In this document: positions 1-64,000 of the stretch, piece by piece | Numbering within the stretch: the first letter of the stretch is position 1 | Layout of the letters: each line of letters begins with the position of its first letter | Origin: Neodothiora populina | Lineage: Eukaryota | DNA: 64,000 nucleotides | Reading direction: 5' to 3' | Assembly (NCBI RefSeq): GCF_041146345.1 | Contig: NW_027191411.1 | Span: 1 to 64,000 of the forward strand | Notes under the pieces: generated by a model | Told to the model about the DNA's origin: nothing | Database searches by the model: none | What the model saw: the letters and a program-made list of their open reading frames with translations, nothing else | Position numbers and translations under genes: made by a program

Positions 1-1781
1 AGATCCATGACTAAGACTAAATAAAGATCCTTAAAGTCACTTTAAACAGAAAGCTCTAAATAGACAGCTATATCGAGAAAGTAGCGACAGCAGCCACAGT
101 TAAGTGTCTAACGCTAGCGAGACTAAAGGGTATACGCTTAAACCAAATACGGCAGCTGTATCGCTTAGTAATTATACCTACTACGGACTACGCAGCGTCC
201 TCCTAGTTCAGCAGAGGCAAGTAAGGAACAGAACGACACATTAATAAACTACAGCGAGTTTAGAAGCTAAGAGCCTAACTTGTAATAAGGTCTTTAAACA
301 AGTGTCAGCAGCAGTCCTCGAGGCAGAAGCCTCCCTCGAACTAATAACAGACAGACTAGTAAGGAAGGTAGCTAAACACCTGCAGACCATCTTCACAGCA
401 GAGGAGGACAATCTAGCGTAGTTAAGTATCCGTTACATTAAATTTAAAGGAGAAACATAGTAGTCCTTACTACACGGGACTTAGCGGCAGCATAAAGCGA
501 GATATACTTTAAAGAACAGCCCGACACAAATACCACTACAGCCGTGGATAGCACCTCCATAGCAAGACCGGTCCACTTAGTGCGTTGCAGATATAGATGA
601 AGTAAGGAGACAGCTACGTACAGCACAGAACTACGGGCCTGTAGTTTTATATACTAACGCTTCCGTACGGAATAAGGTAAGCAGGTGTGCAGTAGTAAGA
701 AAGGTCGGTTCGTCTACATTACAAGTTGTGGACAAGGCGACTATTAGATAAACTAAGACATGCTCGGTCCTATCTACGAAGCTATAAGCAATAAAGATAG
801 CGTTAGATTATATCCTTACCTTGCACGGTCCGAACTGTAAGTATGTGATTACTACAGACAGCTAAGAGGCACTTTAAGCTATAGTGAAGGGCAACGGTAC
901 TAAGCGAAGTAAGGAAGTACTTCAAGGTACCCTCTAAACGCTTCGAGACGCTGAACAGAGTAAACTTAACGTGACCTTTGTTTAAGTACTAGCACATACA
1001 AGAAATGCAGGAAACGAATGTGCTTATTAAGCTGCCTAGACTACTACAGAGACAGGCACGAAACCATTTAGGAACTCTAACGTCCGAATTAAAAAGAGCG
1101 GAGTAGTTTAAACACTCCTTATTAAGAACCTTGCAGAACAAAGGCGTCTAGAAGCTTAGACATTAAGAACAAATAGATAAGGTTAATACACATAGAGGCT
1201 AAATGCAGCTCTCCTAAATAAGTACACGCTTAAGCTCTACAGAGCGCTAAACTCCGAGCAAGCGGGTATTCTCGTACAAGTAAGAACGAACTATATTTAT
1301 CTCTAATCCTATCTAGCAAAGATTAAAGTCGAGGAAAGTAGTAAATGCGAATGCGGGCAGGAAGACAAGACAGTAGCTTACGTGCTTCTCCGGTGCTAGC
1401 GTTAAACAAGTATACAAGCAGAACTTAAGTAGATAGCAGGGAACAGATGAAGTAAATTGTCCTTTCTACTAGGAGGGTACAGTAAGAAACGAGAAATGTA
1501 CACAGATCAGCTAGTAGATAGCCCGCTTAAGTGGTGGAGACTGAATTTGAAAATAGTGAAAGCGACGGTCCGGTTTCTTTAACAGACAACCAGGATGGCA
1601 GCTATTCCTTCACAGCAACAGGAGGGTGGCGATTAAGGAACAAGGGGCGTTAGGGTTCTTCTTTTATTATCCGGGAGGCTAAGCAACAGACAAGAAAACG
1701 AGGGAACGACATTGGACAGCTCATACGGACGATAAGACCGTGAATAGCTTGATAGACTAATCAATCAATCAATCAATCAAT
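1..1781 (+). mobile_element. RIP-degenerated non-LTR retrotransposon (Tad-like LINE), 3' part: RNase H, CCHC finger and (AATC)n tail
   Basis: Stop-riddled plus-strand translation keeps RNase H motifs (FYTNASV ~646, ITTDS*EAL ~848, VLAHTRNAGNECA ~986) and a C-terminal CECG..TVAYVLLRC finger (1346-1396; His to Tyr fits CAC>TAC). TAA/TAG codons are in excess. It ends in an AATC tandem tail at 1759-1781. Confidence 0.88.
1759..1781 (+). repeat. (AATC)5 AAT tandem tail marking the LINE 3' end
   Basis: aatcaatcaatcaatcaatcaat read directly, about 120 nt after the end of the LINE ORF. Confidence 0.85.
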
Positions 1782-2452
1782 ACTGGGTAGGTCTAACACT
1801 GCAAGCCATATCTCACGCTCGTACGAAGGACTGTCGCGGTCTGGAGTTGCAGTGAACGCTAGCAGCTCTGCACGTGAGACATCTACGAGGTATGTATTCC
1901 AGCCAGTTCTCTTTAGCTAGCGATCATCATCTCTCTCGTATAAAGGCCTGATTAAATCTCGCTGCTCTTTAAGGGCAGCTTCGTGCTTTTCGTACAGACT
2001 GTAAATGTCTCGCTCTTAGCGTCTCTGTACTGCTTAAGTGTCATTTGTTCGTACGAGAATGTAATGAGAATCTAGCCCTAAGACGAATATCCTCTAACAA
2101 GACACTATACGCCAGGGTTCTTCATTCGGATCCTGTTGCTGTCGTACGGTTTTTGATGGACGACTATGCTTTTCAAATTAAGTCCAATTATGCTTCGTAC
2201 GGAAGTGTCTTTTTAATTGATGATCAGTACAGCAGATGTATTAACATCTCTCGCTATCAAGCCTGCACTGTAGACCATGTTGCTGTAGATACAGTACAGG
2301 GTCTGCGGTACTAAACTCTGTAGGTATACTAATACGAGTATTGTTATGTCGACTTAACAACAACGTACAATAATCCTTGATCGTACGAAGGTCTTCTCCT
2401 TTGACTTTGTGCTGTTTACTCCAGTGTGTATGAACTTGGTTTAGTCGTACGC
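1782..2452 (-). pseudogene. RIP-inactivated relic of a DUF3505/OrsD zinc-finger gene, the N-terminal region typical of fungal telomere-linked RecQ-helicase-like genes
   Basis: Minus-strand translation: VRLNQVHTHWSKQH...DPVLYLQQHGLQCRLDSERC*YICCTDHQLKRHFRTKHNWT*...RP...WRIVSC*RIFVLGLDSHYILV and later R*LKRTGWNTYL. It contains in-frame stops and frameshifts. Family recognised from motif pattern only. Confidence 0.65.
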
Positions 2453-2650
2453 TGTCACGGTTTGGTCGTTAACCACCGAGACACCTGAGTTAGTATAGGT
2501 CACGTGACCTATACTCCTGACTCGTGGCTTTAACGCCGTACTTCCCTGTCCTCGACCTCGTACTGTCTTTCCTCCCTTGTCTACGTCTCGTCATATAGCT
2601 TAGACCCATATCTACGTACTGATCTTTATTCCTGACTCCGAACCCTGACA
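2453..2650. mobile_element. Retrotransposon LTR (198 bp, solo or truncated)
   Basis: Begins TGTCACGG and ends CCCTGACA (TG...CA inverted termini). Contains a perfect 24-bp palindrome AGTATAGGTCACGTGACCTATACT at 2492-2515. No matching target-site duplication is visible (TACGC vs TTACC). Confidence 0.65.
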
Positions 2651-2811
2651 TTACCTGAGACGACAGCTTATATAGGCACGAGCTTACAGATAGCTTACAA
2701 ATTAAATCAAATCGAATCAAACCTAGAGGTTGAGTAGCAGGAAATATGTTAATGAGCCGTGTAGTGTAGTAATGTTGTAATTCCTGTTCTATTCCTTAAT
2801 TGCACAAAGAC

Positions 2812-4683
2812 TTATTCTAATCTACGATGAGTAGTAAGGTCCATGTTAGAAGACTTAACACGAGCCGTGCCCTTCAATACCTTCCACAGCACATAGTTAA
2901 AGATGTAGACCACAATACCAATGTACGATGTTATAAATTTCGTGAGGTCGAAATGTGGTATGAATGCAGGGTATCCTATGTTGAGCGGTCAGCATCAACC
3001 GATCGCGATAGACGTCATCACTTGCCGTTGAACACAATAACCAAGACGGTCATAACAAGTGCGAACCAGGCGCCATAAGGTTGCAGAATATCGGTGTAGG
3101 GCATTTCGGTGCGTGAGATACCTTGACACTTCATGCCATGTCGCATGCAGAGGTAGGAACATAAGATGCTGACCCAATTTAGAGTGCCGAAAACAGTCAC
3201 CAGACTGACAAAGTACCCAAACACAGTTGAAGATGACTTGCTAACGTTGAGATAGCCTAGAAGTATAAAGAGAGAACTGAGTATCACGCCATAAAGTGGT
3301 ACCCCGGTACTTGTGGTGCGACTGAATATTCGGGGTGCTTGTCCGTCTTTAGAAAGACCAAACAGAGTGCGGGATGCCACGTAGACATCTGATACATTTA
3401 GCAAAATCACATGTTAGTGAAGGATACATGGGCTACAATACCGGAGTTCGCTGCGCTAAGCACGAAGAACAGGAGTAGAGCGTTGATGATATCCGGCATC
3501 ACGTTGATCTCAGCAAGCTTGATCGCGATCACAAATGGAGAAGCAGCTAGAAGCACAGTAATCAGTAAAGCTAGAGCCTCTATACAAGGCCGTAGAGATG
3601 TGCATACCTGCGCTGGTCTTTGCTTTTGTTGCTCCGATTAGCATTGGGTCGTTGTACGGGACGCACATTCCTAGTAAGAACACAGCGAACATGTAGAAAG
3701 TCAGTATACGAAAAAGAGTTTGCCGCACCGCTCTTGGTACAGTCTTCGCAGGGTTAGGTGCTTCGCCAAAGGCAGCGCCAACAACTTCAGTCCCTGTGTA
3801 GGCAAAGCACGCCTGGACGATGCAAGCCCAGAAACCTAAGAATTTGCCAGTAGGCCCTTCGACCAGGTACTCAGCGAATGCGCCTGGCTCTCTCCAGTAC
3901 CTGAAACCAATTCGATCGTGTTTTGGGGCCCCTCCAAGAGTGATAACTAAACACACTAGTAGCAAAGCTGCCAGCACCAAAACCTTGACAATTGAAAACC
4001 AGAACTCGGCTTCACCGAACCATCGAACATGGAATACCTACAGTCGGATTAGTCGAACGCCGAGTAAACAGCAGTGGCATAGTGGTATTGCGGGGATGAA
4101 CAGATCAGTGTAACACTTACATTCAGAGCTACAATGCAAACGCCAAATATTGTGACCCAAATGGCCACATTGAGATCAGGACGCCAGTACTGAATGATAA
4201 TTCCTGCAGCCGTGAGATTGTTTGGCAGAACAATCACATACTTAAAGAAATAGTTCCAACCAGTAGCAAATCTGTTCGTATGTCAGTAGTAATTTTGGAA
4301 GCAGCACATGGACCATACCCAAAAATCACTCACCCCAAGGCTGGGTCGGCGAACCGAGTAGCGTACCCCGCAAAACCCTTCTTCATAGGCAAGAAAGCCG
4401 CCATCTCGCCCATAGCTGTCATAACAAAGTAGACGACTATGCCAATCGCAATATACGCGACAAGTAGACTACCAGGCCCACCACGAGCAAGGCCAGAGCC
4501 GGAGCCAATGATCAAGCCGGTTCCTATGGCACAAGCAATAGCAAACATGTCTACCTGGCGAGACTTAAGACCTCTCTGAAGATCATTACCAGTGTCCTGG
4601 TTGTCGATGATTTCACCCGTCTCAAGATCATTGTCAACGACGGTAGGTGTAAAGCCTACTTGTGCCTTCGTAGCAATGTCCAT
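2812..4683 (-). CDS. Amino acid permease (YAT/APC family, Dip5-like), multi-exon
   Basis: Exons encode LQRGLKSRQ..AIACAIGTGLIIGSG, GEMAAFLP, RFADPALG, GFRYWREPGAF, FAYTGTEVVG and SRTLFGLSKDGQAP. The last exon GYPAFIPHFD...HRRLE* ends at TAA 2812-2814. Confidence 0.9.
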
Positions 4684-4917
4684 TCTTTGCGATGCGAAAA
4701 AAAAGTATTGCTTGTCGAGTAGAGACTTAAAAAAGGCGAGCGATATAGATGAACTTGAATTGATGGAGGCAGGATAGTAGCATGGGACTCATTCAGGTGA
4801 TTTACTCCAGATTATAAATGAATCGTGGTCAAGCCATGCCTCCCGTAAAACCAATTCAGTCGATGGTCAGAACATTCTGATAAGTTGCCATGCCAAGTTC
4901 AGATGCCAAGTCCCGTG

Positions 4918-4973
4918 CGGAGGTCGAAGTCCGCATAAGAAAGAAGACGCATGCGCGTGGACATTGAACTCCG
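4918..4973. promoter_or_regulatory. Two CGG-N10-CCG-type sites in the permease promoter
   Basis: CGGAGGTCGAAGTCCG at 4918-4933 and TGGACATTGAACTCCG at 4958-4973. TGATAA lies nearby at 4878. Confidence 0.6.
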
Positions 4974-5657
4974 CAGATTGGCAAAGCCAAGAATGACAGG
5001 TATCTCAGAATCCAAAGATACGCAGGCGTTTATCATAACGGTTGTCTTGTGGGTTTGTCATAGGAATCACTTTCTAGCAGGGCCAAAGTTATTTGCGCTA
5101 GGTAAAATTGTTAAGTGTGAAAAGTTTCTGGCCTTCGCGATACCATACTTCTGCTTTGTCCGTGCTAAGTGACATTCTTGAAGATGTTGATAGTGTGCAA
5201 CGATGTGGTGACGACATAATAGCTACATAGTGTTCCATCTAGAAGACTTTGAGTCCTCAACCGCGGCATCACTATGTGACCGACTCGCAACCATCGAACT
5301 CACATTGTTCCATATTACAGCATTACTTCCGAATAAAGCCCCAAGGACTAAATGATTCAGACTGTTCAAGCTACTATTCGAGTCACAGAGGTACTAGGGT
5401 ATTAGTGCTACAATTGCCAAACCCAAACCTGAAGCACTTCAATGCTTCTACAAGCCTCTTACGGGTACAAATAAGATAGCTGCTTTAGATAAGACAACAA
5501 TGGTATATAACATGGTACATCTATATGTAATGTAAGCTCATACTTGTGTCCAGTACAAATAGCCAACGAGACACATATCATAGCGGAGCCAAGGTAGTAC
5601 GAGGCCCTAGATTGTCTAATCTTTACAAGCTTTGTACAGGGTTTATCCTAGGCATAT

Positions 5658-6808
5658 CTATATTTGAAGGTCATCGAACAGGCTGTGAATCGCTGTACCA
5701 TTGAGCCCTGTAGCTAGACCCAGCTGGAGCATGATTCGTGCCTTTTGAGGTGTTAAGTGCGCACTTGGAATTCTCCATGGGTCAGAGTCGGGGTAGGGAA
5801 CAAAGCCATTCATAGCACGTGAAGCAAAGACCATAGGGATCTTGGTGCTATTCCATACGTCTCGTGCAGCGTCCAGGACGTGCTCTGGTAGATCCCCGGC
5901 TCCAGTCCCAGCAAAGACAATTCCTTTAGCTCCAAGGTTCACCGACGCTTGGATTAATCCAGGGTTACTCTCGATGTGGGCATATAGAATGTCGACCATA
6001 GGTAGAGTGGTGAGGTTCAATGGAGCAATATCAAAGAATGGCTTTCCAACTGGTTGGGCAGGCTCGTAGTAGAAGTTGGCTGCTTGATTCAAGAAGAGAC
6101 CAAGATGACCTTGCTCTCGGGCGTAAAACGCATCAGGTACATTTGCGTGATTCTTCGATACATAAAAAGCACTTGTTATGCGGCTTCAAGCTATCAGATC
6201 ATTGAATATTGACTTATTAGGGTTGGGACGTACTCATTCAGCGTTACCAAAGTACCGCGGCCTACTGCTTTGGGGTTTACGGCAAGGCTGACCGCTTGAA
6301 ATAGATTGAGAGGGCCGTCTGCTGACAATGCTGATGCTGGCCTCATTGATCCCACGACTACTACCGTCTTAGCCGACTGGGTAGTAAGATCAAGGAAAAA
6401 TGCTGTCTCCTCCATCGTGTCCGTGCCGTGAGTAATAACAACGCCTTGGGTCAGATCGCTTGCAAGCTCGCTTGTCACGCGCTGATTAAGACGAAGTAGA
6501 ACCGTACTGTTAATTGACTGGCTATCGGTATTGGCAATCGCATATCCTACGAGATTGGCGACCGATATCAATTCTGGAACAGCGTTGACGAGATCCTGGA
6601 ATGTGGCGTTTGGAGTACCATAATTGGTCGTCTGTACGGAAGTCGAACCGGACTCAGCGATCGTGCCGCCAGTGGTAAGGACAGTAACATTGGCCAAGCT
6701 TTGGTTGAAATTCATTGCAGCATCTCGAAACACGATTGGGATGTCCCTTACGGCATGTATAGTGCCAGCAAGGACAAGGATGTTGAAGAAAGATCGAAGT
6801 AAAGGCAT
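5658..6808 (-). CDS. Secreted type II L-asparaginase (2 exons)
   Basis: Signal-peptide-like MPLLRSFFNILVLAGTIHA. Catalytic motifs TTGGTIA and HGTDTMEETAFFL, plus GSMRPASALSADGPLNL. The intron GTACGT...GAAG joins LND|RITSAFYVSK. C-terminal GAKGIVFAGTGAG and LTPQKARIML. Confidence 0.93.
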
Positions 6809-7005
6809 TGAATCTGAAGATGTTTGCACGTAAGATGAAGTGAGATGAGCTATTCGCCATTTGGACGATCCATTCATATAGTGTTGATACGTTTGCACAG
6901 ACCCCATCATAGTCGAGACATCTTGCACCTTACTTCGCTCACAATCTGTGTGACATCGGTGGCTGAACGATGTCCATGATCTATTCGCTTCTGTATCTCC
7001 GCCGA

Positions 7006-7021
7006 CGGACATTGAAATCCG
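7006..7021. promoter_or_regulatory. CGG-N10-CCG site in the asparaginase promoter
   Basis: CGGACATTGAAATCCG about 200 bp upstream of the ATG, with AGATAA at 7039. Confidence 0.6.
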
Positions 7022-7596
7022 TGACAATGACGTCTTCAAGATAACTTTGTCTTCTAGAACTCGGCGCCGATTAAAGTCATGGCAGCCAAGTCTGATCAAG
7101 TTGTTGCCCCGTTTAATCGCTCCTGATCGCTTGAGGCATACTTACTCGTTGATTTCGTCCGTTCTTTGAGATGCGGAGCGCCCACGAGCCAGATAGCACA
7201 TTCGAAGGATGTGGATCACAATGTGAATGACAAGCGCGTCGTGGGATAGTCTTAGAGATCGTTCCCAATTGTATTTTAGTGTAAATACTGTATAAAACTT
7301 GTTGATGAAACTACACCCGGACTGCTTTTATCTTGTAGGCATCTTCTCAAAGGCACAAGTAGAGGAAATCATATAGGTTTGCTGTCCATGAAATACAGAT
7401 CAGCCTTGACATTTCCGGACGGGGCTGTGAATATGGCAAGATATCCCTCTTTTTGACTCGGCTCTGGACGTCGTTGCCTCCGTATCACACCATTCACGTC
7501 ACAATTGAGCCCGGTCGCTTCGACAATCACTATGCTGTTGAGAGATTGAGATCTCGAACACAAATATATGGATCTATTGCTGTGCATGGACGGACA

Positions 7597-9893
7597 TCAA
7601 AACATGCAGTCTTCAAGCGGGTGTGTGAGTGTGCCAAGGGAAAATATGAAACCGGGAAGGTTGAATGACCCGTCGAGGGGATCGCCTGTGAGATCACTAT
7701 AGCCTTCCTCCATCAAGTTGTCGGGAGGTCGGGGGTCGGTATTGGCGTGTAAAGTCGTTCCACCTGTTTCGGCCGAACGTTCCAAGCGAACCTGCGAGAA
7801 GATTAGACACATACACAGAGTTTGATTCCATCCGACATACTTCTTGATGCTGACTGGACCGATTCGGCACTTGTTCTCCCGTTGTAGAGATGTCAAGAGC
7901 TTTTGAAGAGAGCTGATCGTGGACTTGTCTCGCGAACGCCCAAGCTTGACCACACGCTCGAAGAGTCTTCAGCAATACTTGAGAACGGGCGTGGTGGTGC
8001 TCCTGAGACGATTGGAGTTCTGACCGGCTAGCCAATCTTTGGCTGCTATGGATGGCCACTGCAGTAGCATAGATCATGATGACTGGTGGACGAAAGATTC
8101 TCGATGATGACATGATTTGCCTCAGAAGCTGTGCAATGTCTTCGATCAATTCATCACTGGTCTTGTGGAACAATTTCTGCTTATCACAGTCACCGGAACG
8201 ACCTAGTAGTTCTTCGAGGACACATAATCTCAGCGAGAGATAGTACAAACTGAAAGGAACTAAGTCAATAGTTCGAACAATGAGGGACAAGGATTCTTAC
8301 TGCAGAAGGAAGACGTGATTTGATGTTGACGGCGCTTGAGATTTCCATCGATTCCATCTCAAGGTACTGTCAAGGTTATTGTGCCATCTGCAAAGCGATA
8401 AATCAAACCTTTGCAAAGCTGCGACTGTTGTTGTAGAAGACCCGCTCAAACTAGATTGTACAGTGAACACGTGTAATAGTAGTTGATGACATATCTTGCT
8501 CAACCCTCCTAAGCCCTTGAAAAAGGGTATAAGACGTGGAATCTGCTGGTCCTCGGTCTCATCCGGGAGCCATGCCATCAGCGTTACGTTGTCTCTTCGA
8601 TATGTTAGTTGATGGATCCTTTCGACGATAAATACAACTGACGGTAATTGCTCGCTCGGGCTGACTGCAGCGTCGAAATCCTGGAAAAACACAGGTCTTC
8701 CTAGTAGCAATGCGATCATGCTTGCAATCGTCAGCAGTCCGAGTCTGTAGAAAGAGGAATGCAAGATGCTTCACCTGTCAGCAGTATAGCACCCCCAGTA
8801 TATACGACGACGAATCTCCGAGTCGAGCTCCGGAATTGAGCGCCCATCCTTAGAACGCCCTGCTTGGCCATCATACTGGAGTCCGATGTCCTGTAAACTG
8901 CGAAAGGCCATACCTTGCGAAGGTTAGTGTCATAAAAATAAGGCTGGCATGTGTAAGATAACCGACCAGAAAGCAGCCAAGCTTTGGATATGTTTCCCAC
9001 GGCAAGTTCACCAAAGGCAAGGCAGAGAAATGTTTGAACAGTCGTCGAGTTGACCTCGAGTGTCTTCACAGTCGAGATGTTCGCGTATGACTTCTTCATA
9101 AAATATGTCACTCTGTTATGGTTATCGCCCTTATCAGGTATACAGCCTAAAGCACATATAGAGTAGATGAGAGCAAGAGAACAGTAGCGGCCCTGATATT
9201 CGTGGTTGAGGTAGTCGAGCAAGAGAGCTTCTCGATAGAGGAACATGTACTCAGGATATTGCCACCGGAAGAACGATCGCAGAATCTCATCGACATCTGG
9301 TTCTTCTGCATTGATGGTGCAATAAAGAGATGGTGTAGTAGACTGCTGGGTCAACGTTGCACCTCTCTGGTCGCAAACGCTCCCGAAGCGATATATGCTT
9401 GTTGGTCCTTGATACGAAGTACATGTTCGCGACGATGTGTTCAGGCGAACGTTACCCGCGCGTACCTCTCGATGTTCAATCGTAGCATTCGCATCCGGTT
9501 CCAGAGTCCGAGGTTCCTCACACACACTGAGTATACCTAGAGGGGCTGTGTTTTTGTCGGCCAAGCCGCTTGACTGTGCATCACGAAGTGCTTCCTGAAG
9601 AGACGCTATCTGTTGTTCCAGGGAGGTAACGTAATGCTTGGACACTGGTATCTTACGGCCATCTTCTTGCCTATACTCACACTCGTGACCCGCTTTCGTA
9701 CAACTGGCACAAGGAATCGTGCGAGAGCATCTTAGCTGGATTCAGTCAGTCGATACTGCTGCAAATGAGGCACAACCTCAAACCTTGCGTTGCTGGCATC
9801 TCTTGCATCTAGTCTGAGATTAGCTATCGAAGTCTCCGGACAGGAGTGGTCATACGAAATCCTGCTGTGCCTGGAAGGCTCTGCAGAGCTCAT
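7597..9893 (-). CDS. Zn(II)2Cys6 transcription factor with fungal-specific TF (middle homology) domain, multi-exon
   Basis: Spliced N-terminus MSSAEPSRHSRIS|CKRCQQRK|LRCSRTIPCASCTKAGHEC gives all six Cys. Downstream FFRWQYP..FLYREA and LLLGRP motifs. The 3' end at 7597 assumes a final intron. Confidence 0.85.
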
Positions 9894-10099
9894 TCTGCTA
9901 CGAGGTGTGCAGGGTTTGCCCGAGTCAATGGATCTACAGAGTGAGCGGATGGTCTGGGGAAACCTTCCATTGGTCGAGATGTGTGCTTAGTGCCAAGACA
10001 TGTGAAGAGGGACAAGCGGAGTTTGAACTCCGCACCAAAGAAACACTTCACGGCCTGGGAGACCGTCACAATCAGCCAAGCCATTGCAAAGCTTGAGAG

Positions 10100-10285
10100 C
10101 GGACATTGAAGCTCCGAATCTGGACTCTAACCACGCCGAAAAGCATCGGTTTTCATCCTCCGAGTGATAACATTATTAGTCAATGATTTTATTGGATAAT
10201 GCGGTAATGGGATGCACGACGCGCTGATCACATGGATCTATGAACGGAGGGCAGCGATAGTGAGGATGTCGGTCTTCATGCTCCG
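10100..10285. promoter_or_regulatory. Three related CGG...CCG sites in the divergent TF/PLP-enzyme promoter
   Basis: CGGACATTGAAGCTCCG 10100-10116 (N11). 10147-10162 reads CGGAGGATGAAAACCG on the minus strand and 10270-10285 reads CGGAGCATGAAGACCG on the minus strand. TGATAA at 10165 and 10398. Confidence 0.65.
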
Positions 10286-10432
10286 CCCTCAGTCGACAAT
10301 GACACCTGCTTACTCTGGACATCTTGGGTATGGCGTTGAGTATCCAGCAGGATGCAATATAAACATCGAATGCTCCCTCGCTTTGGCCCTTTGTAGATGA
10401 TAATCTGATCACGCTGATCGTCTGATACTACG

Positions 10433-11656
10433 ATGTCCACTCAGACCACTTCCATTACGAGCAAAATTTCTCTAGCCTCAAGCGCATATGATGTAGAAAA
10501 CTATCGCAGCCTTGTCCCTGTCGTGGCAGAAACCGACATTCTCTACTTGAATGCTTCTTACCAGCCACCCATGAACATCAGGGTACGCCGCGCCATTGAT
10601 GGTTATCTTGACGAAGCGCTCCATGAACCTCATCCAAAGCCCATGTGGCAAGCTTCTGGCGAGGAGACGCGTGCCTTGGTTGGCCGCTACATTGGCGCTC
10701 CCCCCGAGTCCATCGCCTTCACTAGTGATACAACAGAAGGACTGAATCTCTTCCAAAGGTCCCTGAATCTTGGCAAAGGCGATAACGTTGTCGTTCTTGA
10801 CACAGAGCATCCGAATCATGCTTACGGCTGGCTGGCATTACAAGAAACTGGTCTGGAGGTCCGCCAAGTACCCACAAACGATCGACTGTACGCTGATGCC
10901 TCGACCTTTGCCCCCTTTGTTGATGAGAATACAAAAGCCATCGGCATTTCGTCAATCATGTTCCATTCTGGCCAAAAGAACAACGTTAAGGATATCTGCG
11001 ACCACTTCAGACCACGTGGTATCCACGTTCTAGCGGACATAACCCAGGAAGTTGGTGTCGGACCCATCAACGTTACGAGGACTGGGGTATCAGCTGCCTG
11101 TTTCAGTTTTCATAAAGCTCTCGGGTGTCCCACCGGTCTCGGAGCATTATATATCAATCCTGTGGTTCTCGAACAAATAAAGCAGACTCCACCGATTGTA
11201 GGGGCGGGTGCAATCTCAAATCTTCGTGCAGATCTTCTCGCCATGTCGGGTCCGTTGAAATGCCACAAGACAACAAAGCGATACGAGCATCTGAATCTAT
11301 CCCTTATCTCTCTCTGCGCTGCAAATGCTGCTCTGAGACTTCTGCTTGATGAGATGACTCCGGAAGGCGTTGAAGCTCATTTACGCTCGCTGGGAAGAGT
11401 ACTACAGGATGAGTGCAAAGCTCTGGGTATCCAAATCATTGGTGAAGAGGACGAAGCGAAGCGTGCTCCTCATCTCTACGTATTGAAGCTTTTAGATCTG
11501 GCGTGGGCCGAACACTTCTCGAGGAACTCGACGTATGTCAGTTGCTACCGTCTTGGTGTAAGAGTTTCTCTTGGATTTTATAATACTGAAGCAGACATAC
11601 GGAAGCTCGGAGTTGTGCTTAGAAAGGGTCTTGAAATGGGCCTTCCGGCCTGTTAG
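10433..11656 (+). CDS. PLP-dependent class-V aminotransferase-fold enzyme (cysteine desulfurase / C-S lyase / CefD epimerase-like), intronless
   Basis: 407-aa ORF with YLNASYQPP, IAFTSDTTEGLN, GDNVVVLDTEHP, ADITQEVG, SFHK (PLP lysine) ALGCPTGLGALY and RVSLGFYNT. Confidence 0.85.
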   Translation: MSTQTTSITSKISLASSAYDVENYRSLVPVVAETDILYLNASYQPPMNIRVRRAIDGYLDEALHEPHPKPMWQASGEETRALVGRYIGAPPESIAFTSDTTEGLNLFQRSLNLGKGDNVVVLDTEHPNHAYGWLALQETGLEVRQVPTNDRLYADASTFAPFVDENTKAIGISSIMFHSGQKNNVKDICDHFRPRGIHVLADITQEVGVGPINVTRTGVSAACFSFHKALGCPTGLGALYINPVVLEQIKQTPPIVGAGAISNLRADLLAMSGPLKCHKTTKRYEHLNLSLISLCAANAALRLLLDEMTPEGVEAHLRSLGRVLQDECKALGIQIIGEEDEAKRAPHLYVLKLLDLAWAEHFSRNSTYVSCYRLGVRVSLGFYNTEADIRKLGVVLRKGLEMGLPAC

Positions 11657-12290
11657 AGTTGGCCAAGTGGTTGGAATTTGAAGACCACGCATAGAATAGT
11701 GTTTCGCAAAAGTAGGCATGGCTGTCCACCTTATATAATTAAAAGCCTTTGAAAAAGCGATTGCGGCAGTAAGCATCTTACTTCCTGGGTGTCTAGTGTT
11801 CAGTGTAATGAAGGCCGCGGACAAAGTGATGTCCCGTCGTACTCCTGCGGCAAGTAAGTCCAGTTTGATGGCAGATCGTCATTCTTGCCCCCTGACCACT
11901 CTCCTCCACTGCCCGGCGTTAGAGTGCCGAGTGACTATTAGTGGCATGGGGACAGTAGTAACAACCCAAATCTAAAGGTTGCGTGACTCGACTATGGGAA
12001 AGAACAGAACAGAACAAGTGAGCGGAACCAAGATTCACAACTAATGCAAACTATAGTCCATGATGGAAGTTGACTTATCGGCTGTCACGTGGCAGATCCG
12101 CTCGAGGTTACGGTTATAGAACTTGCCACCAGGAACGGCTAAGGCTGTAGCTTTTGTAGTGGCAATGGCAATGTGACTGAGGAAAAAGATAAAGAGATGG
12201 GAGAAAGGGCTGTAGCTAGCTAGATGAGCTTTTAAAAAGATTAAGAAAGAGATTATCAGAGCCGAGGGGCGACTGAATCCAAATGGCATC

Positions 12291-13930
12291 TTAAGCTACA
12301 TTGACGTCGTCCACTCTAGAGACGTGCCATTTCCGGGCAGGCATTCTGCCCTCAAATTTGTGATCGATCTGAGCAGCTGTTAAGCCTTTCATCTCCGGTA
12401 CGTAAAGCCATATGATAGCTGCAGCAATCAAACACAGTCCGGTATACAGAAAGCCCGTTTTGCCTCCTGCATTACCAGCATCTGGACTAAAGATGTATGG
12501 CAGAAATATAGAAGAGGCGCCAGTAATAAGTCCTTGAGCGATCCATCCAATTGCTAGCGTTTTCCCACGAGCTGGTAGCGACGAGATTTCGGATGCCAGT
12601 GCTATTGAAACTGGCCATACGCCTATTCCCACAGTCATTGAGATACCTAGGAAAGTTGCCACTGTTATCCAGAGTGTAGCCTCCACATGCCAGAAGCCTG
12701 ATATTCCGAGCAATAGGTAGAAGCCGGCAGCGATGATGAAAGTGCATATGGCCAGCGGCCTTCTGCCGCATCGAGACATGGTCCAGGTACTGACTATGTT
12801 TGAAACGAGTCCAACTGAAGTATTGACCAGAAGCATGTCAATGCTAAGCCTTGCGTTCATTCCCATCAGCTGGAGGATGTAGCTTCCGTTCGCAAGGAAT
12901 ATTGAGCCGGCAAAATGAGGTAGAGAATTGGCAAATACGACCATTATTGTGCGTTGAAGATTAGGACCGGTGAAGCATTTCTTGTATGATACATCTGCTT
13001 GGTCGCTTTTACGATCCTGATCAAGAGCAATTATCATCCTATCAATGACCTCATCCGAGTCGATACAAGCTCTTTCAAGGCGTCTTTGGGCCTTTCGAGC
13101 CGCGTCTATCCTTTTTTGTCGTAGAAGCCATATTGGAGATTCTGGAAGTGCGACAGCAGCAACCACTGCCGCAACACACAACGCCCATTGTGTAGCAATA
13201 CAAGTGAGATAGCCTTTCGAGCCAGTAACGCTGAGCTGACTTACAACGACCACTGCGGCGAGAAGCTGTCCGAATATTATGGAAACAGGAAATAATGCAG
13301 CGGCAAATCCTTTTAGTGATTGAGGCATAATTTCAGACACGTAGGTCTGAGTCGTACAAATGGTCTGTCCAATGCAAAGGCCTTCTAGGAGCTTGCCAAG
13401 CAGGAACACACTTCGTCTCGCTTGCATCGCGTCAGGGTAATGTGATCCGAAGCAGATCGCGATACCAATCGATCCGATACAAGAGCCGAGGACAAGCGAG
13501 GCCCGACGACCAAGACGATCATGACACCAGCCAGCGATTAGTGCTCCGAGCATTGCACCTATCGGTACCGCCGCAGTCCATACACTGAGCCATCTGGCCG
13601 GTATGATGACCCTTTCTCCATATAACTGCCCATAGCGTTGTCTGTTTGCACGTCAGGACATGTTCGCCAGTCTACGATCGTGCGATCGGAAGATATTTAC
13701 TGGAAGGATGGGATTGCGGTCAATGTAGACACAATGACTCCATCGAACCCAAACAGCGAAATAAGAGGGATCGATAGAAACAGATATCCTGCTTGTTTGG
13801 AGTGGCTCTTGAATGCTGCAACAAGTGGAAGCTCCTCCAGATTGCTTTGGCCACTGATAGAGACGTCCGAGTGAGCTCTGGCTTCCACGTGTGATATATT
13901 TAGCTTTGCTGAGTCTGTCGCAGTAAGCAT
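12291..13930 (-). CDS. MFS sugar porter, maltose/alpha-glucoside permease-like (2 exons)
   Basis: LFGFDGVIV, DRLGRR, TYVSEIMP, LPESPIWLLR, SYKKCF.GPNLQRT, SEISSLPARGKT and VPEMKG motifs. Confidence 0.87.
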
Positions 13931-15355
13931 AGCTCTGAAGTGCAAAGGGACTTCTGACTAGACCGTGAAGAAAAATGGCAGAAATGAATGGTGTTGAGGA
14001 CAAAGACGCGGACATGCTTCTACATTTACTTTCCTAGAACAATGCACATTGTGAATCCCCATTCAACAAATCATGGGGCGTTGTTGGCTGCAGCTAAAAC
14101 GCGGGGGTCTGGACCACAAATTACGGTTTAGCCATTAGCTTATACCTATCTGAGATTGTATCACCGTGGCGGAACTCACCAAAACCCCCGCACGTATGAG
14201 CCAGGGTATCGGCCAGGATCATGCGCTAAGTCCAGCTTGTCGGGACGAGAGAAGCGCTGCCGCAACGGTTTTTTGATGATCCGCTTTAGACCTGTAGCAG
14301 GCAAAGACGCCGTTTCTACAATCCCGAGGATCGAATGATTGATTACCAACGCCACAAGAGGAGCAGCGGATGTCGATGAAGTGGGATGGCAATGACGCAA
14401 CACACTTCGTCCGATCAAAGCTTAAGGTAAGTAAGGTAGACATTTGTGCACCTTACAGGTACAGTAAGAACTTTCATGCTTACAGAGACTACGAACAATT
14501 GCGTCTCGTAGGCATAAGTGCAAGTATCGTGATTTATCATCAACCAACCTAGCATCATCTTACACATAGTGAACATAAATCTCACTTCCATCCTAGTTCG
14601 TGAGTAGCAGGCATTGCTCGCGCAGCAAATCATACGCTACCTCTTCTAGACGATCTCGGACCGATAGGCCCAGCAAGTGCGGGTCTCGCGTGTACGTTTC
14701 CGCTACGTCTATCTTCTGTGAACAGTTGAATAAAAGGCAGTTGACGCATTTTTCCGTTGTTAGAAGTTAATTGTGATGCTTGATGTATTATTCCAAAGCG
14801 CGACTCGTCTTCTTATAGAAAAAGTGATATACCTGATCGAAGAGCATTCTTCAGGGGTAAGTTCATGACTTTTGTTCTGTGGTAGTTGATAAATGTATAG
14901 GCAAATGAATACTGTATGTGTGACTAAATCAAGAATAGCCAAGTTCAATACCACTTCAGACGCCACTACTGTAAACATATGACAATACTTAAGGAATCTC
15001 AATATCGATAGCTAATTAGTGACGCCTGACCAAGCGATAGGCAGCGGAGGAATCTCCGGAACATTGTATGATCAATCTCGATCCTTAATAGCAACAATTG
15101 GGATCCTATTTAAGCAGGCTTAGGTAACATAGTACGAATGTCTTGAGGATTAGACCTATTATATGTACTAGTCTTCGCTGTAAGCACATTAGGAACGGCA
15201 AGGAACGTCTTTCAGCAGCCAGGACTAATCCTCGTCCAGAGAGCACATAGTTACAATAGTCCTTAGTTGATATCGAGCCTTATCGAAAAGACCGAATTTT
15301 TACATATTGTTTTTTTACCGAATTCGTGAATAACTAATCCACTTTTCTTATTGTG

Positions 15356-16926
15356 CTATACTTGTTGATACACAGACTCTGCCTTGCGAAGTGGTGCTGC
15401 AATTGCACCTGTATCGAAGATGTCAGTCATTTCTTCAAGAGTATAACCCTTAGTCTCGGGATAGAACAGATATGCCGTGACCCCAAAGATACATAGTACA
15501 ACAATGAAAACAATGTAGTACTTCCAGCCAATGTTGTCGAGGGCGATCGGGTTAATAAAAGTATTGAAGAAAATGGCACTGATAGTGGAGACCCAAGTGA
15601 CTGTGAGACCGCGAGATCTCAGGCTGTACTGCCAGATCTCGCACGGGTATGCAGTCAGGAAAGGTGTTCTGAATATGTTAGTCGGGATCAAAACATCTGA
15701 AGTGTGTAAACTTACAGAGCAATATCGTAACCAGCAAAGAAAAGGAAGAGAAAAGGGATAACAGCGAGACCTGTTGCAGACTGTCCAGACTCTGCAAAGG
15801 CGCCGGAAAGTCCAGTAACTAGACCAAAGCTTATGGTCATGATCGTAGCAGAAACCAAAAACATCGGCCTGCGACCAATGCGATCGACGCAGAATGCGGC
15901 TATGATCGACCAGATGAGATTCCAGACCTGAAGGCATGCGGATATCATCGTCTGATCACTCGAGCTGGTGACACCGACGGTCGTCAATACAAGGGCCAAG
16001 TAGTATGACACGACACCATTGCCGGTCCATTGAGCAAAGATCCCAAGACTTATCGAGATGAACAGACGCTTGCGATTTCCGGGAGTCTTGATCATGTCCA
16101 TGTATCCCGCGCTGGCATATGCTTTTTGTTCTCTCTGGATGGCATTGGTGATTTCGGTCATTTCGGCACGGATCAATTGTGAGTTAGTATCACCGCCAGC
16201 ATGGAATCTGACCAGAATTTCTCGCGCTTCTTCAGTACGTCCGACAGATATCAGCCACCGCGGACTTTGTGGTGCCATCAAGAAGCCGGGTAGAGCCATA
16301 AAGGGTACCAGGGCTTGAAGTAGTGATGGTATGCGCCATGCCCAGGAGCTTGCCATGTCACGAGTACCAAAGGTGATCCAGGCGGCCAAAGACCCTCCAA
16401 CATACCATCCACACATGAATAATGCATTAGCAATGCTTCTTTGTGTTGGATATGCGATCTCGTTGATAAGTAGCGGAACGCAATTCCCAAACCAAGCTGC
16501 CGCGATGCCGACGAAGAAACGAGCTAGCAGAAAAGCAGTAACGTTCGGTGCGGCAGTCTGCAATGCTGCTGCAAGGATGAGGAAGAGGTAGCCCGCATAG
16601 ACACCAGCTTTACGCCCCCACTTGTTTGCAACGTAGGCTGCAATAGGGTATGTGATACCACAACCTAACCAATAGATTGCATTGATGAAGCCTAGCCATG
16701 CGCCTTTTGGCTCCTCAAAATAGCCGGTCCATTGATGCAAGGCTTGGAGGCCGTTCATGAGTGATCCGTCGTAGCCATTGGCCGAGGAGAACAAGACGAG
16801 GGAAACGATTATGAAGTTCAATTTCAAAAGATGGCTGCTCTTGTACCAGGTAGGTGCAGAAGAAGTGAGCTCCAAGTCCTTCACTGTAACAATCCCAATA
16901 GCTGAATCCGATTTCTCGTCAGTCAT
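15356..16926 (-). CDS. MFS sugar porter, lactose permease/cellodextrin transporter-like (2 exons)
   Basis: NGYDGSLMNGLQ, KWGRK, LINEIAYPTQR, WAWRIPSLLQ, PQSPRWL, FAQWTGNGVVSYYL and YPETKGYTLEE. Confidence 0.9.
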
Positions 16927-18074
16927 AATAGGTTAGCGATGGTCACGAACACAGACGAGTCGGATTCTAGACCTTGATGCATCTTTTCGTCAGAGGCGAA
17001 GATACTATTCTCAATATTTATAGTTCTGGAAACTATAGAAGGTGGTGCTACTGTGATGCACCTCGTAGTGCTTCATTGCGGAGTTTTACCGCATCAAGCC
17101 AGCTAGACTTGAGGAAGTTATTAACTATGACAAAGCGCAAAGAGCGGTGTATTATTACAGAAATTATAGTATAGTCCGACTGTGCTACGATTAAATGGCC
17201 TGTGGCATACATCGAAACCTGAAGGCCATGATGTTCTGGCCACATCCAGAACCACAGCAAGAACGAAATGGGATGTCCCATTAATATATGGTCTTCAGCT
17301 CGTGCCATGATCTTGCAATATCGATAGTCAGATGAGGAGCTGACCAACTCCATCTGATAAGTCCCCATGTCCCACGAACTAAAGGTGGTACTTGGCGAAA
17401 ATTACATAAGTCAGCATGATGGTAATGGACTGTTCGTGGGTACAGCCTTCCGTGCTGACGAGGTGGCAAATGCTTCCGGTGATAGGAAGAGAGGGGATGT
17501 AATTTTCATGTTCTGGTATCGCATCTGCTTCCTTTACAGCTGTTGCATTCTCTAGCAACTTTCTAGCTTTACAAAACTGCCGGCTATAGCATCGTTGATC
17601 CAGCATGTGATAATTGTCTCATTGTCATAGAGTCTAGGCTTGTGTGCATCGCTGATTGTAGCGTTCGCGTCAATGCGCTCGGAAAACGCTCTAGGCTCTA
17701 TTTGCACAAGCGTCGTGCACCAAAGAAAAATCTTGTACACTCGAAGCGATCCTCGGCGCTGTTTAGGTGATCATACGCGATTGGCCGCTAGTACACAATT
17801 CTTATAGAGACACCTCTATCGCATGCTTCCAATATGGCTTCGGCTTTGCTTTATGATAGCTCGTGATTCCACGTGTGATTTGCGGGACTCGAACCCGGAT
17901 GACCGTAACGCGTTGTAGAGAGCGCCCGAGAATGCCGTTGGTGCCGGTCTCGAGATTTCTTGCGTTGTTGATCCATTCCTTGCCTTTTGGCGCTTTACTA
18001 GAGAAGCGAGATCTGTGTAACATTTCAATCAGCACTCAGGATATACACGCTCACTTACAACAACGCTCCAGAAT

Positions 18075-18532
18075 GTGTGCAAAAATACGAAAAGCTTCAC
18101 AGTAGCTGAGATTTAATTCACATTGATTCCATCGTCTGGTCGTATGATTTTCGGCAGCTTGTCGGGCTGCCAATATTTCTCTTGGAATCCTGCCTTGGCC
18201 CAGCATTCTCTGGAGACTTCTTCAAAACGTCTCGAGCGAGGTTCTCACAATTCACGTCTTGTCATGCACGTTTGTGTGACTATTTCAGTCTTTGTCTGAA
18301 TATCCATACATTCACCGGAATGTTCATTCCGTAGTTGACTTTGACGTTCGCAGTTTGCTGAAGTTCTCAAATACGAGACTATAACTGTCGGCTGTGTTTC
18401 TTCACTTAATTAGATCTTGGCCAAGCTGGAAAACACTTGGGTCCGAACCAAATCAGTGGATCAATGACTTAGCTGTGCGATCAATGTGAATTGAACCTCA
18501 GCTACTGGGAAGCTTTTCGTATTTTACCACAC
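18075..18532. repeat. Imperfect ~53-bp inverted repeat pair about 350 bp apart
   Basis: The reverse complement of 18075-18127 (atcaatgtgaattaaatctcagctactgtgaagcttttcgtatttttgcacac) matches 18480-18532 (atcaatgtgaattgaacctcagctactgggaagcttttcgtattttaccacac) with 5 mismatches. Confidence 0.85.
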
Positions 18533-18827
18533 CTGCATTCCGGCTTAGCTGTACACTAGTAGAGCAATTTCTGATCCTTCAGATAAAGTGGACCTCAATA
18601 GCATTCTCCAAGGTGACAAGGGTCAGATCTTCGTTGCGATATTCCTCTTCGAGGGTAAGCGGCTCTTGGAGACGGGGCTTCATGCTGGAAGAAGTAATTC
18701 AGGAATATCCAAGGCCCTTGGCTTCTTGGGTCTATCTACCATCGCATGATCGGCGACAAAAAAAACATTTCGACTATAAATGCTGCGATTATCCGATGAT
18801 CTGATGTGATTAGATTGTCTAGAAGAA

Positions 18828-20454
18828 ATGTCTCCACAGATCCTTAACATCGCGGAACCGCGACAACTATCGCAAGATTGGCATGAGAAGTCTTGTGAAG
18901 ATAAGGCCACTAAAGAGGCTCTTGTCGAACTCGAAACCCCAGTTCCTGAAGAAGACCCAGACAGCGATGAGGAGGTTCCCTGGAAACTCAAATGGATTGC
19001 TCTTCTCTGCATAGTTTCGTTTCCGATTGGGCAAACATGGACGCAATCCAGCATCGGACCCCTTAAAAACACGCTGCGCAACGAGCTTGGAGTGAGTAAT
19101 GCCCAATTCGGAGTTATTAGCAGTGCCGATGCGATCATCAACTCCATCTGGCCTATCATCGGTGGACTGCTTCTCGATTGGTTTGGACCGAACATTATTG
19201 TACTACTCTGCACGAGTATCATCTTCATTGGATCTCTGCTCGCCGCCGTTGCTATTCATCTGGACACTTGGCGTGTCCTGACGGGCGGGCATATCCTGAT
19301 GGGATTCGGGATCGCAGTTCTAGACTCGGCGCAACAAAAGTTCTTCTATCACTGGTTCGGAGTTCGTGGGCTCGCATTTGCCTTCGGTCTGGAGAATGCA
19401 GTCGCAAAGACAATCAGCTTGACTGCAGGAATGACGGCGATCCCGATCCGCAACTCTACTGGATGGTACGGTTGGAGCTTCTGGATCCCGGCAATGTTCT
19501 GCGGAGCTTCTACGATCATAGCCATATTGTACCTTCTTTTCGACCGCTTTCTCGTGCCCAAAAAGTTCAAATTGAAGTCGGGACGAGAGATGGCTGCGGA
19601 AAATACAGGCGATATGGCGCATCAGCAAAAGACATTTTCGCCAAAAACGATTCTGCAACTTCCTTGGCAATTCTGGATGCTCCCTATGACTCAGCTCCTG
19701 CAATCCGGTGCGGCCGGGGGATTCGGTGTTAGTTCTGCTGATATTATTAGGATGAAGGGATTCACCGAGGCGGTTGCCGGATATCTGTCCACCGCACAGG
19801 ATATTCTTCCAATTGTGTTGAGTCCCTTGCTTGGAGTTGTCATCGACATCTACGGCCACCGGTTCCACTACGTTGCTCTAGCCCCTATATTCTGGATCGT
19901 TGCTTGTTCGCTGCTAGGCTACACATCTGTGCATCCTCTTGCAGCCTTGGTCTTCTCAAGTCTAGCTGGCGTGATAAATGCCATGCCGCTTCAGATCTGT
20001 ATACCTCTACTTGTCTTGGATCAAACCAAGCTTGGAACGGCGTTCGGTATCTGGCGTAGCTTCAATAACTCGGGATCTACCATCATGGATATATCGTTTG
20101 GTGTGCTGCAAGATAGTAAGTCAATCGTTTCGTGTAACAACAATAACTACATTGCTGACAAGCAAAGGCACACCCGACCAAGGTTACTACAGGGTCTTGC
20201 TGCTGGCCATCGGTCTCAAGGCTTGGGCTTTTGTTCTGGGCGTGACATATATCCTCGTTGATTACACTGTCCTGGGAAAGGGCATGACTATGACAAGGAA
20301 AGCACGAGAGAAGCGCGAGGCGGAAATTGAAGACCCGACTCAGGACCCGTTGACCAGGAGAGTCGTAAGCCCCAAAGTTACCTATGCTGGGCTGTGTCTC
20401 TTGGCGGCCATGGCCATCACAGCTTGGACACTGTTCATCAAGTATTTGTTGTGA
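18828..20454 (+). CDS. MFS transporter, MFSD1-like (2 exons)
   Basis: Multi-TM ORF with LKNTLRNELGVSNAQFGVISSADAIINSIWPIIGGLLLDWFG and IDIYGHR. An intron GTAAGT (~20116) leads to the last exon ending KYLL*. Confidence 0.8.
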
Positions 20455-20818
20455 AGACTGCAGAAAAAGTGAACTCACTGACATACCACAATATATATGA
20501 GGACAGGCCTGGGAGGGGTTGAGGTCAGGTGCTGTATGCCGTGCTGGTCTGCTGAAGAGAAGAAGACAGACGACATGACTATTCTGCGCTTTGCATAGAT
20601 CTGGAGATCTCGATTGAGTAGAGACGATGGGGATTTATAGAGGATGTTTCATGAGGCATGCTCAACAGATAGATGGTGCAGGAACTTTAAGAGTGTATGT
20701 AAGCCACATGTTACCGCGACCGATCAGATCGAGCTGTTTCATAACAGCAACCGCGCTCTTTTTCAAACAGTCGAAAAATTTATAAAGGGGCATTTGATCT
20801 AGGTTACAGAAATAGGAA

Positions 20819-22326
20819 CTACCACTTTGTCCTCCGATTCCATCCTTTCGTTTTGATCCTTGCCCACAATAGACACAGGAACGAGGCTACATAGCTGAGT
20901 CCGGTGAACAATGCGACCCCCCAGTATCTTCTTCTGCCAATGGCATCTACTGCATCGAGAATGCTTCCGGCTACGGAGATACTTACCAACACGCCGAAAG
21001 CTACCACTGTGTAACAGCTCGCATAATAACGTCCATAATCCTGAGTTTGGCAGAGTTGACCAAGGCAGATAGGCGTCAAGCTGACGTTCGAACCGCTGAC
21101 GAATCCGAACAGTATCACAAAGATGATCAGAAGTGCATTGTTACCCATGTTGGGTGATAATATATCTGGCAACCAGAAACAGAAGACTGATAGCATACAA
21201 AGGAACAGAGAGATGATCATGGTGTTGTAGCGGCCGAAACGATCCGCCAGGTGACCAGCGACGAAGCGGCCGAGACACGAAGCAGCGTTGAGGATGGCAA
21301 GAAGTTGATATGCGAAGGCGGCGGAGCCTGCGAACGTCTGGTCCTTGGACAGACCTTGTCGGTCCATGTAGTAGCTCGGTACGTAGGTGACGGGTATGAA
21401 GTAGGCAAGATCCACAAAAAGCACACCAGCGGTCGTAGCCGCCATGGCTCCCGTTCCATCCATGAATACCCCAGGATCTGGCAATGTATCTCGCCAAGTG
21501 GTCTTGGCGCCTTTGCGTGGTGGGATCCTACTTCGGCAGAAAGCCACGCTGATGGCACACAGAACAAGGAGCACGAAGCCGAGGATACGGATCGACCAAG
21601 CCCAACCGACCTGGGGCAGGAGTGATTGGATCATGAGAGGGAATAGGATCCCGCCGAAACCGCCTCCTATCCATGCTACGCCGCTGGCGAGACCTCGTCG
21701 CTCCATGAACCAGTGGGCGACGCAGGCCATTGATGGAGTGACAAGAAGAGACGAGCCGAGACCTGTCAGTATGGAGAATGACAAGATGATCTGATAATAT
21801 TCTGAAACACCATCAGCAAACGATAGGTGATGAATTGTACTAAATGAAGATCAAACCTACCCTTGCAGATGCTGAGAGTGAAGATTCCCACGAGAGTGCA
21901 TACAGTGCCCGCAATCAACAAGGCTCGCGGGCCCATGGCATCAAAGGTGGGACCGATCTGCACTCCACAGATCCAGGTGACAAAGGCATAGACGGAGAAT
22001 ATCCATCCTAGAGAAGTCGGCGATTCATCTGGCAAGACGATCTGTGACATGACGACTTCGAAGACTCCAGAAGAGTTGTAGATACCTATGGAAGCGGTCA
22101 GGCCACACCATGCGCCCAGTACCACTAGCCAGGCATCACGACCACCCTCGGGATATGTGATGTCAGTGTTGAGTGGGCAGGACTCGACGTCTGTATGGAT
22201 AGGTGGCGAAGGGGCGGAAGGAGAAGCCGTCTTTTCGTCGTCAATGGTGCTTTTCTTGTCTTCTGGAGTGTAAGTGAGGTCTGACGATGAAGGATGGCGT
22301 TCGAAGCTTGGTCCCATGACAGCCAT
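20819..22326 (-). CDS. MFS monocarboxylate-porter family transporter (Mch5-like), 2 exons
   Basis: YPEGGRDAWLVVLGAW, GPTFDAMGPR, HWFMERRGLASG, GWAWSIRILGF and LADRFGRYN. Confidence 0.9.
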
Positions 22327-22479
22327 TATGTGGATATACGCACAGTATAGAAGTGCAGGTTGAACGATCAGATGTGGGCAACTTACAGAAGATGGCCAGG
22401 GATACTACTGTCTTATAGGACCATCCAGCTACACCTGAATACATGTATCAATAATCACAGAGGCATCACTTTACTTTTG

Positions 22480-22580
22480 TGTACTCGAAGTGACCATTCA
22501 ACACTCGGTGTAGCGTTGTTGTACCAGAACTGACCAATCAGTGACGGGCATCAGACACTGTACTCAAACTGACCAATCAG
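22480..22580. promoter_or_regulatory. Three copies of a 22-bp motif at 39-40 bp spacing, two containing CCAAT
   Basis: tgtactcgaagtgaccattcaa (22480), tgtaccagaactgaccaatcag (22520), tgtactcaaactgaccaatcag (22559). Confidence 0.7.
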
Positions 22581-22972
22581 CAACAGGGCTCGGTAGACAT
22601 TTTGTTCTGTCCATCTACGCGGTCGTTACAGTAGAGATCGGGAACACGATCAGATCGAGATCGATCAGGTAGTGTGATGGCAAGGACCGAGACTCTCGTG
22701 TGATGCGACCTGGCCATACAGTAGCATGCATGGCAAGAGATGTAATGGTGGAGTCGAGAAGAAAGGGAGAGCGCCTGCCAAGACACGACCCGGCGGCGTC
22801 ACTTCCAAATGCGACACATGAATTGTCTTCCATCTTTCCTTCTTGATTTACTTCTCTCTATACATTCTGTCAAGCGTCGCTCACTGCCGTCGTGAACTCA
22901 TCCAGATACACCAGTCATGTAATTCATCTGCCCGTGGATTCAATACGCAATGAACAACAGCCTCCAGTCGCC

Positions 22973-23869
22973 ATGGACGGTGCCTTGCGGTTGATCGCTC
23001 CACTGCCGCCGTTGCAGCCAAGGCAGTCGCAGTCGTCGCCGCCTCAGGACACTCACGACAGTTCCCACCCCAACGCAGCGCCCTTTCACACTCCCGTCTC
23101 CTCTGCTTCCACTTCCACTTCTGCCTGCTCCTCGCCTCCACACGACGTCCAGAGGTCACTGACGAGTCCCTTCTCCTTCCGGAGCTCCAGCTCCCGCTGG
23201 CTCGCCATCACCCACCGCGTCCCCTCGTCGCACTCGGCCTTTCTCTACGGCGTCAAGTCCACCAAGATCTATTGCCGCCCCACTTGCACTGCGCGTGTCG
23301 CCAGGAGGGCCAATGTGGTGTACTACGGTTCACAGGACGAAGCGCGTCGCGACGGGTTCAGACCGTGCAAGAGATGCAGGCCCGACGATGAGACGTTTGT
23401 CGGGGACCGCGAGGAGATGGTGGAGAAAGTCCTGACGCTTCTGCGGACACAAGAGATGGCCTCGACGGGCAAGGGAGGCCTGAAAGAGCTGGCCAAGCAG
23501 GCGGGTGTCACGCCGAGCTATCTCTGCCGCGTCTTCAAGTCCGTCATGGGCACCACGCTGGGCGCGTACATCAGTACATTCGAGTGTCAGGCCAAGCGGG
23601 ACGAGACACAGATGGCTCTTGACTCGTATAGCGAGAGCAGCAAGAGTCGCTGCGGCAGTGCATCGATTGGTGCGGGCGAATCAACAAGCCCCCTGACGGC
23701 GGTCGCTTCGGTGCAGAACCCATTCTCGCCAAATACAGACGATTTTGATCACTGGCCGGTAGATGGACAGTCGGCGCAGTTTCAGGACATGCTCGACCTG
23801 GACTTGGACGTGGATTTCGAGGAGTGGATATGGACCGCAGATTTCCCGCCTCCGAGCAATTGCAAATGA
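22973..23869 (+). CDS. Ada-like protein: Ada Zn-binding (methylphosphotriester repair) domain plus AraC-type HTH, intronless
   Basis: GVKSTKIYCRPTCTARVARRANVVYY...GFRPCKRCRP keeps all four Ada Cys, followed by LKELAKQAGVTPSYLCRVFKSVMGTT and an acidic C-terminus. The first ATG is at 22973. Confidence 0.88.
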   Translation: MDGALRLIAPLPPLQPRQSQSSPPQDTHDSSHPNAAPFHTPVSSASTSTSACSSPPHDVQRSLTSPFSFRSSSSRWLAITHRVPSSHSAFLYGVKSTKIYCRPTCTARVARRANVVYYGSQDEARRDGFRPCKRCRPDDETFVGDREEMVEKVLTLLRTQEMASTGKGGLKELAKQAGVTPSYLCRVFKSVMGTTLGAYISTFECQAKRDETQMALDSYSESSKSRCGSASIGAGESTSPLTAVASVQNPFSPNTDDFDHWPVDGQSAQFQDMLDLDLDVDFEEWIWTADFPPPSNCK

Positions 23870-24427
23870 CGTCTTGTTTTCATGGGAATGCAAGTGGCTG
23901 TAGGTTGACGAGTTACTTGATATTCCCTCACTACTTGCAGCTTAACTGCAACCACTTTGAGATTTTGCACAATCCGAATGCAATTTTCTCTTGCAAAGCC
24001 TTACAGACATTTTTTAGTCGAATCAAGCAGGATCTATCGCGTCACGATGACTCCCCAGATCTGTAGGGATCGTTGTTGATCCGTCTTGTGATGCGGCGAC
24101 GGTTTTCTACTAACAAATATACTGTACAGTATATACAACTACAACAATTACAAAGTTATACCCCGCTGCTAGACCCTTGATTATCCACTTTTCGGACTGA
24201 CCATTACCCACTCATCGGATAGCTTGAATAGCGGGGCGGCTGCTGCTGCTGCTGCTCATCTTCCCTTGGTCAACATTCCAACTTTTGTTCCTCCAAAAAC
24301 ACCAGTAACCTGTCGCTACCAAAGCACAGATTTCGAAAGGGAACATCCGCATCCCCGGGCATCTGACCAGTCCATCGATCTTGCTACAATACCCGAATGT
24401 TGTATTGTAGTCAACGCCGATCCCAAC

Positions 24428-25634
24428 ATGTCGCTCCCCTCGCATCTCCCCATGGCTGCTGCCGGGGGAGAGACCGTCCAGATGCCCTCGGTAGGCTACG
24501 GCACATGGGCTGCAGGTAAGTACTGACACTTACGCTTGCGTTGGTCAGCGCCTCAGACTTGATTCCATTCGCAGGCGGCACTGGTTGGTGCAAGGATGCT
24601 ACTTCGGCGGCTCTCAAGGCGGGCTATCGCCACTTGGATTGCGCATGGATGTATGGGGTAAGGACATGTTCATCATACTCTGCTTGGCCCTCCGGCTTTG
24701 TTTACTCACCCCTGCTTAGGTCGATGAGGAGGTCGGCGCTGCCATCAGAGAATCCGGTATACCTAGATCAGAACTGTTCATTACCTCCAAGTTCTGGCCT
24801 CATTTTGCTGCTCCCGAAAACTTTGAAATCTGCTTGGACCAAAGTCTCAAGAAAATGGGCCTGGACTATTTCGATCTCTATCTCGCGCATTGGCCAGTCG
24901 CATTCAAGCCTGTCGAGAGGGAAGCTCTGGAGAAGGCGGTTACCGGCCCGGACACCACCAATCTCCAAAAGGGCATGCAGGTCATTCCCGGTACAGACGA
25001 TGTCATCGTGGACTGGGAGCACACCTCGACCAACCTCGCCTCCCAAGCCGGTAACCTTTGACGTCATCTTACATAACGTTGCAGGCACTGATCTTCAATT
25101 CAAACCGGTCACGAAGGCGGCTTCGAACCAATGTGGCAGGCCATGCAGAAGCTCGTCGCCACAGCCAAGGTTCGAACGATCGGAGTCTCCAACTTCTCCA
25201 TCGCCGACATCAAGGCTCTCCTCCCTTATACCAAAGAGATAGCCATCTCCTGCTGCCAAGTGGAAGTCCATCCATGGCTACCCAACACGCAGCTGATGGA
25301 CTTTCTGAGAGAGAACGACATCCTGACAACATGCTACTGCCCCTTTGCTGGCCAGAAAGCCGACGGAGCTACCTTGATCCATGACCCAACTGTTCAACAG
25401 GTCGCGCAAAGCAGCGGCTTGGATGTCGGTCAACTTCTACAGAGTTGAGCTGTGCAGCGAGGCACAGTGCCACTGGGGAAGAGCGCGACAGAGTCTCGTA
25501 TAAAGTCGAACCTGAAGATACAGAAGCTGTCGCCGGAAGATATGAAGGCCCTCGATGATCTTGAGGTCCCTGACGGCAAGGGTCGGACAACTGGTCTCAC
25601 AAAGTCATGGGGCGTCAACTTGTTCTCGGACTGA
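24428..25634 (+). pseudogene. Aldo-keto reductase, probable pseudogene
   Basis: [35 protein letters not shown] and QVEVHPW are present. TGA at 25446-25448 replaces the conserved Trp in LQSWAVQRG. The intron-3 acceptor needed to keep frame reads CG instead of AG at 25106-25107. Confidence 0.8.
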
Positions 25635-26340
25635 ATTGCTGCTGCGCAAAAGCTCGAGGTGCGATCTGTTTGTGATGCTTCTGCCACAGCCAGGAGTCGT
25701 CTTTCCATCTTTTCATCTGCCCTCGACATCCTCATGCCCTCCATCGTCACGACGTTGAGCTTTCACATGACCAATGATCACGGGATTCGAGCTTTTCGGC
25801 TAGACTTCCATTCAGAGTAGAGGAATAGTTACCACGAACCTGATCTCACGTCGCGAGTCCGAGAGCTTGATGGTATCAGATATACTCATGATAACAATAA
25901 CGATACTATGAAAAGATGAAGTCATACGACGCTGTCAAGCACAACGCACCATAGATACCGCAACTTCGACTAGCTTCGATCCTCTCAACCTGCATATAAG
26001 CGCACTTGGAGACGGAAATGTCATGTCTCTCTATACCCGTATGCATGCTGACGCGGAACAGCTTTCAAAAACGTGAGGGGAAGTATTGCCTGCGTAAGCG
26101 CTATACCCTCTCTCTGTTGAATTGGACGAATCACAATCCACCACGAAAGCTTTTAGTCTTAATTGGAAATGACCAACAATCGCGACCCACTCCACTGGGA
26201 CAGGCTGCCTTCGACGATCATGATTTTGGTGGAGTTCTTGGAGTTATCGGAACCATCCCATACCCCACGTTTCTCTCACCTGTGTGATTCCAACGTGTTT
26301 GCTAGCGGCTACATACCTGTACTGTAGGACTTCCCACATC

Positions 26341-26388
26341 CGGGGTATGACCTGGGGTGCAGTCTGGGGCATGACCTGGGGTATGGGG
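26341..26388 (+). promoter_or_regulatory. Cluster of five GGGG tracts / SYGGRG (CreA-type) sites
   Basis: cggggtatgacctggggtgcagtctggggcatgacctggggtatgggg lies about 140-190 bp upstream of the transporter ATG. Confidence 0.55.
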
Positions 26389-26526
26389 TAGCATCAGACG
26401 ACTTATAAACGGCCACATTTCAAGAAGAAGCAATAGACATTGTCTTCCTGCTTCATCACAGCTTCTCTCTCTGTAGTCCCATACTTCACACTAGCTTCAC
26501 ATTGTTTGTCAAAAGTGGTCAGCATC

Positions 26527-28064
26527 ATGGACAAGAGCCTAGATGTCAACCATATTGAGGATACCCAAGTGATATCCGTCAAGGAAGAGGGCTTCTCCAC
26601 CGAATATGATGCAAAGCTTCATGCCTCTCTTAGACGCAAGATCGATCGGAGGCTTCTACCGCTCTTCTGCTGGCTGTATCTCCTGAATTATCTGGATCGG
26701 TCCAATATTGGAAATGCGAAAATCCTGAATCAGGAGACTAATGACTCCTTCCTCCAGAGTACTGGCATGAATGCCAGCGACTTCTCAATCACTGTCACCC
26801 TTTTCTCTATCTCTTATTTCCTCTTCGAGATTCCGTCTAATTGGGTTCTCAAGAGATACGTTCGCCCATCCATTTGGCTTGCGGCACTGATGGGTGGTTG
26901 GGGTATCTTGACACTTGGCTTCGCTTTCGTGAAGAGCTATGTACCCGTCGTTGTGGTAAGATTCTTTATCGGAGTCTTTGAGGCTGGATTCTTTCCAGGT
27001 AGGATCGAAAATTACATGAAGCTGAGCTTGTATCGTTGACTTCTGTCCCAGGAATGATATATGTCGTCACTTTTTGGTACAGAGAAGAGGAACGGGCAAT
27101 GCGTATCGCTGTCATCTCTGCATCTGGTAGCCTCGCGGGTGCATTTGGCGGAAGTATTGCTTATGGCGTTTCTCATATGAACGGAAAAGCCGGTCTTAAA
27201 GGCTGGGAGTGGCTTTTCATCATTGAGGGTGTACTTACCATCTTGTGTATCGCACTCGTGGTGATGTACTCTCCCGACTATCCCAGCACGGCAAAATGGT
27301 TGACGACCGAGGAGAGGGAAGTCGCTCAACAGCGAGTTGACGAGCAGAACGCTGGCTTTACCAGGGAACCTGCCACCCCTGCAGAAATCAAGGAAACCTT
27401 CGGTCTTCGCATGGTACTCCACTATGCCACTTACGTAAATACTCGGCCCGTTGGATTTTGTAAAGCGTACTTGCTGATATTGTGATAGTTCACAAACGTT
27501 GTGGTCTATCAAGGATTGGTCTACTTCTGCCCCTCGATCGTTGCAGGACTCGGTTACAATTCCATCATAGCCCAGTTGATGACCATTCCTCCTTGGGCTG
27601 TCAGTTATGTTGTTGCCCTCGTCCTTGCAAGGATAGCTGACAAGTACAACTGCCGAGGATACTGCACGGCTGTCGCTGCATTTGTCTCTGGCATTGCCTT
27701 CCTAGCAAGTTATCTTTTACCAGCTCATGCTTATGGGGCCAGATACGCCTGTTTAATGGTAGCCTTCTGCGGTGTCTTCCCAAGCTGCAATCCACTGATT
27801 GCCTGGGTCTCATGCAACTCACCCAGCCCAAGAACGGTTGGTTATGCCTTGGCAGCAAACAACTCTATGTCCGGACTCGCCTCGATAGTTGGTGTGTGGA
27901 TGTGGCGATCTAGTCAGGCTAAGCAAGGCTACCCAACGGGGAACTTGGTGTCCTGCATCTGCAGTTTCATCACTGGTGCTCTTGCTCTTGTTCTGAGATG
28001 GCAATATGGATGTATGAACAGGAAGAACGCCCCAGACTCGAACGCACGAGTCTGGGCATATTAA
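26527..28064 (+). CDS. MFS anion:cation symporter family transporter (Tna1/Dal5-like), 3 exons
   Basis: LRRKIDRRLLP, NYLDRSNIGNAK, FEIPSN, FEAGFFPG, FWYREEE, GWEWLFIIEG and AQLMTIPPW. Confidence 0.9.
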
Positions 28065-28768
28065 GCATTACGAGAGCAGAGCAGCCTCTTTTGAGCAATC
28101 GCAACGCATGATGATTGTGGTGATCATATCTCTCCTGGTAAGGAGCGGCCATTTTCCTTTCGCCTTTACTCGCCATGCTTTTCACGAATAGCCATCATTT
28201 CCTTTCTTCATCGATCACTTCCTGCTAGCAAAGAGGCATAATCAGTCTCGATACTCTCGTCTCTTGGGAGATCCAAAGTCGAATGACTGCGGAATCATGT
28301 TTACATTGCATCCCCAGCTTGTACTTTACAGCACCTGCGACAGCGGGCTGTCAAAATTCTTCGGATTCGAAAATGACATATAGATTGTCTAACATTGTGA
28401 GCCATGGATTGTCCACCTTCTATACAGCTTGAATGATTGGACACAGGACAGTTAAATGTTACACTCTGTGTGGATTACTAATGCGGTGGACAAATTGACG
28501 TCCCTTGAAAATCCAAGCAACATACCTTACCTTAGTGCTGTCCATGTGCGGGGTGGAAAAGATGAAACACATGGTATCTGACCGAGAAATCAGGTACAGT
28601 AACAGATAGAACAAGGTGGTATGCCTTATATCAATGGCTAAGTCCCACCTTAGGTCAGGGTTTTCCAGTGCAGTACCGTATCTTCGAAAACACGGTAACA
28701 CGATTTATTAATGATGATCCTGCAACAGAGCCTGGAAGCACATTCCTTTTTCATGTATTGTTTGCCTA

Positions 28769-29952
28769 CTATACTTGATCGGGCTGTATTAGGATCTTGA
28801 CATGCGCAGACCTGTTGTTCATGAGTTCCATGAAACCACCTTCGATGACGTTACTCAACGGAACGACAGAGGTTATCATCTGCTCGAAAGGTATCTTGCC
28901 AGTGGCCATGGCTGTGATCACTTGATCAAAGTCCTCTGGGGTGTAGCAGATTCCCCCCATCAAATTCTTCTCCAAAAACCCAACATCGTTGAGATTGAGT
29001 TGCAAAGGCTTTTCGTGGATAGCAACATTGTAGAAAGCGCCTCCAGCTTTCAAGGCTGCAAGGCCTGCGTCGAGGTTGGATTGAAGCCCGGTTGTGTCGA
29101 ACGAAACATCGACTCCGTCCTCTGTGAATTGATGAACTGCTTCCATGATAGGACTCACGGTCTCCCCACTAGTCACACCATTTGATGGTTTCCCAAGTGG
29201 ATCGACTACTACGTCTGCCCCGAATTTCTTAGCTTGGAGGGCGCGCTGCTCAGCAATTTCAGTGATGATAATCTTGTCCGCGTCCCAGACGCGAAGTAAG
29301 AGTAGAATAGCGAGTCCAATGGGTCCTGCACCCATGATCAAGGCGTTCTGTCCAGCTTCGAAGCCTGAGGTTCGTATACAGTGCCATGCTACAGCCAAAG
29401 GCTCGGCGAGAGCTCCAATCTTCAAACTCACACCCGCCGGAAGTGCAAAGACGTTATATTTGCTCACGACGATTTCGTCTGCAAATCCCCCTCCTTCGGC
29501 ATTGAGGCCATATGACGCGTAGCTTTTACAAATGTTGAGCTTGTTGTCATGGCAGCGAGAGCAAGATGGAAGTCCGTAGTGTCGATCGTCTAGTGCAGGA
29601 CTTACACTAACACTTTGACCAATTTGTAATTCGTGGACATCAGAACCAACCTCAACTATAGTACCAGACATCTCGTGTCCGAGCACAACTGGAAGGCCAA
29701 CATTCGTGAATTCGTTGACCGAACCCGGAGCAGGCGCAAAAATCGGACTGGCTAGATATTCGTGTATGTCTGTTCCACAAATTCCACAGTATGCAATCTT
29801 CAGACGCACTTCATCTGTACCACAAGGTCTGTATAAGATAATAATCAGAATTGCCCCTCACTTGCCATGAAAAAATGCACCCACATGGGATCGATGTTGT
29901 CGACTCGTATATCCTTCTTCCCGTATAGACGAAGTGCTTTGACGGGCCCCAT
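28769..29952 (-). CDS. Zn-dependent medium-chain dehydrogenase, 2,3-butanediol/polyol dehydrogenase-like (2 exons)
   Basis: MGPVKALRLYGKKDIRVD, CGICGTDIHEY, LGHEMSG, GALAEPLAVAWH, GAGPIGL and HVKILI. Confidence 0.9.
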
Positions 29953-30486
29953 TATAATCAGGAATTGATCCTTGGTAAATCAGACTGAGTGGAACAATTA
30001 GAGGACGCGCACAATGATATGATATTAAGTGATGGAGAAGGGCAGTTATATACATTTTCAGTGGTTACCTACCCCTCATTGTTGCTCTTTTCCCCCACAT
30101 CAGAGTGCAGATCGGCTTCATATCACATATGACCACCTTGCACTGCAGCCTCCCTTCATACTCCTAGATTGACGTTGTCAAGCATCATTCTTAGACACGT
30201 ATGCTCACCAGAATCTGGCATGTTGATTCTGTCTCGCAAGTCCACATGACAGGTCATGTGTCTCTTCACTCTCTCATTGCGCCTCTCAGTTTAGACGATC
30301 ACATACATGGCTTATGGTATTATTGCCAAGAGGAATAAAGCTGTACTGCAGGGACAACCCCCGGACCGTGAATCCGATACTTGTTGCTTACTTAGATCTA
30401 GAATAGAGCAATGCTGCTTCCCGGCATCACAAAGCTACCTCATCCAAAGGAAAAACTCGAGGAACTCATTAGACGTCTAGACTAAT

Positions 30487-31030
30487 TTAGCAGAGCCAAT
30501 TGCCTTCTTCATCCTCCCATCCGAATTCCAAGGCCGTCCACCCGAGTATCGTTTTCTTTCCGTCAAATTGATATGTCAACCCAGCTGTATCGGTGCTGAT
30601 TCGCAGCTTTCCGATCGTTTCATAGGCCTTGTTCATCATCCCCATCTCGCTATCGTCCAGCTTCACAAGTCTGATGTTCTCGTCAATTCGATGGGTTTTG
30701 CTGCTCTTTGGAATCACAGTAATGCCTCTCTGGACTGCCCAAGACAAAGACACAACGCCTGCAGAACATCCGTGGTGTTTCGCAATGTCGGTAAAGACCT
30801 GATTCGTCAAGATAGGGCTCGTTCCCACCGGGTACATGTCACTGCCCAAAGTGCTCCAACTTATGACCCTTATACCTTTTCCTAGGCAGTAGGGCACAAG
30901 ATTGAGATTTGGGTTCATGGCGTGCAGCTCCACCTCGTTCACAGCAGGAACGATATTTGCCCCTTCGAGCAAGCGGTCCAAGAGCTTCTGCGTAAAGTTG
31001 CTCACGCCAATAGCCCGACATTTCTTTATT
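30487..31030 (-). pseudogene. 5'-truncated aldo-keto reductase (C-terminal half only)
   Basis: The frame starts at KKCRAIGVSNF...PAVNEVELH...LSWAVQRGITVIPKS about 10 nt after the stop of the upstream gene. The N-terminal half with catalytic Asp/Tyr/Lys/His is absent. Confidence 0.8.
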
Positions 31031-31036
31031 GAACTA

Positions 31037-31610
31037 CTATCTCATCTCCGGTGCTGCCAGCGTGGCCATACGCTCGAAACTGACGTCTAGTATCTCTATG
31101 GCATTGCCCCACGGGTCTGCTGTGTACAGAGTCGTTACGCCTTTTCCCGTCGGATCGACTGCGACTCCAATACGTCTGCCTCCAGCTGCCACGACCTTCT
31201 CGGCAAGCTTCTCAGGCTCGGCGTCGGTCACGCAAGCATGGAAGAATCCGCCGCGGTGGTACTCGAAGCTTTGTTCGGGAAGATAGGTCTTCGGCTTGAT
31301 GAATTCGAAAAGCTCGAACCCCACACCGTTGCCGGTTGCCATATAGGCTAGCTTGACTTCATCGAGGCTCTCGGGATAGATGTCAAAAATTATCGCTCTT
31401 GGAGTCTCCGAGCGCTTGATATGGTGAACGAGGTTTCCAAGAAGCTGGAATCCAAAGATGGACTTGTAAAATTCGACGGCTGCCTCAATGTCGGGCACAG
31501 ATACGGCTACGTGGTTCAGTACACGGTTGTGCGTCTGGAATTTGTCAGTGGAACTCGTAATCGCAGCGCATGGCTATCATGTTATTGGAGATGCTTACTG
31601 TGTTTGACAT
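31037..31610 (-). CDS. Glyoxalase/VOC-superfamily protein (2 exons)
   Basis: MSNT|THNRVLNHVAVSVPDIEAAVEFY, GVGFELFEF, GFFHACVTD and DPWGNAIE, giving the H/E/H/E metal-ligand pattern. Confidence 0.88.
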
Positions 31611-32406
31611 GGTAAAGTAAGTCTTCGTGCAATATCACCTTCCATCGCGAGGTTCGCAAGCATGGATGTTATATTGTGCAACAAGGTGGGGTGACGCACG
31701 GCAATATGCAGGCAGTGGTTCGGAAAATTTTGGAGAGAGCCGTACCCCGACAAGAACCAGCTGGCAATTATTAATGTGTTGTCAATAATGCACAGTAACT
31801 CCTCCGAGGCTAAGCCTGGATTAGCTTTGAGCTTTCCATGCCAAATAGTGATCTGAAAATCTCGACATCTCAGGGAGGCTCTCTAAGGTATGGGTTCGCA
31901 GGACTCATTCTAGTGATCTCGATAATAACCCATGTTAGGGGATGCCGATTTCCAAAATCGTTGATACCAGTGGACATCTCGCGATGTGAGGGAGTCCATC
32001 TCATCGCAGGATATCTTAACGATCGCCAATCTTGACGAGAAGGACTAGATCAACGTTTTCTCCGGAAGTCTCCGTCCTCACCATTATCGGTTGCTACTAA
32101 CTTCAGCTAATAATGCATATGCAACATATCGCTGATAGTCAAATATGTCTTCATCGTCTCCACGATTTACAGCTTTTTACTATTGAGACCTTCATCTTGC
32201 TGATAAGGTGTTGACAGTGCTATTGGGAGAAAGAGGATATCGCTGTGCAACATTCCATTCTAGCCTGGAAACTTTGTTATAGAAGGTTATGTCCTGTTTA
32301 GCCCATCCAAAGATGACTCTCCTACTTTCACATCGGCAGCCCAACATGGGCAAGAATATATCCACTTTGGATCCGCTTCTCCACGACCGATAGCGATGAA
32401 CGTCTC

Positions 32407-34615
32407 TTAGTATTTCGCACTTATATCCAGACTCTGTACAATGGATCTTCCAGCTGCATCGTGCTCATTATCCCACTGTGCTACCCGATCGTTGCTCACT
32501 TTGACAAGATTATGGCTAGAAGATCCATCTTCCAAAACAATAACTTCCTGCTTGATCTCATATTTGCCTAATTTAGGCAGAACATAGATCCAGGTGAAGT
32601 AGTAGACGAAGCAGAGAAGTAAACTGCGAAATCTCAGTCTTGATTATCATGCGCAACGAAGTGTATATTACTTACATGGCAATGCCTGCAACACAGTATG
32701 TTGCATACCAGAAGCTCACATCTCCGCCAGTGGCGCCACCTGATGGAGGATACCACGGCATTATCAACAAATATGCATTGACGAGAATAGTGAAAACGAC
32801 TGCAGCGTCCCATGCGCGAAATTCTGAACGCGGTACTCCAAGTTTAGAGCGGCGGTAACGCACAATATAGAGTCCGACTGCCATGGCAAAACTGAAGGCT
32901 GCAGCGGGATAAGTCTGGAGATCAGTAACTAATATCATCAGTATCGCGGTATATCATTGCCAGCCATTAGATCTTACTGAAGTTGAACGCATCGCCAGCC
33001 GGAGGGGCCAAAATCATGATGACTGTCACAGCCCACTTCACAAAGTACGGGCCCAGTGGAGTTCCAAATGGCTTCGTAGAGGCCCAGAATCTTGGCCAAG
33101 GCAAGACACCTTGTCTGCGACTGGTCAATAAAAGTTTCATAATCTTACAATATAAGACAGTAGACCATACCTGCCACACTCTCGGATAACTCGACTTTGA
33201 CCGATTAGAACAGCAATCAGATTTCCGAACGCACTCAGTGCAATTAAGATGTTGAATGCCTTGACACCCTTCGAATCTCCAAAGACCTTGTGGAAGAACA
33301 AACTTGCTACAGTCTGACCAGAAGTCATGATCTCATGTGCAGGAACTTCTATGTGTTAGCTTCACAAAACGTACTGTCTGGGATGGAGATATGCACGAAC
33401 TTGCAGCAAAATAAGCAACGTTTGCAAGCACATATAATATGCAAGTAACTACCAGAGCTACAGATCCATTCACCTTGACAGTCTTGATGGGATTCTAGAG
33501 AGCCATTGCCATCAGTCAGCGTTGATTGTATAGAAAGATCCTTCTTGGCGTACCTTGACTTCATTCACGACGTTGAATGCGTTCTCGTAGCCAGCGTATG
33601 CAAAGATGATTTTTACCAGGGCATTTGTGAGCCCATAGCCCGTAGGCGTGGAACCATGGAAAGCATTTCGGAAGTTTGCCTTTGGGTCTTCGACTGGAGT
33701 GTGACCACCCAATACGACTAGTCCAGTAATACCGATGCTGCATTTGGTCATTGGCTTATGTTTCATCCTAGCGAGGTTCACGACAGATCTTACAATACCA
33801 GAGTCAATACTTTGATCAGGCCAATAGCATTGGAAAGGCGATATGAAAATCTGGTGTTGAAAACCAGGACTGTTGGCTAGGTCAGTATGAGTATTGAACC
33901 TCAGTCCAACATAACTCACGTAAAGTGGTAACGGTGTATGCAGCGATAGCCACACCTTTTTTCTCCCACGCACTTGGAGAATGGCCATTGACCTCAAATA
34001 GATACTGCGCAAGCACTAAGAGGATTGATCAGCCGAGGGCGCTCAATAGCATATTTCGAAAACATACCAATGGCATTTCCACTACTGAATGAGAGGATGA
34101 CGGTTTGTACAGCGAAAGCGATCGGGAAAAAGTATCTTGGTCGAGGAAATGCTTGCTCGAGATACACAACTTCTGCCCCAGATCTACTGGGGAAGTACGA
34201 TGCATACTCAAGATAAACGCTCAGGGAAGTGGCTGATGTGATCAACCCAATGACCCAGTATACTAGACTCAGACCCGGGGATCCAACACCTTTGAGGATT
34301 GTCGCAGCTGCGCAGAGAAATCAGATGCTAGTATGAAAAAGCATGCATGGCGAACTCACGGGTAGAGTATACTCCTGTGCCAATCATCTTGCTGATGTTG
34401 ATGAATATTATAGTGAATGGGCCAACTGCGAATCCCAGCGGAGACGAAGACTCGACAGGTGCTCCCGTGGCTTCTTGGTAAGACTCCTGGGCGCCATTGC
34501 CTCCTTTCTCGACAGTGTACTTCAAACCACCGCCGGGGGAGATGTATGTCGAGGCTGAATCAGTGATTTGCGAAGTCGCCTGTTTCCGGTTTGTCAACCC
34601 GCTTTCTTCACTCAT
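32407..34615 (-). CDS. High-affinity methionine permease-like (Mup1/LAT family), multi-exon
   Basis: SYQEATGAPVE..SPLG, KMIGTGVYST, YLEYASYFPSRSGAEVVYLEQAFPRP, FAYAGYENAFNVVNEVK and LAPPAGDAFNF. Stop TAA at 32407-32409. Confidence 0.88.
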
Positions 34616-36037
34616 GGTCGGTAAATCTCAGCTCTGCAGGCTCCGGCAGACGGACTGTTATTATTGCTCGATGCCCGGCTGGTTCTTACTGCGAAGGCGA
34701 ATGACCTTTATCCGTACGAGCTTGCTAGGATTACTTATACAGTTCGCAGATGACCAAGGGATGTTTGTACATAAATGTATACCACTACGGATCCGTTGAG
34801 ATCACATCATTCGCACTCAAGAAAACCAAGCTATCGGTATTGATTGTCCAGACCCGCCTAGATACGCAAGGGTGGAGCTATCTCGCTATTCCTGCAATAG
34901 CGACTGGTCGACGTGCTATGTAACGTCGATCGCGCCATAACAGTTCTATGCACCTCAGCGTCATCTGTTATCTTCGAAAACATGCGTCGTCCCAGTACAT
35001 ATCGCGGGTTATCCATACAAGGACATAAAGTTCTGTATAGTCAAGAATCAGCCTTCCGGTCAAACTCAACTTTACTCCAAATCTGTGGCAAACAATTGTC
35101 GGCGTTGCTGTAACACTGCACTGCTCTGTTCGATACTCGTTGGTTGTTTTGCAGACGAGATTTTTTATCCCACCTTGCTGAGCGCATCTGGCCCTTTGAC
35201 CATAGTGCTGGGATTTTTAATTTTGTCCAGCAACCGTGAAGCATACGGCCCCATGGGACATGCCGAATACAGGGAATCATGCGTCGATTTCACGACAGAT
35301 ATTTTCGCGATCAATTGCGATCCTGGGCTTGCATTTCATTTATTCTGCTTGGAAAACATGTTATATCTCCTGATATATTGAAGTCCAACTTAGTCTCCAG
35401 GTTCGTCATTCTGGAAGTGGCGCAAAGCAGATCAACCCAGCGATATCCGCGTTGCGTGCTTTGGATATATCGCACATCATACGTTGAGTACTATGGGCTG
35501 CATCAACGTTATTTGGAGTGGGGTATGCTCACGAAGCTGTGCTGGGTTAATAATTTATAAGGGGAGCCATCTCCTTGCACCTTTATTGACCCAATCGTAC
35601 TGCGCACTCTGCCATTATTCTGAGGGCAGTTTTGTAACCGTGCTAGAACCTCATCTGAAGCGCAGGATTTGCATGAGACTCTTTTCCTGGGTCAATACGC
35701 ATATGATGCTCTTCAAATAGTGAAACACTACACACTAACATCAACGAAGCTTCATTTATCGGTGGCTACTTTAGTTACCGGAAGGTCGCTGTCAAGATGA
35801 GACGGCCTTCACTGTATCTTCTTGTTCAAGAGGTGAATAGTATGGCTTTTCTGAAGGTAACATGATCATTGCTCACGCACCACTTCCTGATAAGCGGCAT
35901 GGTGTAAGTGCAAAGTCGCAAGGAAAGAGAACGAATGAAGCATAACAAAGGAAGGAGATTCGTGTCCACGATAAACTAGGACTAAAGTGCTTTTTTACAG
36001 AGAACGTATACAATAAATCATGACATGTCCTCGCCAT

Positions 36038-37773
36038 TCATGTTGCAGACGTTGGGCAACGAGCGAAGATAGTGTTAACGCACGTATCGCGCTTGATGAC
36101 TTGCGCTTGCACCTCTGCCTTGCGAGACTTGAGACGGAAGAGGCGGCTAGGACTGATAGGATCCGGGCAGAGACCCCTCTGTACGCAATATCCTTCGGTG
36201 GGGCCTCCACAGCAAGTGTCGAATGCGCAGAAGTGGCCGCTATCACAGTCTCCATCTTTCTGACATATCTCTCCGCAATGTCCATCACCCCCGTACCATG
36301 TTCCAAATCTTCCATTGCTGTTTTTGAGACAAGCTTGAGAGGCATCTGTAGTGCACTGTTGGATGTCAAAGTTGCCGGAGGAACATGAGAATGGTTTGGA
36401 GCATGAACCGGACGGTGGGCACATCGGCTGTGCTGCTGTGATGTTGTAGAAGTACGACAAGGACGGAGTGAACTTACCACCACCTGGTGCATCGTCATAG
36501 CTAGCTTTGTTGACAGCGTACTGAACACCCCAGCCCGCTGTGTAAAGGGTGCACATCTGACCCTGGGGGAAAACGCCGGTACTGTTAGACTTGGTAAGGA
36601 GATACGACCCAAAGGCTGCGCAAATTGGAGCTGCCTCTCCATTCGTGGGGGGATTTGCAAGGTTGTAGGTAGTCTGAGCATCACATGCAGCTTTGCACAA
36701 TTGAGTGTCGTATGCCCCGCTTGTGTAGAGCTTAAAGCCCAGGTAGGTCCATGTGCCTTGACAATCTCGTAGAGGGGCATTCATGGTAACATCATTGAGT
36801 ACGAGAGGTTTATCAGCACCCTCAATAGGACCTCCAAGAGTCCTACTGGTATAGGAATTGGAGCCAGCAATGGCAAGTTGGAATTTCGACTGCCACTGGC
36901 CATAGTTGGTGGCAGTTTTGTCCTCGAGGAAACTTCCCCAGAAAGAGCACTGTCCATCAGTCAGAAAGTGGTGCCCAAAGTGGGAAGGGGTTTGTATATT
37001 ACCTTGATATTCGCAAATGGTGTGGGATCGTCGCATTTTCCGTGTATGGAGGGCTCGAGAGTGGGAGCGCGCTCGAAATAAATATTGAAACCAAGACATC
37101 CAGCTTTCTTTGTGCATTTGTCGGCGCAAGTCTGGACATCATAGGTCTTCACCTGGGCATAGCCGAGGTAGCCATAAGCAGATTGGGCGCCCTATGCACG
37201 GTTAGTGCTTGCCCCTCAATCCCTGGATTGGACGCAACGGACCAGTAGACTTTTTGAGTTCTGATAGTAGCCAGAGGGGGTAGGAGCAGCTATTGCAACA
37301 CTGGCGATCTTTTGATCAGCCTTGAAGTTTTGGTAGCTGGACACATCCACCCCATATGAGTCGGAGAATGTAGCCTGGGGAGCGCAAGCAGTTCTCTTCG
37401 CGAGATCACGCTTCCCAACGGCGGTTGGTGTCGCAGTCGAATCAGTTGATGTAGCATCAGCCTGACCGGCAGCATTGATTGCCACATCAGTTGCTGCAGG
37501 GTACACTGTGAGAGGCGATTCGGTTATTGAAGCTGCAGCTTCGCTGATTGCGGAGGCAGTGGCATATTCTATGTCTTGTGCGGCCAACCCAAGAATTTCA
37601 GTGAACGTTGGCTCAGGGATAGCGGCAATTGACTCGAAGTCAAGAGCTTCCGCAGGGGCGTCCGGAATAGTAGTTTCGATGCTGAAGGTGGATGCGGTGA
37701 TGGTGGGCGTAACGATCCCATCTTGGGCTTGAGCAACAGCTGCAATAGCAGCCAAAGCAAATGAGTAGCGCAT
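36038..37773 (-). CDS. Secreted protein with PAN/Apple-like modules and a C-terminal Cys-rich domain (3 exons)
   Basis: Signal peptide MRYSFALAAIAAVAQA, an acidic Thr/Ala pro-region ending GKRDLAKR, YDVQTCADKCTKKAGCLGFNIYFER and YDTQLCKAAC...CAAFGSY modules, and a Cys-rich tail. Confidence 0.75.
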
Positions 37774-40322
37774 CTTGCTCTTTCGAAATATAGACAGACT
37801 GAAGAAGTAACCTGAAGAGATGGTGAGATGATCCTGTACAAGCAGAACTACTGCTGGCTACTTATACGTCGATTGGACGATCTTGTAAGAACATCCATCA
37901 AACGCCTGTCAATACGCATGAACCTGGTGACAGACAGCCACGTTCACTCAGCCGCAGCCTTGTGATAGCAACATGACCGCCACACGATCTAGGTCCATGG
38001 CAAGTCCATATCCACGAGAACTTTCGAACGTACGAGCGGAATTCTAGGGTGCCATTGGTTAGCAGGTGGTGCTCCACGTCCACGATTAACCGTCCATCGC
38101 CAAGTCCTCAAACCACAGCCTTATCATGGTACTATGTAGGTCAGTGCCTTTCAGCTATTACTCGAAACTTGCAGCTGGTCCTCGGGAGCTTCTAGATCAA
38201 AGAGGTTATTTGTTCTTGCATGCCCGAAACTCACATCAGCATTTTGAGTTAAGAGCGTTTCGCGTCATGCAAGTTCCGAAGAACGCCAGCCATCTGGATT
38301 TACTTTTGCATGTCTTGAACGTGTCCTCCCCGCCACGTGTACCGTGGCAGCGTTGGAAATGTTCTACGAAAGCGGGCCACGAAGGTGCGCACTGGTGTAG
38401 CGGATATGGCCCGTGCGATGCACGCATGGTCTTCACGCGGCTACATGTTATGTTGCTGAAAGGAGATGATGCGACATCTGAATTAGGATCATCTACCTTA
38501 AGTATCCTACAGACTCTCGTCGACATGACTATCTGAGAGCTGCTCCACAACTTAATCGACTATCTCATGGCACTTCATGAACATTGTTACCACGAAGAGA
38601 AGGAATCGAGGGCCAGCCTCAAGTGGGAACCAAACGGAAGTCTCCTGAGACACTCGACACTCTAATTTGGTATGGGTAATGGTCTTGGCGCGTGCTTCCC
38701 AACCTTTACGAGCTTTCTGACATGCCAAGTGCGCCAAAACAGAACACCTTCATTCAATAGAGGAGGAATAGTATAGACTTTGACCGAATTCGGACAATTG
38801 ATGGAGAAATACTGCAAGGCAGTGCAGGGGTTCAGAGGGCTGTACAGTAGAAATAGTCGAAGTTCAATCCTCGCTTCTCAAAATGGCTCTCGACTCCAGA
38901 CTCTGAGCTGAAAGTTCTTAGCTTATGGGTGGTCTTTCAACCGGGGGAAACACTGCATGGCAAGATCGATGGTGTTGCTCTATGAGACCATCGTATGTTA
39001 CCAAGCCACAAAAGATAGTTGAGTAAGATCAAGTGCTATTAACGGTTGCATACCCCGGGATCTGAAACGGTTTTCGAACGTCGACACGTGCGATCGCACG
39101 CTCGTTGCGGACTCCATGTGCTCAGCCAGTGGGCAGTCAATTGTCTTGCCACGAGACAAATCCATGGGGACGGTCTATCCATACACCTGTGCTTCACGCT
39201 TTGTTTGGGTCACGATCGCGTAGGTCACGAAGTACCGAACGCATACGGACTGTGCCTGGATGCGCGCGCTATTTTCAGCTTGACAGATCTGGACAAGGTG
39301 ACGCCACAAAGTGTACACGCTTAGCACTTAGCAAAGATTTAAGGTTTGGCTTCTACAATTCCCGTTCTGACCAAAAATCCACCCAGCCTCGTGCTGGTAG
39401 AGACGCGGTCTTATCTGCTTGTATGGGGCTGGCATATACTGTCATATGCGCTGCCAAGAAGGATATTTACCGTCAAAACTGTCCAAGGACCGCAACATCT
39501 TGCCGAGATAGATGAGACGCTGCTAATTGCATCTCCCTCGCGTGGTGAATGACAATGCTATAGAAACAAAATGACAGAAGATTATCAAATATCTGGTTTC
39601 GAAGATGATCGTCATTGCTGAGTGTCAAGATAGAGAATTCCAGCTCGTTTGATATTGCAGGATCAAGATGACGCGACATTCAGATATGCAATTGGTGCAA
39701 ACGAGCATTGTCGCGATAAGGAGAGGTGCCAGCAGCATACGTGTGGATCAAGCGGTGTATAGCACGAATCGTACGCGTATCCAGATCAAAGGTTCTCGAA
39801 GGAAATGTCTTCGCCATTGTGGTTTAGAGCGCGAAACAGATACACGAGAGACGCGACATAGGACTGTCTCATAGTGGCGTTCTTCCCGTAAGCCACGGAA
39901 CAAGCCTGGGCAAAAGGACAGAAAATCGTCGAACCTAATAATTACTCCCATTACAACCTCAAGCCACAGACCATAAGGCTCGAGGAAAAAAGGGTCCTTT
40001 CGGCGACGGCTGTCAGTTCAAATGAGGGTCTGGCTTTACAGCCAGTGGCATCCAAAGTCGCCGTAGGTGGAGAAACCATCACGGACCACCATGTAGACTG
40101 GAGGACCGTCAAAGCTGCACAGAAGTGATGGAGCCAAAGCTGTGATATACATCAGATGTCGAATGAGAAGAGACTAGTGTACTGATTCTCTTTTCTGGAA
40201 AAGAGATTTCCGTTCAGGAATGCCACACATTCAGTATACTTTACGTATTCGTTGAGTTTCTACTATGCATCATCTTATGGCCCGACTAATACATGTACAT
40301 CTATACACAGGTTTCCCACGAC

Positions 40323-42060
40323 TTAGACGGTATAACGGAAGAAGCTGGCGTTGTCTCCACGATCTCTTTCCGCAAGCTTTTCCGCGGTCGAGTATGCCTC
40401 CGGCGCCTTTTGCTCGCGATCTCTCCTTGCGTTCTCACGACGAGGTAGATCGTCATGAAGATCTGCAGGCAAAGACTCATTGCAATTATGCCAATGAGAA
40501 TGCAGTGGCCCTGAAGGTAACGAGGCCCCGTCTTTGAGAGGTAGACAAAGGATACGAGCACACCTCCATTATTACCAAAGCCAATATGCGTCGCGATGCC
40601 AACTCCACGCTTAGTCGAGCCTCCGATGTTGTTGCCATTCCACGCCACGGCCTGCGGTACGTTCGGATAAATGCCGCTAGCGAAAAAGAATGTGCCCGTA
40701 TACTTGACATGTGGGTTTTCAGAAGCCACAAACATGATGAGACCAGCGAGCGCCACCAGAGAAAATCCAATGACAAAGACACCTCTTGTCTGCAGTCTGT
40801 CTGCTAAATATCCTCCGGTAATGCAACAGAAGCATGCGACTATGTACGGAGGAACCGACATGAGCTGAGCGGTCTCGTTGGTATAGCCAAGTGTCTTGAC
40901 AATAGTTGGTAAGAACAACGAAAAGCTGTACAAGGGCGTGAGGATTCTTCAAGCCTGGTTAGCAGGCTGTGGTATGACAGTCAAGCACTGCGAGGTTTAT
41001 GAACTTACCCTAGATTTAGGAACATATGTACCCAAATTTTCCAGTCTTTCAAGGCGTGGTAGAAGTACTTTATGTCGAACTCATCGGTAAGAGAGCTTCG
41101 ATCATGCTCTAGCCGTCGAGAAACCTCGTTCTTTTCTGCCTCGGTTAGGAATTTTGCGGTACCGGGGGAATCGTGCATGTAGAAGAATGCAACAATCGCT
41201 AAGAGCCAGATTAGTTGGACGATTGGTCTACAAAGTTCACGGGTCATCCTTACCAACAACGAATGTCAAAAGACCTTCAATAATGAAAATCCATTGCCAG
41301 CCACGAAGGCCGCCAAGTTTGTCCATTTCAACAATACCGCGGGCGGGAAGACCACCAGACGAACCTGCGGCTGCAGCGGCGGAAAAGAAGATTGCCATGC
41401 GCAAGCCACATTGATGGCGACGGTACCTGCGGAAATCAGCACTTGCAAAGGAAGTTCTGTTGAGTTCACCAAATGCTTACCACATGGTGATGCTACAGGA
41501 ACGTTAGCATATCCTCTATTCTGTGAAGGATGCGTTGACTTACTAATAGTTCACACCAGGGAACAGGCCACCTTCCGCGATAACAAGAGCAGCACGGGAG
41601 ATCAGCAGTCCCGTATAGTTTTGTACAATACCCATCAGTGTACATGTAATTGCCCAAGCCACCATGATGGTAGGGATCCAGATTGAGGGTCTGGTTTTCT
41701 TCATCATCAGATTTGATGGGATCTCTGCCGCAACATAGAAGGGAAAGAAAATGGCAAGGGCGACCTAATGTCATGTAAGCAGGCCGGTATCAGTTCCTCG
41801 GCTTGCGATATGCTCACATTGTAATCCAATCCTTCCATCCCAAGGTGCTTCTCTAGATCTGCAAGTCTAGCATTGCCTATGTTTGTGCGGTCCAGAAAGC
41901 TGAGCAAGTAGAGGAGAGAAAGGAAGGGTAGTAGAACCCAGTCGATCTTCCGAATCAGTCGCTTAGTAGCCTTAGCATCGAAGTGAGTAGTGTCCGAGCT
42001 ATCTGACGAGATGGACTCGACCAATTCCGCTGTAATCTTCTCCTGTTTAGGTTCCGCCAT
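40323..42060 (-). pseudogene. MFS ACS-family (Tna1-like) transporter with a C-terminal frameshift; possibly decaying
   Basis: LIRKIDW.LLP, SFLDRTNIGNARL, GWQWIFIIEGL and NNIGGSTKRG are present. The family-typical tail RRENARRD...GDNASFFRYTV* is in a different frame from MTIYL (1-nt deletion near 40443). Confidence 0.72.
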
Positions 42061-44637
42061 ATTCAATTGTGCCGACCTTGCGTGCTGACTGAAATTCTGT
42101 TGTCTATCTCAATCAAGGCATAGCACCTCCTATACGCTGAGCCTATTCAAACGGCGAGAACATCGGGTCCAGTTCTCCGCAGCCGGCCAAGACCTGGGCA
42201 GAGCATGGCGCACGTTGTTCTTCGGATTGGCCGAGCACTGTCTCCTTGAATGACCTGTATCAAACCCAATGGATCTAATGCAGACGGGTAAGTGCATGTG
42301 CTGTAGTACGGAAGGAGCCAGCACGGGAAAATAAGGTATTTTTGTACATGTAAGTGACACTGTTCATCTGTCAGCACAAATGGATTTCGATGTCGACGTT
42401 TTGTCTTGGCATTCCCCTCGACACTGTGGGCTCCTTTTCGACCATGTCTTCGATGTGGTGTCTCCATCAAGGCACACCTATATCAGGCTGGTATACTTGT
42501 CGTAGGGTTCTTTTCGCCCTGGTTTTGGAACTGGTGTCCAGTCAAGCACTACCTTGGCACAAATTCGTGGAATTTATAGGAACACTACCTACCCTAGCGG
42601 CGGATTTGTCCCTGAGATAAATGCCTTTGCATGCTGGAACTGCTACTACTGCTACAATACCAACAACATGATAAAGCAGACGATGTGGTTCCTGTGTGGC
42701 TTTTACCAATGCTAGTCCTATTGTAAGTGTGCTCGACGAGATGAGAAGCAGGTACACTTGTCACCTGATTGATTTCTGGACTGTACGCAGTATCACATGG
42801 CATTTAGCAATGTTTCAGACAACGGCGGAGTTGGAATCGGCTTTCGCTTTCGGCTGTGATTTATGCGCAATCCGGTTTTCCAAGTCAGAGAAATCTCGAA
42901 CTTCCACTATCTCCATAGTAGTCCAATGCTTCCGGATAGAGTGACGTTGTACGGCTTAGCTTGATGAAGAGACAGTAAATGTCCTTCAGTATGATATTCA
43001 CGATCACTCCGTTGCCTGGAGCAGCTAGCTTGTTAAGTCTCAAGGTGTTCAACATCTGACTTTGAGTGAGATCTCGGGTCTAGTGGCCGTTTCTGGTAAG
43101 GAAAAAAAGGTTTGCTAACAATGGACATCTCATACGCAGAGAGATAAACGCGGTTCCCCGTGTTAGAATGTGTTCACATTATAGGAGCGTCCAAAACCTC
43201 GCCTGTTCCGGACAAAGCATACACGCAGTACAATTGTCCATCCTAAGAGGTGCAAGCGGCTCGCTGAATAACGGGAAACCCTGAGGCGATGTATTTGCGC
43301 GCGCGAATAAATTTGCAGATCCACATGCTGAAAGAGATCTTCAATGAAGCGGCGAAAACAAAGTAAGTTCTCAGGCATAGGACATAGTTGATGAGGCGAT
43401 CATTTCCGTGCTGATATCACACAATGACAGAAGGGCTACAATAGGCTTCTGGCCAGAACCAGTAGAAGTTGACCAGACCTGGAAGGTACCTAGGTAGGCA
43501 GATTTGAGCGACATTTGTGCCCCACGATCAACGCCGTCATTAGCATGCGGAAGATATCCACATATTCTCCTCTGCCGACAGAAATTTCAACACAGTTTCT
43601 TAGGTTCCATACACAGGGCTGCTTTGTTGATCTGATGGACACGAGGGATCGCTGTCGGGAAGTCCCTTGCCCCAGACCGTCCGTGAATGGTCGAGCTGAA
43701 CAAGATTACCTTGTGCAATGGCCACAAGGGGATCCATCCAATTACGGTCTTTGTAGGCTGTCTCTGTCATCGAGAAGACCCGAGTCGGGATATCCACGTG
43801 GGACGCGAGGCAGCCCACCCATAGGGGGTACACATGCTGCAGGTCCTCTGCATCGCCGTGCACGCATGTGGGAAGGCACGATAGGACGAATCGCCGCAAA
43901 GTAAAGGCTCTGGAAGCATGAGATTTGGATCGATTCGCAAACCTTAATCACAAACATTTGGTTTATGCTGTGAGTCGAAGGAGGCTTGCGAGAACTACCG
44001 ACGAGATGATGCGATTTTGGCAACTGTAATTGATTTTGATGGGATGGACGGAACGAAAGATGGACACAGCGATTGTCCGATCGCAGCTTAGGGCTCAGGA
44101 CTGAACCGAGCTTTCCGTTCTGGATCTTTTCCGCCCTGATGTCTCCCACCATATTTTCCCAAAGCCCTAGCACAGCCCTAGAATAGACTTCAGAAAATCC
44201 TGTTATGAACCGTAGAATGTCTCCTGTACCTGACATGGCGGAATTAATCAGGTCCAGCAAAGCGACATGGGCATCATAGAACGTGGCCGCCACACCTTAA
44301 TCCACAAAGACAAGACTCGAGCACGTCGAGTCGACCGGTGACAGTGTCTTTTCGGGTTCTGTCTCCACGAGGTCGAAGCCGTTCTTAGATGGCTACAAGG
44401 CAAATAGGAAGTCTGCAGAGTGTGGAATAAGCTTCACCGTGTCGAGTCTGTTCGTATTCAGAATCTGCCGTTGAACAAAGTTTGAACATAGTAGTAAGGC
44501 ACCCGGCACGATATATATCAAAGCATCTCTGGGCAGTATAAGTATGATGTGTAGAACCACCATTATGTTCTACACCTCCTCAGCATTCAGCAACAAGCAC
44601 TTCCCGCCCTCTCCTTCACACTAGACAGACTCTCAAG

Positions 44638-46017
44638 ATGCGTCTCGGTGCCGCTGTCTGCGCACTCGCCCTTGCTGGCAGCTCTGTCGCAGCTCCTACC
44701 GCCAACCCCGACCTTCTTTCTTCTATCTTCGGAAAGATCACCAATGACTTGAACTCACTGTTGAGCTCTCTTGGCGTGGCACTGCAGACCAACGCTGCAT
44801 CCAAGCACGGTCCCACGCTTGCTTACCACGACCTCTGCCCCTTTGACATCAAGGCGGTCAGTGTAAGCCTTCAGCGATTCGCCCACGACATTGTCTGGCC
44901 CAAGGGTGTTAACGGAGGCAACTTCATCAATTGGAAGACCTTCAAGGCCAACGGTGCTAACCTCGGCGGCTGGCTGGAGAAGGAGAAGACTCACGACCCC
45001 ATCTGGTGGAGCTCGGTCGGTGGTGACAGCGTGATTGACGAGTGGTCTCTTTGCCAGCTACTCGGCTCCAAGTGCGGTCCCATCTTTGAGGAACGCTACG
45101 GGTCCTTCCTCAACTTCTCCACCATTGACCAGCTTGCAAGCGTTGGTGTCAATACCCTCCGTATCCCCACCACCTACGCTGCCTGGATTAACTTCCCCGG
45201 CTCCCAGCTCTACCACGGTAACCAGCAGGCTTGGCTCAAGAAGATCACCGACTATGCCATCACCAAGTACAACATGCACTGTATCATCGGTCTCCACTCC
45301 CTGCCCGGTGGTGTGAACTCCCTGGATATCGGCGAGGCTTTCGGACACGATGAGTGGTTTTTCAACAGCACCAATCTCGACTACTCCTTCCAGGCCATCG
45401 ACGGCGTGCTCAACTTCATCAAGAACTCTGGCAAGAAGAACGCCTTCACCATCGCCCCCATCAACGAGGCGTCTGACACCCATCTCGCTGGCTTTGGCAC
45501 CGACGCCGGTCTCACCACCAACGGTACCAACTGGGTCAACACGTACATGTACGGCGTGCTGAAGAAGATCGCCAAGGTCGACTCGCGCATCCCCATGATG
45601 ATCCAGGACAACTTCAAGGGCGCCGCCTACTGGGTTCCCTTCTACGACACCTCGGCCAACATTGTCTTTGACAGCCACGTCTACTACTTCGCCGCCGCCG
45701 GCACTTATTCGCAGTACGTCAACCCGGCCGTGTGCGGACAGGCACAGTACATCGCGCAGGAGACCACCTTCCCCGTCTTCATCGGGGAGTGGTCTCTGCA
45801 GACCATGTACAACAACTCTCTCGCCGGCCGCAAGACCATTTTCGACACCCAGCGTTACGCATGGCAGAAGTATGTCTCCGGCGGCACCTTCTGGACTGCC
45901 GTTTCTTACTCCACAGCTGCCGTTGATGGAGAGGGCACTCAGCGCGAGTACTGGTCCTACATTGATCTGATCAACCAGGGAGTCATCACTACCCAGACCA
46001 ACTCTTCTTACTGCTAG
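44638..46017 (+). CDS. Secreted glycoside hydrolase family 5 beta-glucanase (exo-1,3 / endo-1,6 glucanase-like), intronless
   Basis: Signal peptide, GANLGGWL, GVNTLRIP, LHSLPGG, PINE (acid/base), DSHVY and IGEWS (nucleophile). Confidence 0.92.
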   Translation: MRLGAAVCALALAGSSVAAPTANPDLLSSIFGKITNDLNSLLSSLGVALQTNAASKHGPTLAYHDLCPFDIKAVSVSLQRFAHDIVWPKGVNGGNFINWKTFKANGANLGGWLEKEKTHDPIWWSSVGGDSVIDEWSLCQLLGSKCGPIFEERYGSFLNFSTIDQLASVGVNTLRIPTTYAAWINFPGSQLYHGNQQAWLKKITDYAITKYNMHCIIGLHSLPGGVNSLDIGEAFGHDEWFFNSTNLDYSFQAIDGVLNFIKNSGKKNAFTIAPINEASDTHLAGFGTDAGLTTNGTNWVNTYMYGVLKKIAKVDSRIPMMIQDNFKGAAYWVPFYDTSANIVFDSHVYYFAAAGTYSQYVNPAVCGQAQYIAQETTFPVFIGEWSLQTMYNNSLAGRKTIFDTQRYAWQKYVSGGTFWTAVSYSTAAVDGEGTQREYWSYIDLINQGVITTQTNSSYC

Positions 46018-47061
46018 ATCAGTTTTCAGTCTGTTTGTGCTTTGTTGTTGGATGGCTGATTGGCTTGTCCAGACCTGTAATTTAGTTGTAGATAAAATTC
46101 ACCTTCTAGAGATCTCGTTTCATAACAAAATCAATTCCTTTGCACAATTTACCTTCTTCGCCTTTCAGTAGTGAGCGCGTACCATGATCATCTTCATGCT
46201 CATCGCCTCTAAGACGTACAGTGGTATGTCCCACGAAGCTTTTTCCGTCGACTGTGCAATTTAAGTTTCTGATGGCAAGCATGTTTAGTCTGGACGTTAG
46301 GTAAGGCAGAGCAAGGTAAGAAAAGCGAGGCAAGCAGCCGTGCACCGAATTCAACGGAGCATGTCTCAAACCTTGATTTGGTTCTTTCCTTTTCTTTTTC
46401 GCTTCCTTTTGCTCCGATGCTGTACCTGTTCCTGACCGGTTCAGTTGCCTCGAACTATGTACAGGTAGGGTCTTCGGCCTTAGGGCACGGATATGCTCGA
46501 GGGGTTCGCCAAGTCGGAGTATTGGGGCTATTGTCCCTGCGAACAAGTACGAGTACGAAGAGAGATCTACGGTAATTACAGTACAACCGAAAGAAGCCAT
46601 CTGACTGTACTGAGTTCTGACACGATGCAATGTAAGAGGACGTGAGGACCAGTTCTGTAGACAGGTGATATCCTTAACATTCCGGCCTGAGAAACATCGT
46701 CATCTGGAGGTGTTCGGGAAGATGCAAAGAAAGATGAATCCAAAAGTCCTGATCCGGTACATAATGTGTGACTCGTGATTTGTACGTCTCAAGCACAAAC
46801 GAGAAAAACACAACATGTGTACGTGTGTGTCTGGGTGCGTGTGGTATTTACAGTTTGGATATCGTGCTGTGACCGGAAACAAAAAAGAAAAAGAAAAGAA
46901 GAAAGCAGGAAAAGAGAGAAGATACAAAAATCGAACATGCGGACCAAGAGAATAAGAATAGCACCCCATTTCTTATTCATTTCCAAGTCCAGCGTGCCAA
47001 CGAGATAGAGAGAGAGACCAGCTCTGCAGCGAAAGGACGAGATGAAAGTAATAAACGCCGA

Positions 47062-48184
47062 CTACCGGGTCTCTATGCCATTGTCAGCCATTCGCGAATC
47101 GCCGTCGCCGTCTCTCGAGGGAGCTTTGGACGGGGTGTGACGCTCGGGCTCTCTGCTCGAAGCGCCGTCCATCATGCTCATGTGACCGGCCCTGAGTTGA
47201 TTGATGGCGCGGACCGTGTCGATGGCCTTGTGTAGTGTCCTCCTGGCGTTGAAATTCTTCTTGACATTTGGCAACAGATCCTCGCCGCCCCTGCCGTCGG
47301 CGGGGCCTGCGATCCACTGGTGGCTCAGCGCCTCGTGTGCGGTCATGCGACTCTGCGGGTCGATGGTGAGACAACGCTTGATAAAGGCTCGGGCCTGCAG
47401 AGAAACGCCGCGCCAGTATTCGAGAGGAGTGAATGAGTAGTCGGCGACGAGGATTGCTTGCATTTCCTCGAGGTTGGATTCTCGATCGAAGGGGGTGTAG
47501 CCGCACAGGAGGAAGTAGGTGATGACGCCGATGGCCCACACGTCACTATGTTCGACGAGCGTCAGTATTTTGCGAGTGGAAAGCAGAAAAAGGATCATAC
47601 ACTGGCTTGCCGTGGCCGCTCTTCTTGAAGATCTCCGGGGCCATGTATCCAGGGGTGCCGCAGGTCGTGGTCAGGACGTGAAACTGCTCCTCATCCATGA
47701 TGCGCGAGAGCCCAAAGTCGGCGATCAGCAGGTCGGCATTGTCCTCGGGGGTGCGAAACAACAGATTCTCGGGCTTCAGGTCGCGATGGACGATGCCGTG
47801 GTCGTGGAGGTATGCGACGGCAGACAGAGTTGCTCTTATCAGGTCGGCGGCGTCGGACTCGTAGTAGGATCCCTTTCTGCAGATGCGGTCGAACAGCTCA
47901 CCGCCCAGAGCGAGGTCGGTGACGAGGTAGAGGTTGTTCATCGTCTCAAAGTAGTCGACGAGGGTCAGGATGTTCTGGTGGCCCATCGACACTCTTTTTA
48001 GCACGGCGATCTCGTTGCGCACCATGTGTTCCCTGCCGGCCATGAGCCTCTTGTTGATGACTTTGGCGGCATAGTAGCGACCCGTGTCGATGTGGACGCA
48101 TTCTTTGACGACCGAGTAGGAGCCCGCGCCGAGTGTTTTGCCCGTCTTGTATCTGCACGGCTGCACCTGGAGGTTGTTTGCCAT
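47062..48184 (-). CDS. cmkB: Calcium/calmodulin-dependent protein kinase CmkB-like (2 exons)
   Basis: VQPCRYKTGKTLGAGSYSVVKECVHIDTG..REHMVRNEIAVLK, HRDLKPEN, DFGLSRIMDEEQF, TTCGTPGYMAPE and KKNFNARRTLH. Confidence 0.93.
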
Positions 48185-48213
48185 TTTTGGCGTGTCTTTT
48201 GTCGCGACCGTGT

Positions 48214-48225
48214 AGACAGACAGAT

Positions 48226-48298
<73 letters not shown>

Positions 48299-48299
48299 G
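48214..48299. repeat. (AGAC)n microsatellite, about 21 units with 2 interruptions, just upstream of the cmkB ATG
   Basis: Read directly from the sequence. Confidence 0.97.
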
Positions 48300-49428
48300 G
48301 GGTGGTGTGAGACGATGAAAGTGTGAGAGGTCAGGTCAGGTAGAGCAGACAACGATGGTGGGGCTGCAGTTCAGCTGCTGACTTGAGGCTGACCACGTCG
48401 GACAATTCGATCAAAGGGAGACGCGGTCGATCAAGGACACGCGGCACTTTTCCACTCGAGTGTGTGTCGCTTATTGTCGGATGGATGAGAAGAAGGACAA
48501 GAATGCTGTAGATGAAAAAAAAAGCTGGCGCGTATGTGATTATAATAATAAACCAAGAGCTGAGCACACAAGTCTTGGATGAGTATCCAAGTATTATTGG
48601 ATAAGAGTAGAAGGTGACAATGACACAAGAAGATAAGAAACACGACGAACAGGTGGGGAAATGATTGGAAGATGCAGCTGCAAGTATAACCAATCTGATT
48701 TGGTTGTGGTGGCAGCGGCCCGAGATCCTCAGATCCCCCTCGAGTCCCTCCACTTACTTTGACTTTGATTGGGCTAGTTACTGTATTGCGGAATAAGAAC
48801 CGCCTGAGTGAAGACAAATAAATAAGCCTGACCGGTCAGTCTTGACTAGCTTGTGATACTGTTGCCGCTGTCGTGTATAAATGAAAGATCAGCTTCGGCG
48901 CGTGTGTTTGTGCAAGTCTGAGTCGTTGCATAATCTGCAGATCTGGGGTAAGGTATCTTGACCTCCCTTCTAAGAACTCCTCTTCCTCTCACATCCTTAG
49001 CTACCTCGACCTACCTACCTTACCTTAGCTACCCTCTGTCATGAATCAGACATCTTCAAGACACCCAAGTACTCGATAGTACCTGCGTTTCTTGTACGTA
49101 AACTTGCCTCAAAATGTCATTCGGCTTGATCATGTTCGCTACAGGATATATACACAGTTTAGGCATCCTCCCCACGTGGTTGATGCCCACCAACAGCAGA
49201 GGACTACGGTACCTCGTTCCTTCTCTTTTCCTTCCTTTCAGACTGCTGTAGTCAATAGTCATCCGGACGACAACTCCATCTCCAAGGTGAGGTAAGGTAG
49301 GTGGGCTCAGAGAGACTACACTACTGCCAAGCTGTAAAGGGTCATAGGTAATCGCCATCTCTCTTTTTCTCATATTGCTCTGTTCCTCCCATGTCCTGTG
49401 GTCCTGTGATTCATCATCCCCTCCGAAC

Positions 49429-50908
49429 ATGCGCCGCATCCACCACCTTCGAGGCGTGTCCAGCGCCGAAGATATAGGCGCTATGATTCCCTCAAACAAT
49501 CCCCAGCTTCCTGTTCCATATCTGTCCAAGCAACCAAAGACTCTCTCTCGCTTCTCCTCTGTTGCAAACCTGCTTCGCGAAGACTCCGAGTGGTCGCCGC
49601 CTCCAGATCGAAAGCTCTGCAAAGATATGCCTTGCCTCCCTAGACGCTACTTGCACTGGTCCAGGTCTGTCAAACCTGCCGACCCCGATGAGACTACTGT
49701 TTGGATCTTCGACAACACCGCCTTCCGTCTCGACGAGTAAATCCAAGTCAATTGCCGCTGCTCTTATCATATGACCTGCTGACTGAGATCCAAGCGTTCC
49801 TGACGCTGCCAGCAAGTTTCCTCATCAAAAGTCAAGTCACGCATTCGTCGATCTTGCTCAGACCAGCAAACTGCTTCCGCCGCCTCCTGCGCGTTGGCAA
49901 GTCGAGTATGTCGTGGCATACTTTGCCGAGAAGCTCATCCATGATCCTAACATGGTCGCCAAGGCAGTGTGCGCAAAACTTAAGTTGAGCCAAACAGATC
50001 TAGTCATGCATGCAATACAAGAACGCCTCGAGCCTTTCATCACACCTGTGTTGCCGCGCGCTACCCTCCGTATCAAAATTGACCATGTCGAGACACAGAC
50101 TCTGGGACCGGCATCATCATTCGGAATCTCTTCGTCGGTCAACACATTTCATTTCGAACCCCCATCCGGCCACCATGTCACAACCTCCGCTGCTGCGCTC
50201 ACCGGCCCTTCAAACTTTGTGCTTCCATGCACCACCGTGCTCGCCGAGCCCCACGGTTGGGGTGTCATCTCCGATCTTGACGACACGATCAAGATGACCG
50301 GCACCCCGTCTCCGATCGCCGTACTCAAGTCGACATTCATCGACGATCCCGAACCTGTGCGTGGTATGCCGGAGCTCTACAGTCGTATGCACGAGCTCCT
50401 CTCCAACCCCATATGGTTCTATGTTTCTGCCTCACCCTACAACCTCTATCCGTTCCTGCGCAAGTTCCGCGACATGTACTACCCACGGGGCACAATCATC
50501 TTGCGGGATGCATCATGGCAGAACCTGGCGGGACTGATGAGCAGTCTGTGCGTAGACGTGCAAGAGTACAAAATCAACCGCATGATGAAGATCCACGGCT
50601 GGTTCCCCAAACGCGCATTTGTGTGCGTGGGCGACAGCACACAAAAAGACCCGGAGATGTACGCCGAGATGGCCAGACGGTTCCCTGGCTGGATCAAGGC
50701 CATATTCATCCGACGTGTGTCTGACGACGATGATGTTATGGGAGACAGAAACAGGAACAGCGACGCGAGATTCGAAAAGGCGTTTGAGGGATTGAGGATT
50801 TCGTCCGGGTGCAGTTGGGTTGTGTTTGACGAGCCGGACGAGGTCAATGGCAAGATCAATGAGATATTGACGACGGAGTTTTTGCCCGAGCGGGTGGTTG
50901 AGCTTTGA
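49429..50908 (+). CDS. App1-like phosphatidate phosphatase (DUF2183), 2 exons
   Basis: VWIFDNTAFR, GWGVISDLDDTIK (DxDxT), YVSASPYNLYPFL and CVGDSTQKDPEMY. The start codon is uncertain. Confidence 0.85.
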
Positions 50909-50909
50909 C

Positions 50910-50939
50910 GATGATGATGATGATGATGATGATGATGAT
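50910..50939. repeat. (GAT)10 microsatellite after the App1-like stop codon
   Basis: Read directly from the sequence. Confidence 0.95.
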
Positions 50940-51681
50940 ATTATCGATTCTTTGCACAGATCGAGAATGAAAGAAGCATTTCTATCCAACTCTCCAAAGA
51001 CATTGTCATGTCTATGAGTAGGCTGTCTGACTCATTGTAATTTTCCCTTCTTCCTTCTATGTCTCTTCTCATCGAGGAAGGTGCAATCCTCCCCGCCTAC
51101 CTGCATCTATCTTTTCCAAGGTATATCTCTCCAATGTTTCCAATAATGATACCCAGGTAATCTTTCTTTTTATTCCCTTCTAAACATATTCATCGGCAAA
51201 CAGGTCTGTCTACTCCTGGGTCTTCTGACGCTTGTTGGGCGGCATTGATTCTGACGATGATGATGACTTGTCTTGGTCCCTATAGTCGACACAAAAAAGA
51301 AAAGGTCATTACCAATCAGCCGGGGTCCTTTTTTCTCTTCTTATTCGTTTGTGTTGACATGGATTTATGAGGTCGAGGGCAGATACAATGCAATGCGACG
51401 CGATCAGACAAGACAACAACAACAACGACAAAAGGGGCAGATGGATCAAATCAACAAAGTCTATTGGACCGATATCCTCCATGCCAAAAATCGACAAGAC
51501 GACGGTTCCATATTTCTAATCGTCTTCCTTTCTTCTTTTCTTCTTCGTCTTCTTCATCATAATCATGAGTCCTCCTTGTTTCCAATAATGCAAGTCTCTA
51601 ATGTCTCCTCTCGCTTTCTGGCAACAAAACACGACAACAAAAACAAAACTTCGCAGTGGCGGGTGCTCTTGACAAGAAAAC

Positions 51682-53304
51682 TTACGATTTGATGAGCAGA
51701 GAAGTGCCAGTCATCTCCTCGGGCTGAGGAAGTCCCATGACGGCGAGAATGGTGGGGGCGACATCGCCAATGACACCGTTGGTCTTCTTGAGAGAGTATC
51801 CCTTGGGGGCGTTGGCCATGACGAAGGGAACCTTGTTGAGCGTGTGAGACGTCTTGGGCGTCTTCTCCTCGGTGAGCATCTCCTCGGCGTTTCTGTCATG
51901 TCGTCAGTATGATTGGAGGGTCAAAATTGGAAAGAAGAGGGGGAAAACTCACCCGTGGTCGGCGGTGATGAACAGAGTGTATCCGTGGGCCTTGCATGCC
52001 TCGTAGACCTTGCCAATGGCCTTGTCGGTCTCGGTACAGGCCTCGACGGCGGCGGCGTAGACGCCGGTGTGGCCGACCATGTCGGGAGGGGCAAAGTTGT
52101 TCATGAGGAACTCAAACTTGCCCTCGGCGATGCGCTCGCTGAGCTTGTCGGCGACAGCCATGGCGCTCATCTTGGGCTGCAAGTCGTAGGTGGCGACGCG
52201 GGGAGAGGGAACCATGTCGCGCACCTCGTTGTCGAACTGCGTCTCGACACCACCGTTGAAGAAGAAGGTGACGTGGGCGTACTTTTCCGTCTCGGCGACG
52301 TGGCACTGGTGCACCTTCTGCTTGGCCAACCACTCGGCGAGGACATTGTCCATGACTTGAGGAGCGAAAGCGATGGGGAAGGTGTAGTCGGTCTTGTAGC
52401 GGGTCATGGTGGTGATGTCGATGCCGGCAGGGTAGGGGAAGTCGGGACGCGGAGAGCGGTCCTGGTCTCCGAGGAGCTGAGTGATCTCACGCACACGGTC
52501 GGAGCGGTAGTTGAAGAAGAAGAGAGTGTCGTTCTCCTGCACGCGACCCGCCTTGCCGTTGACGATGATGGGCTTCAGGAACTCGTCCGTCTCTCCCCTG
52601 CTGTAGCGCTCTTCGATGGTCTTGACGGGGTCGGTCGACTCCTCGCCCTCGCCCTTGACGATGCCGTCCATGGCCAGAGTGACGCGGTCCCAGCGCTTGT
52701 CGCGGTCCATGGCGTAGTAACGGCCGACGACAGTGGCGATCTTGCCGACACCGGTCTGCTTGCAGTGTTCGAGGAGACTCTTCATGTGGCCAGCACCAGA
52801 CTTGGGGTCCGTGTCACGGCCATCACCAAAGAAGTGGATGTAGACCTCGGGCACCTTGTACTCCTTGGCCACGTCGATGAGCTTGACGAGGTGCGAGATG
52901 TTTGCGTGCACACCGCCGTCCGACACGAGACCCAGCAGGTGTAGTCTGCCGTTGCCCTTCACTGCTCTTTCGAAACACTTCTTGATGTTCTCGTTCTTGT
53001 TGAGTTCGCCCTTCTTGATCGTCTGGTCGATGCGGACAACGTCCTGCCAGACAACACGACCGGCGCCGATGTTCAGGTGACCGACTTCGCTGTTGCCCAT
53101 GAGGCCCTCGGGCAGACCGACGGCGAGCGAAGAAGCCTCGAGTTCCGTGTAGCCCTCGGTCATGTCGCTGCCCTCCTTCTTGAACTCGTCCATCCAGGGA
53201 GTGTCGGCGTTGAGGATGGCGTTGCCGTCCTTGGCCGAGTGGGCGCCGCCGATGCCCCATCCGTCGATGCAGATGAGCACAGCCTTTTGCTTGACGTCTG
53301 CCAT
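51682..53304 (-). CDS. gpmI: 2,3-bisphosphoglycerate-independent phosphoglycerate mutase (2 exons)
   Basis: IDGWG, MGNSEVGHLNIGAGR, SDGGVH, DGRDT, GRYYAMDRDKRW, ETEKYAHVTFFFNGG, PDMVGHTG and TADHG|NAE. Confidence 0.96.
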
Positions 53305-55061
53305 GATGTGCGTGATTTGTGACGAGGTGGAGGTTTGGTGGTGGAGTGGTGGTGACGAAAAGGAAGAAGAAAGCGAGGCTGTTGGAGATTCGACTTTGGC
53401 GTCAGTAACAAACCAGACAGGAAGCTGCGTTTATTAAGCTTTACAGTGACTTCCATTTCCATATCGTTGAACAGCCGTCACTTGATGTACCCCTCCGATA
53501 GAGGACTTGTATTCCATACGCAGTGACATTGTTCACAAATGGACAGAACAAAGAGGAAACTTACTTGGTTTCAAATAGATATGACCTGCTGCTGAGAATG
53601 TTGCCGTAGATGGACAGGAAGATGGCAGAAAGAGGTGAAGGGTAAATGTAGACTGGTGGGATGTGATAAGATGGACACTCTACACTCAAATGGATGATAT
53701 TATTATTGTTGAACAAGCAGAAAGAAAAACAACTGTCGGCTGGGTTTTGTTCTATTCCTTTTCCGCTCAGAAGACCTATTCGAGAGTGTCAGCGCACCTC
53801 ACCCAATCCCTGATCTTGAGGCCTCACCTTAATTATCACTCCATCACACGCTGGCTGCTGGCTGGCGGGGCTCTTTTTTCTTCTTGGGAGGGAAAGGAGG
53901 GGCCCTTTCTCGGCCAACACTTCTGAAGCCTCGGCCCTATTCTATTCTCTTGCTCTCTGTCTCCTCCCAATCGGCCGCCTTCGGCTCTTCCGGCTGCCTG
54001 TCCTGCATCTACCTTAATTACCTTGCTCTGCTGGGCCATTGCGCTTGGGGTGACACCACCACCACCACCGCTCTGGTGACATGATCTCTCCTCCCCTCCC
54101 GACCCTGGACCTTGTCGAGTCTTTATCGTTGTCCTTGTCGATACAGTAGTTGCATTAATTACTCGTCTTTGCAAAAGGACAACCTGTCAGTCGTGTCACC
54201 CTAACTCTTAGTTGTACGAGTCCGGCGTCCGGAGTCCGCAGTCCCGAGTTGCTCGCGACTCGACGGGAACCCTGTCCGCATAGTTGAAATACCTCGACCT
54301 CTATCATACTACCTACGTGACCATGAGTACTGCACCGAGACCTCTGATAATAACATCATGATGTTACCTCTCTCTATAACCTACACTGTGCCCCACACGA
54401 GCTCGAGAACATCTGTCGGAATAGTGCTTTGTGACCATTGAGGACTTTTACTTGCAATGCGGCTATCGGTGAGACCTGACTGGGTTGATGAGCTGCCTCA
54501 CCAACTGGTTACTTACATCACCATATAAAGACAAACGACCAGGATAGCAAGCATGGTTCGGTCGAATGCCACCCGCTGGAGTCACATTCAGCCCGAAGCG
54601 GAGGTATTCGCCAACTCGCATGAAACTGGACGAGTGCTGCGGCCATTGCCTACGATGATTGTTCCATCGGACCATCCCTATCATTACAGCGTGCCACAAG
54701 CGACGTCCGAGAATGCTGGAGCCAGAACTTCACTCTCGCCTGTTACATCGCTCTTGAGAAGCTTACAAGTAAGATATATTGGTAAGCACCGCTCCTGACG
54801 ACTCCGCAAATCAGGCACCTCCGTTCGAATGTGCCCCGCAGGATTCAAGGTCGCAGCTGCGCAATCTATATCCTGCGATTGCACCAAAGATTACCTCTAA
54901 TGGCAACGCGTCAACCATGTAGGTGGGACAGATCAATAAGCAAAAATGTAAGTCGCCATCGATTATAAATGGAGCATATAAGCATATCATCACTCTTTCT
55001 CTGTACCACACGTCTTCCCTCGCTTCACCCTTACTTAGACACTCCTAGCCAGTCTAACAAA

Positions 55062-55942
55062 ATGTCAAAAGTAGTCCTGGTCACTGGAGGCACCCGTGGC
55101 ATTGGCGAGGGAGTCGCCCGTCGTCTGGGTCGCGAAGGCTGGACTGTTGTCATTTCTGGCAGAAATGTGGAAAAAGGATCAAAGGTGCGAATTATATGTC
55201 TCTGCTTCACCTGCTAGACTTGACCAGTCTGACCCTCAACGCTCTCTTCTTCTAGGTCGTCAAGGACATCGAGACTGCGGGCGGCAAAGCTTCCTTCATT
55301 GCAGCCGACCTGTCCCAACGCGACCAAGTCATTGCTCTGCATGACAAGATCCTGAGCACCCACGGACGACTAGACGCCGCCATAAACAACGCTGGCATAA
55401 CAGTTGGCGCTGCACCATTCGCAGAGCAGAGATTCGAAGATCTCGAGAATGCCTTCACTGTGAATGTGTTCAGCGTCTTCTGGTGCATGCAGGCTCAGAT
55501 CAAAGCCATGCTGCCCAACAAAAGGGGCGCCATCGTCAACATGGCTTCGACGGGTGGATTGCACGGCGTCCCCGGGTGTGGAATCTACACGGCCTCGAAG
55601 CACGCCGTGAGTTCCTTTCTCTCATCAATTCATTCAGAGCATCCAAAAAGAACAAGAAGCTGATCCATACCAAAGGTCATTGGATTCACCCGCACAGCAG
55701 CGCTAGACTACGCCAAAGACGGCATCACCATCTCCGCCGTCGCCCCAGCATGCATTCGCACAGACATGATGCAAGGATTCTTCGACGAGGGCCTGTGGAG
55801 CGAGGAACAAGCGGCCGCCTTTCAGCCCGTCGGACACTTGGGTGAGGTCGACGATGTGGCCAAGGCTGTTTCGTATCTGCTTGACTCGCCTTTTGTTACT
55901 GGTACTGTTCTCGAAGTCGATGGCGGCATCAGCGCCAAGTAA
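55062..55942 (+). CDS. Classical short-chain dehydrogenase/reductase (3 exons)
   Basis: VTGGTRGIG, AINNAG, IVNMAS, YTASKHA and VDGG. Stop TAA at 55940-55942. Confidence 0.9.
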
Positions 55943-56301
55943 GATGGTTGATCCTTTCTCTCTTTCAATTTGCTGTGAACAGAACGTAACTCGAAAATCG
56001 AAACTTCTGCATTCGTATGAGGTAGGAAACAATAAATGAAATTTACCGACTCGATGCGGATCTTGGGATATCTCTCGCCCTAACTCTATGTATAAGAATA
56101 TGACACATTATAGGTTCTACTATTACTCTGAACTCTTTGATTTTTTTTTCCTCTTTGGAAGAAGGTAAGGCTTTTGGAAATGTTTGGTGAGAACAGGTTA
56201 TAGATGAGTAGAAGAAACAGGCTAGCACTGAATATCGTGTGTTCCATATCTTATCCTTCTTTCTACTCGGCCCGGCCTGTCCTCTTCTTGTGCTTCTGCT
56301 C

Positions 56302-56348
56302 CTTCTTCTTCTTCTTCTTCTTCTTCTTCTTCTTCTTCTTCTTCTTCT
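56302..56348. repeat. (CTT)n microsatellite, about 15 units
   Basis: Read directly from the sequence. Confidence 0.97.
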
Positions 56349-56543
56349 CCACACCTGCGCTCTTCGTATACTCCAACATTAAGATTAGTTCCTTAGTAAT
56401 GCAGACATGGCTACTGATAGTTTGCCGTCTTCTTCGGATTTCTGTATTTACTTTGCATGCATGACCTGTCTGTGAATTCCTTGTCTCTCGCTGTCTCTCA
56501 ACTCCTCTCTCTCTACACAATTCTAATGCCGTGGTTCCACCCC

Positions 56544-57649
56544 TTAGAGGATGAAGTGAATGACATCTAGGACACCACCGAGGACACATCCAACGAGACC
56601 GGTGACGCCACCGAGAACGACCGTGAGGGTGTCGGCAACAAGGGTCAAGAGGCCGGAAACGATGCAGCCGAGGGAGCTGACGAGACCGCCGAGAACGACC
56701 TGGAGGGTGTGGACGACGGTGTTGAGCGTCGCGAGGCCGAAGATGGAGATGGTGGCGCTGATGGTGAATTCGACTTCGACGAGGAGAGCAGAGAGGAGAG
56801 AAGAGAGCTCGGCGGTGGTGTGGCCGGCTGCGAGTTCGACGCCGGCTCCGATCTTAGCGCATTGGTGCTGGGCCCTGCTGATCAGGAGGGTGAGTTGAGC
56901 AATCTCGGTCTCGACGGTCTTGAGAGCGGGGGAGAGGAGGTTCTGGGGGCTGGAGCTTGTGAGGCCCTTGCAGGTGGAGTCTGAGGAAGTTGTTAGTGAT
57001 GCACTTTTCAAGAACAGAGCTATATCGACTCACTGATCTGGCCGGTCAGGACGAAGACCTCCTTGTTGATGATCTCGATGAGAGACCATGCATCAGCGGA
57101 TGCAGAGATGTCGACTTCGAGTCCAGCGCCGAGAGAGATGTTGCCCAAACCACCAAGGGACACACCAGCGCCGACACCGACATCGAGGCCAGCACCATGG
57201 CCATCAGCGCCGGCACCAAGGCCAACGCCAACACCGGCACCGAGACCAGCACCAGCACCGTTTGCACCAGCACCAACCCCGGCACCGACACTGACACCAG
57301 CACCGAGGCCGGCACTGTTCGCACCAGCGCCGACACCGAGGCCAAGACCGGCACCGAGTCCGAGTCCGGCGCCTTGTCCTGCGGTACCAGTGGTAGCAGG
57401 GGCAGCAGCAGCAGGCAAGCTGGTCTTGCTACCAGCGCCCAATGCGTTGGTGGCGGCAGCGTTGGCGGCAGAGTCAATGGTCCTGGTGGACCAGCTGGTG
57501 GTGTCGCCACCGTAGGTCGAAGTCCAGCTGTATGCGGTGCTCCAGCTGGTGAAAACCTCGCTGGTGTCGGGGTTTCTCTTCTCAATGGCAGCAGCCGAAG
57601 AGAGGCCCATGAAGGCGGTCGCCGCGATGACTGAGGAAGTAACCTTCAT
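56544..57649 (-). CDS. Secreted Gly/Ala-repeat protein with hydrophobic/amphipathic C-terminal domain (2 exons)
   Basis: Signal peptide then IEKR, GAGLGAGVGVG-type repeats, an intron GTGAGT...CTAAC...CAG joining GQI|NSTCKG, and a Leu/Val/Gly-rich tail. Confidence 0.8.
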
Positions 57650-59683
57650 TGTGGAATATTAGTTGTAATGAGTGACAAAAAATTATATATTATGTTCAAA
57701 AGAATGACTGAATGATTGAGAGAGTGAATGTGCTAGTTGGTGAAAACGAGAGAAGAATGCCGTCTGGACTGGCAGATATAGGGAATAGAGAAAATGATTG
57801 TGATTGTGAATGGTATGATCAACAGGAGAGACACTTCGACCACTTTATACCTACACCGTTCTATTGCAAGCAGCCTTGACGTCTCTCTCAGGAGTCTGTC
57901 ATCCAATTACTATTCCGGGCCACTTGTTTCACAATATTACCAGAATTGTGACTTGCCACTCCACATGCCCTGGTGGCAGAGCTCGAACAGGGGTCTTCAT
58001 GTGCAATCGATGAAGGTGTAGCCTTGGTTTCTTGGAGCTCGAGTCAGCAAGGCTGCCGCACCATAGCGATCGGCCACCGGACGGACAGTGCAAAAGCTGT
58101 CTCAGAGCAATATCCAGACATTGACAGCTAGCTGATCTGCACTCCTGACCCCCGGAGAACGGGTATCTGGCTCCGCGGCGGCAGTCGTTCCTGGCAAAGA
58201 TCCGGGCTTTTCGGGAAATAAATATACTGTCATTCTTCCACGAACGTGAATGACCTGCGGCTGGGCACTTTACCAGGCCGTCGAGGTCTGGGTCTCAATA
58301 GTGCTATGATTATTGGACAATTTCGATGCTCAGATCCCGTCAAGGCATCGCAACATCAGTAGGGACAGAAAATTGATCGAAATCATGTTAGCTTGCTCTT
58401 GCCTTCGCCTCTCAGCCATGCACGCGAAGCAGCAACTTGACACGCATCATAGCAAGAATAGGCGGTTTCATAAGACAGCGGACCAAGTCCATCTTCAATA
58501 TAGTCTCCAAGAACACTCGTTACGGTGACATCGAACCCACGAGGAGTCGGTCTGTACAGCAGAATCCACAGAAGATGAAACGCAAGGCGTGGGGCTGGCA
58601 GTCAAGCTCGAAGTCTGTAGACAATTATAGGCGCGGTAATATAACTCTATCTCCGCCTCGGTCTCGACAGCAGAATTCTTACTCGTAGCAGGCAGGTAGG
58701 ATCCCGCCGTCACCACTCAGTAGAACTCATGCCTGGAACAGTCACGCAGAGAAATGGAGAGGTTGAAGATGATGTTTACAGCACGATATGCGACAGAGAA
58801 TCATTGTAAGGCTAGGTGCACCAATCGTAATTACAAGAAATATTTCCAAATTGAGATGATGCACAGAGTGTGGTGAAGCATTGATCCGTGCGCAGGCACC
58901 GGCCCGCTGCCACGTCGATCATGCCTACTGCCGGATGCATTTTCTCTAATAATCAGAGGTTCAGGGCAGCGTCTCTGACTTGTCGCTACACATAACTGTA
59001 CCAACCACTCCTTCATAGTCTCGTGTTCGGATGGAAAAGTAATGGTCCAGAAGTGCGAAATCTATTGTTGAGCATCCACACAGCCTCCCATGTCTCACCA
59101 TAATCCGCCAACATCTAGTGTCGAGGTCGATCGGTATGTACGGAGCATTGACAGCCCTGTACAAGTGGGCAGCTGCATCGTCCAGCATCTGCTCAAGTTG
59201 TGGCGCGGCGTAGAATCACAGAATTTCGAGAAATTTGGTCACTTCACAGACGTCATACTCGAAGACTAGAGGAGGTGTGCGATACGATGCATATCATCTT
59301 GTGCGTTGAATCAGGGTGATAACATGCTGATCATATTCACCACGCCGGATGTTCTGGCAGCCGGGCTGAGAAGCACAGGCGGCGCTGCACAAAGCGCTGA
59401 GTCATATCATCTTGTGGTCCATGTACGTGAATGCAGTAATAAACAACTCAAAAACCGAGATTGAACTGTCGTGATACAAATATGCTGAAGTTATCTCATA
59501 CTTTGTCTGGCAAGTTCGCACTTTTGGCGGCTTCACACCAGACATAGGGGGGTATCATCATCCGAAAATAAAAATTTGCAGCAAGAGAAACGAAAGATGC
59601 TGCTGATACAGTCACCAAACCCTCTACGCCAAAGATGGATTGAGCTGTAAACAGACGCCAAAAGCGGGCGATCGAGCCCCTCA

Positions 59684-61624
59684 TCAGACTAATAGCACGC
59701 GTTGGCCATTTTCCTCCATGGCACTTAGCCAGCTATAGCCTATCCGACTACTGCTCGGGCTTCGTTCGCGCCAGTATAGCCAGCACCTCTCCATGATACG
59801 GAGTACGGTAACAGAATTGCCAAAGTCATGGGCTCCTCTGCCCAGGTCGACAATCGTCTTTCTGAAGAATGACTGCAAGGTCGGATCATGAGCCATTGAT
59901 CCGGCGATACATATGGGCCATACTAGACTACGAGCATCTTGTATGTCGCAGACATTCTGCATCTCTTGGAGTGCGTTTGCCGCCTGCTTCACGCTTGTCT
60001 GCATCTCCTGAGTATAAGGGAAAGCACCCATGACCGTGGAGTTGAGGTAAACCTGTGTGGCATGCGCAAAAGCTAACGTCACAGCCCGATGAACTGCTTC
60101 TGTGCGAGCGGTTGTATTGAGCATAAGTTGAGTTCTCCCAAGTGTAGAGAAAGCATGCTCTACCTCCTCACGTAGAGCGCCGATGCCTGTCATCAAGCGT
60201 TGGCGGATCGGATTTCCTCGCTCCACAAGCTCCCACGTGGAGAGTGTGTGTTCCTGCGCTTCTTGGTGGATCTGTGCTATCTCGCCTATGAGGACGGCCA
60301 CCCAAGCATGGCAGCCGATAATATTGGCGAGGTTGACTTGACCACTTACGAGCAGACGCTCGTGTTTGTTCTTCATCAATGGGCCCTTTCCAGTAGACGC
60401 ACATGCTATGATATCGAACCAGAGAACAGCGCCGGTCAGAAAGTGTTCGGCCGTGTCCATCAAGCTCTCGGAGCTCGATATGTTTCTGTTCATTGGAGTT
60501 GATGAGCTAGGAGTGTGGTCGCTCATCACCTCGCTGTTTCCTTGTGTGAGCGAAAGTGAAGTCGCAAGGTATTTTAGATGCGGCTCCCAAACGTTGATGC
60601 CTCCGCGGAACAACTCAAAGCTGATGAATTGCACACCGCATGCAAGGACTTGGAGGTTTCTCTTCTTTCCACGATCGCCTGTATCTGTATTGGAAGAGTC
60701 ATACTCGTGTTGTAGAAATCTTTGAACCTCTTGCAAAGCACGAGTATGGTGCTCGTTGAGTTCGACTAAGATGTCATGTCGATTAGCATTATCATTCAAC
60801 GCATGTTGGTGGAGAGCGCCCAGCGAAAGTGCTGCATGATATAAGGGCTGAGTTTCCGTCAACAACCACAAGAGCCAGCCTCTACCCCCAGCACTGACTG
60901 AGGGCTGATGAAAACGAAATTGAAGAGCAAAGACCTGATCAAGATAATGCATTAGTAGTTCTGCTTCCCTTGCATTATTGAAACGAAGTTGTGAAGTACT
61001 GCGTGGGAGCTGTGAGCAGCCCGATCCAGAAGTATCTGGTGTCGCTATGGACGCATTGGTCTGATTGTTAACTGGCGTATATGACTTAATGGACCCAGCC
61101 ACAGGAGATACTTGAGAAGGAGCAGCGCTATTGTGGCCATGAACATGGTTTTCCAGGTCGTCGATCTCTACATTTGTTATCCCATGACTGATAGATCCCC
61201 TGTCAGCAAGTCGCAGTATCTCGGCACACACGTACGAAATACATATAACCCACCTCAGCATCATTTCTCTACATGATTCCGCAACCACCAGGTCACTGGT
61301 ACTATTCTGTGATACCTCTGAACGAAGTTGACTGGCTACATGTGATGTTCGTCGTTTTGTCAAAGGTCGCTGTTGCTGCAGTTGAATCCGCCTCTGCCTG
61401 CGCTTGTTTTCCTTGACGATGTGTTGAATCCGGTCGAGCTCAGCCTTCTGATTTTGCCCACCATCCATCCAGGACGGCTTCTCGGGATTATATCCATGGC
61501 AAGTAATCGTGCGTTGCACACAAGCTGTGCAGGCAGGTTGATCTTCATCACATTTCTTCCGCCGCAATTTGCAAGTCCAGCAGGCGTTGGATCTGCGGCT
61601 TGCCGTGCCCCGCATCTGTGACAT
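59684..61624 (-). CDS. Zn(II)2Cys6 transcription factor with Fungal_trans_2-type domain
   Basis: ACWTCKLRRKKCDEDQPACTACVQRTITC, LLMHYLDQVF, GGRGWLL, LWFDIIAC and LVWPICIAG. A short in-frame intron near 61200-61255 is likely. Confidence 0.9.
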   Translation of the reverse strand: MSQMRGTASRRSNACWTCKLRRKKCDEDQPACTACVQRTITCHGYNPEKPSWMDGGQNQKAELDRIQHIVKENKRRQRRIQLQQQRPLTKRRTSHVASQLRSEVSQNSTSDLVVAESCREMMLRWVICISYVCAEILRLADRGSISHGITNVEIDDLENHVHGHNSAAPSQVSPVAGSIKSYTPVNNQTNASIATPDTSGSGCSQLPRSTSQLRFNNAREAELLMHYLDQVFALQFRFHQPSVSAGGRGWLLWLLTETQPLYHAALSLGALHQHALNDNANRHDILVELNEHHTRALQEVQRFLQHEYDSSNTDTGDRGKKRNLQVLACGVQFISFELFRGGINVWEPHLKYLATSLSLTQGNSEVMSDHTPSSSTPMNRNISSSESLMDTAEHFLTGAVLWFDIIACASTGKGPLMKNKHERLLVSGQVNLANIIGCHAWVAVLIGEIAQIHQEAQEHTLSTWELVERGNPIRQRLMTGIGALREEVEHAFSTLGRTQLMLNTTARTEAVHRAVTLAFAHATQVYLNSTVMGAFPYTQEMQTSVKQAANALQEMQNVCDIQDARSLVWPICIAGSMAHDPTLQSFFRKTIVDLGRGAHDFGNSVTVLRIMERCWLYWRERSPSSSRIGYSWLSAMEENGQRVLLV

Positions 61625-62290
61625 TTGGTGTCGGGCACACGCACATAATTCAGCATACCACGGAGATCCAAATCGTAAGAAATGCAAATAATGTTGCGGA
61701 CACTTTGGTATTGAGGATAATGGGTAGAATGTTGTAGTCTGGGGTCTAACGATAAGAAGACATCTACAGGGACTTGGGCAAGGATCCGTATGGCTTGGCG
61801 GGGCGGCACTCCCGTCCGTCGTCCCGCAAGCTAAAACAACGGAAGAAAGTCCGAAGACGGTACCATCAAGGTCTATGAGATAAGGTGATGACACTCGGAA
61901 CAAGTATAGGAGGCAGATGGTTCGCTACGGACCGAGCTGCTCGACACCGTGGGGCGGAGGTGTATTTAGCAGGCATGTGAGAGGGCCACCGGCGTTCCCG
62001 TTCGCGTCATTGCTGATCAGCGTTGAATAATACGATTGCAGCATGTGGTACATATACCGGTAAACCATACAGCGGCGAGATATGCGTAGAAAAGGATTCG
62101 TGATTTGGGAATATGATAGGCAAGGCAAAGAGTACATGTAAGATGTCAATAATATCACGCCTTGGTATCTTTAGAGTGTGGTTCGGTAGCACAAGGTCAA
62201 GGAATTCGCTCCGATATCCTGACCTGTGACCTGACCTGAAGGCGCGGCCCCCACGGACGCCGCCCCCTTCATTATGCTGCCTTTCTCCTT

Positions 62291-63995
62291 CTACCTTGTC
62301 AACGCTAGTTGCACGGACTCGGCCATGGCCAGCAGCTTTTCTTCCTGCAACCTCCTGCCTACCAATTGCAGACAAATTGGAGCATCGCGATATTTGGCGG
62401 GTCCCTCTTTGTAATAATCGCGATACTCCTGGTCCTTTGGACTCATTATTGGCAGAGTAGAGGCTCGTGTGTCTGTCTCTTTGACACATGTGACAGGGAA
62501 CACGACGCCAGGGAGATCTAGCACGTTGAAAACGGAAGTATAACCCCAGTATCTACTTTCGCCATGCGCCGATGCTGCGGAGGCGTTGGCAGGACAGAGG
62601 ATGGCATCGATTCCCATCGAGCGCCATTGCTCTGCATAACAAGTTCGCAGGTAGTCTCGGTCCCGGTTGCATTGCCATGAGTCTTCTAAGGTGCATCGCT
62701 CGCCAGCTTCATCGACAAGCCACTTGATGATGGGTACAGCGGGGTCCGATGGGCCCGTCATATCGCGGTATTCTTGAGCGCCGTCAAGGAAGTATGCCTT
62801 TCCAATCCATTCGAGCAAAGGCAGGTGATACTTCGGGTCCCAATCGACGATATCGTGACCGGCAGCACGGAGAGCGTCGATGGTCTCTTCCATTGCTCGT
62901 GCGATTGGCGGGTGCGGCGCGACAATGCCGTCATGCCTGATAACTCCGATGGTCAATTTTTTGGGGATATCATTCACGGTCGTTGATCTCCAAGGGATTC
63001 CTATCAGAGAGGGCTCATGATCCCAAGGCTCGTAGTCCAACGCCACCTTGCAGAAGAGACGTAGATCTTCGACACTATTCGCCATGGGTCCAACACATCC
63101 TATGATGTTCTCCATTCCAGCGTGCAGACCAGTGAGTCCACCATGGGGGATGCGAGCGACACTGGGCTTCAAGCCCCAGCCACCGCAGAATGCACTTGGC
63201 GCACGAATTGAACCTCCAATATCGGTACCAATACCAAGAGGACTACCCCGCATGGCAATTATCGCAGACTCACCCCCTGAGCTACCACCGGGAGTCAGAT
63301 TTCTATTAAAAGGATTGACAGTCCTGCCGAAAAGGTTGCTATCGGTCTCGAGCGCCTTGTAAAGTCAGTTAGGCGGTCGCTGGTACGTGCATGGAACTCA
63401 CCATCAATGTCTGAGGGTTCGTGGTCTTGACGTGAAACACCGCGCCTGCTTCTCGAAGAATTTTCACAATCAAAGCATCGTGAGGGCTGATCACATCCTT
63501 CCATGCAATCAATCCAGATGTGGCGGGGGTGCCCTTGAGGAAGATGTGCTCCTTCACAGAGATTGGCAGACCATGCAAGGGTCCGATCGGCTTGCCTTTC
63601 TTCTCCATACACTCGTCAAGAGCTCGGGCCTGCTCTACAGCTTCTTTGAAGAGAACGAGCGCAATACAGTTAGTCTGTGATAGAAAGTCAGAATGTTATC
63701 ATCAACGCATTCGTGGCATACCACGCACAGCCTGTTGAGCTATCGCCGCTCGCTTGCAAAAAGCAACTGTGACTTCTACCGCTGAGTAATCACGACTTCT
63801 CAGCTTTTCAACAAGGTCGACCGCTCGCGATTCCGTGATCTTCAGCTCGCGAGGGGACAGGAGCCCAGAAGCGCTTGGCCAGCTCGTTGTGTTGGTGCCA
63901 TCCAACAATGACTCCTCAATCTTATACTCGGAGATAGCATCTTCCAGCTCATGTCGCTTCGCCGCGGCGATTGATTGCCAGGATAGTTTTGCCAT
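62291..63995 (-). CDS. Amidase signature family enzyme (acetamidase-like), 3 exons
   Basis: GPLHGLPISVK, TPGGSSGGES, GIGTDIGGSIR and YTSVFNVLDLP. Confidence 0.92.
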
Positions 63996-64000
63996 TGTGT

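Follow-up and report, generated by a model that had tools for sequence, protein, structure and literature searches.

The locus at positions 2812–11656 of the Neodothiora populina DNA analysed here (64 kb in all, below 'the window') raises two connected questions: whether an amino-acid permease, an asparaginase, a zinc-cluster regulator and a class-V-fold PLP enzyme that lie side by side belong to a single catabolic unit, and what reaction the PLP enzyme might bring to it.

Gene models and splicing

The sequence-only reading of this DNA described four adjacent, intact genes of these families, with divergent transcription of the regulator and the PLP gene. Both descriptions are borne out, the former by Pfam matches and spliced gene models, and the latter by the position of the two genes, which are 539 bp apart. 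The features of the locus are the following.

2812..4683, minus strand: amino-acid permease (AA_permease, yeast-type), 6 exons, 520 aa, from Pfam and the intron model
4333-4272, 4120-4038, 3607-3547, 3441-3389 and 3025-2976, minus strand: permease introns, the last of the GC-AG type
5658..6808, minus strand: type II L-asparaginase, 2 exons, 366 aa, intron 6233-6184, from Pfam, NCBIfam and alignment
7597..9893, minus strand: Zn2Cys6/Fungal_trans regulator, 8 exons, 648 aa, from Pfam and the spliced model
9855-9809, 9783-9736, 8966-8914, 8774-8721, 8642-8595, 8300-8250 and 7840-7792, minus strand: regulator introns
9894..10432, no strand: divergent regulator/PLP promoter with four related elements
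10433..11656, plus strand: class-V-fold PLP enzyme, single exon, 407 aa, PLP lysine K228 (HK)

Splicing was checked against the spliced contigs of run X2, which derives from the same sample as DNA run X1. These contigs contain 10 intron-sized skips, nine of which are introns predicted from the sequence (out of 12 predicted); the remaining one, the regulator intron 8642-8595, had not been predicted and was added to the model. The skips cover four of the five permease introns (the first is without X2 cover), the asparaginase intron and five of the seven regulator introns, the first of which is without cover whereas an X2 contig ends at the second.

The permease and the asparaginase

AA_permease matches were obtained on three exon pieces of the permease (E = 2.3e-39, 2.7e-26 and 2.5e-18). 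The database names of its relatives are generic; among the 10 clusters of best full-length relatives, nine are generic or unnamed and one is named by its source 'dicarboxylic amino acid permease', the single name that would fit a putative Dip5-type label for this protein. The surroundings of the four genes in the window are rich in transporters, so that a permease is more likely to sit at the cluster by chance.

The asparaginase has both domains of its family (N domain PF00710, E = 8.7e-44; C domain PF17763, E = 3.1e-23) and is collinear with fungal L-asparaginases of 357–380 aa. Exon 1 alone scores 209 bits with the type II model TIGR00520 compared with 86 bits for type I, single-exon values to which the whole-protein cut-off is not applicable. 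The TGGTIA and HGTDT motifs, which we take to be the catalytic threonine motifs, are both intact in an alignment with nine fungal asparaginases and one from Rhizobium, and full-length identity to the nine fungal homologues is 45–59%. The 20 N-terminal residues are hydrophobic and signal-peptide-like, with 11-residue Kyte-Doolittle means of up to 2.2, and similar hydrophobic leaders are found in the fungal homologues; judging from this leader, the enzyme may be exported. The family is very large in fungi, with 7677 proteins at E <= 1e-3 among 8000 candidates.

A SufS-like PLP enzyme without the catalytic cysteine

The PLP enzyme matches Aminotran_5 (PF00266, E = 3.3e-36) and had been described as an orphan, which proved wrong: 296 proteins were matched, and those with names are fungal. 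Its AF2 model (pLDDT 88.4) superimposes on SufS with a Foldseek TM of 0.80 at ~21% identity, and SufS and CsdB are its best solved relatives (E = 1e-16); the cystine lyase C-DES is matched over part of the length (E = 3e-21). HK228, the PLP lysine, is invariant in the family alignments, and the Asp-x-x-Gln motif, the stacking His and the carboxylate Arg are kept as well, with roles (PLP binding for Asp-x-x-Gln) that are presumably those known from work on SufS.

The fold is SufS-like, but the catalytic-cysteine loop is missing. The desulfurase GHHCA loop aligns to a 9-residue gap in the family profile; the only neighbouring Cys is not conserved, its position holding C, H, P, Q, A, S or Y in 25 fungal sequences, and is missing from all 11 aligned bacterial homologues. 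None of the 16 NCBIfam matches of the enzyme reaches its cut-off, the best being sufS (102.4 vs 475.1 bits), with CsdA at 62 vs 607 bits and EgtE at 40 vs 400 bits. Because the loop is missing and the scores lie below the cut-offs, identity as a cysteine desulfurase was rejected. Several sources label homologues 'cysteine desulfurase' or 'selenocysteine lyase', and we know of no reaction for the family.

The regulator and its pairing with the PLP gene

The spliced regulator shows the full C-x2-C-x6-C-x5-C-x2-C-x6-C pattern and a Fungal_trans domain (PF04082, E = 4e-11); PF00172 reaches 20.6 bits on exon 3 alone, just below the cut-off of 21, since exon 2 holds the first two Cys. The protein is 30–36% identical along its length to the eight relatives found, that is, seven proteins and the C-terminal part of the merged C. 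nymphaeae model.

In other fungi, too, the regulator and PLP genes keep together as a unit. Consecutive locus tags or accessions place the two side by side in at least 11 further fungal genomes: P. fici (05826/05827), F. nematophilum (010316/010317), three Ilyonectria and six ambrosia-clade Fusarium. Three further genomes show close linkage, with tags two apart in F. duplospermum, a single merged gene model in C. nymphaeae and a common 215-kb contig in N. ditissima. Of the cluster of four proposed by the sequence-only reading, this pair is retained in other fungi, but the full arrangement is not retained in the three genomes where linkage could be checked; in all three, the asparaginase is unlinked. 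The F. nematophilum genome has its asparaginase (ACJ41O_005695) on a contig of 7.6 Mb and the PLP gene (010317) on another of 5.8 Mb, the F. oligoseptatum tags are CEP52_012628 for the asparaginase and CEP52_015621 for the PLP gene, and A. pullulans carries the two on different contigs. The asparaginases compared in these three genomes are the best-listed homologues and may be paralogues.

An element common to the three promoters

The claim that one motif is common to all three promoters of the locus stands, and exceeds chance. Each promoter has one exact copy of the 10-mer GGACATTGAA, at 4959, 7007 and 10101, and the remainder of the window has none. Of 3000 random triples of regions of like size drawn from elsewhere in the window, eight had a 10-mer in common, and a 10-mer common to the three promoters arose in ~1 of 200 shuffles. 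The looser pattern GGA-N4-GAA-N2-CCG has six matches in 64 kb, all of them within the three promoters, compared with 0.36 expected, although this and the other loose patterns were built from the very sites that they count. The 10-mer sits in palindromes of the CGG-N10-CCG type, typical of Zn2Cys6 binding sites; the window holds 16 CGG-N10-CCG sites, five of them in the 2.3 kb that these promoters make up. The individual elements are these.

4918..4973: permease promoter, two copies, CGGAGGTCGAAGTCCG at 4918 and tGGACATTGAACTCCG at 4958, 235 and 276 bp upstream of the permease ATG
7006..7021: asparaginase promoter, CGGACATTGAAATCCG, 199 bp upstream of the ATG
10017: divergent promoter, CGGAGTTTGAACTCCG
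10100: divergent promoter, CGGACATTGAAGCTCCG, N11 spacing
10147, reverse strand: divergent promoter, GGAGGATGAAAACCG
10270, reverse strand: divergent promoter, GGAGCATGAAGACCG

The asparaginase promoter element lies outside the transcript contig of the regulator, which ends at 7252. A cis-element shared by the promoters of all members, one of the criteria for a fungal catabolic cluster, is accordingly present here, and with a palindromic CGG-N10-CCG-type element in all three promoters the four genes look like one regulon. The GATA sites also attributed to these promoters are at chance level (11 HGATAR compared with ~8.3 expected from shuffles).

Bacterial relatives and their neighbourhoods

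Homologues of the PLP enzyme were found at 14 bacterial loci, namely 13 on plasmids (all records at E <= 1e-40) of Rhizobium, Mesorhizobium, Agrobacterium, Caballeronia, Paraburkholderia, Paracoccus and Methylobacterium, and one on a metagenome contig. They are 32.5–37.7% identical to the window protein and have the same short loop; at 32–38% identity, the bacterial and fungal enzymes would not necessarily catalyse the same reaction.

A regulator adjoins the PLP gene at every locus (IclR at 11, LysR at two, GntR at one), and amino-acid ABC transporter parts are present at 13. Aspartate ammonia-lyase is encoded at eight loci, directly downstream at seven, by proteins that score above the aspartase subfamily model (691–721 bits vs 510) and below the aspartase equivalog cut-off (604–653 bits vs 681). 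Type II asparaginase, of the same Pfam families as the fungal enzyme, is found at five loci and has no signal-peptide-like N-terminus. These five, on Rhizobium and Mesorhizobium plasmids, have one common block arrangement and thus are not five independent events. A GltP/DctA-type dicarboxylate/amino-acid symporter occurs at one locus, and glutathione-dependent formaldehyde genes follow the PLP and aspartase genes at six. The asparaginase, aspartase and transporter neighbours tie the PLP family to Asn/Asp catabolism independently of the fungal locus.

A proposed catabolic regulon

The four genes probably form one nutrient-scavenging unit. We consider it fairly likely that this unit is a small catabolic regulon built around the conserved Zn2Cys6 activator and a cytosolic, Cys-less SufS-like PLP enzyme, a pair which a secreted-type asparaginase and a yeast-type permease would have joined in this Dothideomycete-like genome. 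A dimer of the regulator would bind the inverted repeat CGGA-N2-T-N-GAA-N-TCCG, of the CGG-N10-CCG type, and the sites CGGAnnTnGAAnTCCG are candidate targets of its DNA-binding domain. With the element in the permease, asparaginase and divergent promoters, all four genes would switch on together, and co-induction is what this arrangement predicts. The asparaginase would then deamidate an asparagine-type amide outside the cell, the permease would import the resulting amino acid, and the PLP enzyme would supply the one reaction missing from ordinary metabolism, with an aspartate-family or beta-substituted amino acid as its substrate; the order of these steps is likewise conjectural.

For the reaction itself, every class that we can name is individually improbable: some reaction outside the named classes receives the greatest weight, an aminotransferase working with the oxaloacetate/aspartate pair and a beta-lyase or desulfinase-type elimination come next with equal weight, and a racemase or epimerase comes last. 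D-Asn/D-Asp may be the substrate but is one candidate only. A bolder proposal, speculative and rather unlikely, is that the Cys-less SufS-like family represents a new PLP activity common to fungi and plant-associated bacteria that makes a non-canonical aspartate-family amino acid usable, for instance, by racemising the D-aspartate that D-asparagine yields or by splitting an Asx derivative of plant or bacterial origin into aspartate and a one-carbon unit, with fungal control by the dedicated Zn2Cys6 regulator via the CGG-N10-CCG element.

Alternative explanations

The functional unit might consist of the regulator and the PLP enzyme only, with the asparaginase and the permease as ordinary nitrogen-scavenging genes that are neighbours by chance and the 10-mer coincidental or a site for another factor. 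The asparaginase, typical of a family that is very large in fungi and unlinked to the pair in all three testable genomes, fits this account, as does the abundance of transporters in the neighbourhood, and we regard it as a real possibility, if a doubtful one. What weighs against it is the rarity of a common 10-mer among the control triples (8 of 3000), the confinement of the Zn2Cys6-type palindromic element to these promoters within the window, and the joint occurrence of the asparaginase and PLP families in Rhizobiales plasmid loci.

The other alternatives concern the PLP enzyme. As a C-S or C-X beta-lyase acting on a beta-substituted alanine of plant or microbial origin (cystine, djenkolate, S-alkyl-cysteines or cysteine sulfinate), with only a secondary link to the asparaginase, it would leave unexplained both the asparaginase and the aspartate ammonia-lyase gene directly downstream in seven of the 14 bacterial loci, and the stretches examined showed no genes for handling sulfite or sulfide. 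We find this account distinctly unlikely, even though the Cys-less SufS-like architecture resembles C-DES in a partial match, the hosts are plant-associated, and the formaldehyde genes at six of the 14 loci would suit a substrate that releases a one-carbon unit, as djenkolate does. That it is a cysteine desulfurase or selenocysteine lyase with a role in sulfur or Fe-S metabolism and unrelated to asparagine is hardly credible: the closeness of SufS/CsdB and the public names of several homologues speak for it, but the catalytic cysteine loop is deleted and the nearby Cys variable, the sufS score is far below its cut-off (102 bits vs 475), and the bacterial homologues are found in amino-acid uptake/aspartase operons rather than in suf or isc.

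Implications

Members of the PLP family, routinely mislabelled 'cysteine desulfurase' or 'selenocysteine lyase', occur in numerous Pezizomycotina, both plant-associated and saprotrophic, and on plasmids of rhizobia and agrobacteria. The fungal locus supplies candidates for the regulator, its binding site and the partner enzymes, and the bacterial operons, which contain aspartase and asparaginase, are amenable to genetics; taken together, the two open the function of the PLP enzyme to direct test. If a D-amino acid or a non-protein amino acid of plants proves to be the substrate, a nutrient-acquisition route of relevance to organisms living in soil and on plants would be added and a widespread annotation error would be corrected; should the family indeed represent a new activity, an undescribed catabolic pathway would be present in two domains of life.

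Relation to known systems

The proline cluster prn of Aspergillus nidulans is a fungal catabolic cluster with its own Zn2Cys6 activator, and yeast Put3 is a Zn2Cys6 activator with a CGG-N10-CCG site. We read the present locus as a variant of this familiar type, with which it shares the juxtaposition of permease, catabolic enzymes and a pathway-specific zinc-cluster regulator, the divergent promoter and the inverted CGG repeats spaced by 10. It differs in its enzymes, a secreted-type asparaginase and a Cys-less SufS-like PLP enzyme, and in that the regulator–PLP core alone is conserved across fungi. With the group II desulfurases SufS/CsdA and with C-DES, the PLP enzyme shares the fold and the PLP-site residues; unlike SufS/CsdA, it lacks the persulfide-cysteine loop, has no sulfur-acceptor partner gene nearby and occurs in a context of amino-acid catabolism.

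The Salmonella fra locus, which serves the use of fructose-asparagine, encodes FraE, a periplasmic homologue of asparaginase, alongside a transporter of its own and a regulator (PMC4941530, PMC4072780), and the logic of deamidating outside and importing the acid is the one that the sequence-only reading had proposed for the fungal genes. The fra locus differs in being bacterial, in the type of its regulator and in its kinase (FraD) and deglycase (FraB), families not represented among the four fungal genes, which have a PLP enzyme instead. Pfam finds only AA_permease, Asparaginase, Zn_clus/Fungal_trans and Aminotran_5 in the four genes, and no kinase or deglycase family was found among the window ORFs of >= 110 aa scanned up to 34 kb.

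The canavanine locus of Pseudomonas and Rhizobiales combines a regulator, an ABC amino-acid importer, one specialised PLP lyase and an ammonium-aspartate lyase and funnels a plant non-protein amino acid via aspartate to fumarate (PMC9533460). This is the same design as that of the bacterial loci with PLP homologues; the canavanine gamma-lyase, however, is annotated as class I/II and methionine-gamma-lyase-like, not class V, and the loci are described without an asparaginase (PMC9533460). The bacterial IclR/class-V PLP/amino-acid ABC/aspartase loci, which are uncharacterised, resemble the fungal locus in the PLP family, a regulator, an amino-acid transporter and sometimes a type II asparaginase, and differ from it as prokaryotic operons with aspartase, six of the 14 also carrying formaldehyde-detoxification genes.

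Gene content and splicing

The cluster of permease, type II asparaginase, Zn2Cys6 regulator and class-V-fold PLP enzyme at 2812–11656 is a real, probably co-regulated unit, and it holds an enzyme without an assigned reaction that goes under a widely wrong annotation. The window is fungal, with short GT-AG introns. Pfam was run on 11 open-frame pieces, of which two, both C-terminal regulator exons, gave no match, and exon models were then built from the coordinates:

Genes of the cluster and their Pfam matches
4683..2812, minus strand: permease, 6 exons with one GC-AG intron, 520 aa; AA_permease on three pieces (E 2.3e-39, 2.7e-26, 2.5e-18)
6808..5658, minus strand: asparaginase, 2 exons, 366 aa; Asparaginase N and C domains (E 8.7e-44, 3.1e-23)
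9893..7597, minus strand: regulator, 8 exons, 648 aa; Fungal_trans (E 4e-11) and partial Zn_clus
10433..11656, plus strand: PLP enzyme, 1 exon, 407 aa; Aminotran_5 (E 3.3e-36)

The four adjacent genes, with the regulator and the PLP enzyme divergent, that the sequence-only reading described are borne out by Pfam, the exon models and splicing in X2, a further run of the sample that gave the DNA run X1. The X2 contigs contain ten intron-sized skips of introns that are kept in X1, and because of these skips X2 (labelled ‘DNA?’ in its record) was inferred to be transcript-derived. Nine of the ten are exactly the introns predicted from sequence, and the tenth (8642–8595) is a new intron that raises the regulator model to its 8 exons and 648 aa. 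The last permease intron (3025–2976, minus strand) has a GC donor (GCAAGT...TAG) and is skipped in an X2 contig, so this non-canonical GC-AG intron is in use. Three introns are placed by sequence alone, namely the first permease and first regulator introns, outside the X2 cover, and the second regulator intron, at which an X2 contig ends. X2 cover is absent over 9996–11800, where the PLP gene lies, and over 4220–5435, the third run X3 consists of six short fragments, and the contigs of neither run are taken as a measure of expression level.

All six cysteines of the zinc cluster are present in the regulator. Fungal L-asparaginases of 357–380 aa align collinearly with the asparaginase, which has both the TGGTIA and the HGTDT motif intact, begins with a hydrophobic leader and is likely to be secreted. 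For the permease the Atlas gave generic names, and among the ten clusters from a representative search one has ‘dicarboxylic’ in its name.

Two differences between X1 and the window were seen. At 4697, in a run of eight T (minus strand reading), an X1 contig is one base shorter; this homopolymer length difference is non-coding, 14 bp before the permease start codon. At 9565–9651, within regulator exon 3 and away from any homopolymer, the X1 assembly is broken into six contigs of 32–58 bases with depths of 5–28 (versus ~39), two of them with a one-base gap, which may reflect a minor variant or an assembly bubble.

A promoter element shared by the cluster

A k-mer search without a prior pattern in the three upstream regions (4684–5657, 6809–7596 and 9894–10432) recovered a single 10-mer common to all of them, GGACATTGAA, of which each promoter has one copy and the rest of the 64 kb none, in agreement with the earlier claim that all three promoters share one motif. 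In a control with triplets of equally sized regions drawn at random from elsewhere in the window, a 10-mer was common to all three in 8 of 3000 trials. Inverted CGG repeats enclose the shared 10-mer, and the element is CGGAnnTnGAAnTCCG, with the following sites:

Sites of the shared element
4918, permease promoter: CGGAGGTCGAAGTCCG, related
4958, permease promoter: tGGACATTGAACTCCG
7006, asparaginase promoter: CGGACATTGAAATCCG
10017, regulator/PLP promoter: CGGAGTTTGAACTCCG, related
10100, regulator/PLP promoter: CGGACATTGAAGCTCCG, one base longer
10147 and 10270, divergent regulator/PLP promoter: two more half-conserved sites

The sites precede the permease and asparaginase start codons by 199–276 bp and, in the divergent promoter, lie 124–377 bp from the regulator start codon. 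The window contains 16 CGG-N10-CCG sites (8.65 expected), five of them within these 2.3 kb of promoter. All six occurrences of GGA-N4-GAA-N2-CCG (0.36 expected) fall inside the three promoters, although this pattern was taken from the sites themselves, so that the count conveys exclusivity rather than independent significance. Given that Zn2Cys6 dimers classically recognize inverted CGG triplets of fixed spacing, the adjacent regulator would be the obvious candidate binder of these elements, and hence autoregulated. The GATA sites, which had been singled out in the same promoters, are at chance level (11 HGATAR versus ~8.3 expected), and their enrichment was rejected.

Identity of the PLP enzyme

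The PLP enzyme had been considered an orphan; instead, it has 296 matches among 8000 scored candidates, with 51–73% identity among those listed. The matches with a named source are fungi, including Aureobasidium, Capronia, Penicillium, Aspergillus, Colletotrichum and Fusarium, and the closest relatives among the listed matches belong to Dothideales such as Delphinella and Aureobasidium (67–73% identity). Atlas matches comprise generic bacterial class-V clusters only, the best structural row having a TM of 0.91.

The solved relatives detected by sequence are SufS/CsdB-type cysteine desulfurases (E 1e-16), and the AlphaFold model (pLDDT 88.4) is matched by Foldseek to a desulfurase with a TM of 0.80 at ~21% identity. 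The PLP lysine K228, D202-x-x-Q205, H126 and R377 are invariant across 9 fungal and 11 bacterial sequences. In the profile-to-structure alignment, the desulfurase ‘GHHCA’ loop aligns to a nine-residue gap, the sole nearby cysteine varies among fungi (C, H, P, Q, A, S or Y), and all 16 NCBIfam models score below their cut-offs (sufS 102 versus 475). By these alignments and scores, therefore, the enzyme has the cysteine desulfurase fold but fails one defining feature of that family. EgtE, PvdN, kynureninase and PhnW were rejected as identities, with scores far under the cut-offs, as was canavanine gamma-lyase, which is annotated as class I/II and methionine-gamma-lyase-like. This family is widely mis-annotated, and its usual labels, ‘cysteine desulfurase’ and ‘selenocysteine lyase’, are not to be relied on. 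A search of open-access full text (main text) found no paper describing the family or the cluster, and the locus tags gave 0 matches.

Conservation of the cluster in fungi

With the largest regulator exon as the query, only 8 proteins were found, and six of the eight are linked to a PLP gene by tags, gene-model merger or contig, a count that leaves out the F. sambucinum group partner. Cluster look-ups and pairwise comparisons gave consecutive locus tags or accessions for the regulator–PLP pair in 11 genomes: Pestalotiopsis fici (05826/05827), Fusarium nematophilum (010316/010317), three Ilyonectria species, F. ambrosium, F. euwallaceae, F. floridanum, F. oligoseptatum, F. kuroshium and Fusarium sp. 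AF-6. The two tags are two apart in F. duplospermum, the two genes share one 215-kb contig in Neonectria ditissima, with accessions nine apart, and both are present on Logan contigs of 3.4, 22 and 50 kb; the F. albosuccineum regulator match lies on a different small contig from the PLP gene. The regulators align over their full length with 30–36% identity and a nearly identical zinc cluster. This alignment, together with the adjacency of the tags, indicates that the pair is a conserved unit, in at least four Sordariomycete orders and this Dothideomycete.

In Colletotrichum nymphaeae, one 978-aa model (CNYM01_05773, P0248) joins the PLP enzyme (residues 30–422) to the regulator from just past the zinc cluster (426–978). 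Most likely, two neighbours on the same strand were merged into one gene model; the pair would then be oriented otherwise than in the window, where it is divergent.

Conserved co-localization is seen for the regulator–PLP pair but not, in the genomes compared, for the asparaginase. Its best homologue is unlinked to the PLP gene (on another contig or thousands of tags distant) in each of the three genomes in which both proteins were located (F. nematophilum, F. oligoseptatum and A. pullulans), and these asparaginases may be paralogues. As far as it goes, this placement speaks against a conserved four-gene cluster. The asparaginase search covered proteins of at least 336 aa, which leaves out split gene calls on Logan contigs, and the finding that no contig is common to these matches and the PLP matches is weak evidence. 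The metagenome scan (35 pattern matches) gave no fungal contig with a PLP relative, its one relative being bacterial (L001). Two 40-residue matches in Bacilli MAGs (E 4e-4 and 7e-4; genome-contig scan, 23 pattern matches) were judged spurious.

Bacterial relatives and their neighbourhoods

The metagenome relative L001 is 38% identical to the window enzyme; its operon also encodes a GntR regulator, four ABC proteins for polar amino acids and an aspartate ammonia-lyase. A translated search with the window protein gave 13 plasmid records at E <= 1e-40, whose homologues are ~50% identical to that of L001. The identity of the bacterial proteins to the window enzyme, 32–38%, does not prove the same reaction.

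Neighbours of the PLP gene in the 14 bacterial loci (L001 and all 13 plasmid loci)
Adjacent regulator: 14 of 14 (IclR 11, LysR 2, GntR 1)
Amino-acid ABC transporter parts: 13 of 14
Aspartate ammonia-lyase: 8 of 14, in 7 of them immediately following the PLP gene
Glutathione-dependent formaldehyde genes: 6 of 14
Type II asparagine-amide hydrolase (PF00710 and PF17763): 5 of 14; TIGR00520 343 bits versus cut-off 314
GltP/DctA-type symporter: 1 of 14
Aspartoacylase-family protein: 1 of 14

The five asparaginase loci represent one block arrangement on Rhizobium and Mesorhizobium plasmids, and the lyases score above the aspartase subfamily cut-off but below the stricter equivalog one. In two domains of life, nonetheless, this PLP family is encoded next to genes for a regulator, for amino-acid import and for Asn/Asp breakdown. 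This is regarded as the strongest functional clue, and it lends support to the earlier idea that the adjacency of the genes in the window is meaningful. Overall, the observations of the sequence-only reading hold except for the GATA sites, and its interpretation is partly supported.

The formaldehyde genes follow the PLP and aspartase genes in L006, L009, L011, L013, L014 and L016 and form an oxidation set of class III ADH and Gfa, to which L011, an Agrobacterium leguminum plasmid, adds FghA; in L012, a sarcosine-oxidase operon takes their place. L011 also has two chemoreceptor genes that separate the PLP gene from the IclR regulator. These neighbours suggest that the substrate of the family may release a one-carbon unit (formaldehyde genes, sarcosine-oxidase operon) and act as a chemoattractant (chemoreceptor genes). 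In L005 and L015, on Paraburkholderia and Caballeronia plasmids, the PLP gene has a LysR regulator, and a divergent operon encodes 3-hydroxyisobutyrate-dehydrogenase-like, aldehyde dehydrogenase, MFS transporter and D-glutamate-cyclase-like proteins, an accessory set that differs from that of the Rhizobiales loci.

Proposed working and candidate reactions

Fungal catabolic clusters such as prn and qut carry a zinc-cluster regulator of their own, and the window cluster has the same design. Once activated by an inducer, the regulator would bind the CGG-N10-CCG elements and switch on its own gene and those of the PLP enzyme, asparaginase and permease; the asparaginase would act outside the cell, yielding ammonium and the corresponding acid, the permease would bring an amino acid into the cell, and the PLP enzyme would convert a compound beyond the reach of general metabolism. 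In its smallest bacterial form the unit comprises a regulator, a transporter and the PLP enzyme, which suggests that one PLP step is enough to feed the substrate into central metabolism, and the frequent aspartase in the bacterial loci suggests aspartate as a product or co-substrate of that step.

Three reactions are candidates. Racemization of D-Asp has a precedent in CefD, a class-V epimerase, and fits the symporter locus since GltP/DctA-type carriers also take D-Asp; the others are transamination coupled to the oxaloacetate/aspartate pair and beta-elimination or desulfination of a beta-substituted alanine. A one-carbon release is hinted at by the formaldehyde genes.

A parallel logic, with deamidation outside and import of the acid, is found in the Salmonella fra locus, whose FraE is periplasmic (PMC4941530), but the fra kinase and deglycase families are absent from the window cluster. 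In gene set, the bacterial loci resemble the canavanine utilization locus, which combines a regulator and an ABC importer with a PLP lyase and an ammonium-aspartate lyase; the PLP lyase of that locus is of another PLP class than their PLP homologues (PMC9533460).

The flank of the cluster

The adjoining region at 12291–34015 is unusually transporter-rich, with a second amino-acid permease (near 33–34 kb) besides five or more genes for MFS or sugar transporters, and looks like an accessory nutrient-uptake region. It also contains aldo/keto reductases, a zinc alcohol dehydrogenase, a glyoxalase-fold gene and, at 22847–23866, an Ada-type Zn-binding/AraC-like gene.

Follow-up and report, generated by a model that had tools for sequence, protein, structure and literature searches.

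Gene content of the locus

The window analysed here is a 64,000-nucleotide stretch of the Neodothiora populina genome. Four neighboring genes in it encode an amino acid permease, a type II asparaginase, a Zn2Cys6 transcription factor (TF), and a class V PLP enzyme; a window scan found seven copies of a 16-base motif in the three intergenic regions that hold their promoters (Table 1). The permease may resemble the dicarboxylic amino acid permease Dip5. The asparaginase is probably secreted, judging from its hydrophobic N-terminus, and its best NCBIfam match, asnASE_II, covered exon 1 only and was under the cut-off.

Table 1. Genes and motif sites of the locus (window coordinates)
Feature	Position	Strand	Remarks
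Amino acid permease gene	2812..4683	-	6 exons, 520 aa model, last intron GC-AG; PF00324 on three exons; open model
Strict motif site	4918..4933	+	235 bp 5' of permease ATG
Motif site, first triplet TGG	4958..4973	+	275 bp 5' of permease ATG
Type II asparaginase gene	5658..6808	-	2 exons, 366 aa; PF00710 + PF17763; open model
Strict motif site	7006..7021	+	198 bp 5' of asparaginase ATG
Zn2Cys6 + Fungal_trans TF gene	7597..9893	-	7 exons, 664 aa; open model
Strict motif site	10017..10032	+	124-139 bp 5' of TF ATG, 401 bp 5' of PLP ATG; nearest to TF start
N11 variant site	10100..10116	+	contains 10-mer common to all three regions
Strict motif site	10147..10162	-	divergent TF/PLP promoter
Strict motif site	10270..10285	-	148 bp 5' of PLP ATG
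Class V PLP enzyme gene	10433..11656	+	intronless, 407 aa; PF00266; NifS/SufS fold

The TF matched PF04082 and, partially and on one exon, PF00172. Its six-cysteine zinc cluster is complete, although interrupted by an intron, and together with a linker, a coiled coil, and the Fungal_trans domain it gives the protein the architecture of Gal4-type factors. Homologs with 30–38% identity carry both PF00172 and PF04082, and the recognition loop of the zinc cluster is conserved among them; some of those from Fusarium bear the database label “TY1 enhancer activator.”

Arrangement of the motif sites

The motif has the form CGGA-N4-GAA-N2-CCG, in which positions 4 (A) and 9–11 (GAA) belong to the spacer. 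Five copies are strict N10 sites, because the first triplet of the site at 4958 is TGG rather than CGG and the site at 10100 has an 11-base spacer; these two variants may be weak or idle. The six sites listed in a sequence-only reading of this DNA were recovered with the same coordinates, strands, and spacer bases, but the list was incomplete, having overlooked the strict site at 10017. The same reading placed the motif in all three promoters of the cluster. The motif does occur in all three, which are in fact intergenic regions serving four genes, as the TF and PLP genes share a divergent promoter.

That divergent promoter holds the densest group, four of the seven sites. The distances from sites to start codons range from 124 to 401 bp, and in three of the four promoters the sites lie 5' of TATA-like words, such as the one at 10358 in the PLP gene promoter. 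As in Zn2Cys6 inverted-repeat sites, two CGG triplets are paired in inverted orientation with a constant spacer, and the sites are enriched upstream of the core promoter in a coherent set of genes. The autoregulation of the TF that had been proposed from the sequence was strengthened, because the overlooked strict site lies 124–139 bp from the TF start codon.

Chance tests and genome-wide distribution

The pattern was picked post hoc, and the window contains 16 copies of CGG-N10-CCG, both of which favor a chance clustering of sites. The shuffle test permitted any spacer of 0–15 bases in either orientation and so allowed for the after-the-fact choice of motif; when the three regions were dinucleotide-shuffled 5,000 times, the pattern was never reproduced. 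The best spacing in the shuffles never had more than three sites, and at most two sites shared four spacer positions, against five observed in both cases. Among 64 × 18 inverted dyads, CGG-N10-CCG ranked first (5 observed versus 0.25 expected, uncorrected p = 7e-6). All three regions have one 10-mer in common, a length reached in 9 of 3,000 resamples. In leave-one-out scoring, the six N10 sites had 16.7–21.8 bits, a range that none of 110,040 background positions elsewhere in the window reached. The shuffle and resampling tests effectively refute chance clustering, whose probability we regard as next to nil, and they uphold the earlier view of the element as non-random and confined to the cluster.

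The sites might instead be unselected relics of duplicated promoter DNA or of a small mobile repeat. The identical 10-mer in all three regions would fit such an origin, as would the degraded, TpA-rich transposon-like DNA that the cluster adjoins at the contig end. However, the seven sites have unrelated 20-bp flanks, identity is limited to the dyad, and the genome holds a single copy of the 13-base core pattern, which makes this origin very improbable.

A genome-wide scan for enrichment, which had been suggested as a check, gave a negative result: in the 24-Mb genome, the strict motif matched 38 times, at 36 positions, versus 43 for the control. The signal is therefore purely local. Five of the 36 positions are in the promoters described here, and no second site was found near any of the other 31 in the locus fetched for each. 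Most of the outside strict sites that were checked (23 of 28) lie within open frames of at least 100 aa. Two findings weigh against the proposed reading of the motif: C5 carries a pair of strict sites separated by 1.6 kb, and isolated matches of 16–20 bits exist elsewhere in the genome, one of them intergenic (C5:683033). Two perfect palindromic matches, C2:1371865 and C4:224754, were rejected as remote targets, both being inside long open frames. The genome has three further asparaginase-family genes; two paralogous type II asparaginases had no matrix hit of at least 11 bits within 10 kb, and a near-site 5' of the C6 asparaginase paralog was discarded with a score below 11 bits.

Within the window, the region upstream of the sugar porter gene (13930–15350) had neither an N10 site nor a matrix hit of at least 10 bits, in agreement with the earlier proposal that the regulon ends at the PLP gene. 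GATA sites were not denser in the three regions (3.8–5.6 per kb) than in two neighboring intergenic regions (4.2–5.9 per kb). Two metagenome scans for an orthologous locus returned zero fungal loci. The sequencing run of a second organism gave seven low-depth records nearly identical to the window, the listed pieces of which miss every motif site.

Identity of the binding factor

Functional sites could also be bound by another Zn2Cys6 factor encoded elsewhere, for example of the proline/Put3 or the nitrate/NirA type. CGG-N10-CCG is the Put3 spacing, the half-site CGGAG/CTCCG, which resembles the NirA core, is present in six of the seven sites, and the genome holds 33 Zn2Cys6 matches to the TF ortholog. 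However, a distant regulator would be expected to have further targets, and the motif groups nowhere else. The full NirA consensus occurs 0 times across the three regions, and the densest sites are those at the TF/PLP divergent promoter. We therefore consider an outside factor unlikely. The likeness to Put3 noted in the sequence-only reading holds for the spacing only: against DNA-binding fragments from PDB, the TF exon in the window gave weak matches of similar strength to Put3 and Gal4 (E 0.03–0.09), and an ortholog of the TF gave E values of 2e-5 and 3e-5. By Pfam, the neighboring genes of the cluster are not proline-catabolic enzymes.

Linkage of the TF and PLP genes recurs in other fungi, in 12 of 47 clusters of TF homologs, five being gene models that fuse both domains and seven having a PLP homolog on an equal-sized contig, with consecutive locus tags in two of these seven; the signal was absent in the remaining 35. 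Paired PLP and TF orthologs include Gnomoniopsis N0V82_009920/009921 and Diaporthe Daus18300_005444/005445. For the asparaginase in other fungi, 0 of 120 homolog clusters had a PLP or TF record on an equal-sized contig, a weak test because one contig, the longest, is listed per cluster.

The PLP enzyme family and its bacterial neighborhoods

The PLP enzyme has the class V fold and the Schiff-base lysine of cysteine desulfurases (K228, with H126, D202, and R377 also conserved); the alignment revealed no conserved catalytic cysteine. The persulfide-cysteine position is occupied by P in 68, H in 21, and C in 12 of 117 fungal sequences, and by P in 73 of 79 bacterial ones. Across all of these, K69, W72, H126, H178, D202, R283, R373, and R377 are invariant. 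When prokaryotes were first scanned with the fungal alignment, two marginal matches came up and no others; bacterial homologs have about 34–41% identity among the matches listed. In a quick, midpoint-rooted tree with long branches, the fungal clade was well supported. Databases label the family as cysteine desulfurase or generic aminotransferase, and ESM Atlas matches carried generic names only.

A Glu/Asp-type binding protein or a GltP/DctA-type symporter was encoded within 5 kb of the PLP gene at 66 of 80 bacterial loci, with the binding-protein match (277 bits) and the symporter matches under the NCBIfam cut-offs. The same neighborhoods contained aspartase in seven cases and asparaginase in four, and the regulator was of the IclR type in 46 and of the GntR type in 10. 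These loci are not independent, as they are the best 80 of 323 and heavy in Bradyrhizobium.

The regulation might be as proposed and yet serve the scavenging of nitrogen from L-asparagine, with the PLP enzyme a generic cysteine desulfurase or selenocysteine lyase. The top sequence and fold matches are indeed SufS-type (TM about 0.79 to SufS), and the asparaginase is a normal type II enzyme. However, the persulfide-cysteine position is not conserved, all NCBIfam desulfurase models scored far under their cut-offs (sufS, 102 versus 475), and no Fe-S assembly genes were present among 36 annotated bacterial neighbor clusters. The other asparaginase-family genes of the genome also speak against this explanation, to which we assign a low probability.

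Proposed regulon and substrate

Judged from sequence, the motif is most likely the switch for the four genes' own regulator. We consider it probable that it is an activating site of the cluster's TF, and that the genes form a self-regulated module catabolizing a non-standard aspartate/asparagine-like amino acid. A TF homodimer would touch both CGG triplets, 10 bp apart, each half-site reaching inward from CGG; in real sites, one half is good and the other weaker. When it senses its inducer, the TF would turn on the genes for permease, asparaginase, and PLP enzyme as well as its own, leading to uptake and then breakdown of the substrate. The PLP enzyme may cleave the side-chain carboxyl at the beta position or act by racemization.

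Given regulation by the cluster's own TF, D-Asn/D-Asp would be the leading candidate substrate, held tentatively; cysteine sulfinate or another compound seems a lesser possibility, 3-hydroxy-Asp/Asn a somewhat weaker one, and ordinary L-Asn/L-Asp is the least probable. D-aspartate as both inducer and substrate is suggested by gene neighborhoods. More speculatively, the cysteine-less NifS-fold family, which the fungi share with soil bacteria, could be an aspartate racemase or beta-decarboxylase within a D-Asn/D-Asp regulon, in which the asparaginase joined an older TF-PLP core by gaining a site; we find this fuller scenario doubtful.

The analysis joins four genes in one small proposed regulon and gives a specific predicted binding site to an uncharacterized TF family of Fusarium, Colletotrichum, Trichoderma, and others. 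For a class V PLP family that stands under generic database labels in fungi and bacteria, it also suggests an acidic amino acid as substrate. The regulatory principle is of the ordinary, textbook kind; of the two, the enzyme family holds the greater interest.

Comparison with known systems

Tea1 and Cha4 belong to the Gal4-type Zn2Cys6 activators, which act at inverted CGG sites. Activators of this type are described as homodimers on inverted CGG triplets at fixed spacing (PMC5215518; bioRxiv 10.1101/2024.08.20.607873). The cluster TF shares with them the six-cysteine cluster, linker, and coiled coil and, as proposed, a pathway-specific regulon for amino acid catabolism; it differs in its target genes and in the strongly constrained spacer of the motif. 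Compared with Put3 (PDB 1ajy, 1zme) and with Gal4, the site spacing of which is N11, the TF has one additional linker residue.

UstD, titled a decarboxylative aldolase in PDB, performs beta-decarboxylation of L-aspartate. In fold, the PLP enzyme resembles SufS/CsdA, C-DES, UstD, kynureninase, and PvdN almost equally (VIA Z 38.6–40.5, rmsd 2.5–3.0 over 358–370 residues), whereas identity is 13–21% and the conserved persulfide cysteine is lacking. Relative to class V beta-cleaving enzymes, it has its own invariant set, K69, W72, H178, R283, and R373. In fission yeast, SPCC777.02, SPCC777.03c, and SPCC777.04 form a cluster; SPCC777 is not mentioned in the main text of the TF atlas preprint. SPCC777.03c and SPAC11D3.10 are reported as similar NifS-like genes whose deletion caused no substantial drop in ergothioneine (PMC4020840).

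The D-aspartate module DarR/RacD/AspT/AspY/AspA of Acinetobacter baylyi and Aliivibrio fischeri is described as a regulator, a dicarboxylic amino acid transporter, a converting enzyme, and an aspartase (PMC13631041). The loci of the bacterial PLP homologs have the same layout. The fungal cluster resembles the module by analogy only, as it contains no homologous RacD racemase or LysR-type DarR; the regulator is Zn2Cys6 in fungi and IclR, GntR, or LysR in bacteria, and a class V PLP enzyme stands in place of RacD. Yeast asparaginase II (Asp3) is described as a secreted type II enzyme that hydrolyzes L- and D-asparagine (PMC1342634); unlike Asp3, the asparaginase gene studied here lies within a putative four-gene regulon with a dedicated motif.

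Motif Sites in the Promoters of the Cluster

Every one of the six sites claimed in the sequence-only reading was found at its stated place in the window; a further strict site (CGGA-N4-GAA-N2-CCG), the seventh and not listed there, was detected at 10017. The strict pattern occurs five times within the window, always inside 4918-10285. Three of the four promoters have TATA-like words in the stretch from the sites to the ATG (site distances in the table). In sequence, the sites are imperfect palindromes in which one half is the better, a form that would suit a homodimer; homodimers are described as binding inverted CGG triplets (PMC5215518; bioRxiv 10.1101/2024.08.20.607873). The GAA noted previously as conserved is present and is read here as the inner part of the better half-site. 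The next genes rightward, which encode sugar transporters, lack any such site, in agreement with the proposed end of the regulon at the PLP gene. An isolated CGG-N10-CCG inverted repeat, near-perfect, is located at 18316-18331, where a sugar porter gene and an MFS gene diverge; its score with the cluster matrix was below 10 bits, and it may be a site of a different factor.

Genes of the cluster, positions of their motif sites, and a further gene of the window
Feature	Position	Strand	Description	Sites, bp from ATG
Permease	4683-2812	minus	520 aa, open model	235 and 275
Asparaginase, type II	6808-5658	minus	366 aa, open model	198
Zn2Cys6 transcription factor (TF)	9893-7597	minus	664 aa, open model	124-377
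Class V PLP enzyme	10433-11656	plus	intronless, open model	148-401
Ada/AraC-like protein	22847-23869		Ada zinc-binding domain and AraC-like HTH	

Since the motif was picked after looking, tests tolerating a post hoc choice were used. Among 5,000 dinucleotide shuffles, each allowed its best spacer from 0 to 15 and either orientation, none exceeded three sites vs. five observed, and sites agreeing at four spacer positions reached at most two vs. five. CGG-N10-CCG ranked first among 1,152 inverted dyads. One 10-mer was common to all three intergenic regions, a length equalled in 9 of 3,000 resamples. A matrix made from five N10 sites gave the sixth, left-out site a higher score than any of the 110,040 background positions elsewhere in the window, and this was so for each of the six. 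The flanks of the sites were unrelated to each other; thus, the sites are not part of a larger repeat. The motif is real and probably functional.

The cluster begins right alongside the contig-end stretch 1-2700, whose DNA is transposon-like, degraded, and TpA-rich. TpA/ApT values there were 2.14 and 1.48, vs. 0.74 in the cluster, a composition consistent with RIP. With a GC donor, and with no other, the last permease intron (3025-2976, minus strand) fits the splice consensus well and leaves the 520-aa frame complete, so it appears to be a GC-AG intron. Contigs from run X1, whose DNA is nearly identical to the window, are one base shorter at 4697, within a run of A residues that precedes the permease ATG and is outside the motif.

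Distribution of the Motif in the Genome

In the 24-Mb genome, the strict pattern gave 38 matches at 36 positions, vs. 43 for the reversed control. The suggested genome-wide scan therefore revealed no overall enrichment but a local concentration: 5 of the 36 positions fell within intergenic DNA totalling 2.3 kb, for which the expected number is about 0.003. Outside the cluster, each of the 31 strict sites was retrieved with its flanks (1.5 kb for 28 of them, about 5 kb for the other 3), and none had a second relaxed site in the same locus within these flanks. Open frames of at least 100 aa contained 23 of the 28. The nearest approach to a pair was two strict sites 1.6 kb apart on contig C5. Relaxing the motif in two ways yielded 5 and 18 matches; nine of the 11 outside matches retrieved were single sites of 16-20 bits, mostly within long open frames, with one clearly intergenic. 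No matrix match of at least 11 bits was found within 10 kb of two paralogous type II asparaginases. Two chance matches came from near-identical methyltransferase-like genes, L032:5625-6380 (C2, near the contig end) and L140:2807-3559 (C18).

Linkage of the Cluster Genes in Other Fungi

Homologues of the TF formed 47 clusters (30-38% identity, mostly Sordariomycetes), in which the recognition loop and the linker are conserved. A TF-PLP linkage signal was present in 12 clusters and absent from 35. Five of the 12 contained a gene model in which a PLP part is fused to the N-terminal side of the TF, and seven had a contig equal in size to that of a PLP homologue, a proxy for the same contig; in two of these seven, TF and PLP carried consecutive locus tags. 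Equal contig size, a weak test, linked the asparaginase to TF or PLP in none of 120 homologue clusters, so the asparaginase may be a lineage-specific addition. In Aureobasidium pullulans (P0376, P0059, P0496), the closest asparaginase (68%) and a PLP homologue share accession prefix ranges on short contigs; the records possibly come from the same few isolates, which is a lead only.

The PLP Enzyme and Its Possible Substrate

Named fungal homologues of the PLP enzyme were 51-73% identical, the closest being from Delphinella and Aureobasidium. Two yeasts, Wickerhamomyces ciferrii and Kwoniella bestiolae (P0171, P0173), have homologues as well; Wickerhamomyces is reportedly the donor genus of yeast ASP3. 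The predicted fold is SufS-like (pLDDT 87), with C-DES, UstD, kynureninase, and PvdN nearly tied with SufS. Across 117 fungal and 79 bacterial sequences, the persulfide cysteine was not conserved, and K69, W72, H178, R283, and R373 were common to both sets, which suggests one function.

A Streptomyces query retrieved 323 bacterial loci, and the best 80, which are phylogenetically clumped, were examined within 5 kb. Within these 80, a Glu/Asp-type binding protein or GltP/DctA-type symporter occurred in 66 loci, aspartase in 7, asparaginase in 4, an SHMT-like enzyme in 11, an alanine-racemase-like enzyme in 5, and a formaldehyde-dehydrogenase-like enzyme in 4; regulators were of the IclR (46) and GntR (10) types. 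The fungal layout of regulator, enzyme, and acidic amino-acid transporter, at times with asparaginase, is repeated in these loci. Pseudomonas locus L046 has two close PLP copies (7983-9128 and 14037-15362) adjoining an asparaginase, an alanine-racemase-like gene, an IclR regulator, and a dicarboxylate symporter. In Streptomyces loci L044 and L047-L049, the PLP gene is directly upstream of aspartase and divergent from an amino-acid ABC transporter.

We infer that a TF dimer would bind the sites and, on sensing a ligand, activate all four genes, including its own. The asparaginase would take off the amide nitrogen, while the permease would bring in an acidic amino acid for conversion by the PLP enzyme. 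A non-standard substrate is likelier than L-aspartate, because the latter requires no dedicated pathway. By analogy, D-Asn/D-Asp would be the leading candidate, since yeast asparaginase II accepts D-Asn (PMC1342634) and since the bacterial D-Asp module is laid out as transporter, converter, and aspartase (PMC13631041). Aspartase neighbours would favour racemisation by the PLP enzyme, and beta-decarboxylation would be favoured by the fold neighbours and the alanine-racemase neighbours; conversion of 3-hydroxyaspartate to serine would agree with the SHMT-like neighbours and with those that handle formaldehyde.

Comparison With Known Systems

No paper on such a cluster, or D-asparagine work on one, was found in literature mostly without subscription journals. 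Zn2Cys6 sites specific to one cluster are elements of a familiar type; the site found here and its regulon appear to be undescribed. The N10 spacing is used by Put3, Tea1, and Cha4, a published statement of which was not found in the literature searched. Among solved structures, Put3 and Gal4 matched the DNA-binding domain about equally, and the TF linker is one residue longer than in either.
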